64,000 nucleotides of DNA from Hadesarchaea archaeon (GTDB lineage: Archaea > Hadarchaeota > Hadarchaeia > Hadarchaeales > WYZ-LMO6), in the NCBI GenBank assembly GCA_029259185.1, contig JAPDJF010000001.1, forward strand, positions 63,427 through 127,426. The letters run 5' to 3'. The notes under the pieces are model-generated. The model had not been told where the DNA came from and ran no database searches. It saw only the letters and a list, made by a program, of their open reading frames with translations. The position numbers were made by a program, and so were the translations under genes. Each line of letters begins with the position of its first letter. Position 1 is the stretch's first letter. This document shows, in pieces, positions 1 to 64,000 of this stretch.

Positions 1-270
1 CAGATCCCCGATACGGGCCATCAAGTTTTCTATCTCTTTTAGTGAGTGACCGGAGGCTGTGCTGATAGCCTTTTTCATTTGTTGGATTCCCACCCCAGTT
101 TCCTTCGAGACATAAGTTGGCCACGGTCTTCCGAGGAGAAGGTAGACCACACGATCCATTTCTTCCACCGCCGTCCGTTTCAGGAGATCCACGATTATGG
201 CATTTTTCTCCAAGTAACCCGATGCCTGCTCCAATTTCTCCAGTGCTTCGGCTAAAACTCTGTAGAGCAT
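1..270 (-). CDS. lig: ATP-dependent DNA ligase, N-terminal DNA-binding domain (partial, runs off window start)
   Basis: Manual minus-strand translation from ATG at 270: MLYRVLAEALEKLEQASGYLEKNAIIVDLLK...VYLLLGRPWP...GVG...KAIS...IGDL, typical of the archaeal ligase N-terminus. Confidence 0.85.
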   Translation of the reverse strand, partial: MLYRVLAEALEKLEQASGYLEKNAIIVDLLKRTAVEEMDRVVYLLLGRPWPTYVSKETGVGIQQMKKAISTASGHSLKEIENLMARIGDL

Positions 271-378
271 TCGCCCCACTCCCAACTAAGTATCGCCCTC
301 TAACTATTTTCACTTTCCCGAGCCGTAACATCCGGAAAGCATATTAACGTAGCTATCTTAAAGAGAGTAGGGCTGGGG

Positions 379-1248
379 GTGGGGGGAAGGGAGAAAAGGA
401 TGAGACCCCCTAAGGCCCTCTTGGAAAGCGCATTGGACTTGGCGTCCAAGGTTAAGGCGAAAGCTTTGCTAGTGTTAGCTTCGACTGAGCAAGACTTGGT
501 TCCTCTTCTTTCAGAAAATGGATTAAAGCTTGTGGTTGCGACGACAGACGACCACCTCTACCGAGAATTGAAAAAGGTCGTTGACGGTGGGGCACTTAAG
601 CTCACGTTTTTGCCCCGGGGACGGGAGAAGAAGATCGTACACGCGGTTTCGTGCGGGCTGAGCGAAGGGTTGTTTTCAGAGGGGGATCGGCTGGTGTGTT
701 TGGTTGGGGAGGGTTCCATCTCCTTTGATTCCATCTTCGTCCATGAAGTCTCAGGCGGGGAGTCAGTGTTTTCCCTTATTGAATCCCACCCAGTTCACAG
801 GTCGATCGTGGAGCTGGCATTAGAACTCGGACACCCGAGGGCAGGAGGTCCGGTTGGATCAGCTTTCCTCGTGGGTGATGAAAGGGCCGTGATGAAAAAT
901 TCGCGTCAGCTTATGCCCAATCCGTTCAAAGGTCACAGAATAAGTGTTGTTGATAGGAAGAACTGGGATCTGTTGAGACGATACGCAACCTTCGATGGAG
1001 CGTTCGTGGTGAGGGAGGACGGGCGCGTGTTGGCTGCGATGAGATATCTGGAAGCGAGAGCAGATGTAGGTATCCCAGTGGGGCTGGGGACGCGTCACCG
1101 TGCCGTGGCGGCTGCGACATCGGTCACCAGAGCTATGGGGGTTACGGTTTCTGGTCAGGACGGAGTGGTCAGAGTGTTTAAAGGAGGTGCGTTGGTGGCA
1201 TGGATTCACCCTCTCACCCGAAGGTTGGAATCTCTGGAGAAGACTTAA
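379..1248 (+). CDS. dacZ: Diadenylate cyclase (DisA_N/DAC domain with N-terminal pyruvate-kinase-C-like domain, DacZ type)
   Basis: DGA motif (TFDGAFVV) and RHR motif (GLGTRHRA); NPFKGH; N-terminal GLFSEGDRLVCL segment. Confidence 0.85.
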   Translation: MGGREKRMRPPKALLESALDLASKVKAKALLVLASTEQDLVPLLSENGLKLVVATTDDHLYRELKKVVDGGALKLTFLPRGREKKIVHAVSCGLSEGLFSEGDRLVCLVGEGSISFDSIFVHEVSGGESVFSLIESHPVHRSIVELALELGHPRAGGPVGSAFLVGDERAVMKNSRQLMPNPFKGHRISVVDRKNWDLLRRYATFDGAFVVREDGRVLAAMRYLEARADVGIPVGLGTRHRAVAAATSVTRAMGVTVSGQDGVVRVFKGGALVAWIHPLTRRLESLEKT

Positions 1249-1324
1249 GGTTCGGCTTGCTTAAGAGTTCAGGAACGGTATTGGCTAGGGGCACATTTTT
1301 AGTGGAGTATTCATATCAAGACCG

Positions 1325-2113
1325 ATGGGATTCCATCTCGTGGACAAGAAGACAAGAGTGAACTCTGGGAGAAACCGGCCCCAATTTTTCGTTTTAGTGT
1401 GTGTCTTGGCACTTGTTTTGGTTTTTATGGGTCTCATTTTGAGGGTCTTCCATCAAGGGCCCCTGATCGGAGTAGGGGAAGAAATGGTTTATGGGGTATA
1501 TGTGGGTGGCAACAGGGCCGGCACGATGACGTTCTGGGTGGAGGGAACTGAGAGTTTCGATGGTGTAGCTTGTTATGTGGGAAGATATTCGATGATGGTT
1601 GGAGATACCGTTCAAGCTGGGAGGATGGTGTTTGATAAACAGGGCAGACTCAGGCATGCAAAAATCGCTTTGGTGGAGAATCGGAGCCTGAAATGGTCTA
1701 CGGAGATCGGTTACTCGCGGGCGGTCGGGGTGATGCGGATCATCTTCGAAGACAATCGGAACCCTGAAAATTATTCTGTGACAGATAACGCGGTGCTGAT
1801 GCCCGGGGAGACGGTGCTCCCCGCCTACCTCTGGTATCGGTTACGCATGGAAAATTTGGGTCTCGGCTACCAGCTGGAGTTCTACATAAATGTTCTCCCC
1901 CAAGCCACCACACTTGTACCGGCTAGAGTAGCAGTGCGGGGAGAAGAGAGGGTCGACACCCCAATCGGTCGGTTTGATTGTTGGGTAATCAAAGGAGAGA
2001 ATACAACGAGTGGATTTTGGATCACGAAAGATAGGCGTTTGGTGGTGAAGGCGGTGGAAGAGGCGGAGGGGGTGAGCTGGCTATACGTACTTGAAAAACA
2101 TCGGTTGGATTAA
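1325..2113 (+). CDS. Membrane-anchored exported beta-rich protein (DUF3108-like)
   Basis: Single N-terminal TM helix (FFVLVCVLALVLVFMGLIL); C-terminal E.V.TP.G.FDCW...FWI...R..VK pattern. Confidence 0.55.
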   Translation: MGFHLVDKKTRVNSGRNRPQFFVLVCVLALVLVFMGLILRVFHQGPLIGVGEEMVYGVYVGGNRAGTMTFWVEGTESFDGVACYVGRYSMMVGDTVQAGRMVFDKQGRLRHAKIALVENRSLKWSTEIGYSRAVGVMRIIFEDNRNPENYSVTDNAVLMPGETVLPAYLWYRLRMENLGLGYQLEFYINVLPQATTLVPARVAVRGEERVDTPIGRFDCWVIKGENTTSGFWITKDRRLVVKAVEEAEGVSWLYVLEKHRLD

Positions 2114-2151
2114 ATATCAAAAAAAAGAAGAAATTAGCTCCCGGCGGCGGA

Positions 2152-3132
2152 TCAGGTCGCTATCCAGTAGAAGTCCACAGATATCCGCCAATTCTCCACC
2201 GTACTGTTGTATCTCAGCACAACCGTGAAATTCTCCTGTGTCACGTTGCTCACCATTAGAACTATCCAGTTCTCCACGTTTTCCGAGGTAATTCTAATGG
2301 GTGTGACGACTACAGAGGGTGATGTACCGAAATTATCTAGGAACGGGATGGTCTTGGTATTTTCATGTAATCCTACAGAATCACCCACTACATTGTCACT
2401 AGTGATTGAGTTCTCGCCAGCCTCAACGTGTCGGGCAACGGTTGGAGGTCCTATCGTTCCCGTTATGTACAGGTTTTCGACTTGGAGGTTATCCAGAACT
2501 TTTATGTTGTCTGCATTGGGATATGCGGCGATATTTTCTACATACAATGTTGATGCTAGTGACGAGTCTCCGCTGACCGAGAGGGAAGATAGCGTAGTTC
2601 CACCAGCGCTCAGCGTCCCACTTATCGTAACGTTGCCAGTAACAGAGGCGTTCCCTCCGATGCTCAGGTTGTCACCGATCGTTATATTGTCGTTGGCCGT
2701 GAGGTTGGTCACGGTGATATCATCGGCCAGTTGTGTGCTAGTTACCGAGTTTGCTGCGAGTTTACTTCCGGAGATATTGGCATTTGCCGCAATGTCAGCG
2801 TTCACGATTGTTCCGTCGAGAATTTTTTCTGAAGTGATCGCGCCAGCTGCTATATCTGCGGCCACGATCGTTCCATTAACTATCTTGCCACTGGTGATGG
2901 ATTCGTCCGCGATTTTTGCAGTCGTCACGGCCGAATCAGCGATTTTTGCAGTCGTCACAGCACCGTTCGCCAAGTGGACGGTCTCTACTGCGCCGGCCCC
3001 TATCCCTTCCGTTGATTCCAAGTAAGTCACTCTACTCTCGAGAGATGACAATTGCTGGTAGGTGGCGACTCCGAGGGCTGCTATGGCGAGCACTATCGCA
3101 ACCGAGAGGACTACTATTCTGGGTATTTCCAT
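2152..3132 (-). CDS. Membrane-anchored fibre/adhesin-like protein: TM, short coiled coil, 10-aa AVTTAKIAD repeats, C-terminal H-type-lectin/tail-fibre-like domain
   Basis: N-terminal hydrophobic helix; repeats AVTTAKIADS/AVTTAKIADE/SITSGKIVNG/AITSEKILDG; C-terminal F...PSVVVTP...VSNVT..NFTV...FYWIA; GGAGGT RBS upstream. Confidence 0.65.
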   Translation of the reverse strand: MEIPRIVVLSVAIVLAIAALGVATYQQLSSLESRVTYLESTEGIGAGAVETVHLANGAVTTAKIADSAVTTAKIADESITSGKIVNGTIVAADIAAGAITSEKILDGTIVNADIAANANISGSKLAANSVTSTQLADDITVTNLTANDNITIGDNLSIGGNASVTGNVTISGTLSAGGTTLSSLSVSGDSSLASTLYVENIAAYPNADNIKVLDNLQVENLYITGTIGPPTVARHVEAGENSITSDNVVGDSVGLHENTKTIPFLDNFGTSPSVVVTPIRITSENVENWIVLMVSNVTQENFTVVLRYNSTVENWRISVDFYWIAT

Positions 3133-3287
3133 TTCATTCCTACCTCCACTTTTGTTGGGTATTTCTATAGCGCCCCTCCTCGGCGCTTCTCCGTTTCAAA
3201 CAAGGGGGTTAGAGGCACGATTTAAAACTTTTCATTAGTTTTTTAAAAAGAACAAAAATTTTTTAAAGAAAACGATGGAGGGATTGT

Positions 3288-3848
3288 GTGGATCTGTTCA
3301 AAAAATATGCGGATTTTTTGCTGCTGAGTTTTTTCCTCCAAAATCCAACGGGCCAGTTCTATGTAAGAGAACTGGCTGAGAAGTTAGGGCTCAGTCCCTC
3401 TAAGGTGAGTGTGGCTTCCAGAGCACTCGAACTTCAAGGGATATTGAAAAGTGAAGAAAGAGGATTGGCCAAATTTTACAGACTCAACAATGACGTTCCG
3501 TTGGTGAAGGCTTTTAAGGTCGTTCACAGTTTAGCGAAACTCAGCGAAGCTAAGCTCGTCGAAAAACTCTTAGAAAGAGATCCGTCCATAATCTCGATCG
3601 CGGTTTATGGAAGCTATGCATCTGGAACGAACGATGAGAAAAGTGCCATCAAGCTCTTGGTGATCAGTCAGAAAGAAAAAGAAGTGTTTCTAGAGGTATT
3701 GAGGAGCATCGAGGAACGTCATGGGATCCGGCTTGATCTGGAAGTACTCAAGCTCGGGGAGTGGAGAGATCGGGTGAAAAAAAGTGATTCCCTCTATCGA
3801 GAAGTTCTTTCCGCCCACATCTTGCTCTTCGGTTCGAACCTCATCTGA
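3288..3848 (+). CDS. wHTH + minimal nucleotidyltransferase (MNT) fusion, catalytic aspartates substituted
   Basis: N-terminal YVRELAEKLGLS..V...L..LE..G wHTH; GSYASG motif followed by SAIKL instead of SDIDL. Confidence 0.8.
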   Translation: MDLFKKYADFLLLSFFLQNPTGQFYVRELAEKLGLSPSKVSVASRALELQGILKSEERGLAKFYRLNNDVPLVKAFKVVHSLAKLSEAKLVEKLLERDPSIISIAVYGSYASGTNDEKSAIKLLVISQKEKEVFLEVLRSIEERHGIRLDLEVLKLGEWRDRVKKSDSLYREVLSAHILLFGSNLI

Positions 3849-4059
3849 TTGAACTACCTTTTGGAAGAAAATGATTTCGAGAACCCACAAAGCATCAGCT
3901 TTGTCGGAGTTCAGAGCGGAGCCGTGGGGGTGGGGTTAAGAAAATTGAAAATTCTTAATGTGTTTTTGGGTGACCCACACGGCTCCAAACTCGATTTTAA
4001 ACTTTGGATTATATTAATGCTACGGGGAGAGGGCTTCCCCACGAAAAAGGCGGGGATTC

Positions 4060-4419
4060 TCATCCTTTGGATAGTTCCTTCTCTATGGCCTTTATGAATT
4101 CCTTAGCAGAATCCATTGCTCCTTTAGCATCGCTTCGTTTGACAGATAATGTGGGGTCACTATAGATGGCTGAGACGAATCGATTGAACTGATCTAAAGA
4201 GGTCACGTGCTCTCTCAGCTCAGGGTATCGACACCGAAGATACTCGATCATCGTTTGTCTTTCAACCTCGCTCACCCCATTTCTGAAGAGGAGAGCCCTA
4301 GCGGCATGAAACATGGAGATGAGCGAGGCCACCACGGCCATGTCCCGGTATCCTAGAGCATTGCTATCTTTCGCCCGCTTTAACCATTCTTTTGCAACTT
4401 TCAGGGATCTCATACTCAT
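4060..4419 (-). CDS. HEPN domain protein (divergent)
   Basis: AKEWLKRAK...SMFHAARALL..NG...A...A.EFI pattern; start moved to ATG 4419. Confidence 0.75.
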   Translation of the reverse strand: MSMRSLKVAKEWLKRAKDSNALGYRDMAVVASLISMFHAARALLFRNGVSEVERQTMIEYLRCRYPELREHVTSLDQFNRFVSAIYSDPTLSVKRSDAKGAMDSAKEFIKAIEKELSKG

Positions 4420-4531
4420 GTTCAACGGCAAAACCAATTTGAATTGCGTCTCAAAATTTAAAAATTTCAAACTTTGGCGCTTTGCACAAAAATACCGGAA
4501 AACTTAAAATGGTTCCGACAGACCACGTTCG

Positions 4532-4870
4532 ATGTTGGCCTCCAAGACGATAAGAGCTGAACTCTACGGCCTCACCCGGTTCAAGCGCAAGCTTCTGGAG
4601 GACCTCCAAGCCGAGTGGGATCGCGCCCAGGCCCTTGAGAGGGACTACCGGACTCTGAGAGAGCAAACGAGGCATCCACCAGCCGAACGTGCCACCGCTG
4701 CGGAAACGAAGGACGAAGGGTCTCTCAAGGCTTCTTCAAATGCTCGTCGTGTGGGCTGGAGTACAACGCCGACCTCAACGGAGCCATAAATATTGGAGAG
4801 GGGTTCTTGGGCCACTGGCTCAGGGACGGGGGCGTGGGGCTTTCGCCCCTTTAGGGGATCCCGAGCCTCC
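4532..4870 (+). mobile_element. Internally deleted TnpB (IS200/IS605 OrfB) remnant: N-terminus fused to Zn-finger/RuvC-III end
   Basis: MLASKTIRAELYGLT... then in another frame CHRCGNEGRRVSQGFFKCSSCGLEYNADLNGAINIG; downstream GGGGC-TTTC-GCCCC hairpin. Confidence 0.8.
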
Positions 4871-4921
4871 AAGCACAAAAATTGGCCTCAGGGCTGATTT
4901 TTTTGTGCAGAGCCAAACTTT

Positions 4922-5272
4922 GGTTCCGTAAAAGTTTTTGAGGTAATCTCATTAATCTCGCTGGTCAAGGCAGGTGGGTGCGACAAAATCCCATGAGGTG
5001 ATGTGAATGAGCCCCAGAACAAACCCAAATGCCCGCCCCTGCGGAGCAGGGTTCTTGGAAGGTCGGCTTAAGCCAAAGCAAGAGGCGAGTCTACAAGTGT
5101 AGTTCTTGTAGAAAGAGGTTCAATGAGCGGGTGGGAACGCCGTTCCATGGACTGCACTTCCCAGAGGGGGGCCGGGTATTTCACGTAACAGGTGCGCCCC
5201 ATCAGGGGCTGTCGAGTTACGATGTGGGTGCACTGTGACCTGAAATTTTGCTCCAAGCTTTTTTACGGAACC
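4922..5272 (+). mobile_element. Non-autonomous IS6/IS1595-like element with 12-bp terminal inverted repeats and 8-bp target duplication
   Basis: TIR GGTTCCGTAAAA at 4922 and its reverse complement ending 5272; CAAACTTT duplicated at 4914-4921 and 5273-5280; internal transposase zinc-ribbon remnant YKCSSCRKRFNERVGTPF. Confidence 0.85.
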
Positions 5273-5320
5273 CAAACTTTGGGATAATCCCAAAGTTTGG
5301 AGAAGCCCCCCAAACTCTGG
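5272..5320. repeat. Cluster of CCAAA-N-TTTGG palindromes including a 13-bp perfect inverted repeat
   Basis: CCAAACTTTGGGA-TAA-TCCCAAAGTTTGG (5272-5300) and CCAAACTCTGG (5310-5320). Confidence 0.7.
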
Positions 5321-5332
5321 AGAAAGAGGAAA

Positions 5333-5360
5333 GAAAATGGGAAAAAAAGAAGAAAAAAAT
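5333..5360 (-). terminator. Oligo-T archaeal terminator of the surface protein gene
   Basis: Long T-rich tract on the minus strand immediately after the stop at 5373. Confidence 0.55.
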
Positions 5361-5372
5361 TCGTTTTCTTTT

Positions 5373-8240
5373 TTACTTTTTCACTCGCAGTATCGCGATC
5401 GCAGCCAGCACCAACGCGATTATCACGAGGATTATTGCGTAGGTGCCTGTAGGTGTCACAGTCCGTTCCACCGTGAGTGAAATTGCTGGGCTCGTGTTTC
5501 CTGCTGCATCGGTGGCAATCAGCGTGATCACATTTGATCCCTCGAAGACACGAATGCTTTTGCTGAAGCTCCCGTCAGCCTCCAGCGGGACAGTTATCGA
5601 GGTGTCTCCGTAGCTTATGCGCAACTCGATCTCCGTGGGTTCGCTCACGTCATCTGTCACTTTGCCGCTCACGATGACTGAACTCTTGCTTGTGCTCAGC
5701 GAGGTCACAGCTTTTCCGTCGATCGTCAGCTCCGAGATCGTCGGTGGGGTGGCATCAGCCTTCACGTAACCGTATAGCGTTCGTTCACTCTCGTTTCCAG
5801 CAACATCAGTCTGGCTTACCTCGATCTTGGTCGTTACTCCGGCTGTTATGTCCAAGCTAGCGACCCATATCCCGTCTCCATCGGAGTCGGTGACCGTCGT
5901 CGCCAGAGTGGCGGTGGTCCACGGGGAAACGCTTGTGTAGACGTTGATCGTGGCATAGGGTTCGCAAGTACCGCTTATGGTTATCGTTGTCGTATTCAGA
6001 GCTTTAGGTTTGTCGGCTGTCGATGTGGGGTAGCTCGTTGTCAGGACGGGTACACTCGGTGCTTTCGTGTCAACCACGAACGTATAGGACTTGTTGTCCG
6101 ATTGCAGATTGTCGCCGGCGATCACGAATATGCGGTACGTGTTATCGGGTAATCCTCCGGTGAAGGAACCTATCGCCAGCGGGATGGTGTTTTCGAAGTT
6201 CAGTGTGTAGTTGTCATGAGCGAGGGCGTTCGCTAAAGTCGCTATCACGGTACCATTCTCATACTGGAGTTGTACACTGTAGCCACCGTTGTCGCTGAAC
6301 GGCAGGTTCTCTACACCTAGGACGGCATCAGTTATAGTAAGGGTCAACGTGGGAGTGTTGTCGTTGATCACCACACCGTTCTCAAATGCCTTGCCTCCAA
6401 TCGTGCCGAACGTAATCGTTGGGGCAGTCTTGTCGAATGTCACATTCTCCACGTTTTCGGTTCCCTCGTTCCCGGCCTTGTCGATTATCTTGATACCGAT
6501 CACATGGGTTCCTTCGGTCAGTGACAGCTGGTAGTGCCAGTACCCACCGTCACCTGTCGTGGCAGTGTAAGTGGTATTATCGATGCGGATCTTCACCGTC
6601 ATTCCCTTCTGAGTCTGGAGTGCTCCAGCCACGTTGTCCAGCGCACAGTTCTCCAGTAAGTAGGAACCAACATTGGTCTGAACGCCCGGTAGGGCTGCAA
6701 GCATGTCTTGCGGGAACCCTGCTATCTGATCCAGCACTGGAGCAGGTGGGGCTATTCTGTCGATGGTGAAAGTACCCGTGTTATCGCTGACAGCGGTGTG
6801 CCCGACCAGATCTTCAAGCTGGGAGCCGATAACATAGACGGTAGCCGTACCGTCACGCTGTATGTTGTCTCCAGTCGTGTAAGTACCAGTCCATACCGTG
6901 TTGTCAGCGTTTGGGGTCATCGATATCTGAACATTTTCTCCGTTGTTCTCAGCTACCATCACGTTTTCGAGCTTAGCCAAGGGTTCACTAGCCGTGACGG
7001 TGATGGTCACGGTCACGTTGTCTTTGACCCAGTCTGGTGACACACTCACACTCACGGTTGGTGGGGTGTTGTCGACCGTCAGCGTGATTTCCTTCTGAAC
7101 AAGTGCTCCCTGAGCATCGGTGGTTCGCACATAGATGGTATAGTCTCCTCCAGCCGTGGGGGTAATCAGGGCGAACGGGAAGTCGAGTTGTGCACCACTC
7201 GCTATCTTGTTGTCCCCTATACCAGCCCACTCGGCAAAATTGCCTGTGGGTAGCGTGCTCGTGCCTGTGGTCTGAGTCCATCCTACTGGCTGGTTCTCAG
7301 CGGCGGCGGCGGTTTCCGAAGTCATGAGGAGGTTCTCTCCGGATTTTCTAATGACTCGGGTATTCTCGGCTACCACAGCCCCGATCGCATTTTCGAGCTT
7401 CACTAGGGTACCCACTGGTAGTACGACCTCATTTTCGCCGCTGCCACCCACCGTGGCGGGCAACTCCAACAGGGTACCGGCCGCAATGGTCACAGCTTCG
7501 ACGTTTTCCTTCTTCGCACTCACATCCGTGACCGTTGTAGAAGTTCCATTGTCGAGCACCACGTTCTCCTCCTCAGCCATCTTCACGTAGGTATTCTCTC
7601 CAACCGTTACGTTCCTGTCTGCGGTCAGGTACACTAGGGTGTTCTCCGGCAACTTCACGATGTTTCCGCTCAGCACGATTACCTGAGTATCGCTGACAAG
7701 TTTCACGTCGCCATTGTCCAGCGTGAATTCATTTTCAACCGTAGTCTCCACATTTTCGCCAGCCAATTGGGCCCTGGAGTCCTGCTGTAACTTCAAGCTA
7801 GCATTTTCGGATAGGAGGTACCAAACCCCCGTAGTCACCGCTCGCACATTATCCCCGGCTTTTCGGATCACAACCGTTCCACTAGGTACGACGATGTTTT
7901 CACCAGGCAGCAAGGACAACGTAGTACCAGCTGGTAGGACAACAATGTTGTCGTTCCCGACTTCACTTCCGCTAAGTTGGACTACACTATCCTTAGGTAT
8001 CTTCGTTAGGGTGTTGATCGTAAAGGTGGAGGGAACGACGATCCGAACGTTATCGATCGCGTCAGGCCCCCCGTTCTGGACGGTTATAGTCAAGACCACC
8101 GAGGTATTCTCTCTGACCAAGTTCTCGCTAATGCTCACCGTGGGTTCATGGGTAGCACTGACGCTGGTCGACACCGCCATAGCGGCAATCGACGTCATCA
8201 TTATGGCTGCGATCACTAGCGCCGCTTTTTCTTTCATCAT
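5373..8240 (-). CDS. Large cell-surface (S-layer-like) protein with signal peptide, internally duplicated N-terminal domain, Ig-like repeats and C-terminal TM anchor
   Basis: True start MMKEKAALVIA at 8240 with AGGAGG RBS; D.AGN / D.TPP / D..AP Ig-like motifs; repeat GNDNIVVLPAGT...VIRKAGDN vs GENEVVLPVGT...VIRKSGEN; TM + RVKK tail. Confidence 0.85.
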   Translation of the reverse strand: MMKEKAALVIAAIMMTSIAAMAVSTSVSATHEPTVSISENLVRENTSVVLTITVQNGGPDAIDNVRIVVPSTFTINTLTKIPKDSVVQLSGSEVGNDNIVVLPAGTTLSLLPGENIVVPSGTVVIRKAGDNVRAVTTGVWYLLSENASLKLQQDSRAQLAGENVETTVENEFTLDNGDVKLVSDTQVIVLSGNIVKLPENTLVYLTADRNVTVGENTYVKMAEEENVVLDNGTSTTVTDVSAKKENVEAVTIAAGTLLELPATVGGSGENEVVLPVGTLVKLENAIGAVVAENTRVIRKSGENLLMTSETAAAAENQPVGWTQTTGTSTLPTGNFAEWAGIGDNKIASGAQLDFPFALITPTAGGDYTIYVRTTDAQGALVQKEITLTVDNTPPTVSVSVSPDWVKDNVTVTITVTASEPLAKLENVMVAENNGENVQISMTPNADNTVWTGTYTTGDNIQRDGTATVYVIGSQLEDLVGHTAVSDNTGTFTIDRIAPPAPVLDQIAGFPQDMLAALPGVQTNVGSYLLENCALDNVAGALQTQKGMTVKIRIDNTTYTATTGDGGYWHYQLSLTEGTHVIGIKIIDKAGNEGTENVENVTFDKTAPTITFGTIGGKAFENGVVINDNTPTLTLTITDAVLGVENLPFSDNGGYSVQLQYENGTVIATLANALAHDNYTLNFENTIPLAIGSFTGGLPDNTYRIFVIAGDNLQSDNKSYTFVVDTKAPSVPVLTTSYPTSTADKPKALNTTTITISGTCEPYATINVYTSVSPWTTATLATTVTDSDGDGIWVASLDITAGVTTKIEVSQTDVAGNESERTLYGYVKADATPPTISELTIDGKAVTSLSTSKSSVIVSGKVTDDVSEPTEIELRISYGDTSITVPLEADGSFSKSIRVFEGSNVITLIATDAAGNTSPAISLTVERTVTPTGTYAIILVIIALVLAAIAILRVKK

Positions 8241-8278
8241 TTTTCCTCCTTTTTTCGGTTTAAGCTCTTGGGGGAGGC

Positions 8279-8292
8279 TATTTAAGCGTTTC
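8279..8292 (-). promoter_or_regulatory. BRE/TATA promoter of the surface protein gene
   Basis: Minus strand GAAACGC-TTAAATA about 40 bp upstream of the start codon. Confidence 0.55.
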
Positions 8293-8468
8293 GAACTTGA
8301 TAATTTCAAATCTTCAAAAATGGAGGAGGTTGGATCCAACTGGTCAAAATCGTTGAATGTTGAAATCGACATCGACATTTGATGAACTTCAGGAGTTGTA
8401 CCAGAACCGGTCGCTGTATTCGTTAAATCCGCTCGGGTTATATCGTCAGAGGGAGAGAAAAGAATAAC

Positions 8469-8903
8469 ATGACGCACATGGTGGACATAGGCGAGAAAGA
8501 GGACGTGGTGAGGATCGCCCGAGCGGAAGGTAAAATCCTTCTCAAACCGGAGACCGTGAAAGCGATTTTAGAAAAAAGAGTGGGAAAAGGTGATGTTATG
8601 GTGGCAGCTGAGTTGGCTGCAATAAGTGCAGCGAAGAGGACCCCAGAGTTGATAGTTCACTGTCATCCCATCCCCCTAAGTCAGGTTAAAGCGACCCTCA
8701 CTCCGGAGAGCGATGGGATACGTGTCTTCGTGGAGGTGAGAAGTGTGGGAAAAACAGGGGTCGAAATGGAGGCCTTGGTAGGAGCCTCCATAGCGCTGCT
8801 GACCGTATGGGATATGGTAAAATCGCTGGAAAAAGATGAGAAGGGGCAGTATCCTACCACTGCGATCACTGAAATAAAAGTTTTGGAGAAGATCAAAAAT
8901 TAG
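8469..8903 (+). CDS. moaC: Cyclic pyranopterin monophosphate synthase
   Basis: MVDIGEK, KGDV, CHPIPL, KTGVEMEAL, WDMVK motifs. Confidence 0.95.
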   Translation: MTHMVDIGEKEDVVRIARAEGKILLKPETVKAILEKRVGKGDVMVAAELAAISAAKRTPELIVHCHPIPLSQVKATLTPESDGIRVFVEVRSVGKTGVEMEALVGASIALLTVWDMVKSLEKDEKGQYPTTAITEIKVLEKIKN

Positions 8904-8982
8904 TCGCGGGATTTGGCCCGGACAAAGGAGGTTAAAAACTGGTGGAACTCGGGGTGAAGTTAAAGGGTAGAAAAAAGGAGGT

Positions 8983-9504
8983 TTGACGATGAGCTTTTTC
9001 AAACATCGCAGGGAGGCACCGAAACGACTAAGGGTTGGGGTTCTAACGATTAGTGACTCTAGGTACAGAGCTAAGCAAGAGGGGAGGGATGAGGATGTTT
9101 CTGGGAGAATCATTGAGACCAAGCTGCGGAAAGCGGGGCATGAGGTGTTTAGAGAAATAGTGCCAGATGAAAAGGACATGATAGCCGATATGGTGAAGCG
9201 TTTCTTGGAGGATGAGCGCATCGACGCTTTGATCACATGTGGAGGCACGGGAATAACACACAGGGACGTAACTTTAGAGACCTTGCGTCCGCTCTTTGAG
9301 AAGGAGCTTCCCGGATTTGGGGAGCGTCTGAGGCAGTTGGGATATGAAATGGTTGGTACCCCGGCGCTCCTGACTCGTGCGACTTGTGGCATAGCGAACA
9401 GAAAGCCCATCTTTTGTTTGCCCGGCGCTCCGTCCTCGGTGGAGGTCGGGATGGGTCTCATACTCCCGGAACTCGGGCATGTGGTGAAGCATGCACGTGA
9501 GTAA
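8983..9504 (+). CDS. moaB: Molybdopterin adenylyltransferase MoaB/MogA
   Basis: TISDSR, D.SG, GGTG.T.RDVT, LPGFGE, LPG motifs. Confidence 0.93.
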   Translation: MTMSFFKHRREAPKRLRVGVLTISDSRYRAKQEGRDEDVSGRIIETKLRKAGHEVFREIVPDEKDMIADMVKRFLEDERIDALITCGGTGITHRDVTLETLRPLFEKELPGFGERLRQLGYEMVGTPALLTRATCGIANRKPIFCLPGAPSSVEVGMGLILPELGHVVKHARE

Positions 9505-9508
9505 ATCC

Positions 9509-10771
9509 ATGTCAAGCAAACGAATGCGGGGGTTCGAGAGCTACCTCAAGTTCGAGGATGCGTTGAAAGTTGTGCTATCTGAAGTGAGACCTCTGGGCTG
9601 GGAGTGGGTTCCCTTCCATAATGCATGTGGGAGGATTTTGAGTGAAAGTGTGGTCTCTAAAATAGACTTCCCCCCATTCGACAGAGCGGCGGTCGATGGC
9701 TATGCGGTTAGAGCATCCGACACTTTCGGTGCGAGCGAGCGGAATCCCAAACGATTGCGTTTGGTTAGAGCGATCGGAAAGGGATTGAGGAAGGGAGAAG
9801 CATCTGAGGTGATGACTGGGAAGCCCATGCCAAAAGGTGCGGATGCGGTGGTAATGGTAGAGCACACCGAGCGTAGGAGCGATTTGATCTACGTCTTTCA
9901 AGCCGTTACCCCTGGAAAGAACGTTTCGTGCAGAGGGGAGGATATCCGTGCTGGAGAAGTCGCCCTACCACCGGGAAAAAAGCTCGGACCTCAAGATGTG
10001 GGCATGCTAGCATGTGTGGGTAAGCGCCATGTTAAGGTTCACAGGAGGCCCATCGTTTCGATTATCTCCACCGGATCGGAACTCAGATCGCCCGGTGCAC
10101 CCCTTAGAGAGGGGGAGGTGTATGATATCAATACCTACTCCTTAAGTTGCGCGGTTAGGTTTTGTGGAGGGGTACCGCGCTCTCTCGGGATATGTGGGGA
10201 CGATCCTTCCTCATTGAGGAGAAAGCTGAAGGAAGGACTGGAGGGGGATCTGATAATAGTTTCGGGTGGGAGTTCGGTTGGGGTCAAAGATTTCGTTCCG
10301 GAGGTTCTGGGAGAAGTTGGAGAGTTGCGTTTCCATGGGGTTAACCTGAGACCGGGGGGACCAACTGCGTTCGGGGTGGTGAATGGAAAACCAGTTTTTT
10401 CGTTGGCCGGATTTCCGGTAGCTTCGCTGGTCGCATTTGACATGCTGGTCAGACCGGCGCTACGGTTCATGCAGGGGCTGCCTCCGGATCGTGGATTCTT
10501 GAGGGTGAAGGCCTACCTCTCCTCTAAAGTTGCCTCCACCTTGGGCAGAGTAGATATCGTTAGGGTGAAACTCTCGATCCAAGAGAAAGGACTCCTAGCC
10601 GAACCCCTCCGCGTGACCGGCTCGGGTATTTTGAGTTCAATGACGGGGGCAGACGGATTCTTGATCGTACCCGAGGACACGGAGGTTTTGGAGAAAGGGG
10701 ATGAAGTAGAAGTGGAAGTTTGGGATTGGAATCAAAACAGAAATGGGGTAAGAACTCAGCTCGGTGAATGA
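9509..10771 (+). CDS. moeA: Molybdopterin molybdenumtransferase
   Basis: [47 protein letters not shown]. Confidence 0.95.
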
Positions 10772-10814
10772 AGTCGGTGTAAGTTATAATAGATATGCGG
10801 TTCAAAGAGGAGGT

Positions 10815-12032
10815 ATGCCGCAGGCGGTTGTGAACATAGGGCTCGTCGGTCATGTGGATCACGGGAAGACAACGTTAGTGGAATCTCTTTCTGGGATCTG
10901 GACGGACACACACAGCGAAGAGATCAAGCGGGGCATAACAATCCGCCTGGGGTACGCAGACGCTACTTTCATGCGTTGCCCGGAGTGTGGAAAATACAGC
11001 ACGAAGAAGAAGTGCCCTTACTGTGGAGCTAGAACCGAGTTCTCGCGCAGGGTATCGTTCGTTGATGCTCCGGGTCATGAAGCCTTAATGGCCACCATGC
11101 TTTCTGGTGCCACGATTATGGATGGGGCCGCTCTCGTCATAGCGGCAAATGAGCCGTGTCCTCAGTCCCAAACCAAAGAACACTTGGCCGCATTGGATAT
11201 AGCAGGAGTGCGTCACGTGGTTGTGGTTCAGAACAAGATCGAGCTCGTGTCGCGGGAGAAAGCTCTTGAGAATTACGAACAGATCAGGAGGTTCCTATCG
11301 ACGACTTTCGCGAAGGATGCTCCCGTGATACCGGTCTCCGCCGTGCACCGAGCAAATGTTGATATCCTCATCGAGACGCTGGAGAAGCACATTCCCACAC
11401 CTAGACGCGATCTCTCTAAACCCCCCCTGATGTATGTCGCAAGATCCTTCGATATAAACAAGCCTGGAACAAAACCTGAGAACCTCGTGGGCGGTGTTGT
11501 CGGGGGGATGCTTTCTCAGGGAAAGCTTAGGGTGGGTGATGAAATAGAGATACGTCCTGGGCTTCAGCATCGAGGTGCTTGGACCCCCCTGAGAACCCGA
11601 GTGGCATCGATCCAGGCTGGAGGGGATCAGCTGGATGAGGCGGTCCCGGGTGGGCTGGTGGGGGTCTGCACAATGCTCGACCCCACCCTGACGAGGGCAG
11701 ACCGCCTAGTTGGTTCGATAGTAGGGATCGAAGGAGAGTTGCCTCCTGTGTTCGACTCCCTTCAGCTTGAGATTCATCTCATGGAGCGGGTTGTGGGTCT
11801 TCCGGAGGAGTTGGAGGTCAAACCTTTGGTGAATGGGGAGCCCATAGTCCTGAACGTGGGCACCGCCACTACGGTGGGGACGGTCACGAAGGTGAGGGGT
11901 GATATCGCAGAGGTCAAGCTCAACCGCCAAGTTTGTGCTGATTACGGTTCTAGAGTCGCCATCAGTAGACGGGTTGGGGGGAGATGGAGACTCATCGGCC
12001 ATGGGACGATCACATCAACTACCCCTCCCTAA
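10815..12032 (+). CDS. eif2g: Translation initiation factor aIF2 gamma
   Basis: [21 protein letters not shown], Zn knuckle, DAPGHE, QNKIE, WRLIG; GAGGAGGT RBS before ATG 10815. Confidence 0.97.
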
Positions 12033-12180
12033 AGGAAGGGGCTTGCAAGCGATCATCACGTCCGAAGACACTCAAACCCGTATAGGGCTGACGGCGGCCA
12101 GTTCAGAGCGGGCCTGCTTGACTCCTCCGCTCGCTTCGATCCGGAGCCTTATTCGGGCTTCCGGACATCCGGCCCCAAAA
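12014..12180 (-). mobile_element. IS200/IS605 right end / omegaRNA remnant
   Basis: 31 bp TCAACTACCCCTCCCTAAAGGAAGGGGCTTG identical to 63875-63905, which follows a TnpB C-terminus; both copies share GGCCGCCGTCA. Confidence 0.75.
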
Positions 12181-12212
12181 AATTTTTCTTGAAAGATGTT
12201 CATCATTGCTTG

Positions 12213-12416
12213 ATGGATAAGAGGGTTTGTGCGGTAGAGGAAAACAGGGATAAGTGTCCATGCACCTACGAACCTTGTTCCAAGAAGGGAATTTGTTGTG
12301 AATGTTTGCGGTATCATTGGGAGAGAATGGAGCTTCCGGCTTGTTTCTTCCCTCCCGAAGTCGAGCGCACTTACGACCGCTCGCTCGGACGGTTCATCCG
12401 CTGTTACTCCAAGTAG
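12213..12416 (+). CDS. Small Cys-rich protein (DUF6485-like)
   Basis: [18 protein letters not shown]....LPACFFP..ERTYDRS. Confidence 0.75.
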
Positions 12417-13068
12417 AAGCACTCCGTCGAAGTTTCTCTATCGCGAGCTTCCTGTTCTTCCCGCCGTAAATGGCATTTCCCGCGACGAGCACGTTAGCTC
12501 CAGCCCTCACCGCTAGTGGTGCGGTCTCTTCAGATATCCCCCCATCGACGGCAAGGTCGATCGAGCCTCCTTTGTCGTCTATCTTCCTCCTAGCTCTTTT
12601 GATCTTTGGTACCATGCTCTTGAGAAAGGTTTGTCCTCCAAACCCTGGATGAACGGTCATGATCAAGAGCATGTCGATCTTATCAAGCATGGGTTCCACG
12701 GTACGGAGGGGGGTTTCGGGATTCAATGCGATTCCGACCTCAGCCCCGAGTTTCCTGATGGTAGAAATTGTGTGTTCAAGGTGTTTGCATGCTTCCACAT
12801 GCACGGTCACGATGTCTCCTCCGGCCTCCACGAATCTCTTCAAGTACTTCTCAGGGTTTTCTATCATGAGATGTACGTTGAAGGGTAACCTGCTTTTGTC
12901 TCTCAGTGCTTCGACCACCAGCGGACCAAAGGTTATGTTTGGAACGAAGTGCCCATCCATTACGTCCCAGTGAATGAGATCAGCTCCGCCCTCCTCGACC
13001 GCTTTTATTTCATCCTCGAGCTTGCTGAAGTCTGCCGAGAGCACCGAGGGAGCGATCTTGACCCTCAT
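12394..13068 (-). CDS. rpe: Ribulose-phosphate 3-epimerase
   Basis: [39 protein letters not shown]. Confidence 0.97.
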
Positions 13069-14069
13069 CTCTTCATCTTCAGAACTTCCCTCACGGCCTT
13101 TTCAATGTGTTGGGATGTGAGCCCATATCTCTCATAGAGTTTTCTCCACGGTCCGGATTCCCCATATTCGTCTCGCACTCCTATCCTCCTCAGCGGGGTA
13201 GGGCGGTTTTCCGCGAGTACTTCCGTTACCGCCCCCCCAAGCCCTCCGATCACGCTGTGGTCCTCAGCCGTGACCAACGCATTCGTCTCGACCGCAGCTT
13301 TCAGCACGGTCCTCTCGTCCAACGGCTTCACGGTGTGCATGTTGATGACTCCAACATCTAGGTTTTCCATCTTCAGGTTCGAAGCGGCGACCAAGGCTTC
13401 AGCGACTAGGGGACCGGTTGCAATGATGGTTGCGTCTCCTCCATCTTCTAGGGTGACGCTTTTCCCTATCTCAAACTTGAGCTGATGACCAGAGTACCTG
13501 TATCCTTCCTCATACACGAGGGGGGTCTTGGGACGTGTGAGCCTAACGAAGGTGGGCCCCTGATGTTTAGCCACGGCCATGATAGCCATCTCGGTTTCGA
13601 TGGCATCGGCCGGAACGACGACGGTGGTGTTGGGCAAGGCACGCATGATGGCGATATCCCAGAGGCAGAAGTGAGAGGCCCCATCCTCACCAACCGTGAG
13701 TCCGCCATGGGTGACCACGATTTTCACGTTGAGCTTCGGGTAGGCGATCGATTGCTTGAACTGACTCAGACCTTTCTCGGTACCGAAGACCGAGAACGTG
13801 CTCACGAAAGGGATCTTCCCAGCAGAGGCTAAGCCAGCTGCGATTCCCATCAGGTTGGCCTCCGCAACACCAACATTAAAAAACCTCTCTGGAAACCTCT
13901 CAGCGAAGACCGAAGTTTTGGTCGAGGTCGAGAGATCCGCATCCAGTACTACGATGCTTGAATCTTTCTCCCCAAGCTCTGCGAGCGTCCTGCCATACGC
14001 TTCTCTCATGAGAGCCTCTTGCCTGGTCTCTAGGTTGAATCCCTTACTCCTGTCTTTCACCTTCTCCAC
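13065..14069 (-). CDS. Transketolase, C-terminal subunit
   Basis: LDADL..ST, FFNVGVAEAN, THGG..GEDGASH, TVKPLD, EDH...GGLG. Confidence 0.93.
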   Translation of the reverse strand: MEKVKDRSKGFNLETRQEALMREAYGRTLAELGEKDSSIVVLDADLSTSTKTSVFAERFPERFFNVGVAEANLMGIAAGLASAGKIPFVSTFSVFGTEKGLSQFKQSIAYPKLNVKIVVTHGGLTVGEDGASHFCLWDIAIMRALPNTTVVVPADAIETEMAIMAVAKHQGPTFVRLTRPKTPLVYEEGYRYSGHQLKFEIGKSVTLEDGGDATIIATGPLVAEALVAASNLKMENLDVGVINMHTVKPLDERTVLKAAVETNALVTAEDHSVIGGLGGAVTEVLAENRPTPLRRIGVRDEYGESGPWRKLYERYGLTSQHIEKAVREVLKMKR

Positions 14070-14919
14070 CCCTATCGAGTTCTTCCAGAGCTTTTTGGAG
14101 TTCGTCTTCCGTCAAGGCTTTTCCATGGTATTTCACTTGATTTTCCATGAATGAAACCCCTTTCCCCTTCACGGTGTGGGCTATTATCACGGTAGGTTTG
14201 TGTTTGATCTTTTCCGCCGCGTCCAGCGCCTCTAAGATCTGGAGCATGTCGTGACCATCGATTTCCATCACGTGCCACCCGAAAGCTTTCCATTTCTCGT
14301 TCAGGGGTTCCAGACGCAAGATCTTCTCGGTAGGGCCGTCCAGCTGGATCATATTCCTATCGACGATGGCGAGGAGGTTGTCCACTTCGTAGTGAGCTCC
14401 GGCCATTGCCGCTTCCCACACCTGCCCCTCGTTCATCTCCCCATCCCCCATGAGAACGTACACACGATACTCCCTGCGGTCGAGTCTTGCAGCGAGTGCC
14501 ATCCCGCACCCTATGGAGAGCCCCTGGCCCAGAGATCCGGTCGATGCCTCTATCCCGGGGGTAGTATTCATATCCGGGTGGCCTTGGAGGATGCTTCCAC
14601 ATTTTCTCAGATCCCGAAGGGCCTCACGGCTGAAGAACCCGGCCATCGAGAGGGCGGAGTATAGGGCGGGGCAGGCGTGTCCTTTGGAGAGGATGAACCT
14701 GTCTCGATCTTCCCAGCCCGGATTTTCGGGGTCGTACCGGAGGTGATGGAAGTACAGAGCGGCAAGCAAGTCCGCACATGATAGGGATCCTCCTGGATGT
14801 CCAGATCCCGCCCTCGTGGTCATCGTTAGCACATCCCTCCGGATGGAGAGGGCTGTCTTCTTGAGTTTCCTTATCAAGCCGGGATCATGTGGCTCGGATT
14901 TCCGATCGAAAACGACCAT
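14044..14919 (-). CDS. Transketolase, N-terminal (ThDP-binding) subunit
   Basis: SGHPGGSLS, RDRFILSKGH, GSLGQG, GDGE..EG..WE, TVKGKG; start moved to ATG 14919. Confidence 0.95.
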   Translation of the reverse strand: MVVFDRKSEPHDPGLIRKLKKTALSIRRDVLTMTTRAGSGHPGGSLSCADLLAALYFHHLRYDPENPGWEDRDRFILSKGHACPALYSALSMAGFFSREALRDLRKCGSILQGHPDMNTTPGIEASTGSLGQGLSIGCGMALAARLDRREYRVYVLMGDGEMNEGQVWEAAMAGAHYEVDNLLAIVDRNMIQLDGPTEKILRLEPLNEKWKAFGWHVMEIDGHDMLQILEALDAAEKIKHKPTVIIAHTVKGKGVSFMENQVKYHGKALTEDELQKALEELDRGGEGERQE

Positions 14920-14954
14920 ATAGGTCGGATTTGAATTTTGATATTGCAAGTTAA

Positions 14955-15953
<999 letters not shown>

Positions 15954-16020
15954 GGTTGGCGATATCCACTATCTTCGGTGAGAGCTTAAAAGCGAGAGTT
16001 GCTGAGTCGGTTAGGGCAAC

Positions 16021-16701
16021 ATGTTGATGAAAAAAGGTGCAGAGGCGAACCTCTACCTTGAACCCTTCTCGATCCAGCTTCATCCTTTCGGGGAGGGGAG
16101 GGTGGTGGTTAAGCATCGTGTCTCCAAGCGGTATCGGGTTCGGGAGCTGGATTTTAGGCTCAGGGAGGCAAGGACATCCTTGGAGGCCAGTCTGCTCGCG
16201 GATGCCAAACGTGCTGGGGTGTTCGTTCCCACCGTGTATGAGGTGGACAGAAAAAACATGAGGATAGTGATGGAGCACGTGGAGGGTGAACAGGTGAAAA
16301 CGGTGCTCGAAAGGCTCGATGAGGAGGAGAGATGGAAGCTGTGCAGGACTATAGGCAGGTGTATAGCACGTCTCCATCGCTCGGGCATAATTCACGGAGA
16401 TCTCACGACCTCAAACATGGTGCTCACCCCCGATGGACAGGTCTATCTCGTGGATTTCGGGCTGGGAGAATACGACCGATCGGTCGAGTCCCGGGGGGTA
16501 GACCTTCACTTGCTTAAGAGGGCTCTCCAGAGCGTCCACTTCAGAGTGGCAGAGCGAGCGTACCGTGAGGTTTTATCCGGTTACGCACGAGAGTTCGGGG
16601 AGGGCTCGAGCGAAGTAATCAGGCGCGTAGAGGAGATTGAGCGGAGGGGAAGATACGTCGGGAGGGAGAACCGTGGCACTGTACTTCGTCACAGGAAATA
16701 G
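16021..16701 (+). CDS. bud32: KEOPS kinase Bud32
   Basis: GAEA, K.YR..LD, HGDLTTSN, DFGL. Confidence 0.95.
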   Translation: MLMKKGAEANLYLEPFSIQLHPFGEGRVVVKHRVSKRYRVRELDFRLREARTSLEASLLADAKRAGVFVPTVYEVDRKNMRIVMEHVEGEQVKTVLERLDEEERWKLCRTIGRCIARLHRSGIIHGDLTTSNMVLTPDGQVYLVDFGLGEYDRSVESRGVDLHLLKRALQSVHFRVAERAYREVLSGYAREFGEGSSEVIRRVEEIERRGRYVGRENRGTVLRHRK

Positions 16702-17251
16702 AGGCAAGTTCAGAGAGGTGAGTGAGATGGCTAAGAAGTATGGTCTGGTGCTCGAGCAGAGCGAGATCCCATACATTGAGATCCAAGCCGAGGATCTGAA
16801 AGAGGTAGCGAAGGTTGGGGTTCAGCAGGCTTTCGCCATGCTGAAGCGTCCTTGTTTCGTAGAGGACTCTGGTCTGTACATCCACTCCCTCGGTGGGTTC
16901 CCCGGTCCGTATTCGAAGTATGTGTACCTCACGATAGGCAATGAGGGAATTCTGAAGCTAATGAGTGGATTCAGTCACAGGGGGGCGGAGTTCAGGTGTA
17001 GCGTGGGATACTGTGAGAAGGCGGATGAGCCCGTGGTCTTCGAAGGCAAGGTGATGGGGAGGATCTCCACCGAGCTTAGGGGATCGGGAGGATTCGGCTT
17101 CGACCCGATTTTCATCCCGGAAGAAGGTGATGGGAGAACCTTTGCGGAGATGTCGGTTGAGGAGAAAAATGCTCTTTCCCATCGGGGGAGAGCAATCGAA
17201 GAGTTCTTTAGATGGTATGTAATTCATAGAAGAGAACGATCCGGTGAGTGA
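16673..17251 (+). CDS. rdgB: XTP/dITP diphosphatase (HAM1 family)
   Basis: [35 protein letters not shown]. Confidence 0.95.
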
Positions 17252-17649
17252 AATCGATGAACGAAGGCGAAACCTTGAGCCCAGCAGATGTTGAGGAGTT
17301 AGTGGCCAAGCTTGCTAGGGAAGGGCATCCTCCGAGTCGCATCGGGCTCATATTGCGAGACCTCCACGGGATAGGTTCCGTCAAGCGGGTGGTTGGCAAA
17401 AGCGTTACCCAGATCCTTGAAGCTCATGGAATGAAAAGAGAGGTACCGGAGGACTTGGCCAACCTCATCAGAAAGGCGGTCCGGTTGTACAGACACCTGG
17501 AGAAGAACAGGAAGGATAAGGTATCGCGACGTTCGCTTGAGATAACCGAGCAGAAGATCAAGAGGCTCTCTAAATACTACGTGCGAACCGGGAAGCTCCC
17601 CAAAGGCTGGCGCTACGACAGAGATAAGGCGCCCCTGCTCGTGAAATGA
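17248..17649 (+). CDS. rps15: 30S ribosomal protein uS15 (archaeal), lacking the usual N-terminal arm
   Basis: IGLILRD.HGI, PEDL.NLI.KA..L..HL..N.KD, RL.KYY...G.LP..W.Y. Confidence 0.92.
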
Positions 17650-17656
17650 TGAAAAG

Positions 17657-19054
17657 GTGGAAACGTTGCGTCCGGAGATTTCAGCATTCGAGAAGAAGGC
17701 GGGAGAAATAGCAAGTTTCTTGGAGGAAAAGCTTGAGGACAGGCCCACGATAGACATCTTCACCCACGCTGATGCTGATGGGATCTCGGCTGCGAGCATC
17801 TTCGCCACGTGTTTGCACGTGAACGACGTGCCTTTCCGGATAAAATTTACCCGCCCATTTGGAGCTCGGGGGATACTCGAACTCGGAAAGCTGGACGATG
17901 GGAAGAGGTTCTTCGTCTTTATAGATCAGGGAAGTAGAGAGATCCCGACCATCCGGAAGGCTATATTCAGCAAGGGGCATGATGTGCTCGTCTTGGATCA
18001 CCATCCGGGTGGGCCTGTGGATGAGCCTGGCTTGATGTATTTGAACCCACACTTGATGGGAATGAACGGGGCGAAGGAGGCGTGTGCTTCGACTGTCGTC
18101 TATTCGGTGGTAGAGAAAATAGATGAGAGAGTCAAGCATCAGGTGTGGCTGGCCCTCGTTGGGGCGATAGGGGATCGTCAAGAATTTCCGAGCGGATTCA
18201 CCGGCATAAACGAGATACTCTTCAGGAAGGCGGTGGAGAGGGGAGTGGTGACGGTGAAGGAGGGGCTAAAACTCCTCGACCGCGAATTCTTCCCCGCAGC
18301 CGAGTGTTTGAGGCTTTCGGTCAGACCGTACCTCCCAAACGTTTCGGGTAATCCCAGCGCGTGTGTTGAATTAGTTCAGATGGTGGGTGTCCCTTCTTCC
18401 TTGTCGATAGATGAACTCGGTATTGAGAAGGAAAAACTTCTGTGTGATGCGTTGATCGCTAGGCTAGGGATCCCCGAGAGCGATTTCCATCACGTGGTGT
18501 GGGGTCCTGTGTATTACCTCAAAAAGCACAAAGAGTTTCCTAACCTCCGCAAATGGGCTGTGGCCCTTGACGCGAGTGACACCTACGAGAAGCCGGAGAT
18601 CGGGTTCGCGGCCAACATGGGCGACGAGGAGGCGAGAGATGAATGCCTCCTTTTGCTTCAAGGATTCGAGCGCAGGATGCTTGAGAACATGGAGTGGCTC
18701 AAACGCAATGTGAGGTCTTTTGAGGTTACCTCCAAGGCGAGGTACGTTCGGGTGGGGAAGGAGGTTCCGGCTTCGGAGATGGGTGAAATGCTCTCTCTCG
18801 CCTTGGAGTCGAGGCTCGTTGAGGCGGATCGTCCCGTGATAGGGTTAGCGGAGGCAAGCGAAGATGAAATGAAGATTTCTGGAAGGGCCACCTTTGACTT
18901 GACTGCTGGTGGGATAGACATCGGAAAGGCGATGAGCGAAGCGGCAAAAGCCGTCGGCGGGGAGGGAGGAGGACACGATGTTTCAGGTGCTGCTTACGTG
19001 CCTAGAGATAGAGTTGATGACTTCATCCGGGTGCTTGAGCAAAACCTGGGCTAA
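17657..19054 (+). CDS. DHH/DHHA1 phosphoesterase (RecJ-like)
   Basis: H.DADG, DQG, DHH, GD, GGGH motifs; conserved position after rps15. Confidence 0.88.
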   Translation: METLRPEISAFEKKAGEIASFLEEKLEDRPTIDIFTHADADGISAASIFATCLHVNDVPFRIKFTRPFGARGILELGKLDDGKRFFVFIDQGSREIPTIRKAIFSKGHDVLVLDHHPGGPVDEPGLMYLNPHLMGMNGAKEACASTVVYSVVEKIDERVKHQVWLALVGAIGDRQEFPSGFTGINEILFRKAVERGVVTVKEGLKLLDREFFPAAECLRLSVRPYLPNVSGNPSACVELVQMVGVPSSLSIDELGIEKEKLLCDALIARLGIPESDFHHVVWGPVYYLKKHKEFPNLRKWAVALDASDTYEKPEIGFAANMGDEEARDECLLLLQGFERRMLENMEWLKRNVRSFEVTSKARYVRVGKEVPASEMGEMLSLALESRLVEADRPVIGLAEASEDEMKISGRATFDLTAGGIDIGKAMSEAAKAVGGEGGGHDVSGAAYVPRDRVDDFIRVLEQNLG

Positions 19055-19087
19055 GAGCTATGTTTTTAACGATCCTGGGGAAGTCGG

Positions 19088-20338
19088 TTGATGGATAGGA
19101 TCGAGAGTATCTCCGCACGAAAAATACTGGACAGCCGGGGAAATCCCACGGTAGAGGTGGAGGTTAGAGGGGGGAAGGGAGTTGGCAGGGCAGCGGCCCC
19201 AGGCGGTGCCAGCAGGGGAAAACATGAAGTGATAGCATTTCCCCCAGGCGGGGTGGAGGTCTCCATCCGCCTGTTAGAGGAGACCGTACGTCCTGCGTTG
19301 GTGGGGGAGGAACTCGATTTCAAGCGGGTGGACACAGTGTTAAGAGAGCTCGATGGTACCTCCAACTTCGCTAAGATCGGAGGAAACTTAGCTGTGGCCA
19401 TCTCGATGGCAACCGCCAAGGCCTCAGCCTCTTCGAGGGGCCTCCCTCTCTTCCGATGTTTGGGAGAAGGGGTGGTGTGTATCCCGTTCCCCCTCGGAAA
19501 CGTGCTCGGGGGTGGAGCGCATGCGGGGAGGAATGCTCCAGACATCCAAGAGTTCTTGATAATACCTGTGGGGGCTAAAAAGTTCATCGACGCGGCTTTC
19601 GCAAATGCACGAGTGCACCGGAGGGTGAGAGAATACTTGGAGTTCGAGGACGAACGGTTTTCCGGTGGAAAAGGTGATGAGGGAGCTTGGGCCCCAAACC
19701 TAGACAACTCGAAGGCGCTGGAGGTGGTCGTCCGGGCTTGTGAGGAGATAAGTGGGGAGGTGGGATTCCAGATCAGACCCGGGCTGGATGTGGCTGCGAG
19801 CGAGTTGTACGATGAGCGTAGGGGAAAGTATGTGTATAGTCGGGAAGGGGTAACCCGTGATGGGGGCGAGCAGGTGGATTACGTGGTGGATCTGATCAGG
19901 ACCTACAAGCTTTTCTACGTTGAGGATCCTCTCCACCAAGAGGATTTCAAAGGGTTCTCCGAACTAACGAGCAAAGTTGGGGATAGATGTCTGGTGTGTG
20001 GAGATGATCTGTTCGTCACGAACGTGGACAGGATAAGAAGGGGGGTGGAGGAAGGGGCTGCAAACGCTGTGATCGTGAAGCCAAACCAAGTTGGAACTCT
20101 GAGCGGTACGAGCGCAGCTATCGGGCTGGCCAAGCGGAACGGATGGTTACCGGTGATGTCCCATCGCTCGGGAGAGACCACGGATGAGACGATCTCTCAC
20201 CTAGCGGTGGGGTGGGGATGTCCCATAATAAAAACAGGAGTGGTAGGGGGCGAACGGATAGCAAAGCTCAATGAGCTGATCCGGATAGAGGAAGAACTCG
20301 GAGAAAAAGCTGGAATGGCGAAATTGCAGAACATTTGA
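19088..20338 (+). CDS. eno: Enolase
   Basis: ILDSRGNPTVEVE, GDEG, GDDLFVTN, KPNQ.G, SHRSGET. Confidence 0.97.
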   Translation: MMDRIESISARKILDSRGNPTVEVEVRGGKGVGRAAAPGGASRGKHEVIAFPPGGVEVSIRLLEETVRPALVGEELDFKRVDTVLRELDGTSNFAKIGGNLAVAISMATAKASASSRGLPLFRCLGEGVVCIPFPLGNVLGGGAHAGRNAPDIQEFLIIPVGAKKFIDAAFANARVHRRVREYLEFEDERFSGGKGDEGAWAPNLDNSKALEVVVRACEEISGEVGFQIRPGLDVAASELYDERRGKYVYSREGVTRDGGEQVDYVVDLIRTYKLFYVEDPLHQEDFKGFSELTSKVGDRCLVCGDDLFVTNVDRIRRGVEEGAANAVIVKPNQVGTLSGTSAAIGLAKRNGWLPVMSHRSGETTDETISHLAVGWGCPIIKTGVVGGERIAKLNELIRIEEELGEKAGMAKLQNI

Positions 20339-20391
20339 TTCATTCACGATGGATGAAGATAGATTTATGTTACGAACCCGATTAATCCTCT

Positions 20392-21051
20392 ATGGGCGAT
20401 GAGATGAGTTCAGGCAAGTTTGAAATGGAGGAGCTCGCGGGAGTGGAGATGCTTGTGGATCTCGAAACGTATCTCTCCTGTGGGGTCCACATCGGAACTA
20501 GGCAGAAAACTGGATCCATGGAACCCTATATCTATCGGGTTCGCCCCGACAGGATATACATACTTGACGTGAGGAAAACGGATGCGAAAATACGCGTGGC
20601 CGCCAAGATGCTCGCGAGGGAGGATCCGGAAAGAGTTCTCGCGGTTTCGGCTAGGCAGTATGCTCAGCAGCCGGTTCAGAAGTTCTGTGAGGTTACTCGA
20701 ATGAGGCCCATGACCGGGAGGTTCATCCCTGGAACCTTGACGAATCCCTCTTATAGTGGGTACATGGAGCCTTCTCTCCTCATCCTCGCAGATCCTATGG
20801 CGGATGCGCAGCCATTGAGTGAGGCAGCAAGGGTGGGAATACCTGTTATAGGGCTGTGTGACACGGACAACGAAACATCGGACATAGATCTGGTGATCCC
20901 AACCAACAACAGAGGAAAGCGTGCCCTCGCATTGGTTTACTGGTTGCTTGCCCGCCAAGTCTTAAGGGAAAGGAATGAGCTCGCACTCGACACACCATTT
21001 CCCATCCCCATCGAGGACTTTCAGAGCAAACCAAAGGAGGCTGTAAAGTGA
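20392..21051 (+). CDS. rps2: 30S ribosomal protein uS2
   Basis: GVHIGT, GRFIPGTLTNP, IPTNNRG..AL..VYWLLAR. Confidence 0.97.
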   Translation: MGDEMSSGKFEMEELAGVEMLVDLETYLSCGVHIGTRQKTGSMEPYIYRVRPDRIYILDVRKTDAKIRVAAKMLAREDPERVLAVSARQYAQQPVQKFCEVTRMRPMTGRFIPGTLTNPSYSGYMEPSLLILADPMADAQPLSEAARVGIPVIGLCDTDNETSDIDLVIPTNNRGKRALALVYWLLARQVLRERNELALDTPFPIPIEDFQSKPKEAVK

Positions 21052-21890
21052 TCCGCTCCCCGGTGGTGGCAGGTGCGTTTTACGAGAGGGATCCGGTTTC
21101 GCTCACCGCTCAGATCGAGTGGTGTTACAAACACTCTCACGGCCCCCGTCGGCTTCCAAAGGTAGGATCCGGCCCCCGTAAAGTGTTGGGACTGGTGTCC
21201 CCGCACGCGGGCTATGTATATTCCGGTCCGGTAGCTGCTCACGGCTACGCTTTGCTCGCCCGAGGGGGGTCCGTGGAGTCGGTGGTGGTGATAGGCCCAA
21301 ATCACACCGGAATGGGTTCAGGTGTTTCCGTCTCCCCCCACCAGAAGTGGAGAACTCCGCTCGGTGATGTGGAGGTGGATACGGAACTATCGAATTCAAT
21401 AAGGGAAGCTTGTGACATACTGGATTCGGATGAACTCGCTCACATGCGTGAGCACTCGATCGAGGTGCAGTTGCCTTTCTTGCAGCATCTTTTTGGTTCA
21501 AGATTCAAGCTCGTCGCGATATGCATGATGCTTCAAGACGAGAAGACGAGTGAAGAGGTTGGCACCGCTCTCGGGAGGGTGCTAAAGGGAAGAGACGCCG
21601 TTATCATCGCCTCCACCGATTTTACACATTACGAACCCCAAGAGAGGGCTAGGGCCAAAGACGAGAAGGCCATAGGTCGAATTCTGTCACTCGACTGGCG
21701 GGGGCTCTTACGCGCGGTGGAAAGCGAAGGCATAACGATGTGTGGGTATGGTCCGGTTGCTACCATGATCCGTGCAACGCTTGAGCTCGGGGCGAAAAAA
21801 GGGGAGCTGTTGAAGTACGCGACGAGTGGGGATACCGCCGGTCCCATGCCCGAGGTCGTGGGTTATGGGTCTTTGGCCATCTTGAGATGA
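21048..21890 (+). CDS. MEMO1 family protein (AmmeMemoRadiSam protein B)
   Basis: VAGAFY, PHAGY.YSG, GPNHTG, EHS.EVQLPF, STDFTHY, MCG.GP, YATSGD. Confidence 0.93.
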   Translation: MIRSPVVAGAFYERDPVSLTAQIEWCYKHSHGPRRLPKVGSGPRKVLGLVSPHAGYVYSGPVAAHGYALLARGGSVESVVVIGPNHTGMGSGVSVSPHQKWRTPLGDVEVDTELSNSIREACDILDSDELAHMREHSIEVQLPFLQHLFGSRFKLVAICMMLQDEKTSEEVGTALGRVLKGRDAVIIASTDFTHYEPQERARAKDEKAIGRILSLDWRGLLRAVESEGITMCGYGPVATMIRATLELGAKKGELLKYATSGDTAGPMPEVVGYGSLAILR

Positions 21891-21894
21891 CTCC

Positions 21895-22683
21895 ATGCGA
21901 CCGGTCGTGGTGAAACTCGGGGGAAGCGTGATCACGGACAAGACCAGGGAGTTTTCGATCCGAAAGACCACCGTGAGGAGACTCGCCAAGGAGCTTAAAG
22001 TTGAGGAGAGAATGGTGCTCGTCCATGGGGGGGGCTCCTTCGGGCATCCACTCGCCCGACGCTACAAGCTAAACGAGGGGTTTAAACACCAGCGACAGCT
22101 GATGGGGTTCGCCAAAGTTCAGAGGGCAATGATCCTGCTCAACTCTTACATCTTGGAGGAGCTTCACCGGGCCGGAATCCCAGCGGTCTCCGTACAGCCC
22201 TCTGCGTGCGCGATAGTCGAAAACGGGAGGATAAGATCCATGGAATTGGATCCGATCAAAAAGCTCATGGATCTCCGGATTTTGCCAGTTTTATACGGGG
22301 ACGCTGTCGTAGATATGAAACGAGGAATGGGCATACTGTCGGGGGATCAGCTCGTGGTCCATCTAGCTTTGAATCTCAATGCCTCGCGTGTCGTGCTTGG
22401 GGTGGATGTGGATGGTGTCTTCACCTCCGATCCAAAGCTGAACCCTGAGGCCGAGTTGATCGGAGAGATCACTCCTGAGAGCTGGAGGAGGATTCGGTCC
22501 CGCATCTCAGTCTCGAGCGGCTCGGACGTGACGGGAGGGATGTTTGGAAAGGTTAGGGAACTCCTGACCTTGGCGAGATGGGGGATAGAAGCCCAAGTGG
22601 TGAACGCAGGGAAGAGGGGTGTCCTAAGGAGAGCGATATGCGGAGATCGAGGGCTCGGAACCCTGATAACCGTGGGTGAGTGA
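21895..22683 (+). CDS. ipk: Isopentenyl phosphate kinase
   Basis: KLGGSVITDK, VHGGGSFGH, SGD, DVTGGM..K. Confidence 0.92.
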   Translation: MRPVVVKLGGSVITDKTREFSIRKTTVRRLAKELKVEERMVLVHGGGSFGHPLARRYKLNEGFKHQRQLMGFAKVQRAMILLNSYILEELHRAGIPAVSVQPSACAIVENGRIRSMELDPIKKLMDLRILPVLYGDAVVDMKRGMGILSGDQLVVHLALNLNASRVVLGVDVDGVFTSDPKLNPEAELIGEITPESWRRIRSRISVSSGSDVTGGMFGKVRELLTLARWGIEAQVVNAGKRGVLRRAICGDRGLGTLITVGE

Positions 22684-23767
22684 GATGGGAAACATAAGCC
22701 AGAGGAAGAGAACTCACGTAGATGTCTGCCTGGAAAAGGATGTAGAGATGATGTGGACCACTCCTGGGTTCGAAGAGATCTTCTTCGTCCACGAGGCTCT
22801 TCCAGAGATAAACTTCGACGAAGTGGATCTCGAGACTTCATTTTTGGGTAAAGAACTCAGAGCCCCCCTGCTCATCTCGCCGATGACGGGGGGGTATGAG
22901 TACGGAAGAAAGCTCAACATGGTGCTCGCTAGGGTGGCGGAGGAATTCGGACTCGCATTCGGTGTTGGAAGCCAGAGAGCGGCGATAGAGGATCCGAAGC
23001 TTGAGAAAACCTATCAGGTGAGGGAGGTTGCTCCCACCACCCTGCTCGTGGCGAATTTGGGCATATCACAGTTTTCCGAAAGAGGGGTGGAAGAGGCAAA
23101 AAGGGCAGTTGAAATGATAGATGCGGATGCACTTTCGATCCACCTCAACCCCCTTCAAGAGGTCATCCAACCAGAGGGGCAACCAGACTACCGGGGGGCC
23201 CTCCGATACTTCCGAAATATCTGTGCGGGTGTGGGACTTCCGGTTATAGCCAAAGAAACCGGGGCTGGTATAAACTCTGGCGTTGCTAGGAAGCTCGTCA
23301 GGGCAGGAGCTTCTGCTATAGATGTGAGTGGAGCGGGGGGCACCTCTTGGGCGGGAGTGGAGACCCTCAGGGAATCGCCTCGGGCCCACCTAGGTCGCAC
23401 GTTTTGGGAATGGGGGATTCCAACCGCGGTCTGTACCGCGGAGGTGGCCCGCTCGGTGAGCGTGCCGGTGATCGCAAGCGGGGGGATACGTTCAGGGTTG
23501 GATGCAGCGAAGGCAATAGCACTTGGTGCGGATCTCGTGGGTGTGGCTCTCCCTCTTCTGCGTATGGCATCTCGTGGTCGGAAAGCGGTGGAGAGATGGG
23601 TGGAGAGATTCCTTCAAGAGATGCGTCTGGCGATGTTCCTGACAGGGAGTCCGGACTTGAAGAAACTCAAGAAGGTTCCACTTGTGGTCACGGGCAAGAT
23701 GCGTGACTGGTTTCTCGCCCGAGGGATAAAAATAAAACTAAGGAAAAGTGGGGGGCCGGGTGGATGA
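22676..23767 (+). CDS. fni: Type 2 isopentenyl-diphosphate isomerase
   Basis: RK..H, MTGG, GSQR, HLN..QE..QPEG, KETG, GAGGTSW. Confidence 0.95.
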   Translation: MSEMGNISQRKRTHVDVCLEKDVEMMWTTPGFEEIFFVHEALPEINFDEVDLETSFLGKELRAPLLISPMTGGYEYGRKLNMVLARVAEEFGLAFGVGSQRAAIEDPKLEKTYQVREVAPTTLLVANLGISQFSERGVEEAKRAVEMIDADALSIHLNPLQEVIQPEGQPDYRGALRYFRNICAGVGLPVIAKETGAGINSGVARKLVRAGASAIDVSGAGGTSWAGVETLRESPRAHLGRTFWEWGIPTAVCTAEVARSVSVPVIASGGIRSGLDAAKAIALGADLVGVALPLLRMASRGRKAVERWVERFLQEMRLAMFLTGSPDLKKLKKVPLVVTGKMRDWFLARGIKIKLRKSGGPGG

Positions 23768-25086
23768 TCGAGATCTTGCCACTAGGTGGTCTAGGAGAGG
23801 TGGGAAGAAACATGACTGCGGTAAGGTTCGACGATCAGTGGGTGATCATAGATATGGGTATAAGGCTGGATGCAGTTCAGGCCTTCGAGGATCTGGACAT
23901 AAGCGGGATGAGTTCAGAGGAGCTCGTCAACATAAATGCAATTCCAGATGATAGGCTGGTCCGCAAACGCAACGTGCGAGCGATCGTGCTCACCCATGGT
24001 CACTTGGATCACATAGGGGCAGTGGGCAAGCTAGCCCACGCCTACGATGCGCCCATTTATGGTACCCCTTTCACGATAGAACTCGTGAAGAAGCTGGTGT
24101 GGGAGGAGAGAACCGTCAAGCCCAAACAGGAGTTCGTGAAGGTGAGCCCGGGGGATCGGATTGAAATAGGCGATCTAGAGATAAGTTTTTATCATGCGAC
24201 CCACAGCATCCCCCAGACGGTTTTCGTGATGTTGAGGATGGGGGAACGGGCGGTCCTGTGTGCAAGCGATTTCAAGCTGGATGGAGCCCCCCTCTTGGGT
24301 CCTCCAGCGGATCTGGATGAGCTACATCGGGTGGGGAGAGAGGGTGTGAGCATTGCGCTGGTTGGATCGGTGAGGGTCGACGAGCCTGGTCCTACGGGGA
24401 GCGAGGCGAAGGCGAGGAGTATGCTTGAAGAAACGATGGAGAAGGCGAACTCCGGTGGCAAAGCTCTCTTAGCCACCACATTTTCTTCCCACATAGCGAG
24501 AATAAAATCCATGGTAGATATTTCCTTCCAATTGGGTCGTGTGCCAGTGTTGGTTGGAAGGTCTCTCCGGAGCTACGTTTCAACGGCTTTGAAACTCGGT
24601 TTGGTTTCCTTACCAGAGGAGGTTTCGATGTATGGAAGTCCGGAATCGATGAGAAAATTTTTGAAAAAAGCCAACGGTTCAAAAGGGGATTACGTGGTTA
24701 TATGCACGGGTCACCAAGGTGAGCCTGGATCGATTCTCAGCAGGATAGCGGATAGGCAACTCCCGTTCAGGATAAGCTCGGGGGATCAGGTCATATTTTC
24801 GGTGAGCGTGATCCCTAATCCGATAAACCAGAGCAATAGGGAACTCCTCGAAACAAAGCTCTTAGCCCAAGGTGCGAGGGTATATCGGGACGTCCATGTC
24901 TCCGGACACGCGGCGCGTGCCGACACGGCGGAATTTTTGAGATTGGTATCACCCGAGCATCTGGTTCCCTGTCATGGTACCCCGGAGAAGCTGAAGGCGA
25001 TGGCCGCATTGGGTAGGGAACTCGGTTATGGGAGACCCAACATCCACCTGCTCGAAAATGGTAGCTCGTTGAGGTTGTTCACGTGA
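23764..25086 (+). CDS. rnj: Archaeal RNase J (beta-CASP)
   Basis: GGLGEVGRNMT, THGHLDHIG, HSIP, GHQGEP, HVSGH. Confidence 0.92.
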   Translation: MIEILPLGGLGEVGRNMTAVRFDDQWVIIDMGIRLDAVQAFEDLDISGMSSEELVNINAIPDDRLVRKRNVRAIVLTHGHLDHIGAVGKLAHAYDAPIYGTPFTIELVKKLVWEERTVKPKQEFVKVSPGDRIEIGDLEISFYHATHSIPQTVFVMLRMGERAVLCASDFKLDGAPLLGPPADLDELHRVGREGVSIALVGSVRVDEPGPTGSEAKARSMLEETMEKANSGGKALLATTFSSHIARIKSMVDISFQLGRVPVLVGRSLRSYVSTALKLGLVSLPEEVSMYGSPESMRKFLKKANGSKGDYVVICTGHQGEPGSILSRIADRQLPFRISSGDQVIFSVSVIPNPINQSNRELLETKLLAQGARVYRDVHVSGHAARADTAEFLRLVSPEHLVPCHGTPEKLKAMAALGRELGYGRPNIHLLENGSSLRLFT

Positions 25087-26078
25087 GCGTCGCCGATTAT
25101 GTAAACAGGAAGGCACCGCTCATCGAGAGGGTCATCGACCAGCTCTTGCCCCCAAACATGCGACCGATGGTTCTCGCCAGAGCTTCTAGGCACCTGATCA
25201 AAGCTGGAGGGAAAAGGCTTCGCCCGTGTTTGGTCATAGCGGGTTGCGAAGTTGTGGGTGGGAAGGCGCGTGATGCCCTTGAGGCAGCGGCTGCCATTGA
25301 ATTCCTGCACACGTTTTCTTTGATTCACGATGATATCATGGATCACGGGGAGTTAAGAAGGAACGTTAGGACCGTTCATCTCCTGTGGGGAGAGCCAATA
25401 GCTATCGTAGCGGGAGATGCTCTCTTTGCGAAAGTTTTCGAAGCAATCGCGGTGAACGCTAGGCGCCTCAAGCTCGACGGTGCCCGGACGGCGGAACTCT
25501 TCAGAATCTTGAGCACGGCCAGCTTCGAGTTGAGCCGAGGACAGGCACTTGATCTCCTTTTCGCTAATCGAAAAGCACTGAGTGAGGAGGAGTACATAGA
25601 GATGGTGGGTTTGAAAACCGGTGCACTCATGAAAGCCTCTGTGATGGTGGGCGGGATCATCGGAGGTGGTGGGCACACCGAGGTGAGGCTGTTGGGGGAA
25701 TACGGGAAGTCTCTGGGGGTAGCGTTTCAGGTTCAGGACGATATACTAGGATTGGTGGGGGAAGAGGGAGAACTCGGTAAACCGGTGGGATCGGATCTAG
25801 TCGAGGGCAAACGTACTCTCCCAGTCCTCATGGCCATGCGGATGCTTAAGGGCAAAGAGCGCTCTAAGCTTCTCAGAACCCTCGGAAACCCGAGGGCTAG
25901 GGAGGAGGTTAGGGAGGTCGTGGACATCCTTCGGGAGAGGGGGATAATCGAGGGGGCTAGGGAGAAAGCACTTGAGTTCTCGAAGAGGGCGAGGTCAAAG
26001 GTCGGGGGATTCAAGGATTCCGAAGCCCGGAGATTTTTACTCGAGCTAACAGAGTTTGTGATCGAACGGCGGTCGTAG
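25083..26078 (+). CDS. idsA: Geranylgeranyl diphosphate synthase (polyprenyl synthetase)
   Basis: GGKRLRP, LIHDDIMD...RR, GQ.LD, KT, FQVQDD. Confidence 0.92.
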   Translation: MSVADYVNRKAPLIERVIDQLLPPNMRPMVLARASRHLIKAGGKRLRPCLVIAGCEVVGGKARDALEAAAAIEFLHTFSLIHDDIMDHGELRRNVRTVHLLWGEPIAIVAGDALFAKVFEAIAVNARRLKLDGARTAELFRILSTASFELSRGQALDLLFANRKALSEEEYIEMVGLKTGALMKASVMVGGIIGGGGHTEVRLLGEYGKSLGVAFQVQDDILGLVGEEGELGKPVGSDLVEGKRTLPVLMAMRMLKGKERSKLLRTLGNPRAREEVREVVDILRERGIIEGAREKALEFSKRARSKVGGFKDSEARRFLLELTEFVIERRS

Positions 26079-26088
26079 GTAGAGGAGT

Positions 26089-27780
26089 TTGGAAGGGATA
26101 CGCGGGCTGGTGTGTAGGCTCGTTTTGGAGAATGCGATTGAGCACAAGGGAAAGGCCGAAGTGGACTCAGTGGTCAGGAGACTCGCAGCGGAACTCCCTG
26201 AACTCCGCCCCAAGCTCAAGGAGGTTCTTCCGCTGGTGAGGGAGATCGTTTCCGAGGTGAATGCCCTCTCTCACGAGGAGCAGATCGGGAGGTTGCGGGA
26301 ATACGGTCCGTTGGAAAGACCAAAGCGAATGAGGAGGGAGGGGTTGCCCGAGCTACCCGAAGTGGAGAAGTATGAGCAGATCGTTACGAGGTTCGCACCG
26401 AATCCAAACGGTCCTCTACACTTGGGTCATGTGCGCGCAGCTTTGCTTAGTTACGAATATGCTCGGATGTACGGTGGGAAGTTCATCCTGCGATTTGAGG
26501 ACACGAATCCTGTGAACGCTAGATTGGATATGTATGAGTTGATCAAGGAGGATCTCAGGTGGTTAGGGATAGAGTGGGATGAAGAGTTCGTTCAATCGGA
26601 TCGGATGGAGCTCTATTACCGAATAGCAGAGAGGTTGCTTGAAGGAGGTAAAGCATACGTCTGTACATGTGAGGTCGAGAATTTCAGGGGCTTACGGGAC
26701 AAGGGAGAGCCGTGCCCCTGCAGGGAGCTACGGGTGGAGGAGCACATGGTGAGGTGGAGGAGGATGGTGGGAGGAAAGTATGAGGAAGGTGAGGCGGTGA
26801 TGCGTTTGAAAACGGATCTTCGACACCCGAACCCAGCGGTCAGGGACTGGCCTGCTTTCAGAGTGGTGAAGTCACCCCATCCTAGGGTGGGCATGCGGTA
26901 CAACGCTTGGCCCCTCTACAATTTCTCGGTTTCAGTGGACGATCATGAGATGGGGATAACCCATATCATAAGGGGAAAGGAGCATGAGGTGAACGAACTC
27001 AGACAACGAGCCCTCTTCAAGTACTTGGGCTGGAGGTACCCCACGGTGGTCCAGTACGGCAGACTAACACTGGCGGGGATGAAGCTCAGCAAAACAGAAA
27101 TAGTGAACTCGGTTAGGAGGGGGGAGCTTTCAGGTTACGACGATGTGAGACTCGGTACCCTGTCCGCCCTCCGAAGGCGTGGGTTCCTCCCTCAAGCTAT
27201 CAGGAGGGTGATTATGGAGGTGGGTCTGACTACGGTTGACGCCTCGGTGAGCTGGGAAGGGTTGGCAGCCTTTAACCGGAAACTCGTGGATGATATCGCG
27301 AACAGATACTTCTTCGTACCAGGCGGGGTCGAGCTCTCGATCCTGAAGGCTCCTGAGATCTCGGAAGTGGAGGTACCACTGCATCCATCCCACCCCGAGC
27401 GTGGGAAACGGAGGATCCCTCTCCGAGCAGAGGAGGGGAAACTTCTAGTTCGGATATCCAGAGTGGATTTGGACTCGTTAGAAGAGGGGAAAACCTTTCG
27501 CCTGAAGGACTTCATGAACGTCGTTCTGAAGTCGAAATCCCCGCCTGAAGCGGAGTTTCACAGCATGTCTTTGATGCCAAACGTCCCAAAGATCCAGTGG
27601 GTGCCGGAAAGAGGGGTTGAAGTGGATGTCTTGAAACCCGATGGATCCGTGGAGAAGGGGGTGGCAGAACCCGGAGTAGCAGGCCTGATTCCGGGTGAGC
27701 TAGTTCAGTTTGAGAGGTACGGTTTCGTGAAGATAGAGAAGGTCGGGGAGAGGGTATCGGCAGTGTTCACCCATAAATAG
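26089..27780 (+). CDS. gltX: Glutamyl-tRNA synthetase
   Basis: RFAPNPNGPLHLGH, LRFEDT, RGKEH, KLSK, QFERYGF. Confidence 0.96.
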   Translation: MEGIRGLVCRLVLENAIEHKGKAEVDSVVRRLAAELPELRPKLKEVLPLVREIVSEVNALSHEEQIGRLREYGPLERPKRMRREGLPELPEVEKYEQIVTRFAPNPNGPLHLGHVRAALLSYEYARMYGGKFILRFEDTNPVNARLDMYELIKEDLRWLGIEWDEEFVQSDRMELYYRIAERLLEGGKAYVCTCEVENFRGLRDKGEPCPCRELRVEEHMVRWRRMVGGKYEEGEAVMRLKTDLRHPNPAVRDWPAFRVVKSPHPRVGMRYNAWPLYNFSVSVDDHEMGITHIIRGKEHEVNELRQRALFKYLGWRYPTVVQYGRLTLAGMKLSKTEIVNSVRRGELSGYDDVRLGTLSALRRRGFLPQAIRRVIMEVGLTTVDASVSWEGLAAFNRKLVDDIANRYFFVPGGVELSILKAPEISEVEVPLHPSHPERGKRRIPLRAEEGKLLVRISRVDLDSLEEGKTFRLKDFMNVVLKSKSPPEAEFHSMSLMPNVPKIQWVPERGVEVDVLKPDGSVEKGVAEPGVAGLIPGELVQFERYGFVKIEKVGERVSAVFTHK

Positions 27781-27839
27781 AAAGGTCATGAGTTTGACAG
27801 TTGGAGGGATCGTTTCCGAGAACTCTAGGGGGGAGTAAC

Positions 27840-28406
27840 GTGGGTGTTAGGAAGGTGGCTTGGGGGATCACGGGGAGTGGGGATAGGCTTTCTGAGATCG
27901 TCGGGGAGATGAGGAGGATCAAAGAAAGATACGGGGAGGTGGAGATCAGGGTTTTCCTTTCCAAAGCTGGAGAGCGGGTGGTTAAAATGTATAAGCTCTG
28001 GGATGAACTGGGAGATGCCTTCGGGGATTTATTGGTGGAGCAAGATCCGAATACACCATTCCTCGCGGGGGCACTCCAAACCGGAGTGTACGAATTCTTT
28101 CTCATAGCCCCCGCAACCTCTAACACCGTGGCCAAGTTGGTAGTGGGGATCGCAGATTCTCTGATCACGAATTCAGCGATCCAAGCACTCAAGGTCTACC
28201 CCCCTGTCCCCGTCTACGTCATGCCATGTGACTTGGCGGAAGGATTTGTCGTGACAAGGCTTCCGACCGGCAAGGAGCTGAAGCTCAGGATCCGAAGAGA
28301 GGATGTGGAAAATGTGCGGAGACTCATGGGGATGGAAGGGGTGAAGGTTCTGAAAGGAGTTGATGAACTATGGGCGGTCTTTCGTGGACACTTCGGGAGC
28401 CCATGA
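27840..28406 (+). CDS. afpA: Archaeoflavoprotein AfpA
   Basis: VAWGITGSGD, N.PFLAG.LQ.G.Y, PATSNTVAK..GIAD. Confidence 0.85.
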   Translation: MGVRKVAWGITGSGDRLSEIVGEMRRIKERYGEVEIRVFLSKAGERVVKMYKLWDELGDAFGDLLVEQDPNTPFLAGALQTGVYEFFLIAPATSNTVAKLVVGIADSLITNSAIQALKVYPPVPVYVMPCDLAEGFVVTRLPTGKELKLRIRREDVENVRRLMGMEGVKVLKGVDELWAVFRGHFGSP

Positions 28407-28503
28407 GCCAATGTTGGTCTTCCCCTCTCCGATAGAGTTAAAATGGGTTCAAACTTAAGTTATAAGCTAGAGCCTGATGAAGGAAACGGAAGGAGGTGTT
28501 TGA

Positions 28504-28875
28504 TTGTCCAAACCAATGTATGTACGCTTCGATGTTCCCAAAGATGTGGTGGAAAAAGTTTACGATGCGGTTGAGGGGGCTAGGAAGACCGGGAAGATAA
28601 GAAAGGGCGTGAATGAAGTTGTCAAAGCTGTTGAGCGAAAACAGGCCAAACTGGTAGTGATCGCGGAGGATGTGGATCCTCCAGAGGTGGTGGCTCATTT
28701 GCCTCCGCTGTGTGATGAGCGCGGGGTTCCGTACGTGTACGTACCTAAAAAGCTTGAACTCGGTGCGGCAGCCGGCATAGATGTATCCGCGGCAGCAGTC
28801 GCGGTCGTAGAACCCGGTGAGGTCGAATCTTCGGTGAAGGAAATAATCTCGAAGGTTAAAGACCTCAAGCGATGA
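28504..28875 (+). CDS. rpl7ae: 50S ribosomal protein L7Ae
   Basis: [25 protein letters not shown]. Confidence 0.97.
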
Positions 28876-28879
28876 TGCG

Positions 28880-29098
28880 ATGCCTGAGGAGCACCACGTA
28901 GGCTATCCTGCCGAGGTTCTTCAGATAAGGACCCGCACCGGAGTGACTGGAGAGGTTAAACAAGTTAGGTGTAGGGTCTTGGAGGGACCCGATAAGGGAA
29001 GGATTCTAACGAGGAACGTGAAGGGACCAGTCAAGGTTGGGGACATACTGATGTTAAGGGAGACCGAGCGAGAGGCTAAGGAGATAAGGGTGCCTTGA
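28880..29098 (+). CDS. rps28e: 30S ribosomal protein S28e
   Basis: [28 protein letters not shown]. Confidence 0.97.
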
Positions 29099-29298
29099 TG
29101 CCGACATCCTTCAAGTGCTCTTTTTGCGACGGGAGGATCGCTCCCGGTACCGGGACGATGTTCGTTAGAAGAGATGGGAGCATTCTCTATTTCTGTTCGT
29201 CGAAGTGTGAGAGGAATTTTAAGCTCGGTAGAAAACCGGAAAAAGTGCGTTGGACTAGGAAGTTTCTCCGGAAGAAGGACGCCACCGTTAAAGGTTAA
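29095..29298 (+). CDS. rpl24e: 50S ribosomal protein L24e
   Basis: CSFC...I.PGTG.MFV..DG...FCSSKC, WT. Confidence 0.96.
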
Positions 29299-29303
29299 TG
29301 AAT

Positions 29304-29692
29304 GTGCTTTTTCAAATCGACGATGAGGGCCTGAGTATCCGTTCGCTTCAGCCTTATCCCCTTCTCATGCGCAAAATTGAGTTCGGAGGCAGGCGGTTGT
29401 AGAGCCACCTGCAAAGTGTCATGTGTCGGTTCAGAGCGCGCTCGGCTGTCTTTGAAGGATACAGGCGGAACCTATGGCTAAGCACGCCCCTGCCCCACTT
29501 CTTTCTTCATCAGCTCCGCTATTGCTTCATTGATGGTCTTGTCCTTCGTTATGGTCCGCTTGAATTCCTCCCCCCAACCTATCTTCAACCGTGATGGTGT
29601 ATTTCGTCATCACAATATGTTACTACAAACTACTATATATGCGCTCCACCTCTCATCTCCTCCCTTGCGGAAGGGACTTCCCGGCGGTGGAG
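29304..29692 (-). mobile_element. IS200/IS605 remnant: left end + frameshifted RHH-like mini-gene (29478-29610) + 5-prime tnpB fragment (from 29485)
   Basis: Minus strand TTTAA|CTCCACCGCCGGGAAGTCCCTTCCGCAAGGG left end; MTKYTITVEDRL/EEFKRTI...INEAIAELM; VLSHRFRLYPS...LCRWLYNRL/ELN...DTQALIVDLKK. Confidence 0.85.
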
Positions 29693-29729
29693 TTAAATCT
29701 GGGCTCGCATTGTATGAGCGGGGAGAAAA

Positions 29730-31517
29730 ATGAAACATCTCCGCTGTCCGATAGTTTCGATCCTCGGCCACGTAGATCACGGGAAGACGACTTTGCTGGA
29801 CACAATTCGGGGGACAGCGGTTGCTTCGAGGGAACCTGGGAGGATAACCCAGTGGATAGGGGCCTCCGAGGTTCCGGCCGAGACCATCAAGAAGATATGT
29901 GGGAGATTGATGAAGAGATTGAGGATCGAGCTCGTAGTCCCGGGTTTGCTCTTCATCGATACCCCTGGGCACGAGGCGTTTACAAATCTTCGTCGACGCG
30001 GGGGAAGTCTTGCAGATCTTGCCATCCTAGTGGTCGACATAAAGGAGGGGTTCATGCCTCAGACTCTTGAGTCACTCAACATCCTGAGGCTTTACAAGAC
30101 TCCGTTCATGGTGGCCGTGAACAAAATAGATCTTCTACCTGGCTGGAAGCCGAGTCCGGGAGAGGGGTTCTTGGAAACTTTTTCCAAACAAACCGATCGT
30201 GTCCAAAACGCACTCGACGCTAAGTTGTACGAGTTCGTTGGCGAATTCCACCGACTGGGGTTTGACTCCGAGCGGTTTGATAGGGTGAGCGATTTCAGAA
30301 AGCAGGTCTCAATGGTTCCAGTCAGCGCGAAAACTGGGGAGGGGATCCCGGAGATGTTGGTGGTGCTCGCCGGCCTAGCTCAGCGTTTTCTCAGGCAGAG
30401 GTTGACTATCGAAGTTACCGGTCCAGCACGTGGAACGGTGCTTGAGGTGAAGGAAGAAGTGGGGCTAGGGATCGTTCTGGATGTCGTGATATACGACGGT
30501 AAGCTCTCCCGAGGTGATACGTTCGCTGTGGGGGGAAGGGACCGAGTTATAGTCTCGAAGGTCAGAGGGATCTTCAGACCGAAGCCATTGGATGAAATAA
30601 GGGATCCAGAAGATAGATTCGAAGGGGTCAAGACGGTTTATGCGGCTGCGGGTGTCAGAATTTCAGCGCCGGGATTGGAGGGAGTCGTTGCAGGTACCCC
30701 GTTTTGGGTCATCGGAGATCCATCAGAGGCCCAACAGATGTGGCGAGAAATGGAGGAAGAGATGAGGCGTGTCAGGGTGAGTTCCGATATAAATGGGGTC
30801 GTGCTGAAAGCGGATACACTCGGCTCACTTGAGGCACTGGAGGGTCAGCTGAGGACGAAGAGTGTCCCCATCAGGCGGGCAGATGTTGGGGACATCTCCC
30901 GTAGAGATGTTGTGGAAGCCGCAACCGTGGCGAAAAGTGATCCGCTCTTAGGGGTTATCTTAGGCTTCAACGTCGGAGTGCTGCCGGATGCTTTAGAGGA
31001 AGCGAAACGGGAAAAGGTGGTGGTTCTCTTAGGAGATGTGATTTATCGGTTGATCGAGGATTTCGAGGAGTGGAGGGAGAAGAAACGAGAGGAGAGCAGG
31101 GAGGAAAAATTGTTGGGGTTCATTCGTCCTGCTAAATTCGTTATAAAGCCTGGTTACGTTTTCCGTAGGAGTTCTCCCGCTATAGTGGGGATAACGATGC
31201 TCGGGGGAGTACTCAGGCCGAGATACCCGGTGATGCGTAGGGATGGTAAGCGTGTTGGGGAAATCCGCGAGATCCAACGAGAAAGGAGAACGGTGCACGA
31301 GGCTAGACGAGGAGACGAGTTGGCAGTTTCCATCGAGGATGCAGTGGTGGGGAGGAACGTGCAAGAAGGCGAGACCCTGTATACGGATATCCCGAGAGAC
31401 CAAGCTGTGCGGCTGAACAGAGAGCTGAGGGACATCCTCGCTGGGGATGAAGCGGAGGTGCTGGGCGAAATAATAAGCATCAAACAGAGAGGTGATCCAA
31501 CCTACGGTGTGATGTAG
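29730..31517 (+). CDS. infB: Translation initiation factor aIF5B (IF-2)
   Basis: [41 protein letters not shown]. Confidence 0.97.
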   Translation: MKHLRCPIVSILGHVDHGKTTLLDTIRGTAVASREPGRITQWIGASEVPAETIKKICGRLMKRLRIELVVPGLLFIDTPGHEAFTNLRRRGGSLADLAILVVDIKEGFMPQTLESLNILRLYKTPFMVAVNKIDLLPGWKPSPGEGFLETFSKQTDRVQNALDAKLYEFVGEFHRLGFDSERFDRVSDFRKQVSMVPVSAKTGEGIPEMLVVLAGLAQRFLRQRLTIEVTGPARGTVLEVKEEVGLGIVLDVVIYDGKLSRGDTFAVGGRDRVIVSKVRGIFRPKPLDEIRDPEDRFEGVKTVYAAAGVRISAPGLEGVVAGTPFWVIGDPSEAQQMWREMEEEMRRVRVSSDINGVVLKADTLGSLEALEGQLRTKSVPIRRADVGDISRRDVVEAATVAKSDPLLGVILGFNVGVLPDALEEAKREKVVVLLGDVIYRLIEDFEEWREKKREESREEKLLGFIRPAKFVIKPGYVFRRSSPAIVGITMLGGVLRPRYPVMRRDGKRVGEIREIQRERRTVHEARRGDELAVSIEDAVVGRNVQEGETLYTDIPRDQAVRLNRELRDILAGDEAEVLGEIISIKQRGDPTYGVM

Positions 31518-31640
31518 GATGGCCGTTTGGGGTCTAAGAGCTCCCCGCCTTAGGGAACGAATACTCTAGTGACGGAGACGGACGGAGTCAAAGTTTATAA
31601 ATCAGCGGGATTAACTTCACCGGCCTCTTAGGTGGTAGCG

Positions 31641-32030
31641 ATGCTTAAAGTTGTGGTTGCCGACCCGAAGACGGGTAAGACATATCAGGTAGAGATCAAA
31701 GAATCCGCTGCGAGGAAACTCTTCGGCCTGAGGATCGGGGATAGATTCGAAGGCGCACTGGTAGACCTACCCGGATACGAACTTCAGATCACGGGGGGAA
31801 CGGATAGGGATGGGTTTCCCATGCGGCCGGATCTCCCGGGGCCTGGGCACGCAAGAGTGCTTCTCTCTGGTGGCCCGGGATACAGACCCAAGCGGAAGGG
31901 GGAGAGGAGAAGGAAGCGCGTGCATGGATGCGTGGTGGCTGAGGACATACGGCAACTCAACGTAAAAGTTGTGAAATATGGTGAAAAGGGTTTGGAGGAG
32001 CTGGTTAAACCGAAGGAAAAGAGGGAGTGA
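31641..32030 (+). CDS. rps6e: 30S ribosomal protein S6e
   Basis: DPKTG, ITGG.D.DGFPM, GERRRK.V.G, QLN. Confidence 0.96.
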   Translation: MLKVVVADPKTGKTYQVEIKESAARKLFGLRIGDRFEGALVDLPGYELQITGGTDRDGFPMRPDLPGPGHARVLLSGGPGYRPKRKGERRRKRVHGCVVAEDIRQLNVKVVKYGEKGLEELVKPKEKRE

Positions 32031-32135
32031 CTTTCCCTCTCAGATTTTAGCATAGTAAATCCCGCATCAACCGACACAGGATTTTTTCCGCTCTAGACAA
32101 TTTCGCCTTTCTCAACAGTTCCAGAATTTATTGAT

Positions 32136-32780
32136 GACGGAAACCTTCCTTTCGACCTGAAAGGTGGCAAAGATCTTCGGCGTACACCCGCTCACCGTAA
32201 GGAGGTGGGTACAAGAAGGAAAACTTCATCGGGATTTTGGAGCACTTCTTCACCGCTAACGGTGTCAGGATAGAGGTTGTAAACAGGGGTGAAGAGCGAA
32301 TACCCAACGAGAGCTCGTGGGGGACTGATGAGGATCATAGCCAGCTTTGCTGGAAAGCTCTACGGGATGCGTTCACACGAATACAAAGAGGTGGTGCGCG
32401 GTGCAGAAAAGCTCCTCGCAGGTTAGGGCATACGCGCAGGTCGGGGACTTCATAACGGCTTACCAAGCGTTGCTCCAGCTAGCCATAGACGAGGTATGGC
32501 AGCGCATTCGGTGGGTTGAGCGACCCGCGCGAGTGAAACGAAAGACTCCGCCATCAAGCATACTCGATCCTCCGCTTCTGGCGGCGCAATTACCTCAATG
32601 GCGAGCGGAGCAGGGGGCGCCCGGGAGTCAGGCGGAGGTTCGTCCGCATCAAGGAGACGCTCGGCTACAAAGCGCGCGTTGGCAAACCGCTCAACCCGCG
32701 CAACTCAACCAGGCGCTGCTCCAAGTGTGGGGAAGCGAACAAAGCCCCGAAAGGAGCATTTCAAAAAGCGATGTAGTTTG
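32136..32780 (+). mobile_element. IS607-family remnant (fragmented serine-recombinase tnpA + tnpB)
   Basis: AKIFGVHPLTVRRWVQEGKL (MerR-like HTH); LEHFF..NGV.IEVV; IIASFAGKLYGMRSH; tnpB pieces AYQALLQLAIDEVW and NPRNSTRRCSKCG. Confidence 0.85.
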
Positions 32781-32793
32781 ATACTGGTAGTAG

Positions 32794-33450
32794 TCATGTC
32801 GCCCTCGTCGCGAGTTGATGGGCGAGACGAAGTGGCTGGGGCAACCTGTAGGTCGTGGTGGTTCTGAGGGTGATCGCGATGGCGGTTTCGAGGGATAGTT
32901 TGTGTCCGACACTCACATACACGGGTTTGGCTCCTGGTCGTGTCCTCACCACAGCTCCAATGATTTCGTCTTTCTCTTTAAGGAGTGTGTACTCTCCTTT
33001 CGCGTTCGGGGGTTCCTCAGCCTCACCACACAGCTTGGACTTAGCGACACCCACCGTAGGCCTGTCCAAAATTACCCCTAAGTGAGATGCCAGTCCAGCC
33101 CTTCGAGGGTGGGAGAATCCATGGGCCCCTACCATGTACACATCGACATCCGCTTCCCTCGCCAGTGCTAAGATGCCCTCCAGTTCCCGGAATGCCAGGA
33201 AGGTCGGGATGTATGGGAACCGTATCTTGACGGCCTTCACCTTTTCTTCCACTACCTTGAGGGTATCTATGTCTAAAATCACACAGGAGGCATATCCCCT
33301 TCCTTCCTGAACGTAACCAATGTCGAGCCCCGCGATGGTCTTGAGTTCTTGCCATTCGTCCTTCAAGGATATTCTCTTGGCCACTTCCCTCTGAATTCTC
33401 ACAAGTTTCCTCAGATCGATGATTCTCGGGGGTCTGAGGATTGGAAGCAT
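32794..33450 (-). CDS. nfi: Endonuclease V
   Basis: GLD..Y, FPYIPTFLAFRE, HPRRAGLASHLG, GVAK..L, VYVSVGH, P.PLR.AH; the DG motif reads VG. Confidence 0.92.
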   Translation of the reverse strand: MLPILRPPRIIDLRKLVRIQREVAKRISLKDEWQELKTIAGLDIGYVQEGRGYASCVILDIDTLKVVEEKVKAVKIRFPYIPTFLAFRELEGILALAREADVDVYMVGAHGFSHPRRAGLASHLGVILDRPTVGVAKSKLCGEAEEPPNAKGEYTLLKEKDEIIGAVVRTRPGAKPVYVSVGHKLSLETAIAITLRTTTTYRLPQPLRLAHQLATRAT

Positions 33451-33878
33451 CTAGCTAACTTGGGCGTACCCCCCTTTTAGATGTGATCCCGAGGTTTTTG
33501 GTAAATCCACTTTTGCTCAAGGGTTGTTGCGCAATCTGGGGTACGCAACTGATGGGGGGCGCAATCGTTCCCCACCAATCCGCTTGACATGCCGCTTGGC
33601 GGAACATTGGAGAGAGGAACGGAATTCCAGTTCGACTTGGATCGTTCGCTGGATCCTTCGACCATCCGGCTCCGTCCAAGAAGTCCTGAACCGCCCTGGG
33701 TACCGCTCGATGAGCTCCCCCTCGGCGTTGGACTCGTAACCGATGCGGATGCCCTTCAGCGCGACCGCCCTCCCACCAGTTGGGTGCGGATACCAACTAA
33801 AACGAACCCCGATTACGCGACAGAACTTTTGTTCCCTTGCTCGAAAGTCTAATTAGTTCGGTTGGAGGAAGTATCGAG

Positions 33879-34043
33879 ATGCGTGCCAAGGGTCCAAAGT
33901 GCAAGTCGTGCGGCAAATTAGTTCAGCTGATGAAGTATGAGACTGGATACCTCAAGATAGTCGTTCCGGGTGAAGCCAAGGCGAAGTTCTTCTGTCAGAG
34001 TTGTGCAGAAAAGTTGCTCGGGAAGAGGCTTGAGGAGATCTAG
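33879..34043 (+). CDS. Small zinc-finger protein (CxxC...CxxC)
   Basis: MRAKGPKCKSCG...FCQSCAEK; GGAGG RBS upstream. Confidence 0.65.
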   Translation: MRAKGPKCKSCGKLVQLMKYETGYLKIVVPGEAKAKFFCQSCAEKLLGKRLEEI

Positions 34044-34099
34044 AGTCTCAAGCGAATCGTCGGCTTGAGCTGAGATCGAGTGAGTTGTTGGCGATAAGA

Positions 34100-34550
34100 G
34101 TGAACTACCCCCAGCTCTCGCGGGGGGTTTGTGCAAGAAATCGTTGCGCTGGTTCACGAGCTTTTCGTGATCGCGAGCGAGTTTGATCCGAGCTTTTCTC
34201 CCGTTGGCTGAACCCTCCGCTTCTTAGACAGCTGTTTTTGCATGATCCGTATCCGCTCAAGCGTTCGCCCGTAGAAGCGCGGGTTCTTGAGGCTCAGGAA
34301 GCGCTTGATCCCGACATCGATCCCGACCGCCTTGCCCGTCTTCGGCAGAGGTTCCAATTCTCCCCCACCTGAAATATCGCGTACCACTTGCCCTAGCGTT
34401 CGCGCTTGACAGATAACCCCCTTCACCTTACCCTTAATCTTTCGGTGGAGCTTGATGGGGATTTCCCCGATTTTCGAGAGGGCGAGCTTTCCGTTTTCCA
34501 GTTTGAAGCCGGACTGGTTTCCTGCGGAAGGGGACTTCCCGGCGGTAAAG
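34100..34550 (-). mobile_element. Internally deleted IS200/IS605 element with both ends and tnpB fragments
   Basis: Left end after TTTAA (plus 34551-34555); QSGFKL..GKL.LSKIG.I.I.LHR; RuvC-I AVGIDVGI; NQRNDFLHK; right-end hairpin ending GGTAGTTCAC. Confidence 0.88.
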
Positions 34551-34606
34551 TTAAACAGAGTAGTGGTGATCAAGTTTTTGGTGACGATCTCCCTAGGGGG
34601 TTGGGG

Positions 34607-35701
34607 ATGGAAGCGACAGAAGAAGACCATGTTCTAATGACATTAGTTATCAAATCCAAAGGGAAGCTCGTGGACTTGGAGCATATCCGGGAGAAAATCT
34701 CTCGTGATGTGGGTAGGAAGTTTTCAGAGGGGGAAACGGCAGAGATTCTGGGTTCGCTGATCGAGAGAGGGTTCGTGCGTGAGGAAAGTAGAATGTACGC
34801 CATCACCGAGGCTGGCAGGGAATATTTCGAGGATAGGTGGAGGAAGATACGGGAGCACTTGAATCAGGAGTACCTGAAGGTCTACAGGGCGAAGCGTTAT
34901 TATCCCAACATCGCGGAAGCCTTGCTCGAGATATGTAAAGATCGATGGGTTTCAGTTTTCAGGTTGTTCACCGGCAGGGCTTGGCTCCAGCGAAAGTTGG
35001 GTTCGCGGTACATCACGATAAGGAGCAGGGAAGATGTGGAGCGGTGGTTAGACATTCATGGGATAGACTTCATTCCCTATGTTCACCGCATAAACTCTGA
35101 CCGTCCTGATTGGTTCGTCCTAGATTTCGATGCAGGAAGGGAGGTTTCGATGGAAAAAGTCAAAGAAGTGGTTAGAGCCACCTACAGATTTTTGGAGAAG
35201 TTCGGTGTCGAACCCAAATTAAAATATAGCGGCTCAAGAGGGTTCCAGCTCTGGGCGAGGTTCGAACTTCACCCTCTGCCGAAGAAATACAGACCGATGG
35301 AACTCCGGATCGGAAAACGTGAGCGCAATCATTTCAATTTTTATGCCGACCTCGTGCGTTTTGTGGAATCTCAGGTGGCTCGTGATTTTCCGGGCTTGAC
35401 GACCTCTGATACGGCTCACAAGGAAGCCAGGAGAGGGAAAATCCTCTTCGATGCATCGATCATGAAACCGATGGGAGACGTGAGGGCGCCGTACTCTATG
35501 CACTTTAAAACGGGGCAGATCTCCATGCCTCTCAACATAGGGGAACTCCGCGGGTTCAAGCCCGAGCATGCGGATCCGGAGAAGGTGGTGGAGCGATACT
35601 TGAGGCGGGGGAACGAGTTCGTGCTGCCTCCAGTCGATGGGAGCGATTTCTTCGAGGAAGCCGTGGACTGGTTTGATTCGATTAGGAAGGATGTACCGTG
35701 A
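34607..35701 (+). CDS. PadR-like wHTH fused to LigD-type archaeo-eukaryotic primase/polymerase domain
   Basis: L.ERGFV....Y.ITEAG wHTH; PDWFVLDFD (DxD), KYSGSRGFQ, R.GKILFD, APYS; start moved to ATG 34607 behind a GGGG RBS. Confidence 0.82.
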   Translation: MEATEEDHVLMTLVIKSKGKLVDLEHIREKISRDVGRKFSEGETAEILGSLIERGFVREESRMYAITEAGREYFEDRWRKIREHLNQEYLKVYRAKRYYPNIAEALLEICKDRWVSVFRLFTGRAWLQRKLGSRYITIRSREDVERWLDIHGIDFIPYVHRINSDRPDWFVLDFDAGREVSMEKVKEVVRATYRFLEKFGVEPKLKYSGSRGFQLWARFELHPLPKKYRPMELRIGKRERNHFNFYADLVRFVESQVARDFPGLTTSDTAHKEARRGKILFDASIMKPMGDVRAPYSMHFKTGQISMPLNIGELRGFKPEHADPEKVVERYLRRGNEFVLPPVDGSDFFEEAVDWFDSIRKDVP

Positions 35702-35750
35702 GTTCTTGATTCGGGGGCAGTTCTTTAAATCCTTCGTTCGATGTTAGAAG

Positions 35751-36785
35751 ATGATCCTCAAGTTTGAGAAGGAAAAGGAGATCATCCGGACTCTCCTGCA
35801 GAGATTGGGTGCTACGGATGAAGAGGCAAGTGCTACGGCCGAGGTCCTGACCGAAGGGGATCTGAGAGGGGTTCATTCTCACGGTATCCTCAGACTCCCC
35901 TACATCCTTAGAGCCTTGAAGAGGGGGACGATCCTCACCGGCGTGGAAGTCAGGGTCGTGAGGGAGACTCCAGTAACGGCGCTCATCGACGGTGGGCACG
36001 GACTCGGGCACTATGTGGCCATACGTGCGATGCGTGTTGCCATAGATAAAGCCAAGCGGATGGGGGTTGGGGTGGTGGGGGTCTTCAATTCTAACCACTT
36101 CGGTATCGCTGGGTACTATGCTGAACTGGCGATGCGCGAGGGGTTGGTCGGAGTGGTCACCACTACCACCGATCCGCTGGTGCACCCGTGGGGTGGGTGC
36201 GAGCCGCTGCTCGGAACCAATGCGCTAGCCGTTGGTTTGCCCACCGATCCCCCAGTCCTTCTTGATATGGCCATGAGCGTCGCAGCAAGAGGAAAACTCG
36301 TCGAGGCGGTGAGGAAAGGGGAGATGGTGCCGGAGGGGTGGGCCGTAGACAGAGAGGGGCGCCCCACCGCGGATCCTAGGAAAGGTCTTGAAGGGGCACT
36401 GAGTCCGTTCGGTGGGGCGAAGGGGTACGGATTGGCTTTCGTGTTAGAGGTGTTGGCCGGACCGATGGTCAATGCTTCTGCAGGCAGGGAAGTGAAGGGA
36501 ACACTTGAGCCCAAAGATGGTTTCTGTACGAAGGGAGATCTCATGGCGGTGATAGACCCTGAAGCGTTCGTTTCGAGGGAAGAATTTTTGGCCCGGGCGA
36601 GAAAGTTTATCGAGGAAGTGAAATCTTCGCGTCCAGCTGCGGGTTTCAAGGAGATAATGATTCCCGGAGAGCCAGAGTTCAGGGCAAGGGAGCGCCATCT
36701 TCGGGAAGGGATACCAATAGCCGACGAAGTGTGGAGAGAAGTGAGGGAGATGGCGGAGGAGCTTGGGGTTAAACTGGAGACTTAG
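35751..36785 (+). CDS. Ldh_2 family dehydrogenase (ComC / malate / sulfolactate dehydrogenase-like)
   Basis: DLRG.HSHG..R, NSNHFG, GTN, DMA.S..ARGK, GGAKGYGL, PGE.E. Confidence 0.88.
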   Translation: MILKFEKEKEIIRTLLQRLGATDEEASATAEVLTEGDLRGVHSHGILRLPYILRALKRGTILTGVEVRVVRETPVTALIDGGHGLGHYVAIRAMRVAIDKAKRMGVGVVGVFNSNHFGIAGYYAELAMREGLVGVVTTTTDPLVHPWGGCEPLLGTNALAVGLPTDPPVLLDMAMSVAARGKLVEAVRKGEMVPEGWAVDREGRPTADPRKGLEGALSPFGGAKGYGLAFVLEVLAGPMVNASAGREVKGTLEPKDGFCTKGDLMAVIDPEAFVSREEFLARARKFIEEVKSSRPAAGFKEIMIPGEPEFRARERHLREGIPIADEVWREVREMAEELGVKLET

Positions 36786-36799
36786 TTCTCCCGGATACA

Positions 36800-38023
36800 C
36801 TAGGGATCAGTCACCGTTTTCCTTTTCACCAAAACATCTATGGCGGGCATGGATCTTCCGGAGAGGAAGTTTATGCATGCCCCTCCACCCGTGCTCACGT
36901 GTTTGATCTTGTCCAATACCCCACTACCCCGCGCGGCCGCAACTATGTGTCCCCCACCTATCACGGTGAACGCATCTGACTTCGCCATAGCGTTGAGGAC
37001 ACCGAATGTTCCTTCAGCGAATTGGGGACTCTCGAACGCGCCCAATGGACCGTTTGCCACCACCGTTTTGGCCTCCTTTATTCTAGAGCTGAACTCTTCC
37101 ACGGTGCGCTTACCTATATCCAAGATCAGAAACTCGGTTGGCAGTTGATCGACTTCGAGTTCCTTCCGTTTTCCCCCCTCATCTACCGCGACATCGAGTG
37201 GGTGTTTTATTTTTTCTCCGTAAGTCTCGAGGAGCTTTTTCGCTCGCTCGATCTCTCCCCCATAACATTTTTTCCGGAGGAATTCGATGTTTGGTTTTCC
37301 CAAGTCGTATCCCGCGGCGACCAGCACGGCATGCCCGACGACCCCCCCCACCAACACCGAGTCCGCTATCTCCCTCGAGAGTACGTGTTCGGTGATAGTC
37401 AGCGAATCGTCGATCTTCAGCCCCCCGAGCACATACACGCAGGGATGTTCTGGATCCCTAGCTTTTCCCAGACCTTTGAGTTCCCTTTCCATTAACCTCC
37501 CCGCACAGGCCGGAAGCCTAAGGGCGAAACCCACGAGCGACGCTTGCCCCCGGTGTGCAGCACCAAAGGCATCGTTCACGAACAGATCAGTTACTTCAGA
37601 AAGTTTTTTCACGAACTCACTCCTTGCGTGTTCGTCGGGAGTAAGTTTTGCCATTTCCTCAGGGATGGACCGGACATTTTCCAACAACAGGATCTCACCC
37701 GGCTTCAGTTCCCTGATGGTCTTGATGGCTCTGGGTCCGCAGACATCGTCCACGTACTTGATCTCCGTCCCCAGGATTTCCTCCAACTTTCGAGCATGCT
37801 TTCCTAGGCTCGTGTAGTCCTCACTGCCAGGTCTCCCTTGGTGGGCTAGCACAACAACTTTTGCACCCTTTTGAGAGAGTTCCCGAATGGTCGGGGCGCA
37901 TTCCCTGAAGCGCGTGTCATCTATTATTTCCTTCGTCTCAGGATCGATAGGAGAATTTATGTCGACGCGTACCAAGACGGTTTTTCCCCTGACATCAATT
38001 CCGTCCAGAGTCGGAAATTCCAC
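36800..38023 (-). CDS. pgk: Phosphoglycerate kinase
   Basis: RVDINSP, AHQGRPG, LLENVR, NDAFGAAHR, GG.K, STGGGA. Confidence 0.97.
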   Translation of the reverse strand: MEFPTLDGIDVRGKTVLVRVDINSPIDPETKEIIDDTRFRECAPTIRELSQKGAKVVVLAHQGRPGSEDYTSLGKHARKLEEILGTEIKYVDDVCGPRAIKTIRELKPGEILLLENVRSIPEEMAKLTPDEHARSEFVKKLSEVTDLFVNDAFGAAHRGQASLVGFALRLPACAGRLMERELKGLGKARDPEHPCVYVLGGLKIDDSLTITEHVLSREIADSVLVGGVVGHAVLVAAGYDLGKPNIEFLRKKCYGGEIERAKKLLETYGEKIKHPLDVAVDEGGKRKELEVDQLPTEFLILDIGKRTVEEFSSRIKEAKTVVANGPLGAFESPQFAEGTFGVLNAMAKSDAFTVIGGGHIVAAARGSGVLDKIKHVSTGGGACINFLSGRSMPAIDVLVKRKTVTDP

Positions 38024-38032
38024 CTTCTCACT

Positions 38033-39037
<1,005 letters not shown>

Positions 39038-39060
39038 TCATAAAGTTGAAAACGAAAACC

Positions 39061-39123
39061 TATAAATACTTGGCCTGAACTAAGATAATCTAATCAAATT
39101 TGAGAAACTATCTAAAAGTGAGA
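39061..39123 (+). promoter_or_regulatory. TATA box and two candidate RbkR operator sites
   Basis: TATAAATA at 39061; imperfect palindromes ATCAAATTTGAGA (39093-39105) and TCTAAAAGTGAGA (39111-39123). Confidence 0.4.
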
Positions 39124-39125
39124 AA

Positions 39126-39775
39126 ATGAGAACCCTGCGCCTGCTTTTGGAGATCGCGAAGGCTGGAGGGCACATGGCCCCAGTGAAGTTCACCGCTCAA
39201 CAGCTCGCGAGGCTTACCGGGAGTCCCCAGTCCACCGTTGCCCGGTGGTTGGCGGTCTTGGAGCGGGAAGGACTGGTGAAGCGGAAGCCGGGTCAGCGCG
39301 GCCAGCAACTCAGGCTGACTTCGAAGGGACTTGCGGCTTTGAGGTCCATCCACACGGAGCTCGAGGCGGTATTCAACAAAAGACCAAGGACGATCGAGTT
39401 CGTGGGGGAGGTGGTGAGTGGGTTGGGGGAAGGAGGTTACTATCTCAGACAGCCGATGTACTTAGACCAGTTCAAACGTCAGCTGGGCTTCACCCCCTAC
39501 CCGGGGACTCTCAATGTGAGATTGAATGGATCTTCGCTAGAGGTCAGGGAGTTTTTGGAGCAGTTGCCAGGGAAGGTGATAAAGGGGTTTACCACCCCCG
39601 AGAGGACTTTCGGTGATGTACGATGCTTTCCTGCGAGGATAGGGAAGATCGAGGCCGCACTCGTCCTCCCCGCTAGAAGTTCTCACAAGGAAGTCGTGGA
39701 GCTCATAGCGAGGGAGAAGTTGAGAGACGTACTTCATCTCAAGGACGGCGATAGGGTGAAGCTGGAGGTGATGGT

Positions 39776-39779
<4 letters not shown>
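39126..39779 (+). CDS. ribK: CTP-dependent riboflavin kinase with N-terminal wHTH (RbkR)
   Basis: wHTH; GEVVSGLGEG.YY, PYPGTLNV, P.RS.H, ELIA..LR..L.LKDGD. Confidence 0.93.
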
Positions 39780-40931
<1,152 letters not shown>

Positions 40932-40935
40932 AAAA

Positions 40936-41349
40936 ACGGTTAAGTTAGGGCTGGTGGCGAGTGAGTTCTCTTGGGATGTCGTGGGTCCGATGGTGGAGTT
41001 CGCGAAGCGTCATGCCAAGTTCCTTGAGGCGACGATTGAGGCGGAGATCTTAGTTCCTGGAGTTTGGGAGATACCGGTGGCAGTGAGGAAACTGCTTGCG
41101 GAAAAGAACATCGATGCGGTAGTGACCCTAGGAGCCGTCATAGAGGGGGAGACAGAGCATGATGAGATAATAATGCAACACACCACGAGGAAACTCATGG
41201 ATTTAGCCCTCGAGCATGGAAAGCCCGTTGCGCTAGGGATCTCCGGTCCCGGAATGACTAGATTGCAGGCACTCGACAGGGTTAATGAGTATGCTAGGAG
41301 AGCAGTCGAGAGTGCGGTCAAAACGGCGAGGCGTCTCAGGGAAGGATGA
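40936..41349 (+). CDS. ribH: Lumazine synthase (probable ACG start; first canonical start 40954)
   Basis: VKLGLVASEF, VPG..EIP, TLGAVI.GET.HD, KPV.LG.SGPG. Confidence 0.92.
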   Translation, partial: TVKLGLVASEFSWDVVGPMVEFAKRHAKFLEATIEAEILVPGVWEIPVAVRKLLAEKNIDAVVTLGAVIEGETEHDEIIMQHTTRKLMDLALEHGKPVALGISGPGMTRLQALDRVNEYARRAVESAVKTARRLREG

Positions 41350-41356
41350 GGCGGGT

Positions 41357-42007
41357 GTGGGAGTTCTAGCGCTCGGTTCCCACGATGAGAGACATGGTGC
41401 GATCCTCCCTCCCGACACGGACGCGAAATTGGCGGCGCACATAGCACTCGAAGCGGCCAAACGAACTGGGGCTAAGTTCATCGGGATTCTCCTCTCCTCC
41501 CACGAGCTCCCGTTCATTGACACGGGTGAACACCATCCCATGGCTGAAGTGCTGAGTGAACTCCGGGGAAAGCTGAAAGAAGCCAAGCGAGTGCTCGGGC
41601 TCAGAGCCGTGGTGCTCGTGAATGCTCACGGGGGAAACAAACCTCTTCGTAAACACTTGAGGAGGCTCGAAAGAGAGTCCGGCCTCAAGCTGGCATTCAA
41701 CACGAGGATAGTGGATGTGGAGGGGCCGCACGCGGGTACGGGGGAGGTGAGCGCAGGGGTCGTCGTGGGTATAGGAGATCCAACGAAACTCGGAGAACAC
41801 ACGAACTTTGAAAAATATCCGGAGGTCGGTTTCGTGGGATTCAAGCGCGCTCGAGAAGTTTATCCATGGGCTGAGGAACACGCTAGAGAGGTCAGCGAGA
41901 GGGGTATTCATGTCGATGAGGAGTTAGGGAGGAGACTCGTGGAAGAGGCGATAGAGAGCGTCGTTCGAGATATTCGTAGGTTGAAGTCCTTCAGGGGGTC
42001 GAAGTGA
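41357..42007 (+). CDS. arfB: FAPy deformylase (creatininase family)
   Basis: ALGSH.E.HG..LP.DTD, NAHGGN, HAG.GE.S, YPEVG..G; last gene of the rib operon. Confidence 0.8.
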   Translation: MGVLALGSHDERHGAILPPDTDAKLAAHIALEAAKRTGAKFIGILLSSHELPFIDTGEHHPMAEVLSELRGKLKEAKRVLGLRAVVLVNAHGGNKPLRKHLRRLERESGLKLAFNTRIVDVEGPHAGTGEVSAGVVVGIGDPTKLGEHTNFEKYPEVGFVGFKRAREVYPWAEEHAREVSERGIHVDEELGRRLVEEAIESVVRDIRRLKSFRGSK

Positions 42008-42490
42008 GGTGGCCTAATTCCATTCCGATCTCAAGCAGAGCCCAAGCCCAGATCAGGCACTCGAAGCTTCTCAGCAGGTCAGTGATTTAACTCCACCGCC
42101 GGGAAGTCCCTCTTCCGCAAGGGAGGGGATGAGAGGCGGAACGCTATAGTTGGTCATAAAAACTCTCGTGAGTAGGGCTGGGATGGCCCGAACGAACGCT
42201 TGGAGACCAAGACCTCCGTAACCTCTCGCAGGTCCGCAAGGCTGAAAACGCCGGCGGGCAAGCGGATGACCGCACCTGTGAAGGGGATCGAGTCTGGTTG
42301 ATGAAGCAGGAAGCCACCTGCGAGAGCTTAGGTAGTTCACAGAAGTGGGCCGAATCTCGTTGGTAGGCTAGGATGTTCTCCAAAAGTTTCCTCTCCTTTT
42401 CATCCATTGGGGAGGTTCGGGGGACGGATTCGGCGAGCCTCTTAGACCATTTCTCTATTTCCGAATTGAGTTCTTTCTCAAGTTCAATCA
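41990..42490 (-). pseudogene. DUF357 family gene disrupted by the 42091-42340 element
   Basis: LEKELNSEIEKWSKRL...LLENILAYQRDSAHF on one side of the element, DLLRSFECLIWAWALLEIG on the other; lies downstream of dph5. Confidence 0.8.
42091..42340 (+). mobile_element. 250-bp protein-free IS200/IS605 mini-element (left end + promoter-like segment + omegaRNA-like region + right end)
   Basis: TTTAA target 42086-42090; left end matching the 29.7 kb and 34.5 kb copies; GGGCTGGGATGGCCCGAACGAACGC; GAAGCAGGAAGCC...GGTAGTTCAC right end. Confidence 0.85.
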
Positions 42491-43329
42491 GGGTCTTCTT
42501 TCACTCGCCCGAAATAAACATCGCTTTGACTTTCAGATCCTTTTCCCCTACATGCGTTTGTCAGCGGAGCACCTGCGAAGACCCGCAGAGCTTCCTCTTC
42601 CAGAAAGTGGAGTTTTCCAGGAACCACGAGCACATGGGGTGGTGGTCCGAGATCTACGTCGACCAAATCTCCAGCTCTCCCCGCTCTCACGACAGGATTC
42701 AAACACCCGGCGCGCGCGATCGCAACGGTGAGCCTTTCTTCCTTGAATGCCCCTTTTCCGAGCTCGGATTCTAGAGAGAACATTATCTCTATCCCCTCCC
42801 GGGCGAGCATGTGTTTTCCCTCCTCCCTACGTAGGTCGAGCAACAACAGTGTGTGAAGCCCACGTTCAGAGTTCTCGACTAGGGCTTCGTACGGCACCTT
42901 GGATGGATTATCCGGAAATGGAATGGTGGCGGATCGTCCGAATTTGTAACTCTGTAAGCCCGTCAAACCCGGGACTGCGGAGATTATCGAGGAAGAGTGG
43001 ACGATCGAGGTGGGGATCCCCATGCGTGCCGCACGTAGTCGGAGATCCACGTGGGTGGTGGCCACCATCGGGTCCCCCGGAACCAATATGGTTACCCTTC
43101 CGCTTTTTGCTTTTTCCAGTATCTCGGTTGGATCCTCCTCCATGGTTTTCCTGTCGATCGTTTTGATGGGCTTCCCGATGGCCGTTTTCAGTCCGTCCAG
43201 GTCCAGCTCGGGTAGAGGGCTCGTGTAGAATTCAGCATAGACCCAATCGGAGCCCCTGGCAACTTTAAGCCCTTGGAGGGAGATCGTTTCATTCCCACAA
43301 AGACCCAACCCTACGAATACGAGCATCAA
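42484..43329 (-). CDS. dph5: Diphthine synthase
   Basis: FVGLGL, EFYTS, GDP..ATTH.DL, GLQ.YKFG...T, GLHTL.LLD, GPPPH, LHF.E. Confidence 0.95.
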   Translation of the reverse strand: MMLVFVGLGLCGNETISLQGLKVARGSDWVYAEFYTSPLPELDLDGLKTAIGKPIKTIDRKTMEEDPTEILEKAKSGRVTILVPGDPMVATTHVDLRLRAARMGIPTSIVHSSSIISAVPGLTGLQSYKFGRSATIPFPDNPSKVPYEALVENSERGLHTLLLLDLRREEGKHMLAREGIEIMFSLESELGKGAFKEERLTVAIARAGCLNPVVRAGRAGDLVDVDLGPPPHVLVVPGKLHFLEEEALRVFAGAPLTNACRGKGSESQSDVYFGRVKEDPD

Positions 43330-43379
43330 TTTTTTTATAGGATTTTCGACTTTTTTAATTAGAAAACAAGGGGTTCGAT

Positions 43380-43781
43380 TTGCGACATTTAAAGGTGATC
43401 GCGGACACCAGCTTCCTCATGATACCGGGCACATTTGGGGTAGACATAATCAGCGAGCTGAACAGGTTACTTGAGCGGAGGTATAAGTTGCTCATCCCCT
43501 ATCCAGTAATAAAGGAACTCGAGTACTTGGCAAAGCGTGGGACCCCAAGCGAACGCTCTTCTGCTCGGCTGGGGATGGTTTTGGCGGAGAGGGGGGAGAT
43601 AGTACCCGGTGGGAGCGATGCTGACGACACGATCTTGAGGCTGGCCAGGCAGGGGGGATGTAAGGACTGTGTGGTCGGTACCAATGATAAAGCACTTCAG
43701 AAGAAGCTGGAGAGAATGAACGTGGCGGTTGTTCGGTTAAGACACAGATCTTACTTGATGTTGACCCGAGACTTGGAATAG
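43380..43781 (+). CDS. PIN-domain protein (Fcf1/Utp24-like)
   Basis: DTSFL..P..F.VDI..EL, V..EL, ADD, TND. Confidence 0.88.
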   Translation: MRHLKVIADTSFLMIPGTFGVDIISELNRLLERRYKLLIPYPVIKELEYLAKRGTPSERSSARLGMVLAERGEIVPGGSDADDTILRLARQGGCKDCVVGTNDKALQKKLERMNVAVVRLRHRSYLMLTRDLE

Positions 43782-43884
43782 TCGAGCAAACTTTAATAGG
43801 TCTCAAGCGATGAAAGGATGTTATGCGTTTAGAGGTGGCTCTCGCTCGCTCGAGAATGCTGTGAGGATCCCGTGAGGTGAGTGG

Positions 43885-44439
43885 TTGCATTGGATAGTCA
43901 CTTTGCGGGACACCGTTCGGGTTCCTCCTGATCGCTTCGGGGAGCCGTTGGAGAGAGTCGTTGCGGACATCCTTCGGAAGACGTACGAGGGGGTGGTGGA
44001 TAAGGATCTGGGGATAGTCGTTGCTATAGTGGATGTCAAAGAGATAGGGATCGGGAGGATAATAATGGGGGATGGGGCTAGCTATCACGATGTGGTTTTC
44101 GATGCGTTGACCTACAGGCCGGAACTGAATGAGGTAGTCTTGGGTGAGGTCGTTGAAATAGTGAACTTCGGGGGTTTCGTGAGGCTCGGTCCGTTGGATG
44201 CGCTCGTTCACATCTCCCAAGTTATGGATGACTACGTGTCCTACGATGACAAGAAGGGTGTGCTTTCGGGTAAGGAGAGCAAACGTTCGTTGAAAGAGGG
44301 TGACAAGGTCAGGGCTCGGATAGTCTCGGTGAGCATGAAGCGCGACTCCCGAGGGAAGATAGGTTTAACGATGCGACAACCTGGGCTCGGTAAGCTGGAA
44401 TGGCTCAAAGAGGAAGGCGGAAAGGGTGGGAAATCTTGA
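43885..44439 (+). CDS. rpoE1: RNA polymerase subunit Rpo7 (E')
   Basis: RVPP..FG, GDGA.Y, FG.FV..GP.D.L.H.SQ, KIGLTMRQPGLGK. Confidence 0.96.
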   Translation: MHWIVTLRDTVRVPPDRFGEPLERVVADILRKTYEGVVDKDLGIVVAIVDVKEIGIGRIIMGDGASYHDVVFDALTYRPELNEVVLGEVVEIVNFGGFVRLGPLDALVHISQVMDDYVSYDDKKGVLSGKESKRSLKEGDKVRARIVSVSMKRDSRGKIGLTMRQPGLGKLEWLKEEGGKGGKS

Positions 44440-44624
44440 AGGAGCGAGCGTGTAAGAAGTGCCATCGTATAGTGGGGGAAGAAAGCGTCTGCCCAATCTG
44501 TAAGGAGACTTCGTTCTCCAATGAGTGGAGTGGTTACGTCGTTATCAAAGACCCGGAGAAGTCTGAGATAGCGAAGCGTTTGAAGATAACCCAGGCGGGA
44601 AGTTACGCCCTGAGGGTTCGCTGA
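44436..44624 (+). CDS. spt4: Transcription elongation factor Spt4 (RpoE'')
   Basis: ACKKC...CP.C...WSG.V...DPEKS.IA..L.I...G.YA.RV. Confidence 0.95.
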   Translation: MKERACKKCHRIVGEESVCPICKETSFSNEWSGYVVIKDPEKSEIAKRLKITQAGSYALRVR

Positions 44625-44711
44625 GTTCGAGATCGCTGGTGAACGGATCTATGCTTTTCGATCCTTTCGCCTCAACGGTAGAGTTAAATACTTTTCAAAA
44701 AAAGTTTAACG

Positions 44712-45836
44712 ATGTCCAGTAAAACGACAGTATCTATCATAAAGGCTGATCTCGGTTCGCTGGCAGGACACCATGTGGTTCCTGAACCTCTGTTGGCGAT
44801 CGCGAGGAAGGAGTTGAAGAAAGCTCAGGAGGAGGGGTTGATCAACAGCTATTACGTCTTCAACGCAGGTGATGACCTTCAGCTGTTGATGGTTCATCAG
44901 AAGGGGGAGGGCAACCCCGAGATACACAAACTCGCGTGGGAAACCTTTCAGAAAGCGGCTGAGAAATCTAGGGCACTGAAGCTTTACGCTGCGGGTCAGG
45001 ACATACTGAAGACGGCCTTCAGTGGCAACGTCAGGGGAATGGGCCCGGGAGTCGCAGAGATGGAGTTCGAAGAGCGTCCTTCAGATCCGATCGTGGTGTT
45101 CGCGATGGATAAGACGGAACCCGGGGCTTTTAACTATCCGTTGTTCCGCATTTTCGCGGATCCATTCAACACCGCAGGTTTGGTGATAGACCCGTCAATG
45201 ATTGGGGGGTTCAAATTTGAAGTTCTGGATGTGATCGAACACAAGAAAGTTGTACTCAAGTGCCCAGAAGAAATGTATGAGCTGGTGGCCCTGATAGGGA
45301 GCCCGGGGAGATACGTGGTATCCCATGTGTGGAAGGCTTCCGATGATATGGTATGTGCGGCTACGAGTACCACTAGGCTCTCCCTCATAGCGGGGAAGTA
45401 TGTGGGGAAAGACGATCCGGTCTGTATCGTGAGGGCCCAACATGGCTTGCCTGCACTTGGAGAGGTTCTGGCCCCCTTCATGCACAGTTACTTCGTCGAG
45501 GGATGGATGCGCGGGAGTCACTGGGGCCCACTGATGCCAGTGGGTCTCAAGGATTCGAGGTGTACGGTCTTCGATGGTCCTCCGAGGGTGGTGGCCTTGG
45601 GATTCCAAGTGTCGGATGGAAAGATAGCGCAAGACGATGATGGGAATCCTATGATCTCGGATATATTCGAGGATGTGGCGTTTGAAATGGCTAGGAAGGA
45701 AGCTGTGGAGTACGCGGCAGTGCTTAGGAGGATGGGTGAATTCGAGCCGGCGCGCTTAGGTCCGGAGAGCATGGAGTACACTACGTTGCCGAAAGTGCTT
45801 GAAAAGCTGAAAGACAAGTTCAAGAAAGTTGATTAA
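44712..45836 (+). CDS. fbp: Bifunctional fructose-1,6-bisphosphate aldolase/phosphatase
   Basis: KAD.GS..GH, GDD, LYAAGQD, DKTEPGAFN, YVGKDDPV, GWMRGSH, MEYTTL. Confidence 0.97.
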   Translation: MSSKTTVSIIKADLGSLAGHHVVPEPLLAIARKELKKAQEEGLINSYYVFNAGDDLQLLMVHQKGEGNPEIHKLAWETFQKAAEKSRALKLYAAGQDILKTAFSGNVRGMGPGVAEMEFEERPSDPIVVFAMDKTEPGAFNYPLFRIFADPFNTAGLVIDPSMIGGFKFEVLDVIEHKKVVLKCPEEMYELVALIGSPGRYVVSHVWKASDDMVCAATSTTRLSLIAGKYVGKDDPVCIVRAQHGLPALGEVLAPFMHSYFVEGWMRGSHWGPLMPVGLKDSRCTVFDGPPRVVALGFQVSDGKIAQDDDGNPMISDIFEDVAFEMARKEAVEYAAVLRRMGEFEPARLGPESMEYTTLPKVLEKLKDKFKKVD

Positions 45837-46324
45837 GCTGGTTTTTCAGGTGGAAAGGGGAATGCTTCTATCAAACTAGTGATCGTGGAGCAGGCAAGAG
45901 AGCATGAGGTTCGAGAAGGACAAGAAAGCTCAGCTTTGGCAGGCTTTCCCCTTACTCTGTTCTACACATAGATCGCTCTAGCCGTTCCCAGGTGAGATGC
46001 CCAAAAGCAGAAGTGGTTCGACGCGTCGTGGGTGGGTTCGCCCTGGCGAGGAGAAGCGTGAGGAGGGCCCCGATGAACTCTCGAGGAGTCCGAGCGTGAT
46101 GAGTCCCAAGAAAAACGGTTCATTTGTTACCGTTTTTCAGAACCCTTGATGGCGGTGTAGGTTATCCACAGGATGTCGAGATAGTCCGCGGAAGTCCTTT
46201 TGGAAGAAGGCCGGTCAATTAGAAGAACAATAATCACGATGAGCTCCTCATCTTAACCGCTCTAGGGAAATCCCATCCAGGGGACGAGGAGAATTGGGAG
46301 GTGTTCTTGGCGGAAGGAACATCT

Positions 46325-48520
46325 TCAAACCCCTCTAGGGAAGGGTGCTTGGCCCAAACTCTCCTCGACCTGTCGTTTGATACTCCTTGCCATCTCGGAT
46401 CCGATCGCGGGTACGGAAGCGAGTTCTCTCTCGGTACTCCGCTTGATGTCTTCCAGTTTCCGATATCCAGCCTTGAACAGATTCCGGGCACGCACTCTCC
46501 CAACTCCTTGGAGCCTCACGAGGTCGAGCAACTCCTCCTTCACCCCATACCTTATCCTTTTTCCGAGCTTTCGGAGAGGGGTCATCGCATGCTTGATCTT
46601 GAAGAGCCTCGACAGCTCGTGAGCAGCGTGGATCAACCATGCCGCGGTTTCCACGCTCCTGCGTATGTCCCCCGCCCCGATGCCGAATTCCTCATGGATG
46701 AGATCCTCGGGAACCTCTTCTAGCCAGCTCCTGAGCATGTACGCGGTTTTGAGTTCAGCTAGGAAGAATTCGTGTTCATCGGGATCCTCGGGTATGGGGA
46801 CGAGGAACTCCCGTGCGTGTTCGTTCGTCAGCATCTCGAACCGTTCGTCCTCTTTCCTTCCCAAATAGAATTTCGGCATGTCCGGTGTGTGGCAGACCAG
46901 GTGAAGGAGTGCGAGATCGGTGGGCTTCTTCCTCGAGACCCCCATCAGCCCGTCGCGTAGCACCACTCCAGACAGCGGGTCTATGTAAAGGCGGGACACG
47001 AGTTCTCCAAACTTCGTGGCTGTTATGAGTTTCTTTTCTCTTTTAACCATTTCCTCCTTCTCCAAGAAGTCGAGCACCCGTTCAACGAGGCTTTCAACGG
47101 AACGGAGGTCGTATTGGTGTGCGAAGAAAGTATAACCCATGAACCCTAGGACATCCCTGATGTTGTTCGCGTACCCCGAGGCGATGCATGCGAGCACATG
47201 AGTCCGTAGAGCTGGTTCCGTCGCTAGCTTGGAGGTTATCCTCTCCGGCTCCCCGCTTATGTACTCCTCGAAAAGTACCTCCACCTCCTCCTCGCTCTTG
47301 GCGATGAGCAGAGCTTCACCGAAGCGGTCGTACTTCGGGCGCCCACTCCTCCCGAGCATCTGTTGGATCTCCAGCACCGGGATAGGTGTAGATCCGAAGG
47401 GTTCCACATAGCGTCGATAGTCTCGAATGATTACACGTCTCGCCGGCAGATTGATTCCCGCTGCTAGGGTTGGGGTTGCACATATCATCTTTATCAGGTT
47501 TCCCCTGAAAGCATCTTCAACTGCCTTTCGCTGGATGTGGTGGAGCCCGGCGTGGTGGAAAGCGGTCCCACGCTTCACGCAGTCTGCGAGCGTCTTGCAT
47601 GTGCGTGTGGGTTCTCCTAAGGCACCCTCTATCGTACGTGCAACTCGCTTGAGTTCTTCCAGCTCATCCGGTTTCAGCAAATCGCGCACGTGTTTTGACG
47701 CTTGGATGGTGACGGCTTGGGCTGATCGACGGGTGTTGACGAAGATCAAAACTTGTCCACCATCGCGGATCGTGTCGAGGGAGAGGGCGGTGAGCGTGTC
47801 GGTTCCTTCAACCTCAACTTTTCTTCTTCCATTCCCTTCGAAGAGGATCGTTCCGTTGTAAAACACACCCCTTCTGAGGGGGACGGGGCGCCAGTCGTTG
47901 CGAACGAGTTCCGCACCCAGCCACTCGGCTATCTCATCTGCGTTTTTAATCGTAGCGCTGAGAGCAAGCACTTGGAGCTTCGGGTTGACCTGTCGCAGTC
48001 TAGCGGTGAGGATCTCAAGGGTTGGGCCGCGTCCTGGGTCGTTGATGAGATGAACTTCGTCGAGCACGACTACCGAGACCACATCGGCGAGCCACTTCGC
48101 CCGGTGTCGGAGCAGGGAATCGACTTTCTCCGAGGTGGCCACCAAAATATCATACCGGGCCAGCCGTGGGTCGGCGATGTCGAAATCTCCGGTACTTATC
48201 CCGATCTTTATCCCGAGGGGCTCATATCGCTCCTTGAATTCCTCATATTTTTCGCTCGCAAGGGCCCGGAGTGGCACTATGTACAAGCATCTCCCTCCCG
48301 ACCCGAGCACGGACTTAAGCATGCAGAGTTCGGCGATGAGAGTCTTCCCGCTGGCGGTGGGTATGGCTAGCACGAGATTTTTGCCGTCGAGCACGCCCCT
48401 CCGCACAGCATCGGCTTGGGGGGGATACAGTCTCGTTACGCCGGATCGCTTGAGCACATCAGCGACAACTGTGGGGATCCCATAATCCTCGCAGATCTCC
48501 TCGATCTTCATCGAGTGCAT
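46325..48520 (-). CDS. hel308: Ski2-like DNA helicase Hel308
   Basis: PTASGKT, DEVH, LSAT, FHHAGL, TPTLAAGINLP, QMLGRSGRP, C-terminal HhH (GVGRVRAR). Confidence 0.95.
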   Translation of the reverse strand: MHSMKIEEICEDYGIPTVVADVLKRSGVTRLYPPQADAVRRGVLDGKNLVLAIPTASGKTLIAELCMLKSVLGSGGRCLYIVPLRALASEKYEEFKERYEPLGIKIGISTGDFDIADPRLARYDILVATSEKVDSLLRHRAKWLADVVSVVVLDEVHLINDPGRGPTLEILTARLRQVNPKLQVLALSATIKNADEIAEWLGAELVRNDWRPVPLRRGVFYNGTILFEGNGRRKVEVEGTDTLTALSLDTIRDGGQVLIFVNTRRSAQAVTIQASKHVRDLLKPDELEELKRVARTIEGALGEPTRTCKTLADCVKRGTAFHHAGLHHIQRKAVEDAFRGNLIKMICATPTLAAGINLPARRVIIRDYRRYVEPFGSTPIPVLEIQQMLGRSGRPKYDRFGEALLIAKSEEEVEVLFEEYISGEPERITSKLATEPALRTHVLACIASGYANNIRDVLGFMGYTFFAHQYDLRSVESLVERVLDFLEKEEMVKREKKLITATKFGELVSRLYIDPLSGVVLRDGLMGVSRKKPTDLALLHLVCHTPDMPKFYLGRKEDERFEMLTNEHAREFLVPIPEDPDEHEFFLAELKTAYMLRSWLEEVPEDLIHEEFGIGAGDIRRSVETAAWLIHAAHELSRLFKIKHAMTPLRKLGKRIRYGVKEELLDLVRLQGVGRVRARNLFKAGYRKLEDIKRSTERELASVPAIGSEMARSIKRQVEESLGQAPFPRGV

Positions 48521-48626
48521 ATTTGCTCATCACTCTAAATATCACTTGGGCACGATGGATGCGGTGGGCTTCCAGAGCTTTTACGCTATCTATTTGAGGA
48601 AGGTCGGTGCGTAAGAGAAGTGGAGG

Positions 48627-50225
48627 ATGGATCCGAAGGCTGAACCCAAGGCTGAGATGGTCGTTTGTCAGCGGATAGCGGAGCGCGTGATGCGTTCCCC
48701 AACCATCACGAAACGGGATCTCAACCGGATAAAGATGGAAGTGGCGAAGGAGCTGGGAGCGACGACGATACCTCCAAATTCCAAAGTACTCGAGTTCGTG
48801 GGGGAGAAAGCTACCCAAGTCTTGAAGCTGAAACCGGTCAGAAGCATAAGCGGTGTGAGCATCCTGACCGTGATGGTGAGACCCTATCCCTGTCCTCATG
48901 GGAGGTGTATTTACTGTCCTGGCGGTCCAGAGAAGGGGACTCCTCAATCTTACACGGGGAGAGAACCCGCCGCGATGCGTGCGATTCAGCTCGACTTCGA
49001 CCCCTATCGTCAAGTGCGGAGCAGGATCGAGCAGCTCCGGGCGATAGGACATGAAGTAGACAAAGTGGAGCTGATAATCTTCGGCGGAACCATTACTGCT
49101 TATCCGCCCGAGTACCTCGAGTGGTTCGTGATCCAGTGTCTGAACGCGATGTCGGGTGCGAATGCAAACACGATCGAAGAAGCCCAAGTCGCAGCCGAGA
49201 ACGCGGAGATAAGAAACAGTGACATAGCCATTGAGACCAGACCGGACTGGTGCAGAAAGCCCCACATCGATCGGATGCTTCGTCTTGGTACCACGCGGGT
49301 GGAACTAGGGGTTCAGACGATATACGAGGACGTCTATGAGCTCGTTGGAAGAGGTCATGGGGTAATGGATGTGGTCGAGGCTACGCGCGCGGCGAGGGAT
49401 TCTGGGTTTGCTTTGGTGTACCACCTCATGCTTGGCCTACCCGGATCAAGCTACGAGCGTGACCTGGAGATGTTCAAGACGATCTTTGAAGATGAGCGAT
49501 TCAAACCTGATGCCATCAAGATATATCCTACCCTCGTGATGCCGGGAACCGAACTCTATGAACTCTGGAAGCGCGGGAAGTACGAACCCTACCCCTTTGA
49601 GACGCTCGTGGAGCTCATCAAGGAGGTTAAAAAGATAGTTCCCCGTTGGGTGAGGATTCAGCGTATCCAGCGTGACATTCCTCTCAACCTCATCGCGGAT
49701 GGGGTTGAGAGAGGAGACCTCAGATCCGTAGTTCAAGACAGGCTCGGTGCTGAGGGTCTCCGGTGCAGGTGTATCCGATGCCGCGAGGTCGGGCATGTGT
49801 GGTACAAATGTAGGATCGCCCCAGATCCCGAGAATGTGGAGATGAGGGTCGAGCGGTATCATGCTTCGGGGGGTGAAGAGTTCTTCATCACTTGGGAGGA
49901 CGTAAGGCAGGACATTCTGATAGGTTTGCTCAGACTCAGGTCTCCCTCTGAGAAAGCCCATCGACCGGAAGTGAGTCCTGAAACCGCGATCGTACGGGAG
50001 TTGCATGTCTACGGTCCGCTCGTCCCTGTCGGGAGGGATGCTGGGGAGGAGGGGTGGCAGCATCGAGGGTTTGGTAGGGGGTTGCTCGAGGAGGCGGAAC
50101 GCATCTCGAGGGAGGAGCTGGATGCTCGAAAAGTTTCTGTGCTTTCCGGCATAGGGATCCGGAACTACTACAGACGCTTTGGGTACGAAAGGGACGGGCC
50201 TTACATGTCGAAGCCTCTGAGGTGA
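48627..50225 (+). CDS. elp3: tRNA U34 acetyltransferase Elp3 (radical SAM + GNAT)
   Basis: CPHGRCIYC, SYTG.EP, ETRPD, KIYPTLV, RELHVYG, QHRGFG. Confidence 0.96.
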   Translation: MDPKAEPKAEMVVCQRIAERVMRSPTITKRDLNRIKMEVAKELGATTIPPNSKVLEFVGEKATQVLKLKPVRSISGVSILTVMVRPYPCPHGRCIYCPGGPEKGTPQSYTGREPAAMRAIQLDFDPYRQVRSRIEQLRAIGHEVDKVELIIFGGTITAYPPEYLEWFVIQCLNAMSGANANTIEEAQVAAENAEIRNSDIAIETRPDWCRKPHIDRMLRLGTTRVELGVQTIYEDVYELVGRGHGVMDVVEATRAARDSGFALVYHLMLGLPGSSYERDLEMFKTIFEDERFKPDAIKIYPTLVMPGTELYELWKRGKYEPYPFETLVELIKEVKKIVPRWVRIQRIQRDIPLNLIADGVERGDLRSVVQDRLGAEGLRCRCIRCREVGHVWYKCRIAPDPENVEMRVERYHASGGEEFFITWEDVRQDILIGLLRLRSPSEKAHRPEVSPETAIVRELHVYGPLVPVGRDAGEEGWQHRGFGRGLLEEAERISREELDARKVSVLSGIGIRNYYRRFGYERDGPYMSKPLR

Positions 50226-50229
50226 ACAG

Positions 50230-50919
50230 GTGAGGATAGGTCTCATTTCAGACATCCACTCTAACATGGTGGCTCTTCGGGCCGTGTTGAAAGACATGGG
50301 TCGAGTAGATGAGCTGGTATGTGTTGGAGATCTGGTAGGCTATGCAGCTCAGCCGAACGAGGTGGTGGATCTGGTGAGGTCGAAGCGTATACCTTCGGTG
50401 ATGGGTAACCATGATTACGCAGCCGTGACACGTGACGTTGCGTGGTTTAATCCGATGGCGGCTAAGGCAGCGATGTGGACGAACGAGAAATTGAGTGAGC
50501 AGAATGCAAAGTACCTTCGCTCGCTCCCTGAAGAGCTGAGATTTACGCGTTCAGGCGTGAGGATATACGTGGTTCATGGGAGCCCAAGGGATCCCCTTTT
50601 CGAGTACGTGTTTCCGGATGTCCCGACCCCGAGCTTGCTCGACCTCCTCCGTGGGGTAGATGCAGATGTGGTGGTGTTCGGTCACACTCACATACCGATG
50701 CAGCGGGTGGTTCAGGGGAAGCTCGTTGTGAACCCGGGGGGGGTTGGGCAGCCGAGGGATAGGGATCCGAGGGCGAGCTATATGGTGCTCTCGCTCAGAC
50801 GCGGTGAGATCGAGATACAGCACAGGAGGGTGTCCTACGATGTGGATGAGGCTGCCGAACTAATAAAATCTGCAGGTTTGCCCCCGGAACTCGCTTCGCG
50901 CCTCTACTTCGGCTGGTAG
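50230..50919 (+). CDS. Metallophosphoesterase (YfcE/calcineurin-like)
   Basis: SDIHSN, GDLVGY, GNHD, HGSP, GHTH, NPG.VGQPRD. Confidence 0.9.
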   Translation: MRIGLISDIHSNMVALRAVLKDMGRVDELVCVGDLVGYAAQPNEVVDLVRSKRIPSVMGNHDYAAVTRDVAWFNPMAAKAAMWTNEKLSEQNAKYLRSLPEELRFTRSGVRIYVVHGSPRDPLFEYVFPDVPTPSLLDLLRGVDADVVVFGHTHIPMQRVVQGKLVVNPGGVGQPRDRDPRASYMVLSLRRGEIEIQHRRVSYDVDEAAELIKSAGLPPELASRLYFGW

Positions 50920-51233
50920 GGAAAGGGCTGTTGCTCCTCTTCGACCTCGGGGGTCTCGGGTTTGGAGATCTTCATCTGATGAATGGCGAGTATCCTTTCG
51001 TTCACCACGATGAGGTCCCGAATCGCCAGCACGGCATTGTACGATATCAGGGAATCCCCCTTTTCGTCTTTTGGGAGATTGTCAAGCACGCCTTTGAATG
51101 TGGGTTTAACCACGAGAGAGATAATGTTCCCAGTTTTCTCATCGATGAGGATGTCCGAAAGACGTCCGATTTGCAGGCCACGATCCGTGACCACGTTCAT
51201 CCCTCGGAGCTTGCTCGCCAAGATCTGAGGCAA
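50904..51233 (-). CDS. PRC-barrel domain protein
   Basis: L.G..VVT..G..IG...DI..DE.TG.I..L. Confidence 0.85.
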   Translation of the reverse strand: MPQILASKLRGMNVVTDRGLQIGRLSDILIDEKTGNIISLVVKPTFKGVLDNLPKDEKGDSLISYNAVLAIRDLIVVNERILAIHQMKISKPETPEVEEEQQPFPYQPK

Positions 51234-51289
51234 AATTTCCCCCGTTTAGTTTTCTAGACCAGACTTAAAAAGGTAAGCAGTTCCCCGGC

Positions 51290-51757
51290 TTTGGGACAAA
51301 ATTACCCCATAACCACTCTTGTGGCAAAGACGTTGTAAGCAGCGCTACGGAGAACATCGCCATCTCTCGCCTTTCCTCCCTTCGTTGCTTTATCGTCCAG
51401 CCGAACCGTCTCTCGCCCGCGGATGTCGCGGCTTCGCTCAAATTTCTCATGAAGTACTTCTTGAGGAGCTCCATGGGATCCTCTGCTATCCTCCCGATGA
51501 CCGGGACCCACTCCAAACCCACTCTTGAGAGGTCTTTTTGGGGACGATGTAGACGGAAGTTCTCTCCCCGAAAAGTCTGAGAACCTCCCTCGAACTGTAG
51601 TATTTGTCCATCGAGATCTCTTTCATTTTGATTCCCGTTCTCGCGAGCATCCCATCGCTTGATGGTAACCAGTTCCGTCGCCTGCCTCGTCGGAGTGCAG
51701 TCGCTCCACGCTCTTGTAGCTGACCTCGAAACCGAACAGCGGCTCGAAGGGGAGCTC
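51290..51757 (-). mobile_element. ISNCY-like archaeal transposase fragments
   Basis: EPLFGFEVSYKSVERL.SD...DGTGY; MDKYYS; YF.RNLSE...RRFGW.I.QRRE.RRE.AMF in different frames. Confidence 0.65.
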
Positions 51758-52157
51758 GTGCTTTTTCAAATCGACGATGAGGGCCTGAGTATCCGTTCGC
51801 TTCAGCCTTATCCTCTTCTCATGCGCAAAATTGAGTTCGGAGGCAGGCGGTTGTAGAGCCACCTGCAAAGTGCCATGTGGTGGTTCAGAGTGCAGACCTG
51901 GGTATGTCCAGAGTTGGTTTTGCCTTGAAGATCATGTGGAAGTGATCTTTGTCGCACTCCAAGTTTAGAACCTCGACTTGGAAACTCTCGCTTATCTCTC
52001 TCACTTTTTGCTTCAGCAAATCCACCACCTCGTTTTCAAGCACCTTTCTTCGGTATTTTACGACTTGAACTAGATGATACTGCAGGGCATGACTGAGTGT
52101 GCCCCCTTGTCCAACTCATTATATCCTGCGGCTCTCATCCCCTAGCTCATGCAGGGG
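51758..52157 (-). mobile_element. IS200/IS605 remnant: left-end hairpin + tnpA (Y1/HUH) fragment fused to 5-prime tnpB fragment
   Basis: YHLVQVVKYRRKV...ECDKDHFHMIFKAKPTLDIP; 51758-51890 is a near-identical copy of 29304-29436; hairpin CCCCT-N9-AGGGG at 52139-52157. Confidence 0.88.
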
Positions 52158-52190
52158 AGGGGAAAGAAATGAAGAAATGAGGAACACATA

Positions 52191-52290
52191 TATAGTTGGT
52201 CATAAAAACTCTCGTGAGTAGGGCTGGGATGGCCCGAACGAACGCCTGTGGGGACCGAGGCCTCCTGCGAGATGGCTGGGAATAGTTTAC
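52191..52290 (+). mobile_element. Second, shortened omegaRNA-like cassette
   Basis: 52191-52245 is identical to 42145-42199; ends in degenerate right end GGGAATAGTTTAC. Confidence 0.7.
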
Positions 52291-52311
52291 ATAATCCTTT
52301 TTTGAGAAGTA

Positions 52312-53244
52312 TTGGCGAGTGATAGGGTGGAGCGAAGAGACCTCGTGATAATAGGTGCCGGGCCGGCCGGGCTCGCGGCCGGAATCTATGGAGCACGAAG
52401 CGGGTTGAAGACCATTGTACTCGAGGAAAGACTCCCTGGGGGAATGATGACCGAGGCACCTCTCATCGAGAACTATCCAGGATTCTCAAAGGTTGCGGGG
52501 ATGGAGCTAGCGGAACGCATGGCAAAGCAGTGCAAAGATGCCGGAGCGGAAATCCGCCAGATGGAGAGGGCTGAGCGGATCGAACTCAATGGAGAGGAAA
52601 AAATCGTGCACACCTCAAAAACGAAATACTCAGCTCCGGCCGTGATCGTGGCCACCGGAAGTGCCCACCGGAAACTCGGGGTTCCCGGCGAAGAGAAGTT
52701 TCTGGGGAAGGGGGTGAGCTACTGTGCAACGTGTGATGGTCCTCTCTTCAGGGGAAAGAACGTCCTCGTGGTTGGTGGTGGAAACTCCGCCGTGGTCTCT
52801 GCTCTTCACCTTTCAGAGCTGGCTTCAAGTGTCACCCTCGTTCATCGAAGAGACAAACTCAGGGCCGATGTCGCCCTCGCGGAAAAACTGAGGGGAAGAG
52901 TCAATGTGATATGGAACTCGATAGTTGAGGAAATCCAAGGCTCTCTTGGGAAGAAAAGGGTAATTCTGACGAACCGGAAAACCGGAGAGCGAAGTGAGAT
53001 TGAAGTCGATGGAGTCTTCGTTCTCATAGGGGAAGAACCCAGGAGCGAACTCGCTAGAAGGGCCGGGGTAAAAACCGACGAAGCGGGATACATCGTGGTC
53101 GACCGAAAGCAGCACACGAGTATCGAGGGAATTTATGCAGCGGGTGACGTGACGAACTTCCCGATCAAACAAGTAGGTGCAGCGGTGGGGCAGGGGATAA
53201 CCGCGGCCTTGGAAGCGTACAGCTACATCCGTGGCCTCACGTGA
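52312..53244 (+). CDS. trxB: Thioredoxin reductase
   Basis: IIGAGPAG, IENYPG, GVSYCATCDG, VVGGGNSA, HRRD, AAGD. Confidence 0.95.
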   Translation: MASDRVERRDLVIIGAGPAGLAAGIYGARSGLKTIVLEERLPGGMMTEAPLIENYPGFSKVAGMELAERMAKQCKDAGAEIRQMERAERIELNGEEKIVHTSKTKYSAPAVIVATGSAHRKLGVPGEEKFLGKGVSYCATCDGPLFRGKNVLVVGGGNSAVVSALHLSELASSVTLVHRRDKLRADVALAEKLRGRVNVIWNSIVEEIQGSLGKKRVILTNRKTGERSEIEVDGVFVLIGEEPRSELARRAGVKTDEAGYIVVDRKQHTSIEGIYAAGDVTNFPIKQVGAAVGQGITAALEAYSYIRGLT

Positions 53245-53284
53245 ACTCGAAAATTTTTGATCGGAAACCACGTAAATAAATCGT

Positions 53285-53369
53285 GCGGGGGTTGCCGAGC
53301 CAGGTCAAAGGCGTACGGTTCAGGGCCGTATCCCGAAGGGGTTCAGGGGTTCAAATCCCCTCCCCCGCA
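53285..53369 (+). tRNA. tRNA-Leu (anticodon CAG), no encoded CCA
   Basis: GCGGGGG/CCCCCGC-A acceptor stem; TACGG-TT CAG GG-CCGTA anticodon arm; long variable arm; GGTTCAAATCC T arm. Confidence 0.95.
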
Positions 53370-53397
53370 TTATTTTACCAGTAAACTAGGCCCCAAA

Positions 53398-53800
53398 ATG
53401 ATCTCTTTATTCGGTGATCTTCCGAGACTGGAAGAGGCACGCGAAGAAAGCTGGCGTATCGATTTCGAAGTTTGTCATAGGATTGAGGACTCGATCAGGA
53501 AGAGGAAGGAGAAAAGGGATACCTTTCAAGGCTCGACCTCGTTAACCATCTGGAAGAAGTGAAGGAGAAAGTAAAGGAACTCACGAATGAGAACCGAATG
53601 CTTCGAAACTCGCCGAAAACTTAGATCGTGAGCTCAAGCAGTACAGGATCAAACCGTTTGTGGTCGAGGAACTCGCAGAGGTTCGCGAGTTCGACAAAGA
53701 TCTCCTAAAGTTGCTTCAGAAGGGTACGCCTGTGAACGAGGAGATGAGTTACAAGGAGATCGCCGAAAGACTGGGGTGTCCATTAAAACGATCGGAGTGG
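53398..53800 (+). pseudogene. Multiply frameshifted RHH/coiled-coil/HTH regulator-like gene
   Basis: Joined frames read KKAGVSISKFV..RIEDSI...SRLDL...VKELTNENRMLRKL.ENLDRELKQYR.KPF...REFDKDLLKLL, then MSYKEIAERLG. Confidence 0.5.
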
Positions 53801-53854
53801 TTTCTCAAAACGTAGAGATAGTTTACTGACTAAGCTAGGTGCGCAAAAATAATT

Positions 53855-54198
53855 TGGTCTTAAACCTCCATATTTGGACTAACAGGCGCTCGTGGTTTTT
53901 CCACATCCGCAGGGGGCACCAAATCCTGGGGGGTCGGATCGAGATGAAAAACCGGGCAAATTTATTGTCGGTCTCCACGATTTTGAATGCGTCCTTATCG
54001 AGGAGAATAGGGGATTTGCGCCCATCTTTTGCCTTCCAACTGAGCGGCCTGCAGTAGTAGGAGGATAGCCTAGTCTGCTCCCTCAGCTTCTTGTAGTCCC
54101 TCTTGGGCGCGATCCCACGCTTGGAGGTCTTCCACTCTCCTCAGCTCGCTTCTCGTAAGGCCGTGCGGTTCAGCCCTCACGGTTTTGGAGACCAGCAT
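53855..54198 (-). mobile_element. 5-prime TnpB fragment homologous to the 4532 remnant
   Basis: MLVSKTVRAEPHGLTRS..RRVEDLQAWDRAQ/RDYKKL.EQTR vs MLASKTIRAELYGLTRF..KLLEDLQAEWDRAQ..RDYRTLREQTR. Confidence 0.75.
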
Positions 54199-54475
54199 CA
54201 CCGTAACTTGGCGTTTCCCCTAAATACTTAAGCCACGAATATTTACTAGAACCAGATCACGAAACTTTTTCATTCACCGACAAATGTGATACCATGCTTT
54301 CGTCTCCCTTTTTACTGGTAAATTGCCCGGCACAGATAAAAAAAGGAAAAAGCTAGGGATCTGGGAATGAACTGATCCAGAGCTAGATCCGTTTATGAGA
54401 GCTTGGGGTTAGTCTAAACTCCCCCTTCCTCGGCCGGAGGTGCCAGACCTCGTAACATTCCCCCCAATCTGAGGG

Positions 54476-54730
54476 TTACTCTACGAGTTTCACTTCTTTA
54501 AGCTTTGAGATAAGGCCGGTGACCACGGGCTCGACGCGTTCCCTCTCAACGTGGGTCCGGGAGATTATTTCATCGATCACCTCTTCTTCACTCCTCCCCT
54601 CGCATAGGTCCCACACCACTATCGCGATCTCCCCGACGATGAACCCCTCGTTCTGCTCATTGACCAACACCATCTCGCCCCTTTCGGTCTGACCGACACT
54701 ACCCTTTCGTTTAAGTTTCTTTTCTTCCAT
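54476..54730 (-). CDS. Stand-alone PqqD family protein (RiPP recognition element fold)
   Basis: Three beta strands then IA..VWDLCEG.S.EEV..EI.......V...V..LI.KL.E..LVE; 84 aa from ATG 54730. Confidence 0.75.
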   Translation of the reverse strand: MEEKKLKRKGSVGQTERGEMVLVNEQNEGFIVGEIAIVVWDLCEGRSEEEVIDEIISRTHVERERVEPVVTGLISKLKEVKLVE

Positions 54731-54895
54731 TTCAACCGCCTGTGAAGAAAACTCCAATCGACGGCTTTTAACTCTACCGGAATGAAATTTTTTGGGCAAC
54801 TTGGGATCGAGCGACCAATGACGAGTACCTACACTAGAACCCAACCACAAAAGTTCCCTCCCTGTCAATCGAAACGTGCTTGGATGTCGCTGAGG

Positions 54896-55279
54896 TTATT
54901 CGATCTCAACGATTCCCTCGCTCGCATCCACCACGAGCTTATCTCCCGTCCTGATTTTACCGATGTCGATCTTGTCCACACATGGAATCCCCGCCAAAAT
55001 CGTGCCCGCAGCGACAATCGGTTCGGTATCCTCGTTCAGGATCGCCGCAGGGGCTACACCGTTACGCTTCAATCCGTAAATCACATAGGAGCCCACTGTG
55101 GATCCCTTCGCCTTTGGGAAGACCAAGATTTTCCCCTTAACGCATTTGCCCTCAAGCTCGTGGCCCCTCTCCATCACGATGCCCGTCTTCGGATCGACCC
55201 CACCGTAGAAGCTAATGGGTGTCTTCGAAACCAGAGCCTCACCACATGCCTTTCCCGGGCTTATCGTTCTCCCCCTCAC
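54896..55279 (-). CDS. Phosphomevalonate dehydratase small subunit (AcnX swivel, DUF126)
   Basis: GEALVS..PISF.GGVDP.TG, H.L.G....KILVFP..KGSTVGSY; GTGA overlap with the large subunit. Confidence 0.9.
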   Translation of the reverse strand: MRGRTISPGKACGEALVSKTPISFYGGVDPKTGIVMERGHELEGKCVKGKILVFPKAKGSTVGSYVIYGLKRNGVAPAAILNEDTEPIVAAGTILAGIPCVDKIDIGKIRTGDKLVVDASEGIVEIE

Positions 55280-56463
55280 CCAACCCACCTCTTGAGCAGA
55301 TAGTCTGTACTCCTGAACACAACTTTTTGCCCGCAAAGACTGGGCAGATAGCTCGCCGCTTTCCCAGAGTCGACTCCAACCGTCTTGTAACCCATCCGCT
55401 CGATTGGAGAGACGACCGCACACGTATCCGCTACTATTCTCCCCCCCAACCGCTCGATCCGCTCTACAAGCCCCATCCTAGTCGCGATATCTTTGGTATA
55501 GCGTGAGGTGCATATCCACACCGGCTTGCGAAGGTGTTTTTCTCCGAGCTTGGAGGCAAAGGCGATTATCTCATCCAGTGACGCATGGGGACAACCCAGC
55601 ATTATGATATCTGGATCCTCCCCCGTGCTCAGCTCTTCGTAAACCCGGCGCAGCTCTTCCGCACCCACTTCGATTGTCTCGACCCCAGATGTCTCCACGG
55701 ACTCGGATTCGGGCGTCAATCCCTCGATGTGGTAAAGGCCGACCGCCCCGGACACCGCCATAGCAGCACCTAGTGCCTTCAGCTGGTCCGTACTCGCCCA
55801 CTTAACCCCCTTGAAGTAAGGGATCCCGTCCCCAATGATCTTCCCTATGCAGTAGCCGAGAGCACTGAAATCTGAGCTACTTTTCAACTCAGCGCTAACC
55901 TTCACCACAACGCTGGGATTTCGGTTCTCGGTGAGATGCAAACCGTAGTTTGGGGTTACCCCACATATCGCCGCAGCCAATGCAGAGGGGCCTCCCTCCC
56001 GGTTCGTGCGTGCGCCGATAACGGAGTTCGCGAACGAAACGGCTGAAGATTCCGACCAAGCGATGTGCTCAGCGAAACGCGGGAGGTTACCGGCGAGGTA
56101 GGGTGTACACGTGATGGTCATCGCCACGCCCATCCTCCGGAAGGCCTCTATTATCTTGAGCTGTTTCGCCGCGAAATCCAACGGCACCCCAAGCTTACGC
56201 CAATCGATGAGGTCCATCCCAGCTGGATTCAGGGTGGTGAGCACTCTCACTCTCGTTCCCCCCGCCGCCAAGTCCTCCAAGAACTCCAGGCCCGGATCAC
56301 CGATCGATTTGTAAGAGACGCCAGCGACTTGGACAGAGCTAACCGGGATCATTCGATCCGCACCGTAGATCTCTCCAAGCTTGACGAGCAACCTGAGGCT
56401 CCGTTCCATGACCTCCCCGTATTCACCCTCAAGTATCCGCTCTTGCTCCCTCGTCAGATACAT
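55276..56463 (-). CDS. Phosphomevalonate dehydratase large subunit (AcnX, DUF521)
   Basis: GVSYK.IGD.G, TLNPAG, TCTPY, WSESSA, GCPH.S, DTC.VV.P, DSGKA. Confidence 0.92.
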   Translation of the reverse strand: MYLTREQERILEGEYGEVMERSLRLLVKLGEIYGADRMIPVSSVQVAGVSYKSIGDPGLEFLEDLAAGGTRVRVLTTLNPAGMDLIDWRKLGVPLDFAAKQLKIIEAFRRMGVAMTITCTPYLAGNLPRFAEHIAWSESSAVSFANSVIGARTNREGGPSALAAAICGVTPNYGLHLTENRNPSVVVKVSAELKSSSDFSALGYCIGKIIGDGIPYFKGVKWASTDQLKALGAAMAVSGAVGLYHIEGLTPESESVETSGVETIEVGAEELRRVYEELSTGEDPDIIMLGCPHASLDEIIAFASKLGEKHLRKPVWICTSRYTKDIATRMGLVERIERLGGRIVADTCAVVSPIERMGYKTVGVDSGKAASYLPSLCGQKVVFRSTDYLLKRWVG

Positions 56464-56512
56464 GCTTCCAGATTACCCGAGCCACGCCACCATAAAACCA
56501 TACTGGAGGATT

Positions 56513-57790
56513 CTACGATCCTAAATAGTCCTCAAGGTCCAGCTCCAGCGGGAGGCCCGGCCTCCTGAACCCCTCTGGATCCCGATCTGGAGGGATAGTC
56601 AGATCAAAGCCAACCTTGGTTGTCATCCGGGTCTCTTGGTCAGCAGAGGGATCGAGCGAGGATCCGGGTTCCTTCCTCATGACGATGTCCCTGTCCCCTT
56701 GGAATCGAGTAGCCATCGCCCACTCGACCTCATTGGGGTTATGGATGTCTATGTCCTCGTCTACCACCCATACATGCTTCAACGACCTATGTCCCCTGAA
56801 GGCGGCCTCAATTGCCCTTCGCCCATCGTCGGGTGCCTTCTTCCGGATGCTCACCACGGCGTGCAACCAACAGCATCCTCCCGAGGTGACTAGAACGTCC
56901 CTGCACTCACACACCTTACTTACCTCCCGGAATATCGTCGGCTCACGGGGGATTCCCATTAAGACCATGTGCTCGGGGCCCCCGGGAAGCAACGCGTGGT
57001 AGAGCGGGTTCTCCTTTGTGAATATTCGCTTTATCCTAGCAACCCTCTGCTTCCGCACGATGTCGGGGATTCCTGTTAGGTCGAGGAAAGGCCCCTCATC
57101 GTGTTCCTCTCCCGTCACCTCCGCTATCATGACTATTTCCGCCTCTGGAACCTTGTGTCCCCCGAGTTCGATGAGCTTTGTCTCCACCAGTGCGTTAGCT
57201 ATGCTGAGTTCGCTTTTCCCCAACTCTACCGAGATCGCAGCACTCACCAGAACTTGTACGGGGTTTCCTATGCATATCGCGAACTCCCTGTTTCCGCGCC
57301 TCAAGAATGCATCGAAGTCACGGGGTAGGATCCTCATCACCACTTTGTTTTTTGAGATGACCATCATCCTATGAAATGAAGCGTTGAGACCGAGCTCCGG
57401 GTCGCGTGCTATCACCACCCCTGAGGAGATGTAGGACCCACCATCGAACGGATAGTGGAGGAGGATGGGGAATTTCGTGAGATCGGCAGAGACCTCACGG
57501 TAGTCATGAGAAATCGTGACCTCGGGTTCCTTGGGGTTCTCTATTGCTCCCACCAGACGCACTAATAGCTCGTCCGGTTTCACCCCCAGTGCCATCGCAA
57601 CCAGCTCGCGCGTGGAGCACAAGTTCGCTACCACAGGCATTGAAAAGCCCTTCACGTGCTCGAACATGAGCGGCTTGCCACCCACCAGTCTAATCAGGGA
57701 GGAGATCTCGTATCTCGTGTCGACGGGGCGCTTGATCCGCACCAAGAGCCCCTTCTCATCCAGAACTTTCACGAATTCCCGGAAGTTCAT
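56513..57790 (-). CDS. UbiD-family decarboxylase (probable anhydromevalonate phosphate decarboxylase)
   Basis: DGG.YI, N.S.HR, EGPF.D.TG, GG..WLH, VDEDIDI, WA.ATRFQ, SSLDPS; operon with AcnX and UbiX. Confidence 0.88.
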   Translation of the reverse strand: MNFREFVKVLDEKGLLVRIKRPVDTRYEISSLIRLVGGKPLMFEHVKGFSMPVVANLCSTRELVAMALGVKPDELLVRLVGAIENPKEPEVTISHDYREVSADLTKFPILLHYPFDGGSYISSGVVIARDPELGLNASFHRMMVISKNKVVMRILPRDFDAFLRRGNREFAICIGNPVQVLVSAAISVELGKSELSIANALVETKLIELGGHKVPEAEIVMIAEVTGEEHDEGPFLDLTGIPDIVRKQRVARIKRIFTKENPLYHALLPGGPEHMVLMGIPREPTIFREVSKVCECRDVLVTSGGCCWLHAVVSIRKKAPDDGRRAIEAAFRGHRSLKHVWVVDEDIDIHNPNEVEWAMATRFQGDRDIVMRKEPGSSLDPSADQETRMTTKVGFDLTIPPDRDPEGFRRPGLPLELDLEDYLGS

Positions 57791-57803
57791 CTAACCACCA
57801 GAA

Positions 57804-58376
57804 CTAACCCAAAGAACCTCCCCCACCTTCCCACCTACGGTAAAGCCCATGTTCCACCCCGAGCACGTCCAACACCCGACCGACCACGAAGTCCACGAGG
57901 TCGGATATGCTCCGAGGTTGATGGTAGAATGCGGGGCAAGCGGGTAAGATGGTGGCTCCTGCACGCCTCAGCCTCACCATGTTCTCTAAGTGAACCGTGC
58001 CTAGGGGAGTCTCCCTAGGGACCAGCACCAGCGGGCGGTTCTGCTTCAGCATTATGTCCGCTGCGCGTGTAATCAAGTTAGTCGCGATGCCGTTCGCTAT
58101 CGACCCGAGCGTCTTCATGCTGCAAGGGGCGATCACCATCCCGTTCACCCTGTATGACCCGCTGGCGAGCGGGGCCAACATGTCATCGGGCGAGTAGTTT
58201 CGCGTCGCGAGTTCTCTGAACTCTTCTGCTTTCCTCCCGAGTTCCAGCTCGAGCAACCGTTCGGCCATTTCGGAGATTATCAAATCCGTTTCTATCCCCA
58301 GCTCCCGGCAGGCTTCCAGCAACCTCGTCCCGTACACCACCCCGCTGGAACCCGTAATCGCAAGCACCAAACGCAT
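57804..58376 (-). CDS. ubiX: Flavin prenyltransferase
   Basis: ITGSSG, ASGS, PCSMKTL, NLI.RAAD, PRETP, PAFY. Confidence 0.95.
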   Translation of the reverse strand: MRLVLAITGSSGVVYGTRLLEACRELGIETDLIISEMAERLLELELGRKAEEFRELATRNYSPDDMLAPLASGSYRVNGMVIAPCSMKTLGSIANGIATNLITRAADIMLKQNRPLVLVPRETPLGTVHLENMVRLRRAGATILPACPAFYHQPRSISDLVDFVVGRVLDVLGVEHGLYRRWEGGGGSLG

Positions 58377-58500
58377 CGTTCAACCCCCCTTCCACTTGGG
58401 AAGGCCGACTTAATATCCCCCTACCTTAAGGGGACCAAAGCCTGTGAACCACAAAGTTTTACAACATCTGGCGTTAACTTGGTGAATTCGGGGGGAGGGG

Positions 58501-59934
58501 ATGAGAAACCAAAAGGGCGAGAAGGACCTCACCGTTTTTTTCGAGCCCGAGTGTGTGGCGGTCATAGGCTCGCTTTCCAGAGGGTGGTTCGGCGGGCTCG
58601 CCGTGCTCGAGAACCTCAAGAAGTTCGGTTATCCCGGAAAGGTGTTTTTGGTCAATCCCTCTCACGACCGGATCGGAGACATCAACGTTTATCCGAACAT
58701 AAAAGAGGTGCCCGAACCCGTAGATCTCGCGATCATCCTCACCAAAGCTGAGAGAGTCCCCCGGATCCTGAGGGAGTGTGTGGAGGCGGGGGTAAAGGGC
58801 GTGATCGTGGGGTCTGATGGCTTTGCGGAGAGGGGTGGAAGGGGTGTCGAGCTACAAAGAGAGATCGTGGAAATAGGGAAAAGGAGTGGGGTGAGGATCC
58901 TGGGACCAAACACGCTGGGTACCGTGAACACCTCGATTGGGTTCGTTCCCACCACTTACACGGTGGCGTACTCGAGTCTCAAGAAGGGAGGGATAGCGCT
59001 GGCGGCTCAAACGGGCATAATCGGACCCCAAGCCATGGCGTACGAAGATTGGGGGTACGGCATCAGCAAGATATGTGACTTTGGGAACAAGTGCGATGTG
59101 GATGAGTGTGATCTCTTGGAGTACCTAGCGGAAGATCCGGAAACGAAGGTAATAGCGATGCACCTTGAGGATGTAAGGAACGGGCGGAGGTTTCTAGAGG
59201 TGACGAGAAAGATCGTACCCAAGAAACCGGTGTTGGTTTACAAGCCTGGTAAGAGCGAAGAGAGCACTAGGGCACTGCAATCTCACACTGGCTCCCTAGC
59301 GGGGAATCGGCGGGTGTACGAAGCTGCGCTTAGACAGGCTAAAGTAATCCAAGTCAACTCGTTTAGGGAACTCCTAGAGATCCCCAAAGCTTTCTGCTAT
59401 CTTCCCCTCCCGAATGGAAACCGGGTTGGGATCATCACCCTCACGGGCGGGGCAGCGGTGATGGCGATAGACAGTCTGGCAGAATCCGGCTTGAAGCTCG
59501 CGAGCTTCTCGAAGGAAACCCTCCAAGCGCTGGCGGAGATCGACCCCTCCATCGCATCCAACCCTTCGGACCTCGGACCCCTGATGGCCAGAGGCACTTA
59601 TCCCCAAGATGAGGTGATCGAGATAGTGATGAACGATCCCAACGTGGACTCTGTCTTGGTGATAACCGCAGTATTCTTCACCAAGCCCATTGAAATCAAA
59701 GAACTCCATAAACCCGTGGTGTTCTGGGTGTATGGCCCTTCTACCGAAACCATAAACGAGTTCAAGAGAGAACTCGAGAACATGGGCTGTCCTGTGTATG
59801 AGGAGCTGGAGATCGCCACGAGGGCGCTCGGAGCCCTGCATCAGTATGGGAAGATCAAAAACTGTTCTCCCCCCACAGCGGCGGCCCAAAACTCAGGCGG
59901 AAAGGGGCCCCGCAAAGTTCCGGAAAGATTTTAA
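58501..59934 (+). CDS. Acyl-CoA synthetase (NDP-forming) alpha subunit
   Basis: VNP, VDLA, GFAE, R.LGPN..G, GNK.D, SHTG (phospho-His), GG, NP.D. Confidence 0.88.
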   Translation: MRNQKGEKDLTVFFEPECVAVIGSLSRGWFGGLAVLENLKKFGYPGKVFLVNPSHDRIGDINVYPNIKEVPEPVDLAIILTKAERVPRILRECVEAGVKGVIVGSDGFAERGGRGVELQREIVEIGKRSGVRILGPNTLGTVNTSIGFVPTTYTVAYSSLKKGGIALAAQTGIIGPQAMAYEDWGYGISKICDFGNKCDVDECDLLEYLAEDPETKVIAMHLEDVRNGRRFLEVTRKIVPKKPVLVYKPGKSEESTRALQSHTGSLAGNRRVYEAALRQAKVIQVNSFRELLEIPKAFCYLPLPNGNRVGIITLTGGAAVMAIDSLAESGLKLASFSKETLQALAEIDPSIASNPSDLGPLMARGTYPQDEVIEIVMNDPNVDSVLVITAVFFTKPIEIKELHKPVVFWVYGPSTETINEFKRELENMGCPVYEELEIATRALGALHQYGKIKNCSPPTAAAQNSGGKGPRKVPERF

Positions 59935-59957
59935 CCGAATCCACCGAATCTCTACTG

Positions 59958-60296
59958 ATGTCGGAGGAGAAACTCGTGGAGGGTTTAAAGCTCTTTCTCG
60001 AGAAGGGAAAGGAGTGGGAAAGAAAAGCAACAAGTGTGCCGGGAATTTTCATTCTTAAGCTCCCCCCCTACAAGCGATCCCCTTCCCAGCTCGTGGTCGA
60101 GATAAACCCGCTCAACACCTCGGGAACTCCGACGAAGAAGAGAGGATTGATCCTCAGGAATCGCCAAGAACTTGAACAGTTCAAGAAGCTCATCGGCGAT
60201 GGGAAACTCGGGGGGCTTCTACAGAGGATAGAAGAGGTGAACCAGCCAGCCAAGAAAACGGGAAGACCTGAAGTTGGAGAGATCATCGAGATCTGA
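59958..60296 (+). CDS. Conserved hypothetical archaeal protein
   Basis: Clean ORF with W...T..PG.F..KLP...L..EINP...G.P.K..GL pattern. Confidence 0.6.
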   Translation: MSEEKLVEGLKLFLEKGKEWERKATSVPGIFILKLPPYKRSPSQLVVEINPLNTSGTPTKKRGLILRNRQELEQFKKLIGDGKLGGLLQRIEEVNQPAKKTGRPEVGEIIEI

Positions 60297-60303
60297 GGAG
60301 AAC

Positions 60304-62388
60304 ATGCTGAACCCCCTAGTGAGAAGGGGAGCCTTCGAAGAGAGAGAATATCAGCTCAGACTTGCAGAGAGAGCTGTGGGGAGAAACACACTTATCGTCC
60401 TCCCGACCGCGATGGGCAAAACTGTGATCGCCGCCCTCGTGGCATCCCACTTCCTGTACAATCATCGAAGATCGAAGGTTCTGATGATGGCCCCCACCCG
60501 TCCGTTGGTGATCCAGCATAAGGAGACCTTTATGAAGCTCCTAAGACTCAAGCCTGAGGACGTTCGGGTTCTGACGGGAAAGAATCCCCCTGATTACAGG
60601 CTACGCGTTTGGCGGAGCGGCGCCCGCATGTATTTCACGACCCCCCAAGTGGTGTACAACGACCACGGACGAGGGATGGAGCTCAAGGAGTTCGGCCTCC
60701 TCATCTTCGACGAATGTCACCGGGCGAGAAAAAACTATGCGTACACCCGCATCGCCGAGGCATACGTGCGAGAGGCACCTTTCCCCGTTATCTTAGGGAT
60801 CACGGCAAGTCCTGGCGGGAGCAAGCAGAAAATAAAGGAGATATGTGATGCCCTCTTTATCGAACGCGTGGAAGCGAGAACGGAGGAGGATCCTGATGTG
60901 AGGTCCTACGTCCACCAAGTAACCGTTGAGTGGAAGTTCGTGGAGCTACCGGAGTCTTATCAGAGGTTGAGGAGGACGCTGAGGAAGATGCTCGAGGAGA
61001 AGCTGAGAGAACTCTCCTCGATCGGAGCTGTAAGGAAGAACCCACGGTTCACATTCAGAACCGACTTGCTGGAGGCTGCAGAAGAGGTGAAGCACAGACT
61101 CGAAACCTCGCCGCTTGAGGAGGAGAGGGGAAAACTAGGAAGGACACTCATGCTTATCTCTGCCGCCCTCTCCCTTTACCATGCACTCGAACTCCTCGAG
61201 AGCCAAGGAGCGAGCGCGCTACGGAGCTTCCTTCGGAGGATTGAGAACGGTGAGAGGGTGAGCCACCGCCTCCTGACGTCTGAGCTAAAGTCGGTGGGAT
61301 TTCACGGCTCGGTTGACTCGCTGGGCGAGCACCCCAAGCTGAGGGAACTCCTGGAGACCGTGCTCGAGCAGTTGGCAAAAGATCCCTCTTCTAAAATCAT
61401 CGTTTTCACCCAGTACAGGGACACCGCCAGTCACCTCGTCTCAATGCTTTCGGGAAAAGGGATAACAGCAAAGAGGTTCGTGGGGCAGGGGAGCAGGGGA
61501 AACGACAAGGGATTGAGCCAAGAAGAACAAACATCCATCCTAGATGAGTTCAGGAGGGGGGAAGTAAAGGTACTCGTGGCGACGAGCATAGGGGAGGAGG
61601 GTTTGGACATACCGAACGTGGATCTCGTCGTATTCTACGAGCCGATTCCGAGCGAGATAAGGTACATCCAGCGGAGAGGGAGGACGGGAAGGGGGAAAGT
61701 CGGCAGGGTAGTGATACTGGCCGCCCAGGGGACAATCGATGTGAACTACTTGAGGGCGAGCAAGCGGATGGCGGAACGAATGAAAACCGTGATCAAGGAA
61801 CTGAACGAGGAACTGAGGGTGTTGGTGAGATCCTCGCCCCCTCCGAAGATAGAACCAATGGAGGGCGAGGAAATGGGACCCGAGGAACTTCCACCCATAG
61901 CACTTGAGGCTCCAATTGAAGAGGTGGAAGAAGAGCTGGAGAGGAAACGCATGAGGGACTTCAACACCGAAGTCAGGGTTGCCGCGAAACTCATCCTTCG
62001 GAAGATCCTGAGGGCGGGGAGAGAGGGGCTCTCGCTAAACAAACTCACCGAAGAGGCTGAAGTCGAGGGGCTGAACCCAAGCACCGTGGTGACCGCAGTG
62101 AACAGACTGTGCGACGAAAATCAAGTGGAAAAGGTCGGAGACCGGATTTTCTCCCCTGGAGTCTCGGGAGCTAAGGACATCCACACCCTAGAGGTCTGGA
62201 GAGTCTTACCGGGGAAGGCGATCGTGCATGTTGACAACAGGTGGTACGCCTCACTGCTCCCGAGCGACTACAACGGACCGAGGTACTTGATCAAAAGGGG
62301 AACGCGATTCAGAGCACGCACCGAGCTCTACACATTGGAAGGGAAGTTGCACGCCAAGGTGTACGCGGTGGAGACGACCTTGGACTAG
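60304..62388 (+). CDS. Hef/FANCM-like SF2 helicase without an ERCC4 nuclease domain
   Basis: REYQ, LPTAMGKT, DECHRA...Y.Y, TASPG, FTQYR, EEGLDI, IQRRGRTGR; C-terminus is wHTH plus a small beta domain. Confidence 0.88.
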   Translation: MLNPLVRRGAFEEREYQLRLAERAVGRNTLIVLPTAMGKTVIAALVASHFLYNHRRSKVLMMAPTRPLVIQHKETFMKLLRLKPEDVRVLTGKNPPDYRLRVWRSGARMYFTTPQVVYNDHGRGMELKEFGLLIFDECHRARKNYAYTRIAEAYVREAPFPVILGITASPGGSKQKIKEICDALFIERVEARTEEDPDVRSYVHQVTVEWKFVELPESYQRLRRTLRKMLEEKLRELSSIGAVRKNPRFTFRTDLLEAAEEVKHRLETSPLEEERGKLGRTLMLISAALSLYHALELLESQGASALRSFLRRIENGERVSHRLLTSELKSVGFHGSVDSLGEHPKLRELLETVLEQLAKDPSSKIIVFTQYRDTASHLVSMLSGKGITAKRFVGQGSRGNDKGLSQEEQTSILDEFRRGEVKVLVATSIGEEGLDIPNVDLVVFYEPIPSEIRYIQRRGRTGRGKVGRVVILAAQGTIDVNYLRASKRMAERMKTVIKELNEELRVLVRSSPPPKIEPMEGEEMGPEELPPIALEAPIEEVEEELERKRMRDFNTEVRVAAKLILRKILRAGREGLSLNKLTEEAEVEGLNPSTVVTAVNRLCDENQVEKVGDRIFSPGVSGAKDIHTLEVWRVLPGKAIVHVDNRWYASLLPSDYNGPRYLIKRGTRFRARTELYTLEGKLHAKVYAVETTLD

Positions 62389-62437
62389 CATCTAAGAACC
62401 CGAAGGGGTGATATAAGAGGTACGGACGAAGATTTAG

Positions 62438-63373
62438 GTGAACGGCATGAAATTCCTTCCCGAAGAGATAGCGGTCCTTGGACCGAGAGGAACCAATACG
62501 GAGAGAGCTGTGGAGGCCTTGGGGAACCTGCGACGGGGAGCCAAGCTGAAATACCTATACCCCATCGCGGAAGTTTTCGAATACGTGAGCGCCCACCCGA
62601 AGGCGGTAGGCGTGGTTCCCGTTGAGGATTCGATGGAGGGGGATGTTCCCTTCGTTCTGGACTTGCTCAGACGACATGACAACCTGTATGTGATAGGGGA
62701 GATCCGGCTCCCGGTGGTTCACCACCTCCTCGCTAAAAGCGAGGACCTGGGGAGGATCAAGATCATCGCCTCCCACCATCAAGCACTCTCCCACTGCAGA
62801 AACTACTTGAAGGAGAATTTCCCCAACGCCGAACTGAGGGAAACCCCAAGCACGGGAGCTGCGGCCGAACTGGCAACCTCCGACCCCAGCGTGGCAGCGA
62901 TAGCAGGAATGGAAGCCGCTAGAATATACGGGCTAAAGGTTGTGAGAGAGAACATCCATGACCAGGGAACCAACTACACTCGATTCTTCGTCTTGAGCCA
63001 GCGACGGATCTGCGTGGGCAAAGCACGCAAGACCTCCATAATGATCGAGTTACCTGAGGATAGACCCGGGATCCTCCATGAAATCTTGGGAGAGTTCGCG
63101 AGAAGGTCAATAAACCTCACGAGAATCGAATCCCGCCCCGACCGTGGGGTTTTGGGGGAGTACGTGTTCTTTATAGATCTAGAGGGGAGACTCTCAGACC
63201 CAAAGGTAAAAGCTGCCCTCCACGCCGTGGAGGAGAAGCGAGCATACGTGAGGGTATTCGGATCGTACGGTGTTAGAGAGATCCCGAGAAAAGCTGTGGT
63301 GAAGGAGACATCATCCCAGCTCACAAGAGATGAGCTCCGGCTGGTGGAACTCGCATTACTGAACTACGGTTAA
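62438..63373 (+). CDS. pheA: Prephenate dehydratase with ACT domain
   Basis: LGP.GT, VPVEDS.EG.V, SH.QAL..C, N.TRF, DRPG.L, INLTRIESRP. Confidence 0.93.
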   Translation: MNGMKFLPEEIAVLGPRGTNTERAVEALGNLRRGAKLKYLYPIAEVFEYVSAHPKAVGVVPVEDSMEGDVPFVLDLLRRHDNLYVIGEIRLPVVHHLLAKSEDLGRIKIIASHHQALSHCRNYLKENFPNAELRETPSTGAAAELATSDPSVAAIAGMEAARIYGLKVVRENIHDQGTNYTRFFVLSQRRICVGKARKTSIMIELPEDRPGILHEILGEFARRSINLTRIESRPDRGVLGEYVFFIDLEGRLSDPKVKAALHAVEEKRAYVRVFGSYGVREIPRKAVVKETSSQLTRDELRLVELALLNYG

Positions 63374-63393
63374 ATCCTCAAAGTTAGAATGGT

Positions 63394-63789
63394 TTGGCGA
63401 GGGAGATATCGATGAAGAGGAAGGCCCAGCTGAGGCAGGGGGATATTGTGTGCCTCTCGATCCCTTTCACAGGGAGGAAGGATTCGAAGGAGGAAAAACT
63501 CGCACTCATCGTTTCCTCGGATAGGTACAACGAGCTGAATGAGGATGCGATCATAGTCCCCCTCGCGAGCGTATCAAAGAGGGGGATTGGGGAACTCGAC
63601 CATGTGCTTACCACGAAGGAGGCGGAGTTCGCTGGACTCCGCAAACCATTGGTCGTCAGGACCGGGGTGATATTGACCGTGCGCAGAGAACTTCTGGAGA
63701 AGAGGGGAAAGCTCCCCTCAAGAACTGTTAAGGAAATCGTCTTGAAGATCATCAAAAACGTTTTCTCTCCAGATAAGAGGATTGCATAA
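63394..63789 (+). CDS. PemK/MazF family protein
   Basis: QGDIV...PF...K...ALIVS.D.YN....I.VP..S, GL.K..VV. Confidence 0.8.
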   Translation: MAREISMKRKAQLRQGDIVCLSIPFTGRKDSKEEKLALIVSSDRYNELNEDAIIVPLASVSKRGIGELDHVLTTKEAEFAGLRKPLVVRTGVILTVRRELLEKRGKLPSRTVKEIVLKIIKNVFSPDKRIA

Positions 63790-63873
63790 GTTGCCCAGCC
63801 TCGTCCCATACTCTCCCAAGGTACTCCTTTTTCCGAATTACCTCCAAACCAAGATTACCGCTGGAGGAAGCAA

Positions 63874-64000
63874 GTCAACTACCCCTCCCTAAAGGAAGGG
63901 GCTTGTCCCCGAGGTGGAACCGAAATGTCCCAAAAACCCCGGAACAATAGGCCGGTTGACGGCGGCCCTAGCGGCGATGTTGAGCGCCGCAACGTGGTCG
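63874..64000 (-). mobile_element. 3-prime end of tnpB and IS200/IS605 right end (element continues beyond window)
   Basis: Minus strand reads DHVAALNIAARAAVNRPIV (RuvC-III), followed by hairpin CAAGCCCCTTCCTTTAGGGAGGGGTAGTTGAC. Confidence 0.85.

Follow-up and report, generated by a model that had tools for sequence, protein, structure and literature searches.

Exported Proteins of the Window

Three exported proteins are encoded in the first part of the window, the 64,000-nucleotide stretch of a Hadesarchaea archaeon contig (JAPDJF010000001.1) that was analyzed, and they are listed in Table 1 together with the oligosaccharyltransferase of the same genome. In all three, asparagine is often found directly behind an acidic residue (D/E-N, or [DE]N). 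The large surface protein shows this for 44 of its 62 Asn, 19 of them preceded by Asp and 25 by Glu; Asp and Glu make up 11.1% of the residues, which would yield 6.9 such pairs (binomial p = 8e-27, calculated on the long ORF). Its membrane-proximal Asn are instead of the A-G-N, L-N, and S-N types. The protein also holds 35 Lys and 13 N-x-S/T, 9 of which coincide with D/E-N sites, and has Pfam matches to Big_13, Glucodextran_B, Big_6, and Big_3_3.

Table 1. Positions of the exported proteins, their parts, and the oligosaccharyltransferase.
Feature	Position	Strand	Characteristics
Exported or anchored DUF3108-like protein, 262 aa	1325..2113	+	Pfam DUF3108, E 4.4e-7
Membrane-anchored fibre-like protein, 326 aa	2152..3132	-	H-type-lectin-like C-terminal domain
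Large type-I surface protein, 955 aa from Met at 8240	5373..8240	-	Signal peptide, all-beta/Ig-like domain string, C-terminal TM anchor
C-terminal TM anchor of the large protein, residues 932-951, then a short basic tail	5388..5447	-	Modelled helix and sequence
Membrane-proximal domains of the large protein, residues 717-930	5451..6092	-	D/E-N at 0/5 Asn
Distal ectodomain (residues 40-716) of the large protein, rich in D/E-N	6093..8123	-	Contains all 44 D/E-N sites
AglB, sole STT3/AglB homologue	G000:C4:35179-37536, outside the window		Pfam STT3 (PF02516)

The fibre-like protein, whose Pfam H_lectin match (E 7.8e-5) lies slightly below the cut-off, follows the same rule at 14 of 27 Asn, and at 12 of 15 in the distal residues 200-326 (window 2155-2535), while its stalk (residues 56-167) consists of repeats with N-x-S/T instead of D/E-N. 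In the DUF3108-like protein the fraction is 6/11 overall and 6/9 in the ectodomain. Two cytoplasmic controls, enolase (19088-20338) and GAPDH (38033-39037, Pfam Gp_dh_N/C), have it at 1/14 and 2/13. The hand counts of a preliminary description of this DNA were all reproduced, for the three proteins as well as for both controls. Its figure of nine D/E-N sites with S/T at +2, from which it concluded that the signal was not N-x-S/T, was obtained again, and a recount likewise bore out that the motif is missing from the ~240 membrane-proximal aa of the large protein and from the fibre stalk.

Distribution and Shape of the Motif

The D/E-N bias is genuine, extends throughout the genome, and is confined to the extracytoplasmic parts of proteins. 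Among our own gene calls (1249 genes, genome completeness 94.9%), 79 proteins were classed as exported by a crude hydrophobicity classification, and expected counts were derived for each protein from its own composition. In the predicted ectodomains 357 of 858 Asn are preceded by an acid, against 121 expected (O/E 2.95), compared with 919 of 7423 in cytoplasmic proteins (O/E 0.93). The ratio is still 2.67 (293/760) once the three window proteins are removed, and stricter signal definitions give 2.83-2.87. At least two of the five "exported" calls in the window, a helicase and Rpo7, are cytoplasmic; misfiling of this kind dilutes the signal and does not create it. Of all 400 dipeptides, none is as strongly over-represented in exported proteins as EN (3.38, against 1.09 in the cytoplasm), and DN reaches 2.26 against 0.60. 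Exported proteins contain 1.70 [DE]N per 100 aa and cytoplasmic ones 0.32, while other Asn are equally common in both (2.38 and 2.29), so that the surplus Asn of exported proteins is wholly [DE]N.

Clustering reduces the 79 exported proteins to 59 groups, the biggest with 13 paralogues. Three or more Asn are present in 51 of these clusters; the observed count exceeds the expected one in 41 of the 51 and is at least twice as high in 29 (median O/E 2.39), as against an excess in 356 of 821 cytoplasmic proteins (median 0.85). Many of the D/E-N-rich proteins are pilin-like or belong to no known family. In two proteins of known topology the motif also keeps to one side of the membrane: a MacB/FtsX-type permease has it at 8 of 11 Asn in its two periplasmic core domains and at 0 of 9 elsewhere, and AglB at 7 of 18 in its external C-terminal domain and 0 of 1 elsewhere. 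Across 71 multipass proteins, however, a positive-inside topology test failed to tell outside from inside (2.11 and 1.62, respectively).

The signal is directional and specific to Asn, since in exported proteins the reversed dipeptide N[DE] (O/E 0.90), an acid at -2 ([DE]xN, 0.83), and [DE]Q (0.64) are not enriched. Around the D/E-N sites, Asp at -2 is at 0.51 and Pro at +1 is depleted (0.31), which classical sequons likewise disfavour, and positions +1 and +3 are hydrophobic (V/I/F/W). All 8 codon pairs encoding the dipeptide are in use, so it is not a DNA motif. The canonical N-x-S/T is not enriched in exported proteins (O/E 1.05, cytoplasm 0.92), nor is S/T at +2 of the D/E-N sites.

The Large Surface Protein and Its Family

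The AlphaFold model of the large protein (mean pLDDT 87.7) is all-beta with a TM helix, and its D/E-N sites are found mainly in turns, 29 of the 44 Asn being placed at the start of a beta-strand or 0-2 residues before it (~14 expected). Foldseek returned generic strings of Ig domains; one of these matches is the S-layer protein of N. maritimus (8c8m), with an E-value of 1.4e-13 but TM-scores of 0.15-0.21.

The protein has 92 homologues, the named ones all from Hadesarchaea, and it is probably the main, S-layer-like surface protein of the Hadarchaeales. Each homologue has a [DE]N O/E between 2.46 and 7.04, while N-x-S/T is not enriched across the 92 (0.13-1.39, mostly below 1). When 81 of them are divided into deciles, the mean number of D/E-N is 2.8-6.8 in deciles 1-8 and falls to 0.2 and 0.0 in deciles 9 and 10, with other Asn steady at 2.4-3.8. 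The D/E-N-free membrane-proximal part is thus conserved across the family.

In the same 81 homologues, the mean positional conservation of the sites is 0.54, against a residue identity of 0.42, and 17 columns are conserved at 80% or more. A D/E-N occurs in at least one homologue in 246 alignment columns, against ~38 sites per sequence, a turnover like that of sequons. Selection acts on the acid and the Asn as one unit: in the 30 conserved columns, 1899 cells hold [DE]N, 81 only the Asn, 192 only the acid, and 255 neither of them, and joint loss (10.5% of cells) is ~4 times as frequent as it would be under independence (2.5%). Asp and Glu replace each other in 19 of these 30 columns.

AglB, the Single Oligosaccharyltransferase

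This genome yields one STT3 match, and no further PMT_2-like GT-C protein was found in it. Residues 78-209 of AglB match Pfam STT3 with 46-48 bits (cut-off 24.5), and a profile of 14 sequences matches STT3A (E 2.3e-37), AfAglB (1.1e-15), and PglB (1.6e-7). The model (pLDDT 85.8, pTM 0.81) was compared with known structures by VIA-align, which for residues 1-783 gave Z 31.7 against STT3A (542 aligned, rmsd 5.1), 27.4 against AfAglB 5gmy (537 aligned, rmsd 4.6), and 24.4 against PglB 6gxc (488 aligned, rmsd 3.8). Other GT-C enzymes (DPY19, PMT, ArnT) reach at most 21.5, so the fold is nearest to oligosaccharyltransferase (OST) catalytic subunits.

Among the catalytic acids of the two DXD-type motifs, D37 and D151 do not vary across 14 and 29 aligned sequences, and E153 is nearly invariant in A1; the FDRE of AglB is matched in the alignment with FDNE/YDNE of human STT3B/A. 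In OSTs, the Glu of the TIXE/SVSE motif is found in external loop 5. Its proposed counterpart here, the invariant E347 of R-Y-A-x-E, lies in a low-confidence loop (305-350) and is likened to TIXE by position only. The Ser/Thr-binding pocket of OSTs is formed by WWDYG and completed by a DK or MI motif. HMMER aligns QWSYGH (residues 513-518) to the WWDYGY of human STT3A/B, and a search downstream of QWSYG, by eye and by regular expression, placed neither DxxK nor MxxI. AglB is thus an OST in its fold and catalytic acids, but has QWSYG in the place of WWDYG, the Ser/Thr pocket.

The gene adjoins, just upstream, those for a UDP-Glc/GDP-Man dehydrogenase and a sugar nucleotidyltransferase, and the contig carries four GT2 genes 17-25 kb upstream of it. 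The external domain of AglB itself holds the conserved motifs WENDP and FGENRENVV, also in family f2.

Relatives and Outgroups

The altered pocket is found as xWS[YFH]G in every Hadarchaeales AglB examined, with Q, E, P, or H in first position followed by W-S. Within a library of 1.84 billion proteins, 37 of the 56 closest matches have xWS[YFH]G and none has WWD, while WWD[YF]G appears in 86 of the 94 that follow. The relatives, which are not mutually independent and are each represented by 400-500 kb, also show the excess, with a proteome-wide [DE]N O/E of 3.09 in G003 and 1.76 in G006; orthologues of the surface protein have D/E-N at 49/91, 18/31, and 19/33 Asn in families f2, f4, and f5. 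Family f3 has AglB motifs PWSYGH or EWSHGH despite a weak excess restricted to E-N (1.79 in G037, against 1.23 in its cytoplasm), so the correlation of D/E-N with the AglB motif is imperfect.

The [DE]N excess is absent in three outgroups (O/E 0.94-0.99), whose proteome pattern is opposite to that of the Hadarchaeales; WWDYG was seen in the one of the three whose AglB motif was examined. Under the identical pipeline, Methanocaldococcus indicus has an N-x-S/T O/E of 1.73 (cytoplasm 0.88) and a [DE]N of 0.94, and a Thermococcus sp. has 1.31 (cytoplasm 0.94) and 0.99, which indicates that the pipeline is able to detect the canonical signal. In the sister lineage G002, AglB carries WWDYGYWI and the [DE]N ratio is 0.99.

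Proposed Mechanism and Alternatives

The excess of D/E-N, together with a sole AglB without the usual pocket, suggests that a whole archaeal order may glycosylate its proteins at a different signal. On balance, and with moderate confidence, D/E-N is read here as the acceptor site of a lineage-wide non-canonical N-glycosylation with the candidate sequon [E/D]-N. After replacement of the WWD of WWDYG by (Q/E/P/H)-W-S, AglB would no longer read the +2 hydroxyl and would depend on an acid directly before the acceptor Asn (-1), so that the sequon becomes [E>D]-N-(not Pro). Following translocation, exposed turns of surface proteins would be glycosylated at D/E-N, and ~40 glycans on the main surface protein would form a dense coat while the membrane-adjacent domains stay bare. 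By analogy with R331 of PglB, the -1 acid might be read by the Arg of R-Y-A-x-E in external loop 5. The fuller claim, that the order as a whole uses the two-residue sequon through its -1 carboxylate and is the first natural OST lineage to have left Asn-X-Ser/Thr, with ~40 glycans on its main surface protein, is given an even chance.

The preliminary description had proposed an OST or another extracytoplasmic enzyme recognizing [D/E]-N, a reading that is supported by computational checks it suggested: an excess restricted to extracytoplasmic sequences, shared by relatives and missing in outgroups, a substitution in WWDYG as predicted, and sites mapped mainly to turns of a confident model. A search of the literature found neither chemical evidence, mass-spectrometric or other, for this organism or any Hadesarchaeon, nor a paper describing a [D/E]-N sequon.

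Alternatively, and in line with the cation binding or cross-linking that the preliminary description also considered, D/E-N could be a structural or cation-binding turn of Hadarchaeales surface proteins, capping the starts of beta-strands or binding Ca2+/Mg2+ and thereby stiffening or cross-linking the envelope; the altered AglB pocket would then be unrelated and reflect another or a lost substrate. Such a turn would account for the placement at strand starts and the positional conservation as well as a sequon does, and it would fit the hydrophobic neighbours, the interchange of Asp and Glu (possible for metal ligands), the motifs conserved in the external domain of AglB, and family f3, which retains xWS with little excess. 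It is nevertheless less likely, since unrelated folds carry the motif (the 41 clusters above), whereas the exported beta-rich proteins of the three outgroups and, in the family of the large protein, the Ig-like domains close to the membrane do not, and D/E-N is therefore not intrinsic to the folds. It is also at odds with the sequon-like turnover and leaves unexplained why the enrichment of N-x-S/T vanishes exactly where the OST pocket changes.

A second alternative is an extracytoplasmic modification by a different enzyme, through isopeptide or other cross-links between surface proteins, or a non-AglB transfer of a glycosyl or other group to the Asn or the acid. The confinement of the motif to one compartment, the coupling of its two residues, an exported protein with a transglutaminase core (G000:C17:13443-15206), and the pilin-like or unassigned nature of many D/E-N-rich proteins would suit it. 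This is quite improbable, as no candidate enzyme family with a matching phylogenetic distribution was found, while AglB, whose acceptor pocket is altered, already offers a candidate in the same clade; moreover, the large protein has more D/E-N sites than Lys, which argues against Lys-Asn isopeptides as a general role. Finally, a functionless by-product of composition, paralogy, or classification, for which the 13 paralogues and the crude gene calling and export prediction might speak, is hardly credible given expectations taken within each protein, ratios of at most 1 for the reverse dipeptide and neighbouring registers, an excess across independent clusters that withstands removal of the window proteins and stricter signal definitions, ratios of ~1.0 in the outgroups under the same pipeline, and the joint loss of the pair.

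If N-glycosylation at D/E-N by AglB is correct, a lineage that swapped both pocket and acceptor motif would reveal how sequon specificity evolves and would offer an orthogonal OST/sequon pair for glyco-engineering, and glycosite predictors would overlook the Hadesarchaeal glycoproteome, and possibly that of further variant-pocket lineages. It also provides a concrete hypothesis for an uncultured, subsurface, globally distributed group, from which the enrichment of a thermophilic Hadarchaeon has been reported (PMC10811742).

Comparison with Known Systems

Like AglB/STT3 (CAZy GT66), the Hadarchaeales enzyme is a single-subunit GT-C protein that resembles OSTs in fold over its full length (Z 27-32 against STT3/AfAglB) and has the Pfam STT3 domain, the catalytic acids, and neighbouring sugar-nucleotide genes, and its candidate targets are Asn of exported proteins at which Pro is disfavoured at +1. 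It differs in having (Q/E/P/H)-W-S for WWD, and in that the enriched neighbour of the Asn is an acid at -1 and not the +2 hydroxyl of Asn-X-Ser/Thr. We know of no OST that reads position -1.

Archaeal N-glycosylation without a +2 hydroxyl has a precedent in Asn-2 of the Halobacterium salinarum surface glycoprotein, where glycosylation reportedly persists after exchange of the +2 Ser. Contrary to the present case, this concerns just one site of one protein, and to our knowledge neither an alternative sequence rule nor a variant OST pocket has been described for it.

An acid upstream of the acceptor is also known from Campylobacter PglB (D/E-X1-N-X2-S/T), which retains WWDYG. There, however, both the acid at -2 and S/T at +2 are required, neither of which is enriched here, and the required acid is recognized through the salt bridge that it forms with R331 (PMC5421464). 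Trypanosoma brucei STT3A similarly favours acids near the sequon, and an acid at -2 raises its turnover without being essential (PMC5421464). In contrast to the system proposed for the Hadarchaeales, STT3A keeps N-X-S/T, and its acid at -2 represents a preference in rate and does not replace the sequon.

Asparagine context in the window proteins

The gene models of the three exported proteins encoded in the window agree with the preliminary description, which had reported that asparagine directly preceded by aspartate or glutamate (D/E-N) is unusually frequent in them. Its counts were all reproduced: 44 of 62 Asn in the large surface protein, none of five in the final, membrane-proximal 240 residues of the same protein, 14 of 27 in the fibre protein (12 of 15 in residues 200-326), six of nine in the ectodomain of the DUF3108-like protein, and 1/14 and 2/13 in the cytoplasmic controls enolase and GAPDH. 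The 44 sites of the large protein (19 with Asp, 25 with Glu) compare with 6.9 expected from a D+E content of 11.1% (binomial p = 8e-27), and 13 of its Asn are in classical N-x-S/T sequons, nine of them overlapping D/E-N.

The membrane-proximal stalk of the fibre protein, a short-period repeat (…ITIGDNLSIGGNASVTGNVTISG…), shows the reverse of the distal part, with seven N-x-S/T (NGT, NIS, NLT, NIT, NLS, NAS, NVT) and two D/E-N; its Asn are probably structural residues of the repeat. A gene pair that looks like an MNT-HEPN toxin-antitoxin-like module separates the fibre gene from that of the large surface protein.

Location of the features discussed (G000, source genome; C2 and C4, its contigs)
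Feature	Location	Strand	Remarks
DacZ-type diadenylate cyclase	window 379-1248	+	Pfam DAC and DacZ_P; directly upstream of the exported DUF3108-like gene
DUF3108-like protein	window 1325-2113	+	exported
Fibre protein	window 2152-3132	-	exported
Fibre stalk	window 2632-2967	-	residues 56-167
Winged-helix and minimal nucleotidyltransferase protein	window 3288-3848	+	Pfam NTP_transf_2/Polbeta
HEPN-domain protein	window 4060-4470	-	convergent with the 3288-3848 gene
Large surface protein	window 5373-8240	-	955 aa
Multipass membrane protein	G000:C2:13817-15991	-	724 aa; no Pfam family
GT2 gene cluster	G000:C4:9638-18311		four genes
AglB	G000:C4:35179-37536		785 aa

Genome-wide distribution of the motif

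In the assembly of the source genome (1.27 Mb in 54 contigs, 94.9% complete), 1249 genes were called by codon-usage score, and the proteins were divided into classes by Kyte-Doolittle hydrophobic segments. Observed/expected ratios (O/E), calculated from each protein's own composition, extend the excess to ectodomains across the proteome and show none in cytoplasmic proteins: 357 of 858 Asn follow an acid in the ectodomains of 79 proteins classed as exported (O/E 2.95) and 99 of 608 in multipass proteins (2.22), against 919 of 7423 in 1010 cytoplasmic proteins (0.93). Position -1 is the sole strong signal around ectodomain Asn (Glu 3.37-fold, Asp 2.25-fold), while at +2 Ser stands at 1.18 and Thr is outside the top five. 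No dipeptide is more strongly over-represented in exported proteins than EN (3.38; 1.09 in the cytoplasm), and DN reaches 2.26 vs 0.60. Exported proteins hold 4.08 Asn per 100 residues vs 2.61 in the cytoplasm, a surplus that consists entirely of D/E-N (1.70 vs 0.32), other Asn being at 2.38 vs 2.29. For N-x-S/T, the O/E is 1.05 in the exported set vs 0.92 in the cytoplasm. At the D/E-N sites themselves, Pro is down to 0.31 at +1, where V, I, F and W are enriched, and V and I are also enriched at +3.

The signal is directional and Asn-specific: in exported proteins the reverse dipeptide N[DE] has an O/E of 0.90, [DE]Q of 0.64, and [DE]S, [DE]T and [DE]D of 0.72-0.83. A single over-represented DNA hexamer was ruled out as the cause; every one of the eight codon pairs occurs (117, 69, 60, 36, 30, 22, 19 and 8 times), and the bias is therefore a feature of the protein level. 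The 79 exported proteins form 59 BLAST clusters, 51 of which contain three or more Asn. Of these, 41 are above expectation and 29 at least twofold so (median O/E 2.39), compared with 356 of 821 cytoplasmic proteins above expectation (median 0.85). Without the three window proteins the exported set still gives 293 of 760 (O/E 2.67), and stricter definitions of the N-terminal hydrophobic segment give 2.83-2.87. The exported class is contaminated, taking in within the window a DEAD-box helicase (4/20) and Rpo7 (0/2); such cytoplasmic contaminants can only weaken the signal. The proteins richest in D/E-N are mostly pilin-like or without a Pfam family. In one multipass protein that matches no Pfam family, 12 of 28 Asn are D/E-N, with 2.7 expected.

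As regards topology, a positive-inside test on 71 multipass proteins did not separate the two sides of the membrane (out 2.11, in 1.62), and two proteins of known topology were therefore used in its place. In a MacB/FtsX-type permease, D/E-N accounts for eight of 11 Asn in two large domains, assigned by Pfam to the MacB periplasmic core domain, vs none of nine elsewhere. In AglB, the single STT3-type oligosaccharyltransferase (OST), it accounts for seven of 18 Asn in the external C-terminal domain vs 0/1 in the rest of the protein. Two stretches of AglB, W-E-N-D-P (residues 542-546) and F-G-E-N-R-E-N-V-V (660-668), are conserved across the Hadarchaeales families f1 and f2, the first of them being nearly invariant; the motifs of this domain may reflect self-modification or a structural role.

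The large surface protein family

The large surface protein has 92 homologues at 33-52% identity, all named ones from Hadesarchaea. D/E-N has an O/E of 2.46-7.04 in each of them, N-x-S/T being mostly below 1, and pooled they hold 3516 of 6220 Asn after an acid, where 708 are expected. Orthologues from genomes of the families f2, f4 and f5 have 49/91, 18/31 and 19/33; a search with the window protein as query gave no orthologue in G037, a Hadarchaeales relative, or in G002, a sister lineage in the same phylum outside the order.

Across 81 aligned homologues, a site of the window protein (44 in all) is kept as D/E-N in 54% of sequences on average vs 42% residue identity; D/E-N reaches at least 50% in 30 columns and at least 80% in 17, and the motif is present in at least one sequence at 246 columns vs about 38 pairs per sequence. 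The cells of the 30 conserved columns comprise 1899 [DE]N, 81 Asn alone, 192 acid alone, and 255 that have neither residue. Joint loss thus makes up 10.5% of cells vs 2.5% under independence, and Asp and Glu substitute for each other in 19 of these columns; the pair thus appears, from the alignment, to be selected as a single unit, in which the charge of the acid would matter rather than its identity. Along the protein, D/E-N stands at 2.8-6.8 per length decile in deciles 1-8 and at 0.2 and 0.0 in deciles 9 and 10, other Asn being flat (2.4-3.8). The membrane-proximal gap is therefore a trait of the family.

The structure of the 955-aa protein, modelled from a 61-sequence alignment, is predicted to be all-beta (mean pLDDT 87.7). 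The sites had been expected in surface loops, and placement by DSSP states bears this out in part: 28 of the 44 Asn are predicted to lie outside regular secondary structure, and 29 at, or 0-2 residues before, the first residue of a strand vs 32% of background positions. Foldseek with the whole model returned generic strings of Ig-like domains, including a Nitrosopumilus S-layer protein, at low TM-scores.

AglB and its genetic neighbourhood

The source genome has one STT3 match, AglB, and a PMT_2 search for further GT-C enzymes matched the same gene only. As the preliminary description had anticipated, its Ser/Thr-binding pocket is substituted: HMMER aligns QWSYGH (513-518) to WWDYGY of human STT3A and STT3B, and FDRE to their [FY]DNE. 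A 14-sequence AglB profile matches STT3A at 2.3e-37, Archaeoglobus fulgidus AglB at 1.1e-15 and PglB at 1.6e-7. The AlphaFold model (pLDDT 85.8, pTM 0.81), structurally aligned over residues 1-783, gives Z scores of 31.7 to human STT3A, 31.3 to yeast Stt3, 27.4 to A. fulgidus AglB, 24.4 to PglB and at most 21.5 to other GT-C enzymes. Residues D37, D151 and E347 show no substitution in either alignment, of 14 or of 29 sequences, and E153 is nearly invariant in the smaller one. Apart from its pocket, the enzyme thus appears, from alignment and model, to be a normal OST.

Directly upstream of aglB are genes for a UDP-glucose/GDP-mannose dehydrogenase and a sugar nucleotidyltransferase. Four of the seven GT2 matches in the genome sit 17-25 kb upstream on the same contig and are likely a glycan-assembly cluster; no PF00953 (AglH-type) gene was found in the genome.

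Distribution across lineages

A match to this AglB is present in 55 of the 61 Hadarchaeota genomes searched, and its relatives in named records come from Hadesarchaea, Hadarchaeales or Hadarchaeota MAGs. All Hadarchaeales copies that were inspected have x-W-S-[Y/F/H]-G-H, x being Q, E, P or H; G002, which alone represents the rest of the phylum in the sample, has WWDYGYWI. Among the 56 best matches in a library of 1.84 billion proteins, 37 have the xWS variant and none WWD, the remaining 19 being fragments or further variants such as EWAIGH and HWELGY; among the following 94, 86 have WWD[YF]G.

A second AglB-like group (P0132, P0134, P0139, P0141, P0143 and P0145), related to the Hadarchaeales enzyme at E 1e-24 to 1e-50, has HWELGY, DWEIGY, DWYLGY, PWPVGY, PFGIGH and HWEMGY at this position. 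Its hosts were not found among species-representative genomes by a single-protein scan, and an alignment scan returned Hadesarchaea AglB only; the group may point to additional lineages whose acceptor rules have changed.

The comparison genomes were run through the same pipeline, using 400-500 kb of each (for G037, including 100 kb added). A D/E-N excess is present in the relatives, and the three outgroups (G002, Methanocaldococcus and Thermococcus) are close to 1.

AglB motif and O/E ratios in the comparison genomes
Genome	AglB motif	[DE]N exported	[DE]N cytoplasm	N-x-S/T exported
G003 (same family)	EWSYGH	3.09 (133/406, p 2e-33)	0.98	1.07
G006 (family f2)	QWSFGH	1.76 (78/347, p 4e-7)	0.90	1.05
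G037 (family f3)	PWSYGH	1.40 overall	1.09	1.10
G002	WWDYGY	0.99	0.85	0.99
Methanocaldococcus indicus		0.94	0.98	1.73 (cytoplasm 0.88)
Thermococcus sp. JdFR-02		0.99	1.04	1.31 (cytoplasm 0.94)

The N-x-S/T excess recovered in Methanocaldococcus and Thermococcus indicates that the pipeline detects the classical sequon where expected; no WW-type motif was found in the AglB loci of these two, which may miss the C-terminal region. At the edge of the order, the D/E-N signature gives way to that of N-x-S/T. The fit of signature to AglB motif is graded and imperfect, family f3 being weak: in exported proteins of G037, E-N stands at 1.79 (55/309, p 1.6e-5; cytoplasm 1.23) and D-N at 0.76.

In the cytoplasmic proteins of most of the genomes compared, Asp before Asn is below expectation (0.60 in the source genome, 0.71 in G003, 0.75 in G006, 0.64 in G002, 0.83 in G037 and 0.89 in Thermococcus; in Methanocaldococcus it is outside the lowest values listed), a general bias unrelated to the exported D/E-N finding.

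Interpretation and comparison with known systems

The evidence for the signature is statistical, comparative and structural-bioinformatic. A switch of the N-glycosylation sequon is the simplest account of all observations, one that we hold slightly more probable than its opposite. In such a switch, an acid at -1 would define which Asn is an acceptor, Pro at +1 would remain forbidden, the sole OST would have had its Ser/Thr pocket remodelled, and the classical sequon would have been released from selection. What we infer here is that the Asn are modified, which enzyme modifies them and how the -1 acid is read.

The main rival holds that D/E-N is a structural or cation-binding motif capping strands. 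Its conserved positions and its location in turns would suit such a role, which is nevertheless rather unlikely, since the motif is spread over unrelated folds, is missing from the same kinds of domain in outgroups and from membrane-proximal Ig-like domains, and coincides with the change in the AglB pocket. It is quite improbable that D/E-N carries a different modification, made by another enzyme. Lys-Asn isopeptides are unlikely as a general role, the large protein having 44 sites vs 35 Lys. A compositional artefact is very unlikely.

In the open-access literature and bioRxiv, nothing relevant was found on glycosylation, S-layers or OSTs in Hadesarchaea, and neither a D/E-N sequon nor the xWS pocket variant was found described.

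The finding fits best as a form of OST-dependent N-glycosylation whose acceptor rule would differ from the classical one. An Arg, R343 in the AglB of the source genome, lies four residues before E347 (R-Y-A-x-E) in 11 of 13 Hadarchaeales AglB sequences. PglB is described as reading its -2 acid through R331 (PMC5421464), and the Arg of R-Y-A-x-E is therefore proposed, by analogy, as a candidate reader of the acid at -1. The two systems differ in register: the acid is at -2 for PglB, whereas [DE]xN has an O/E of 0.83 in the exported proteins of the source genome.
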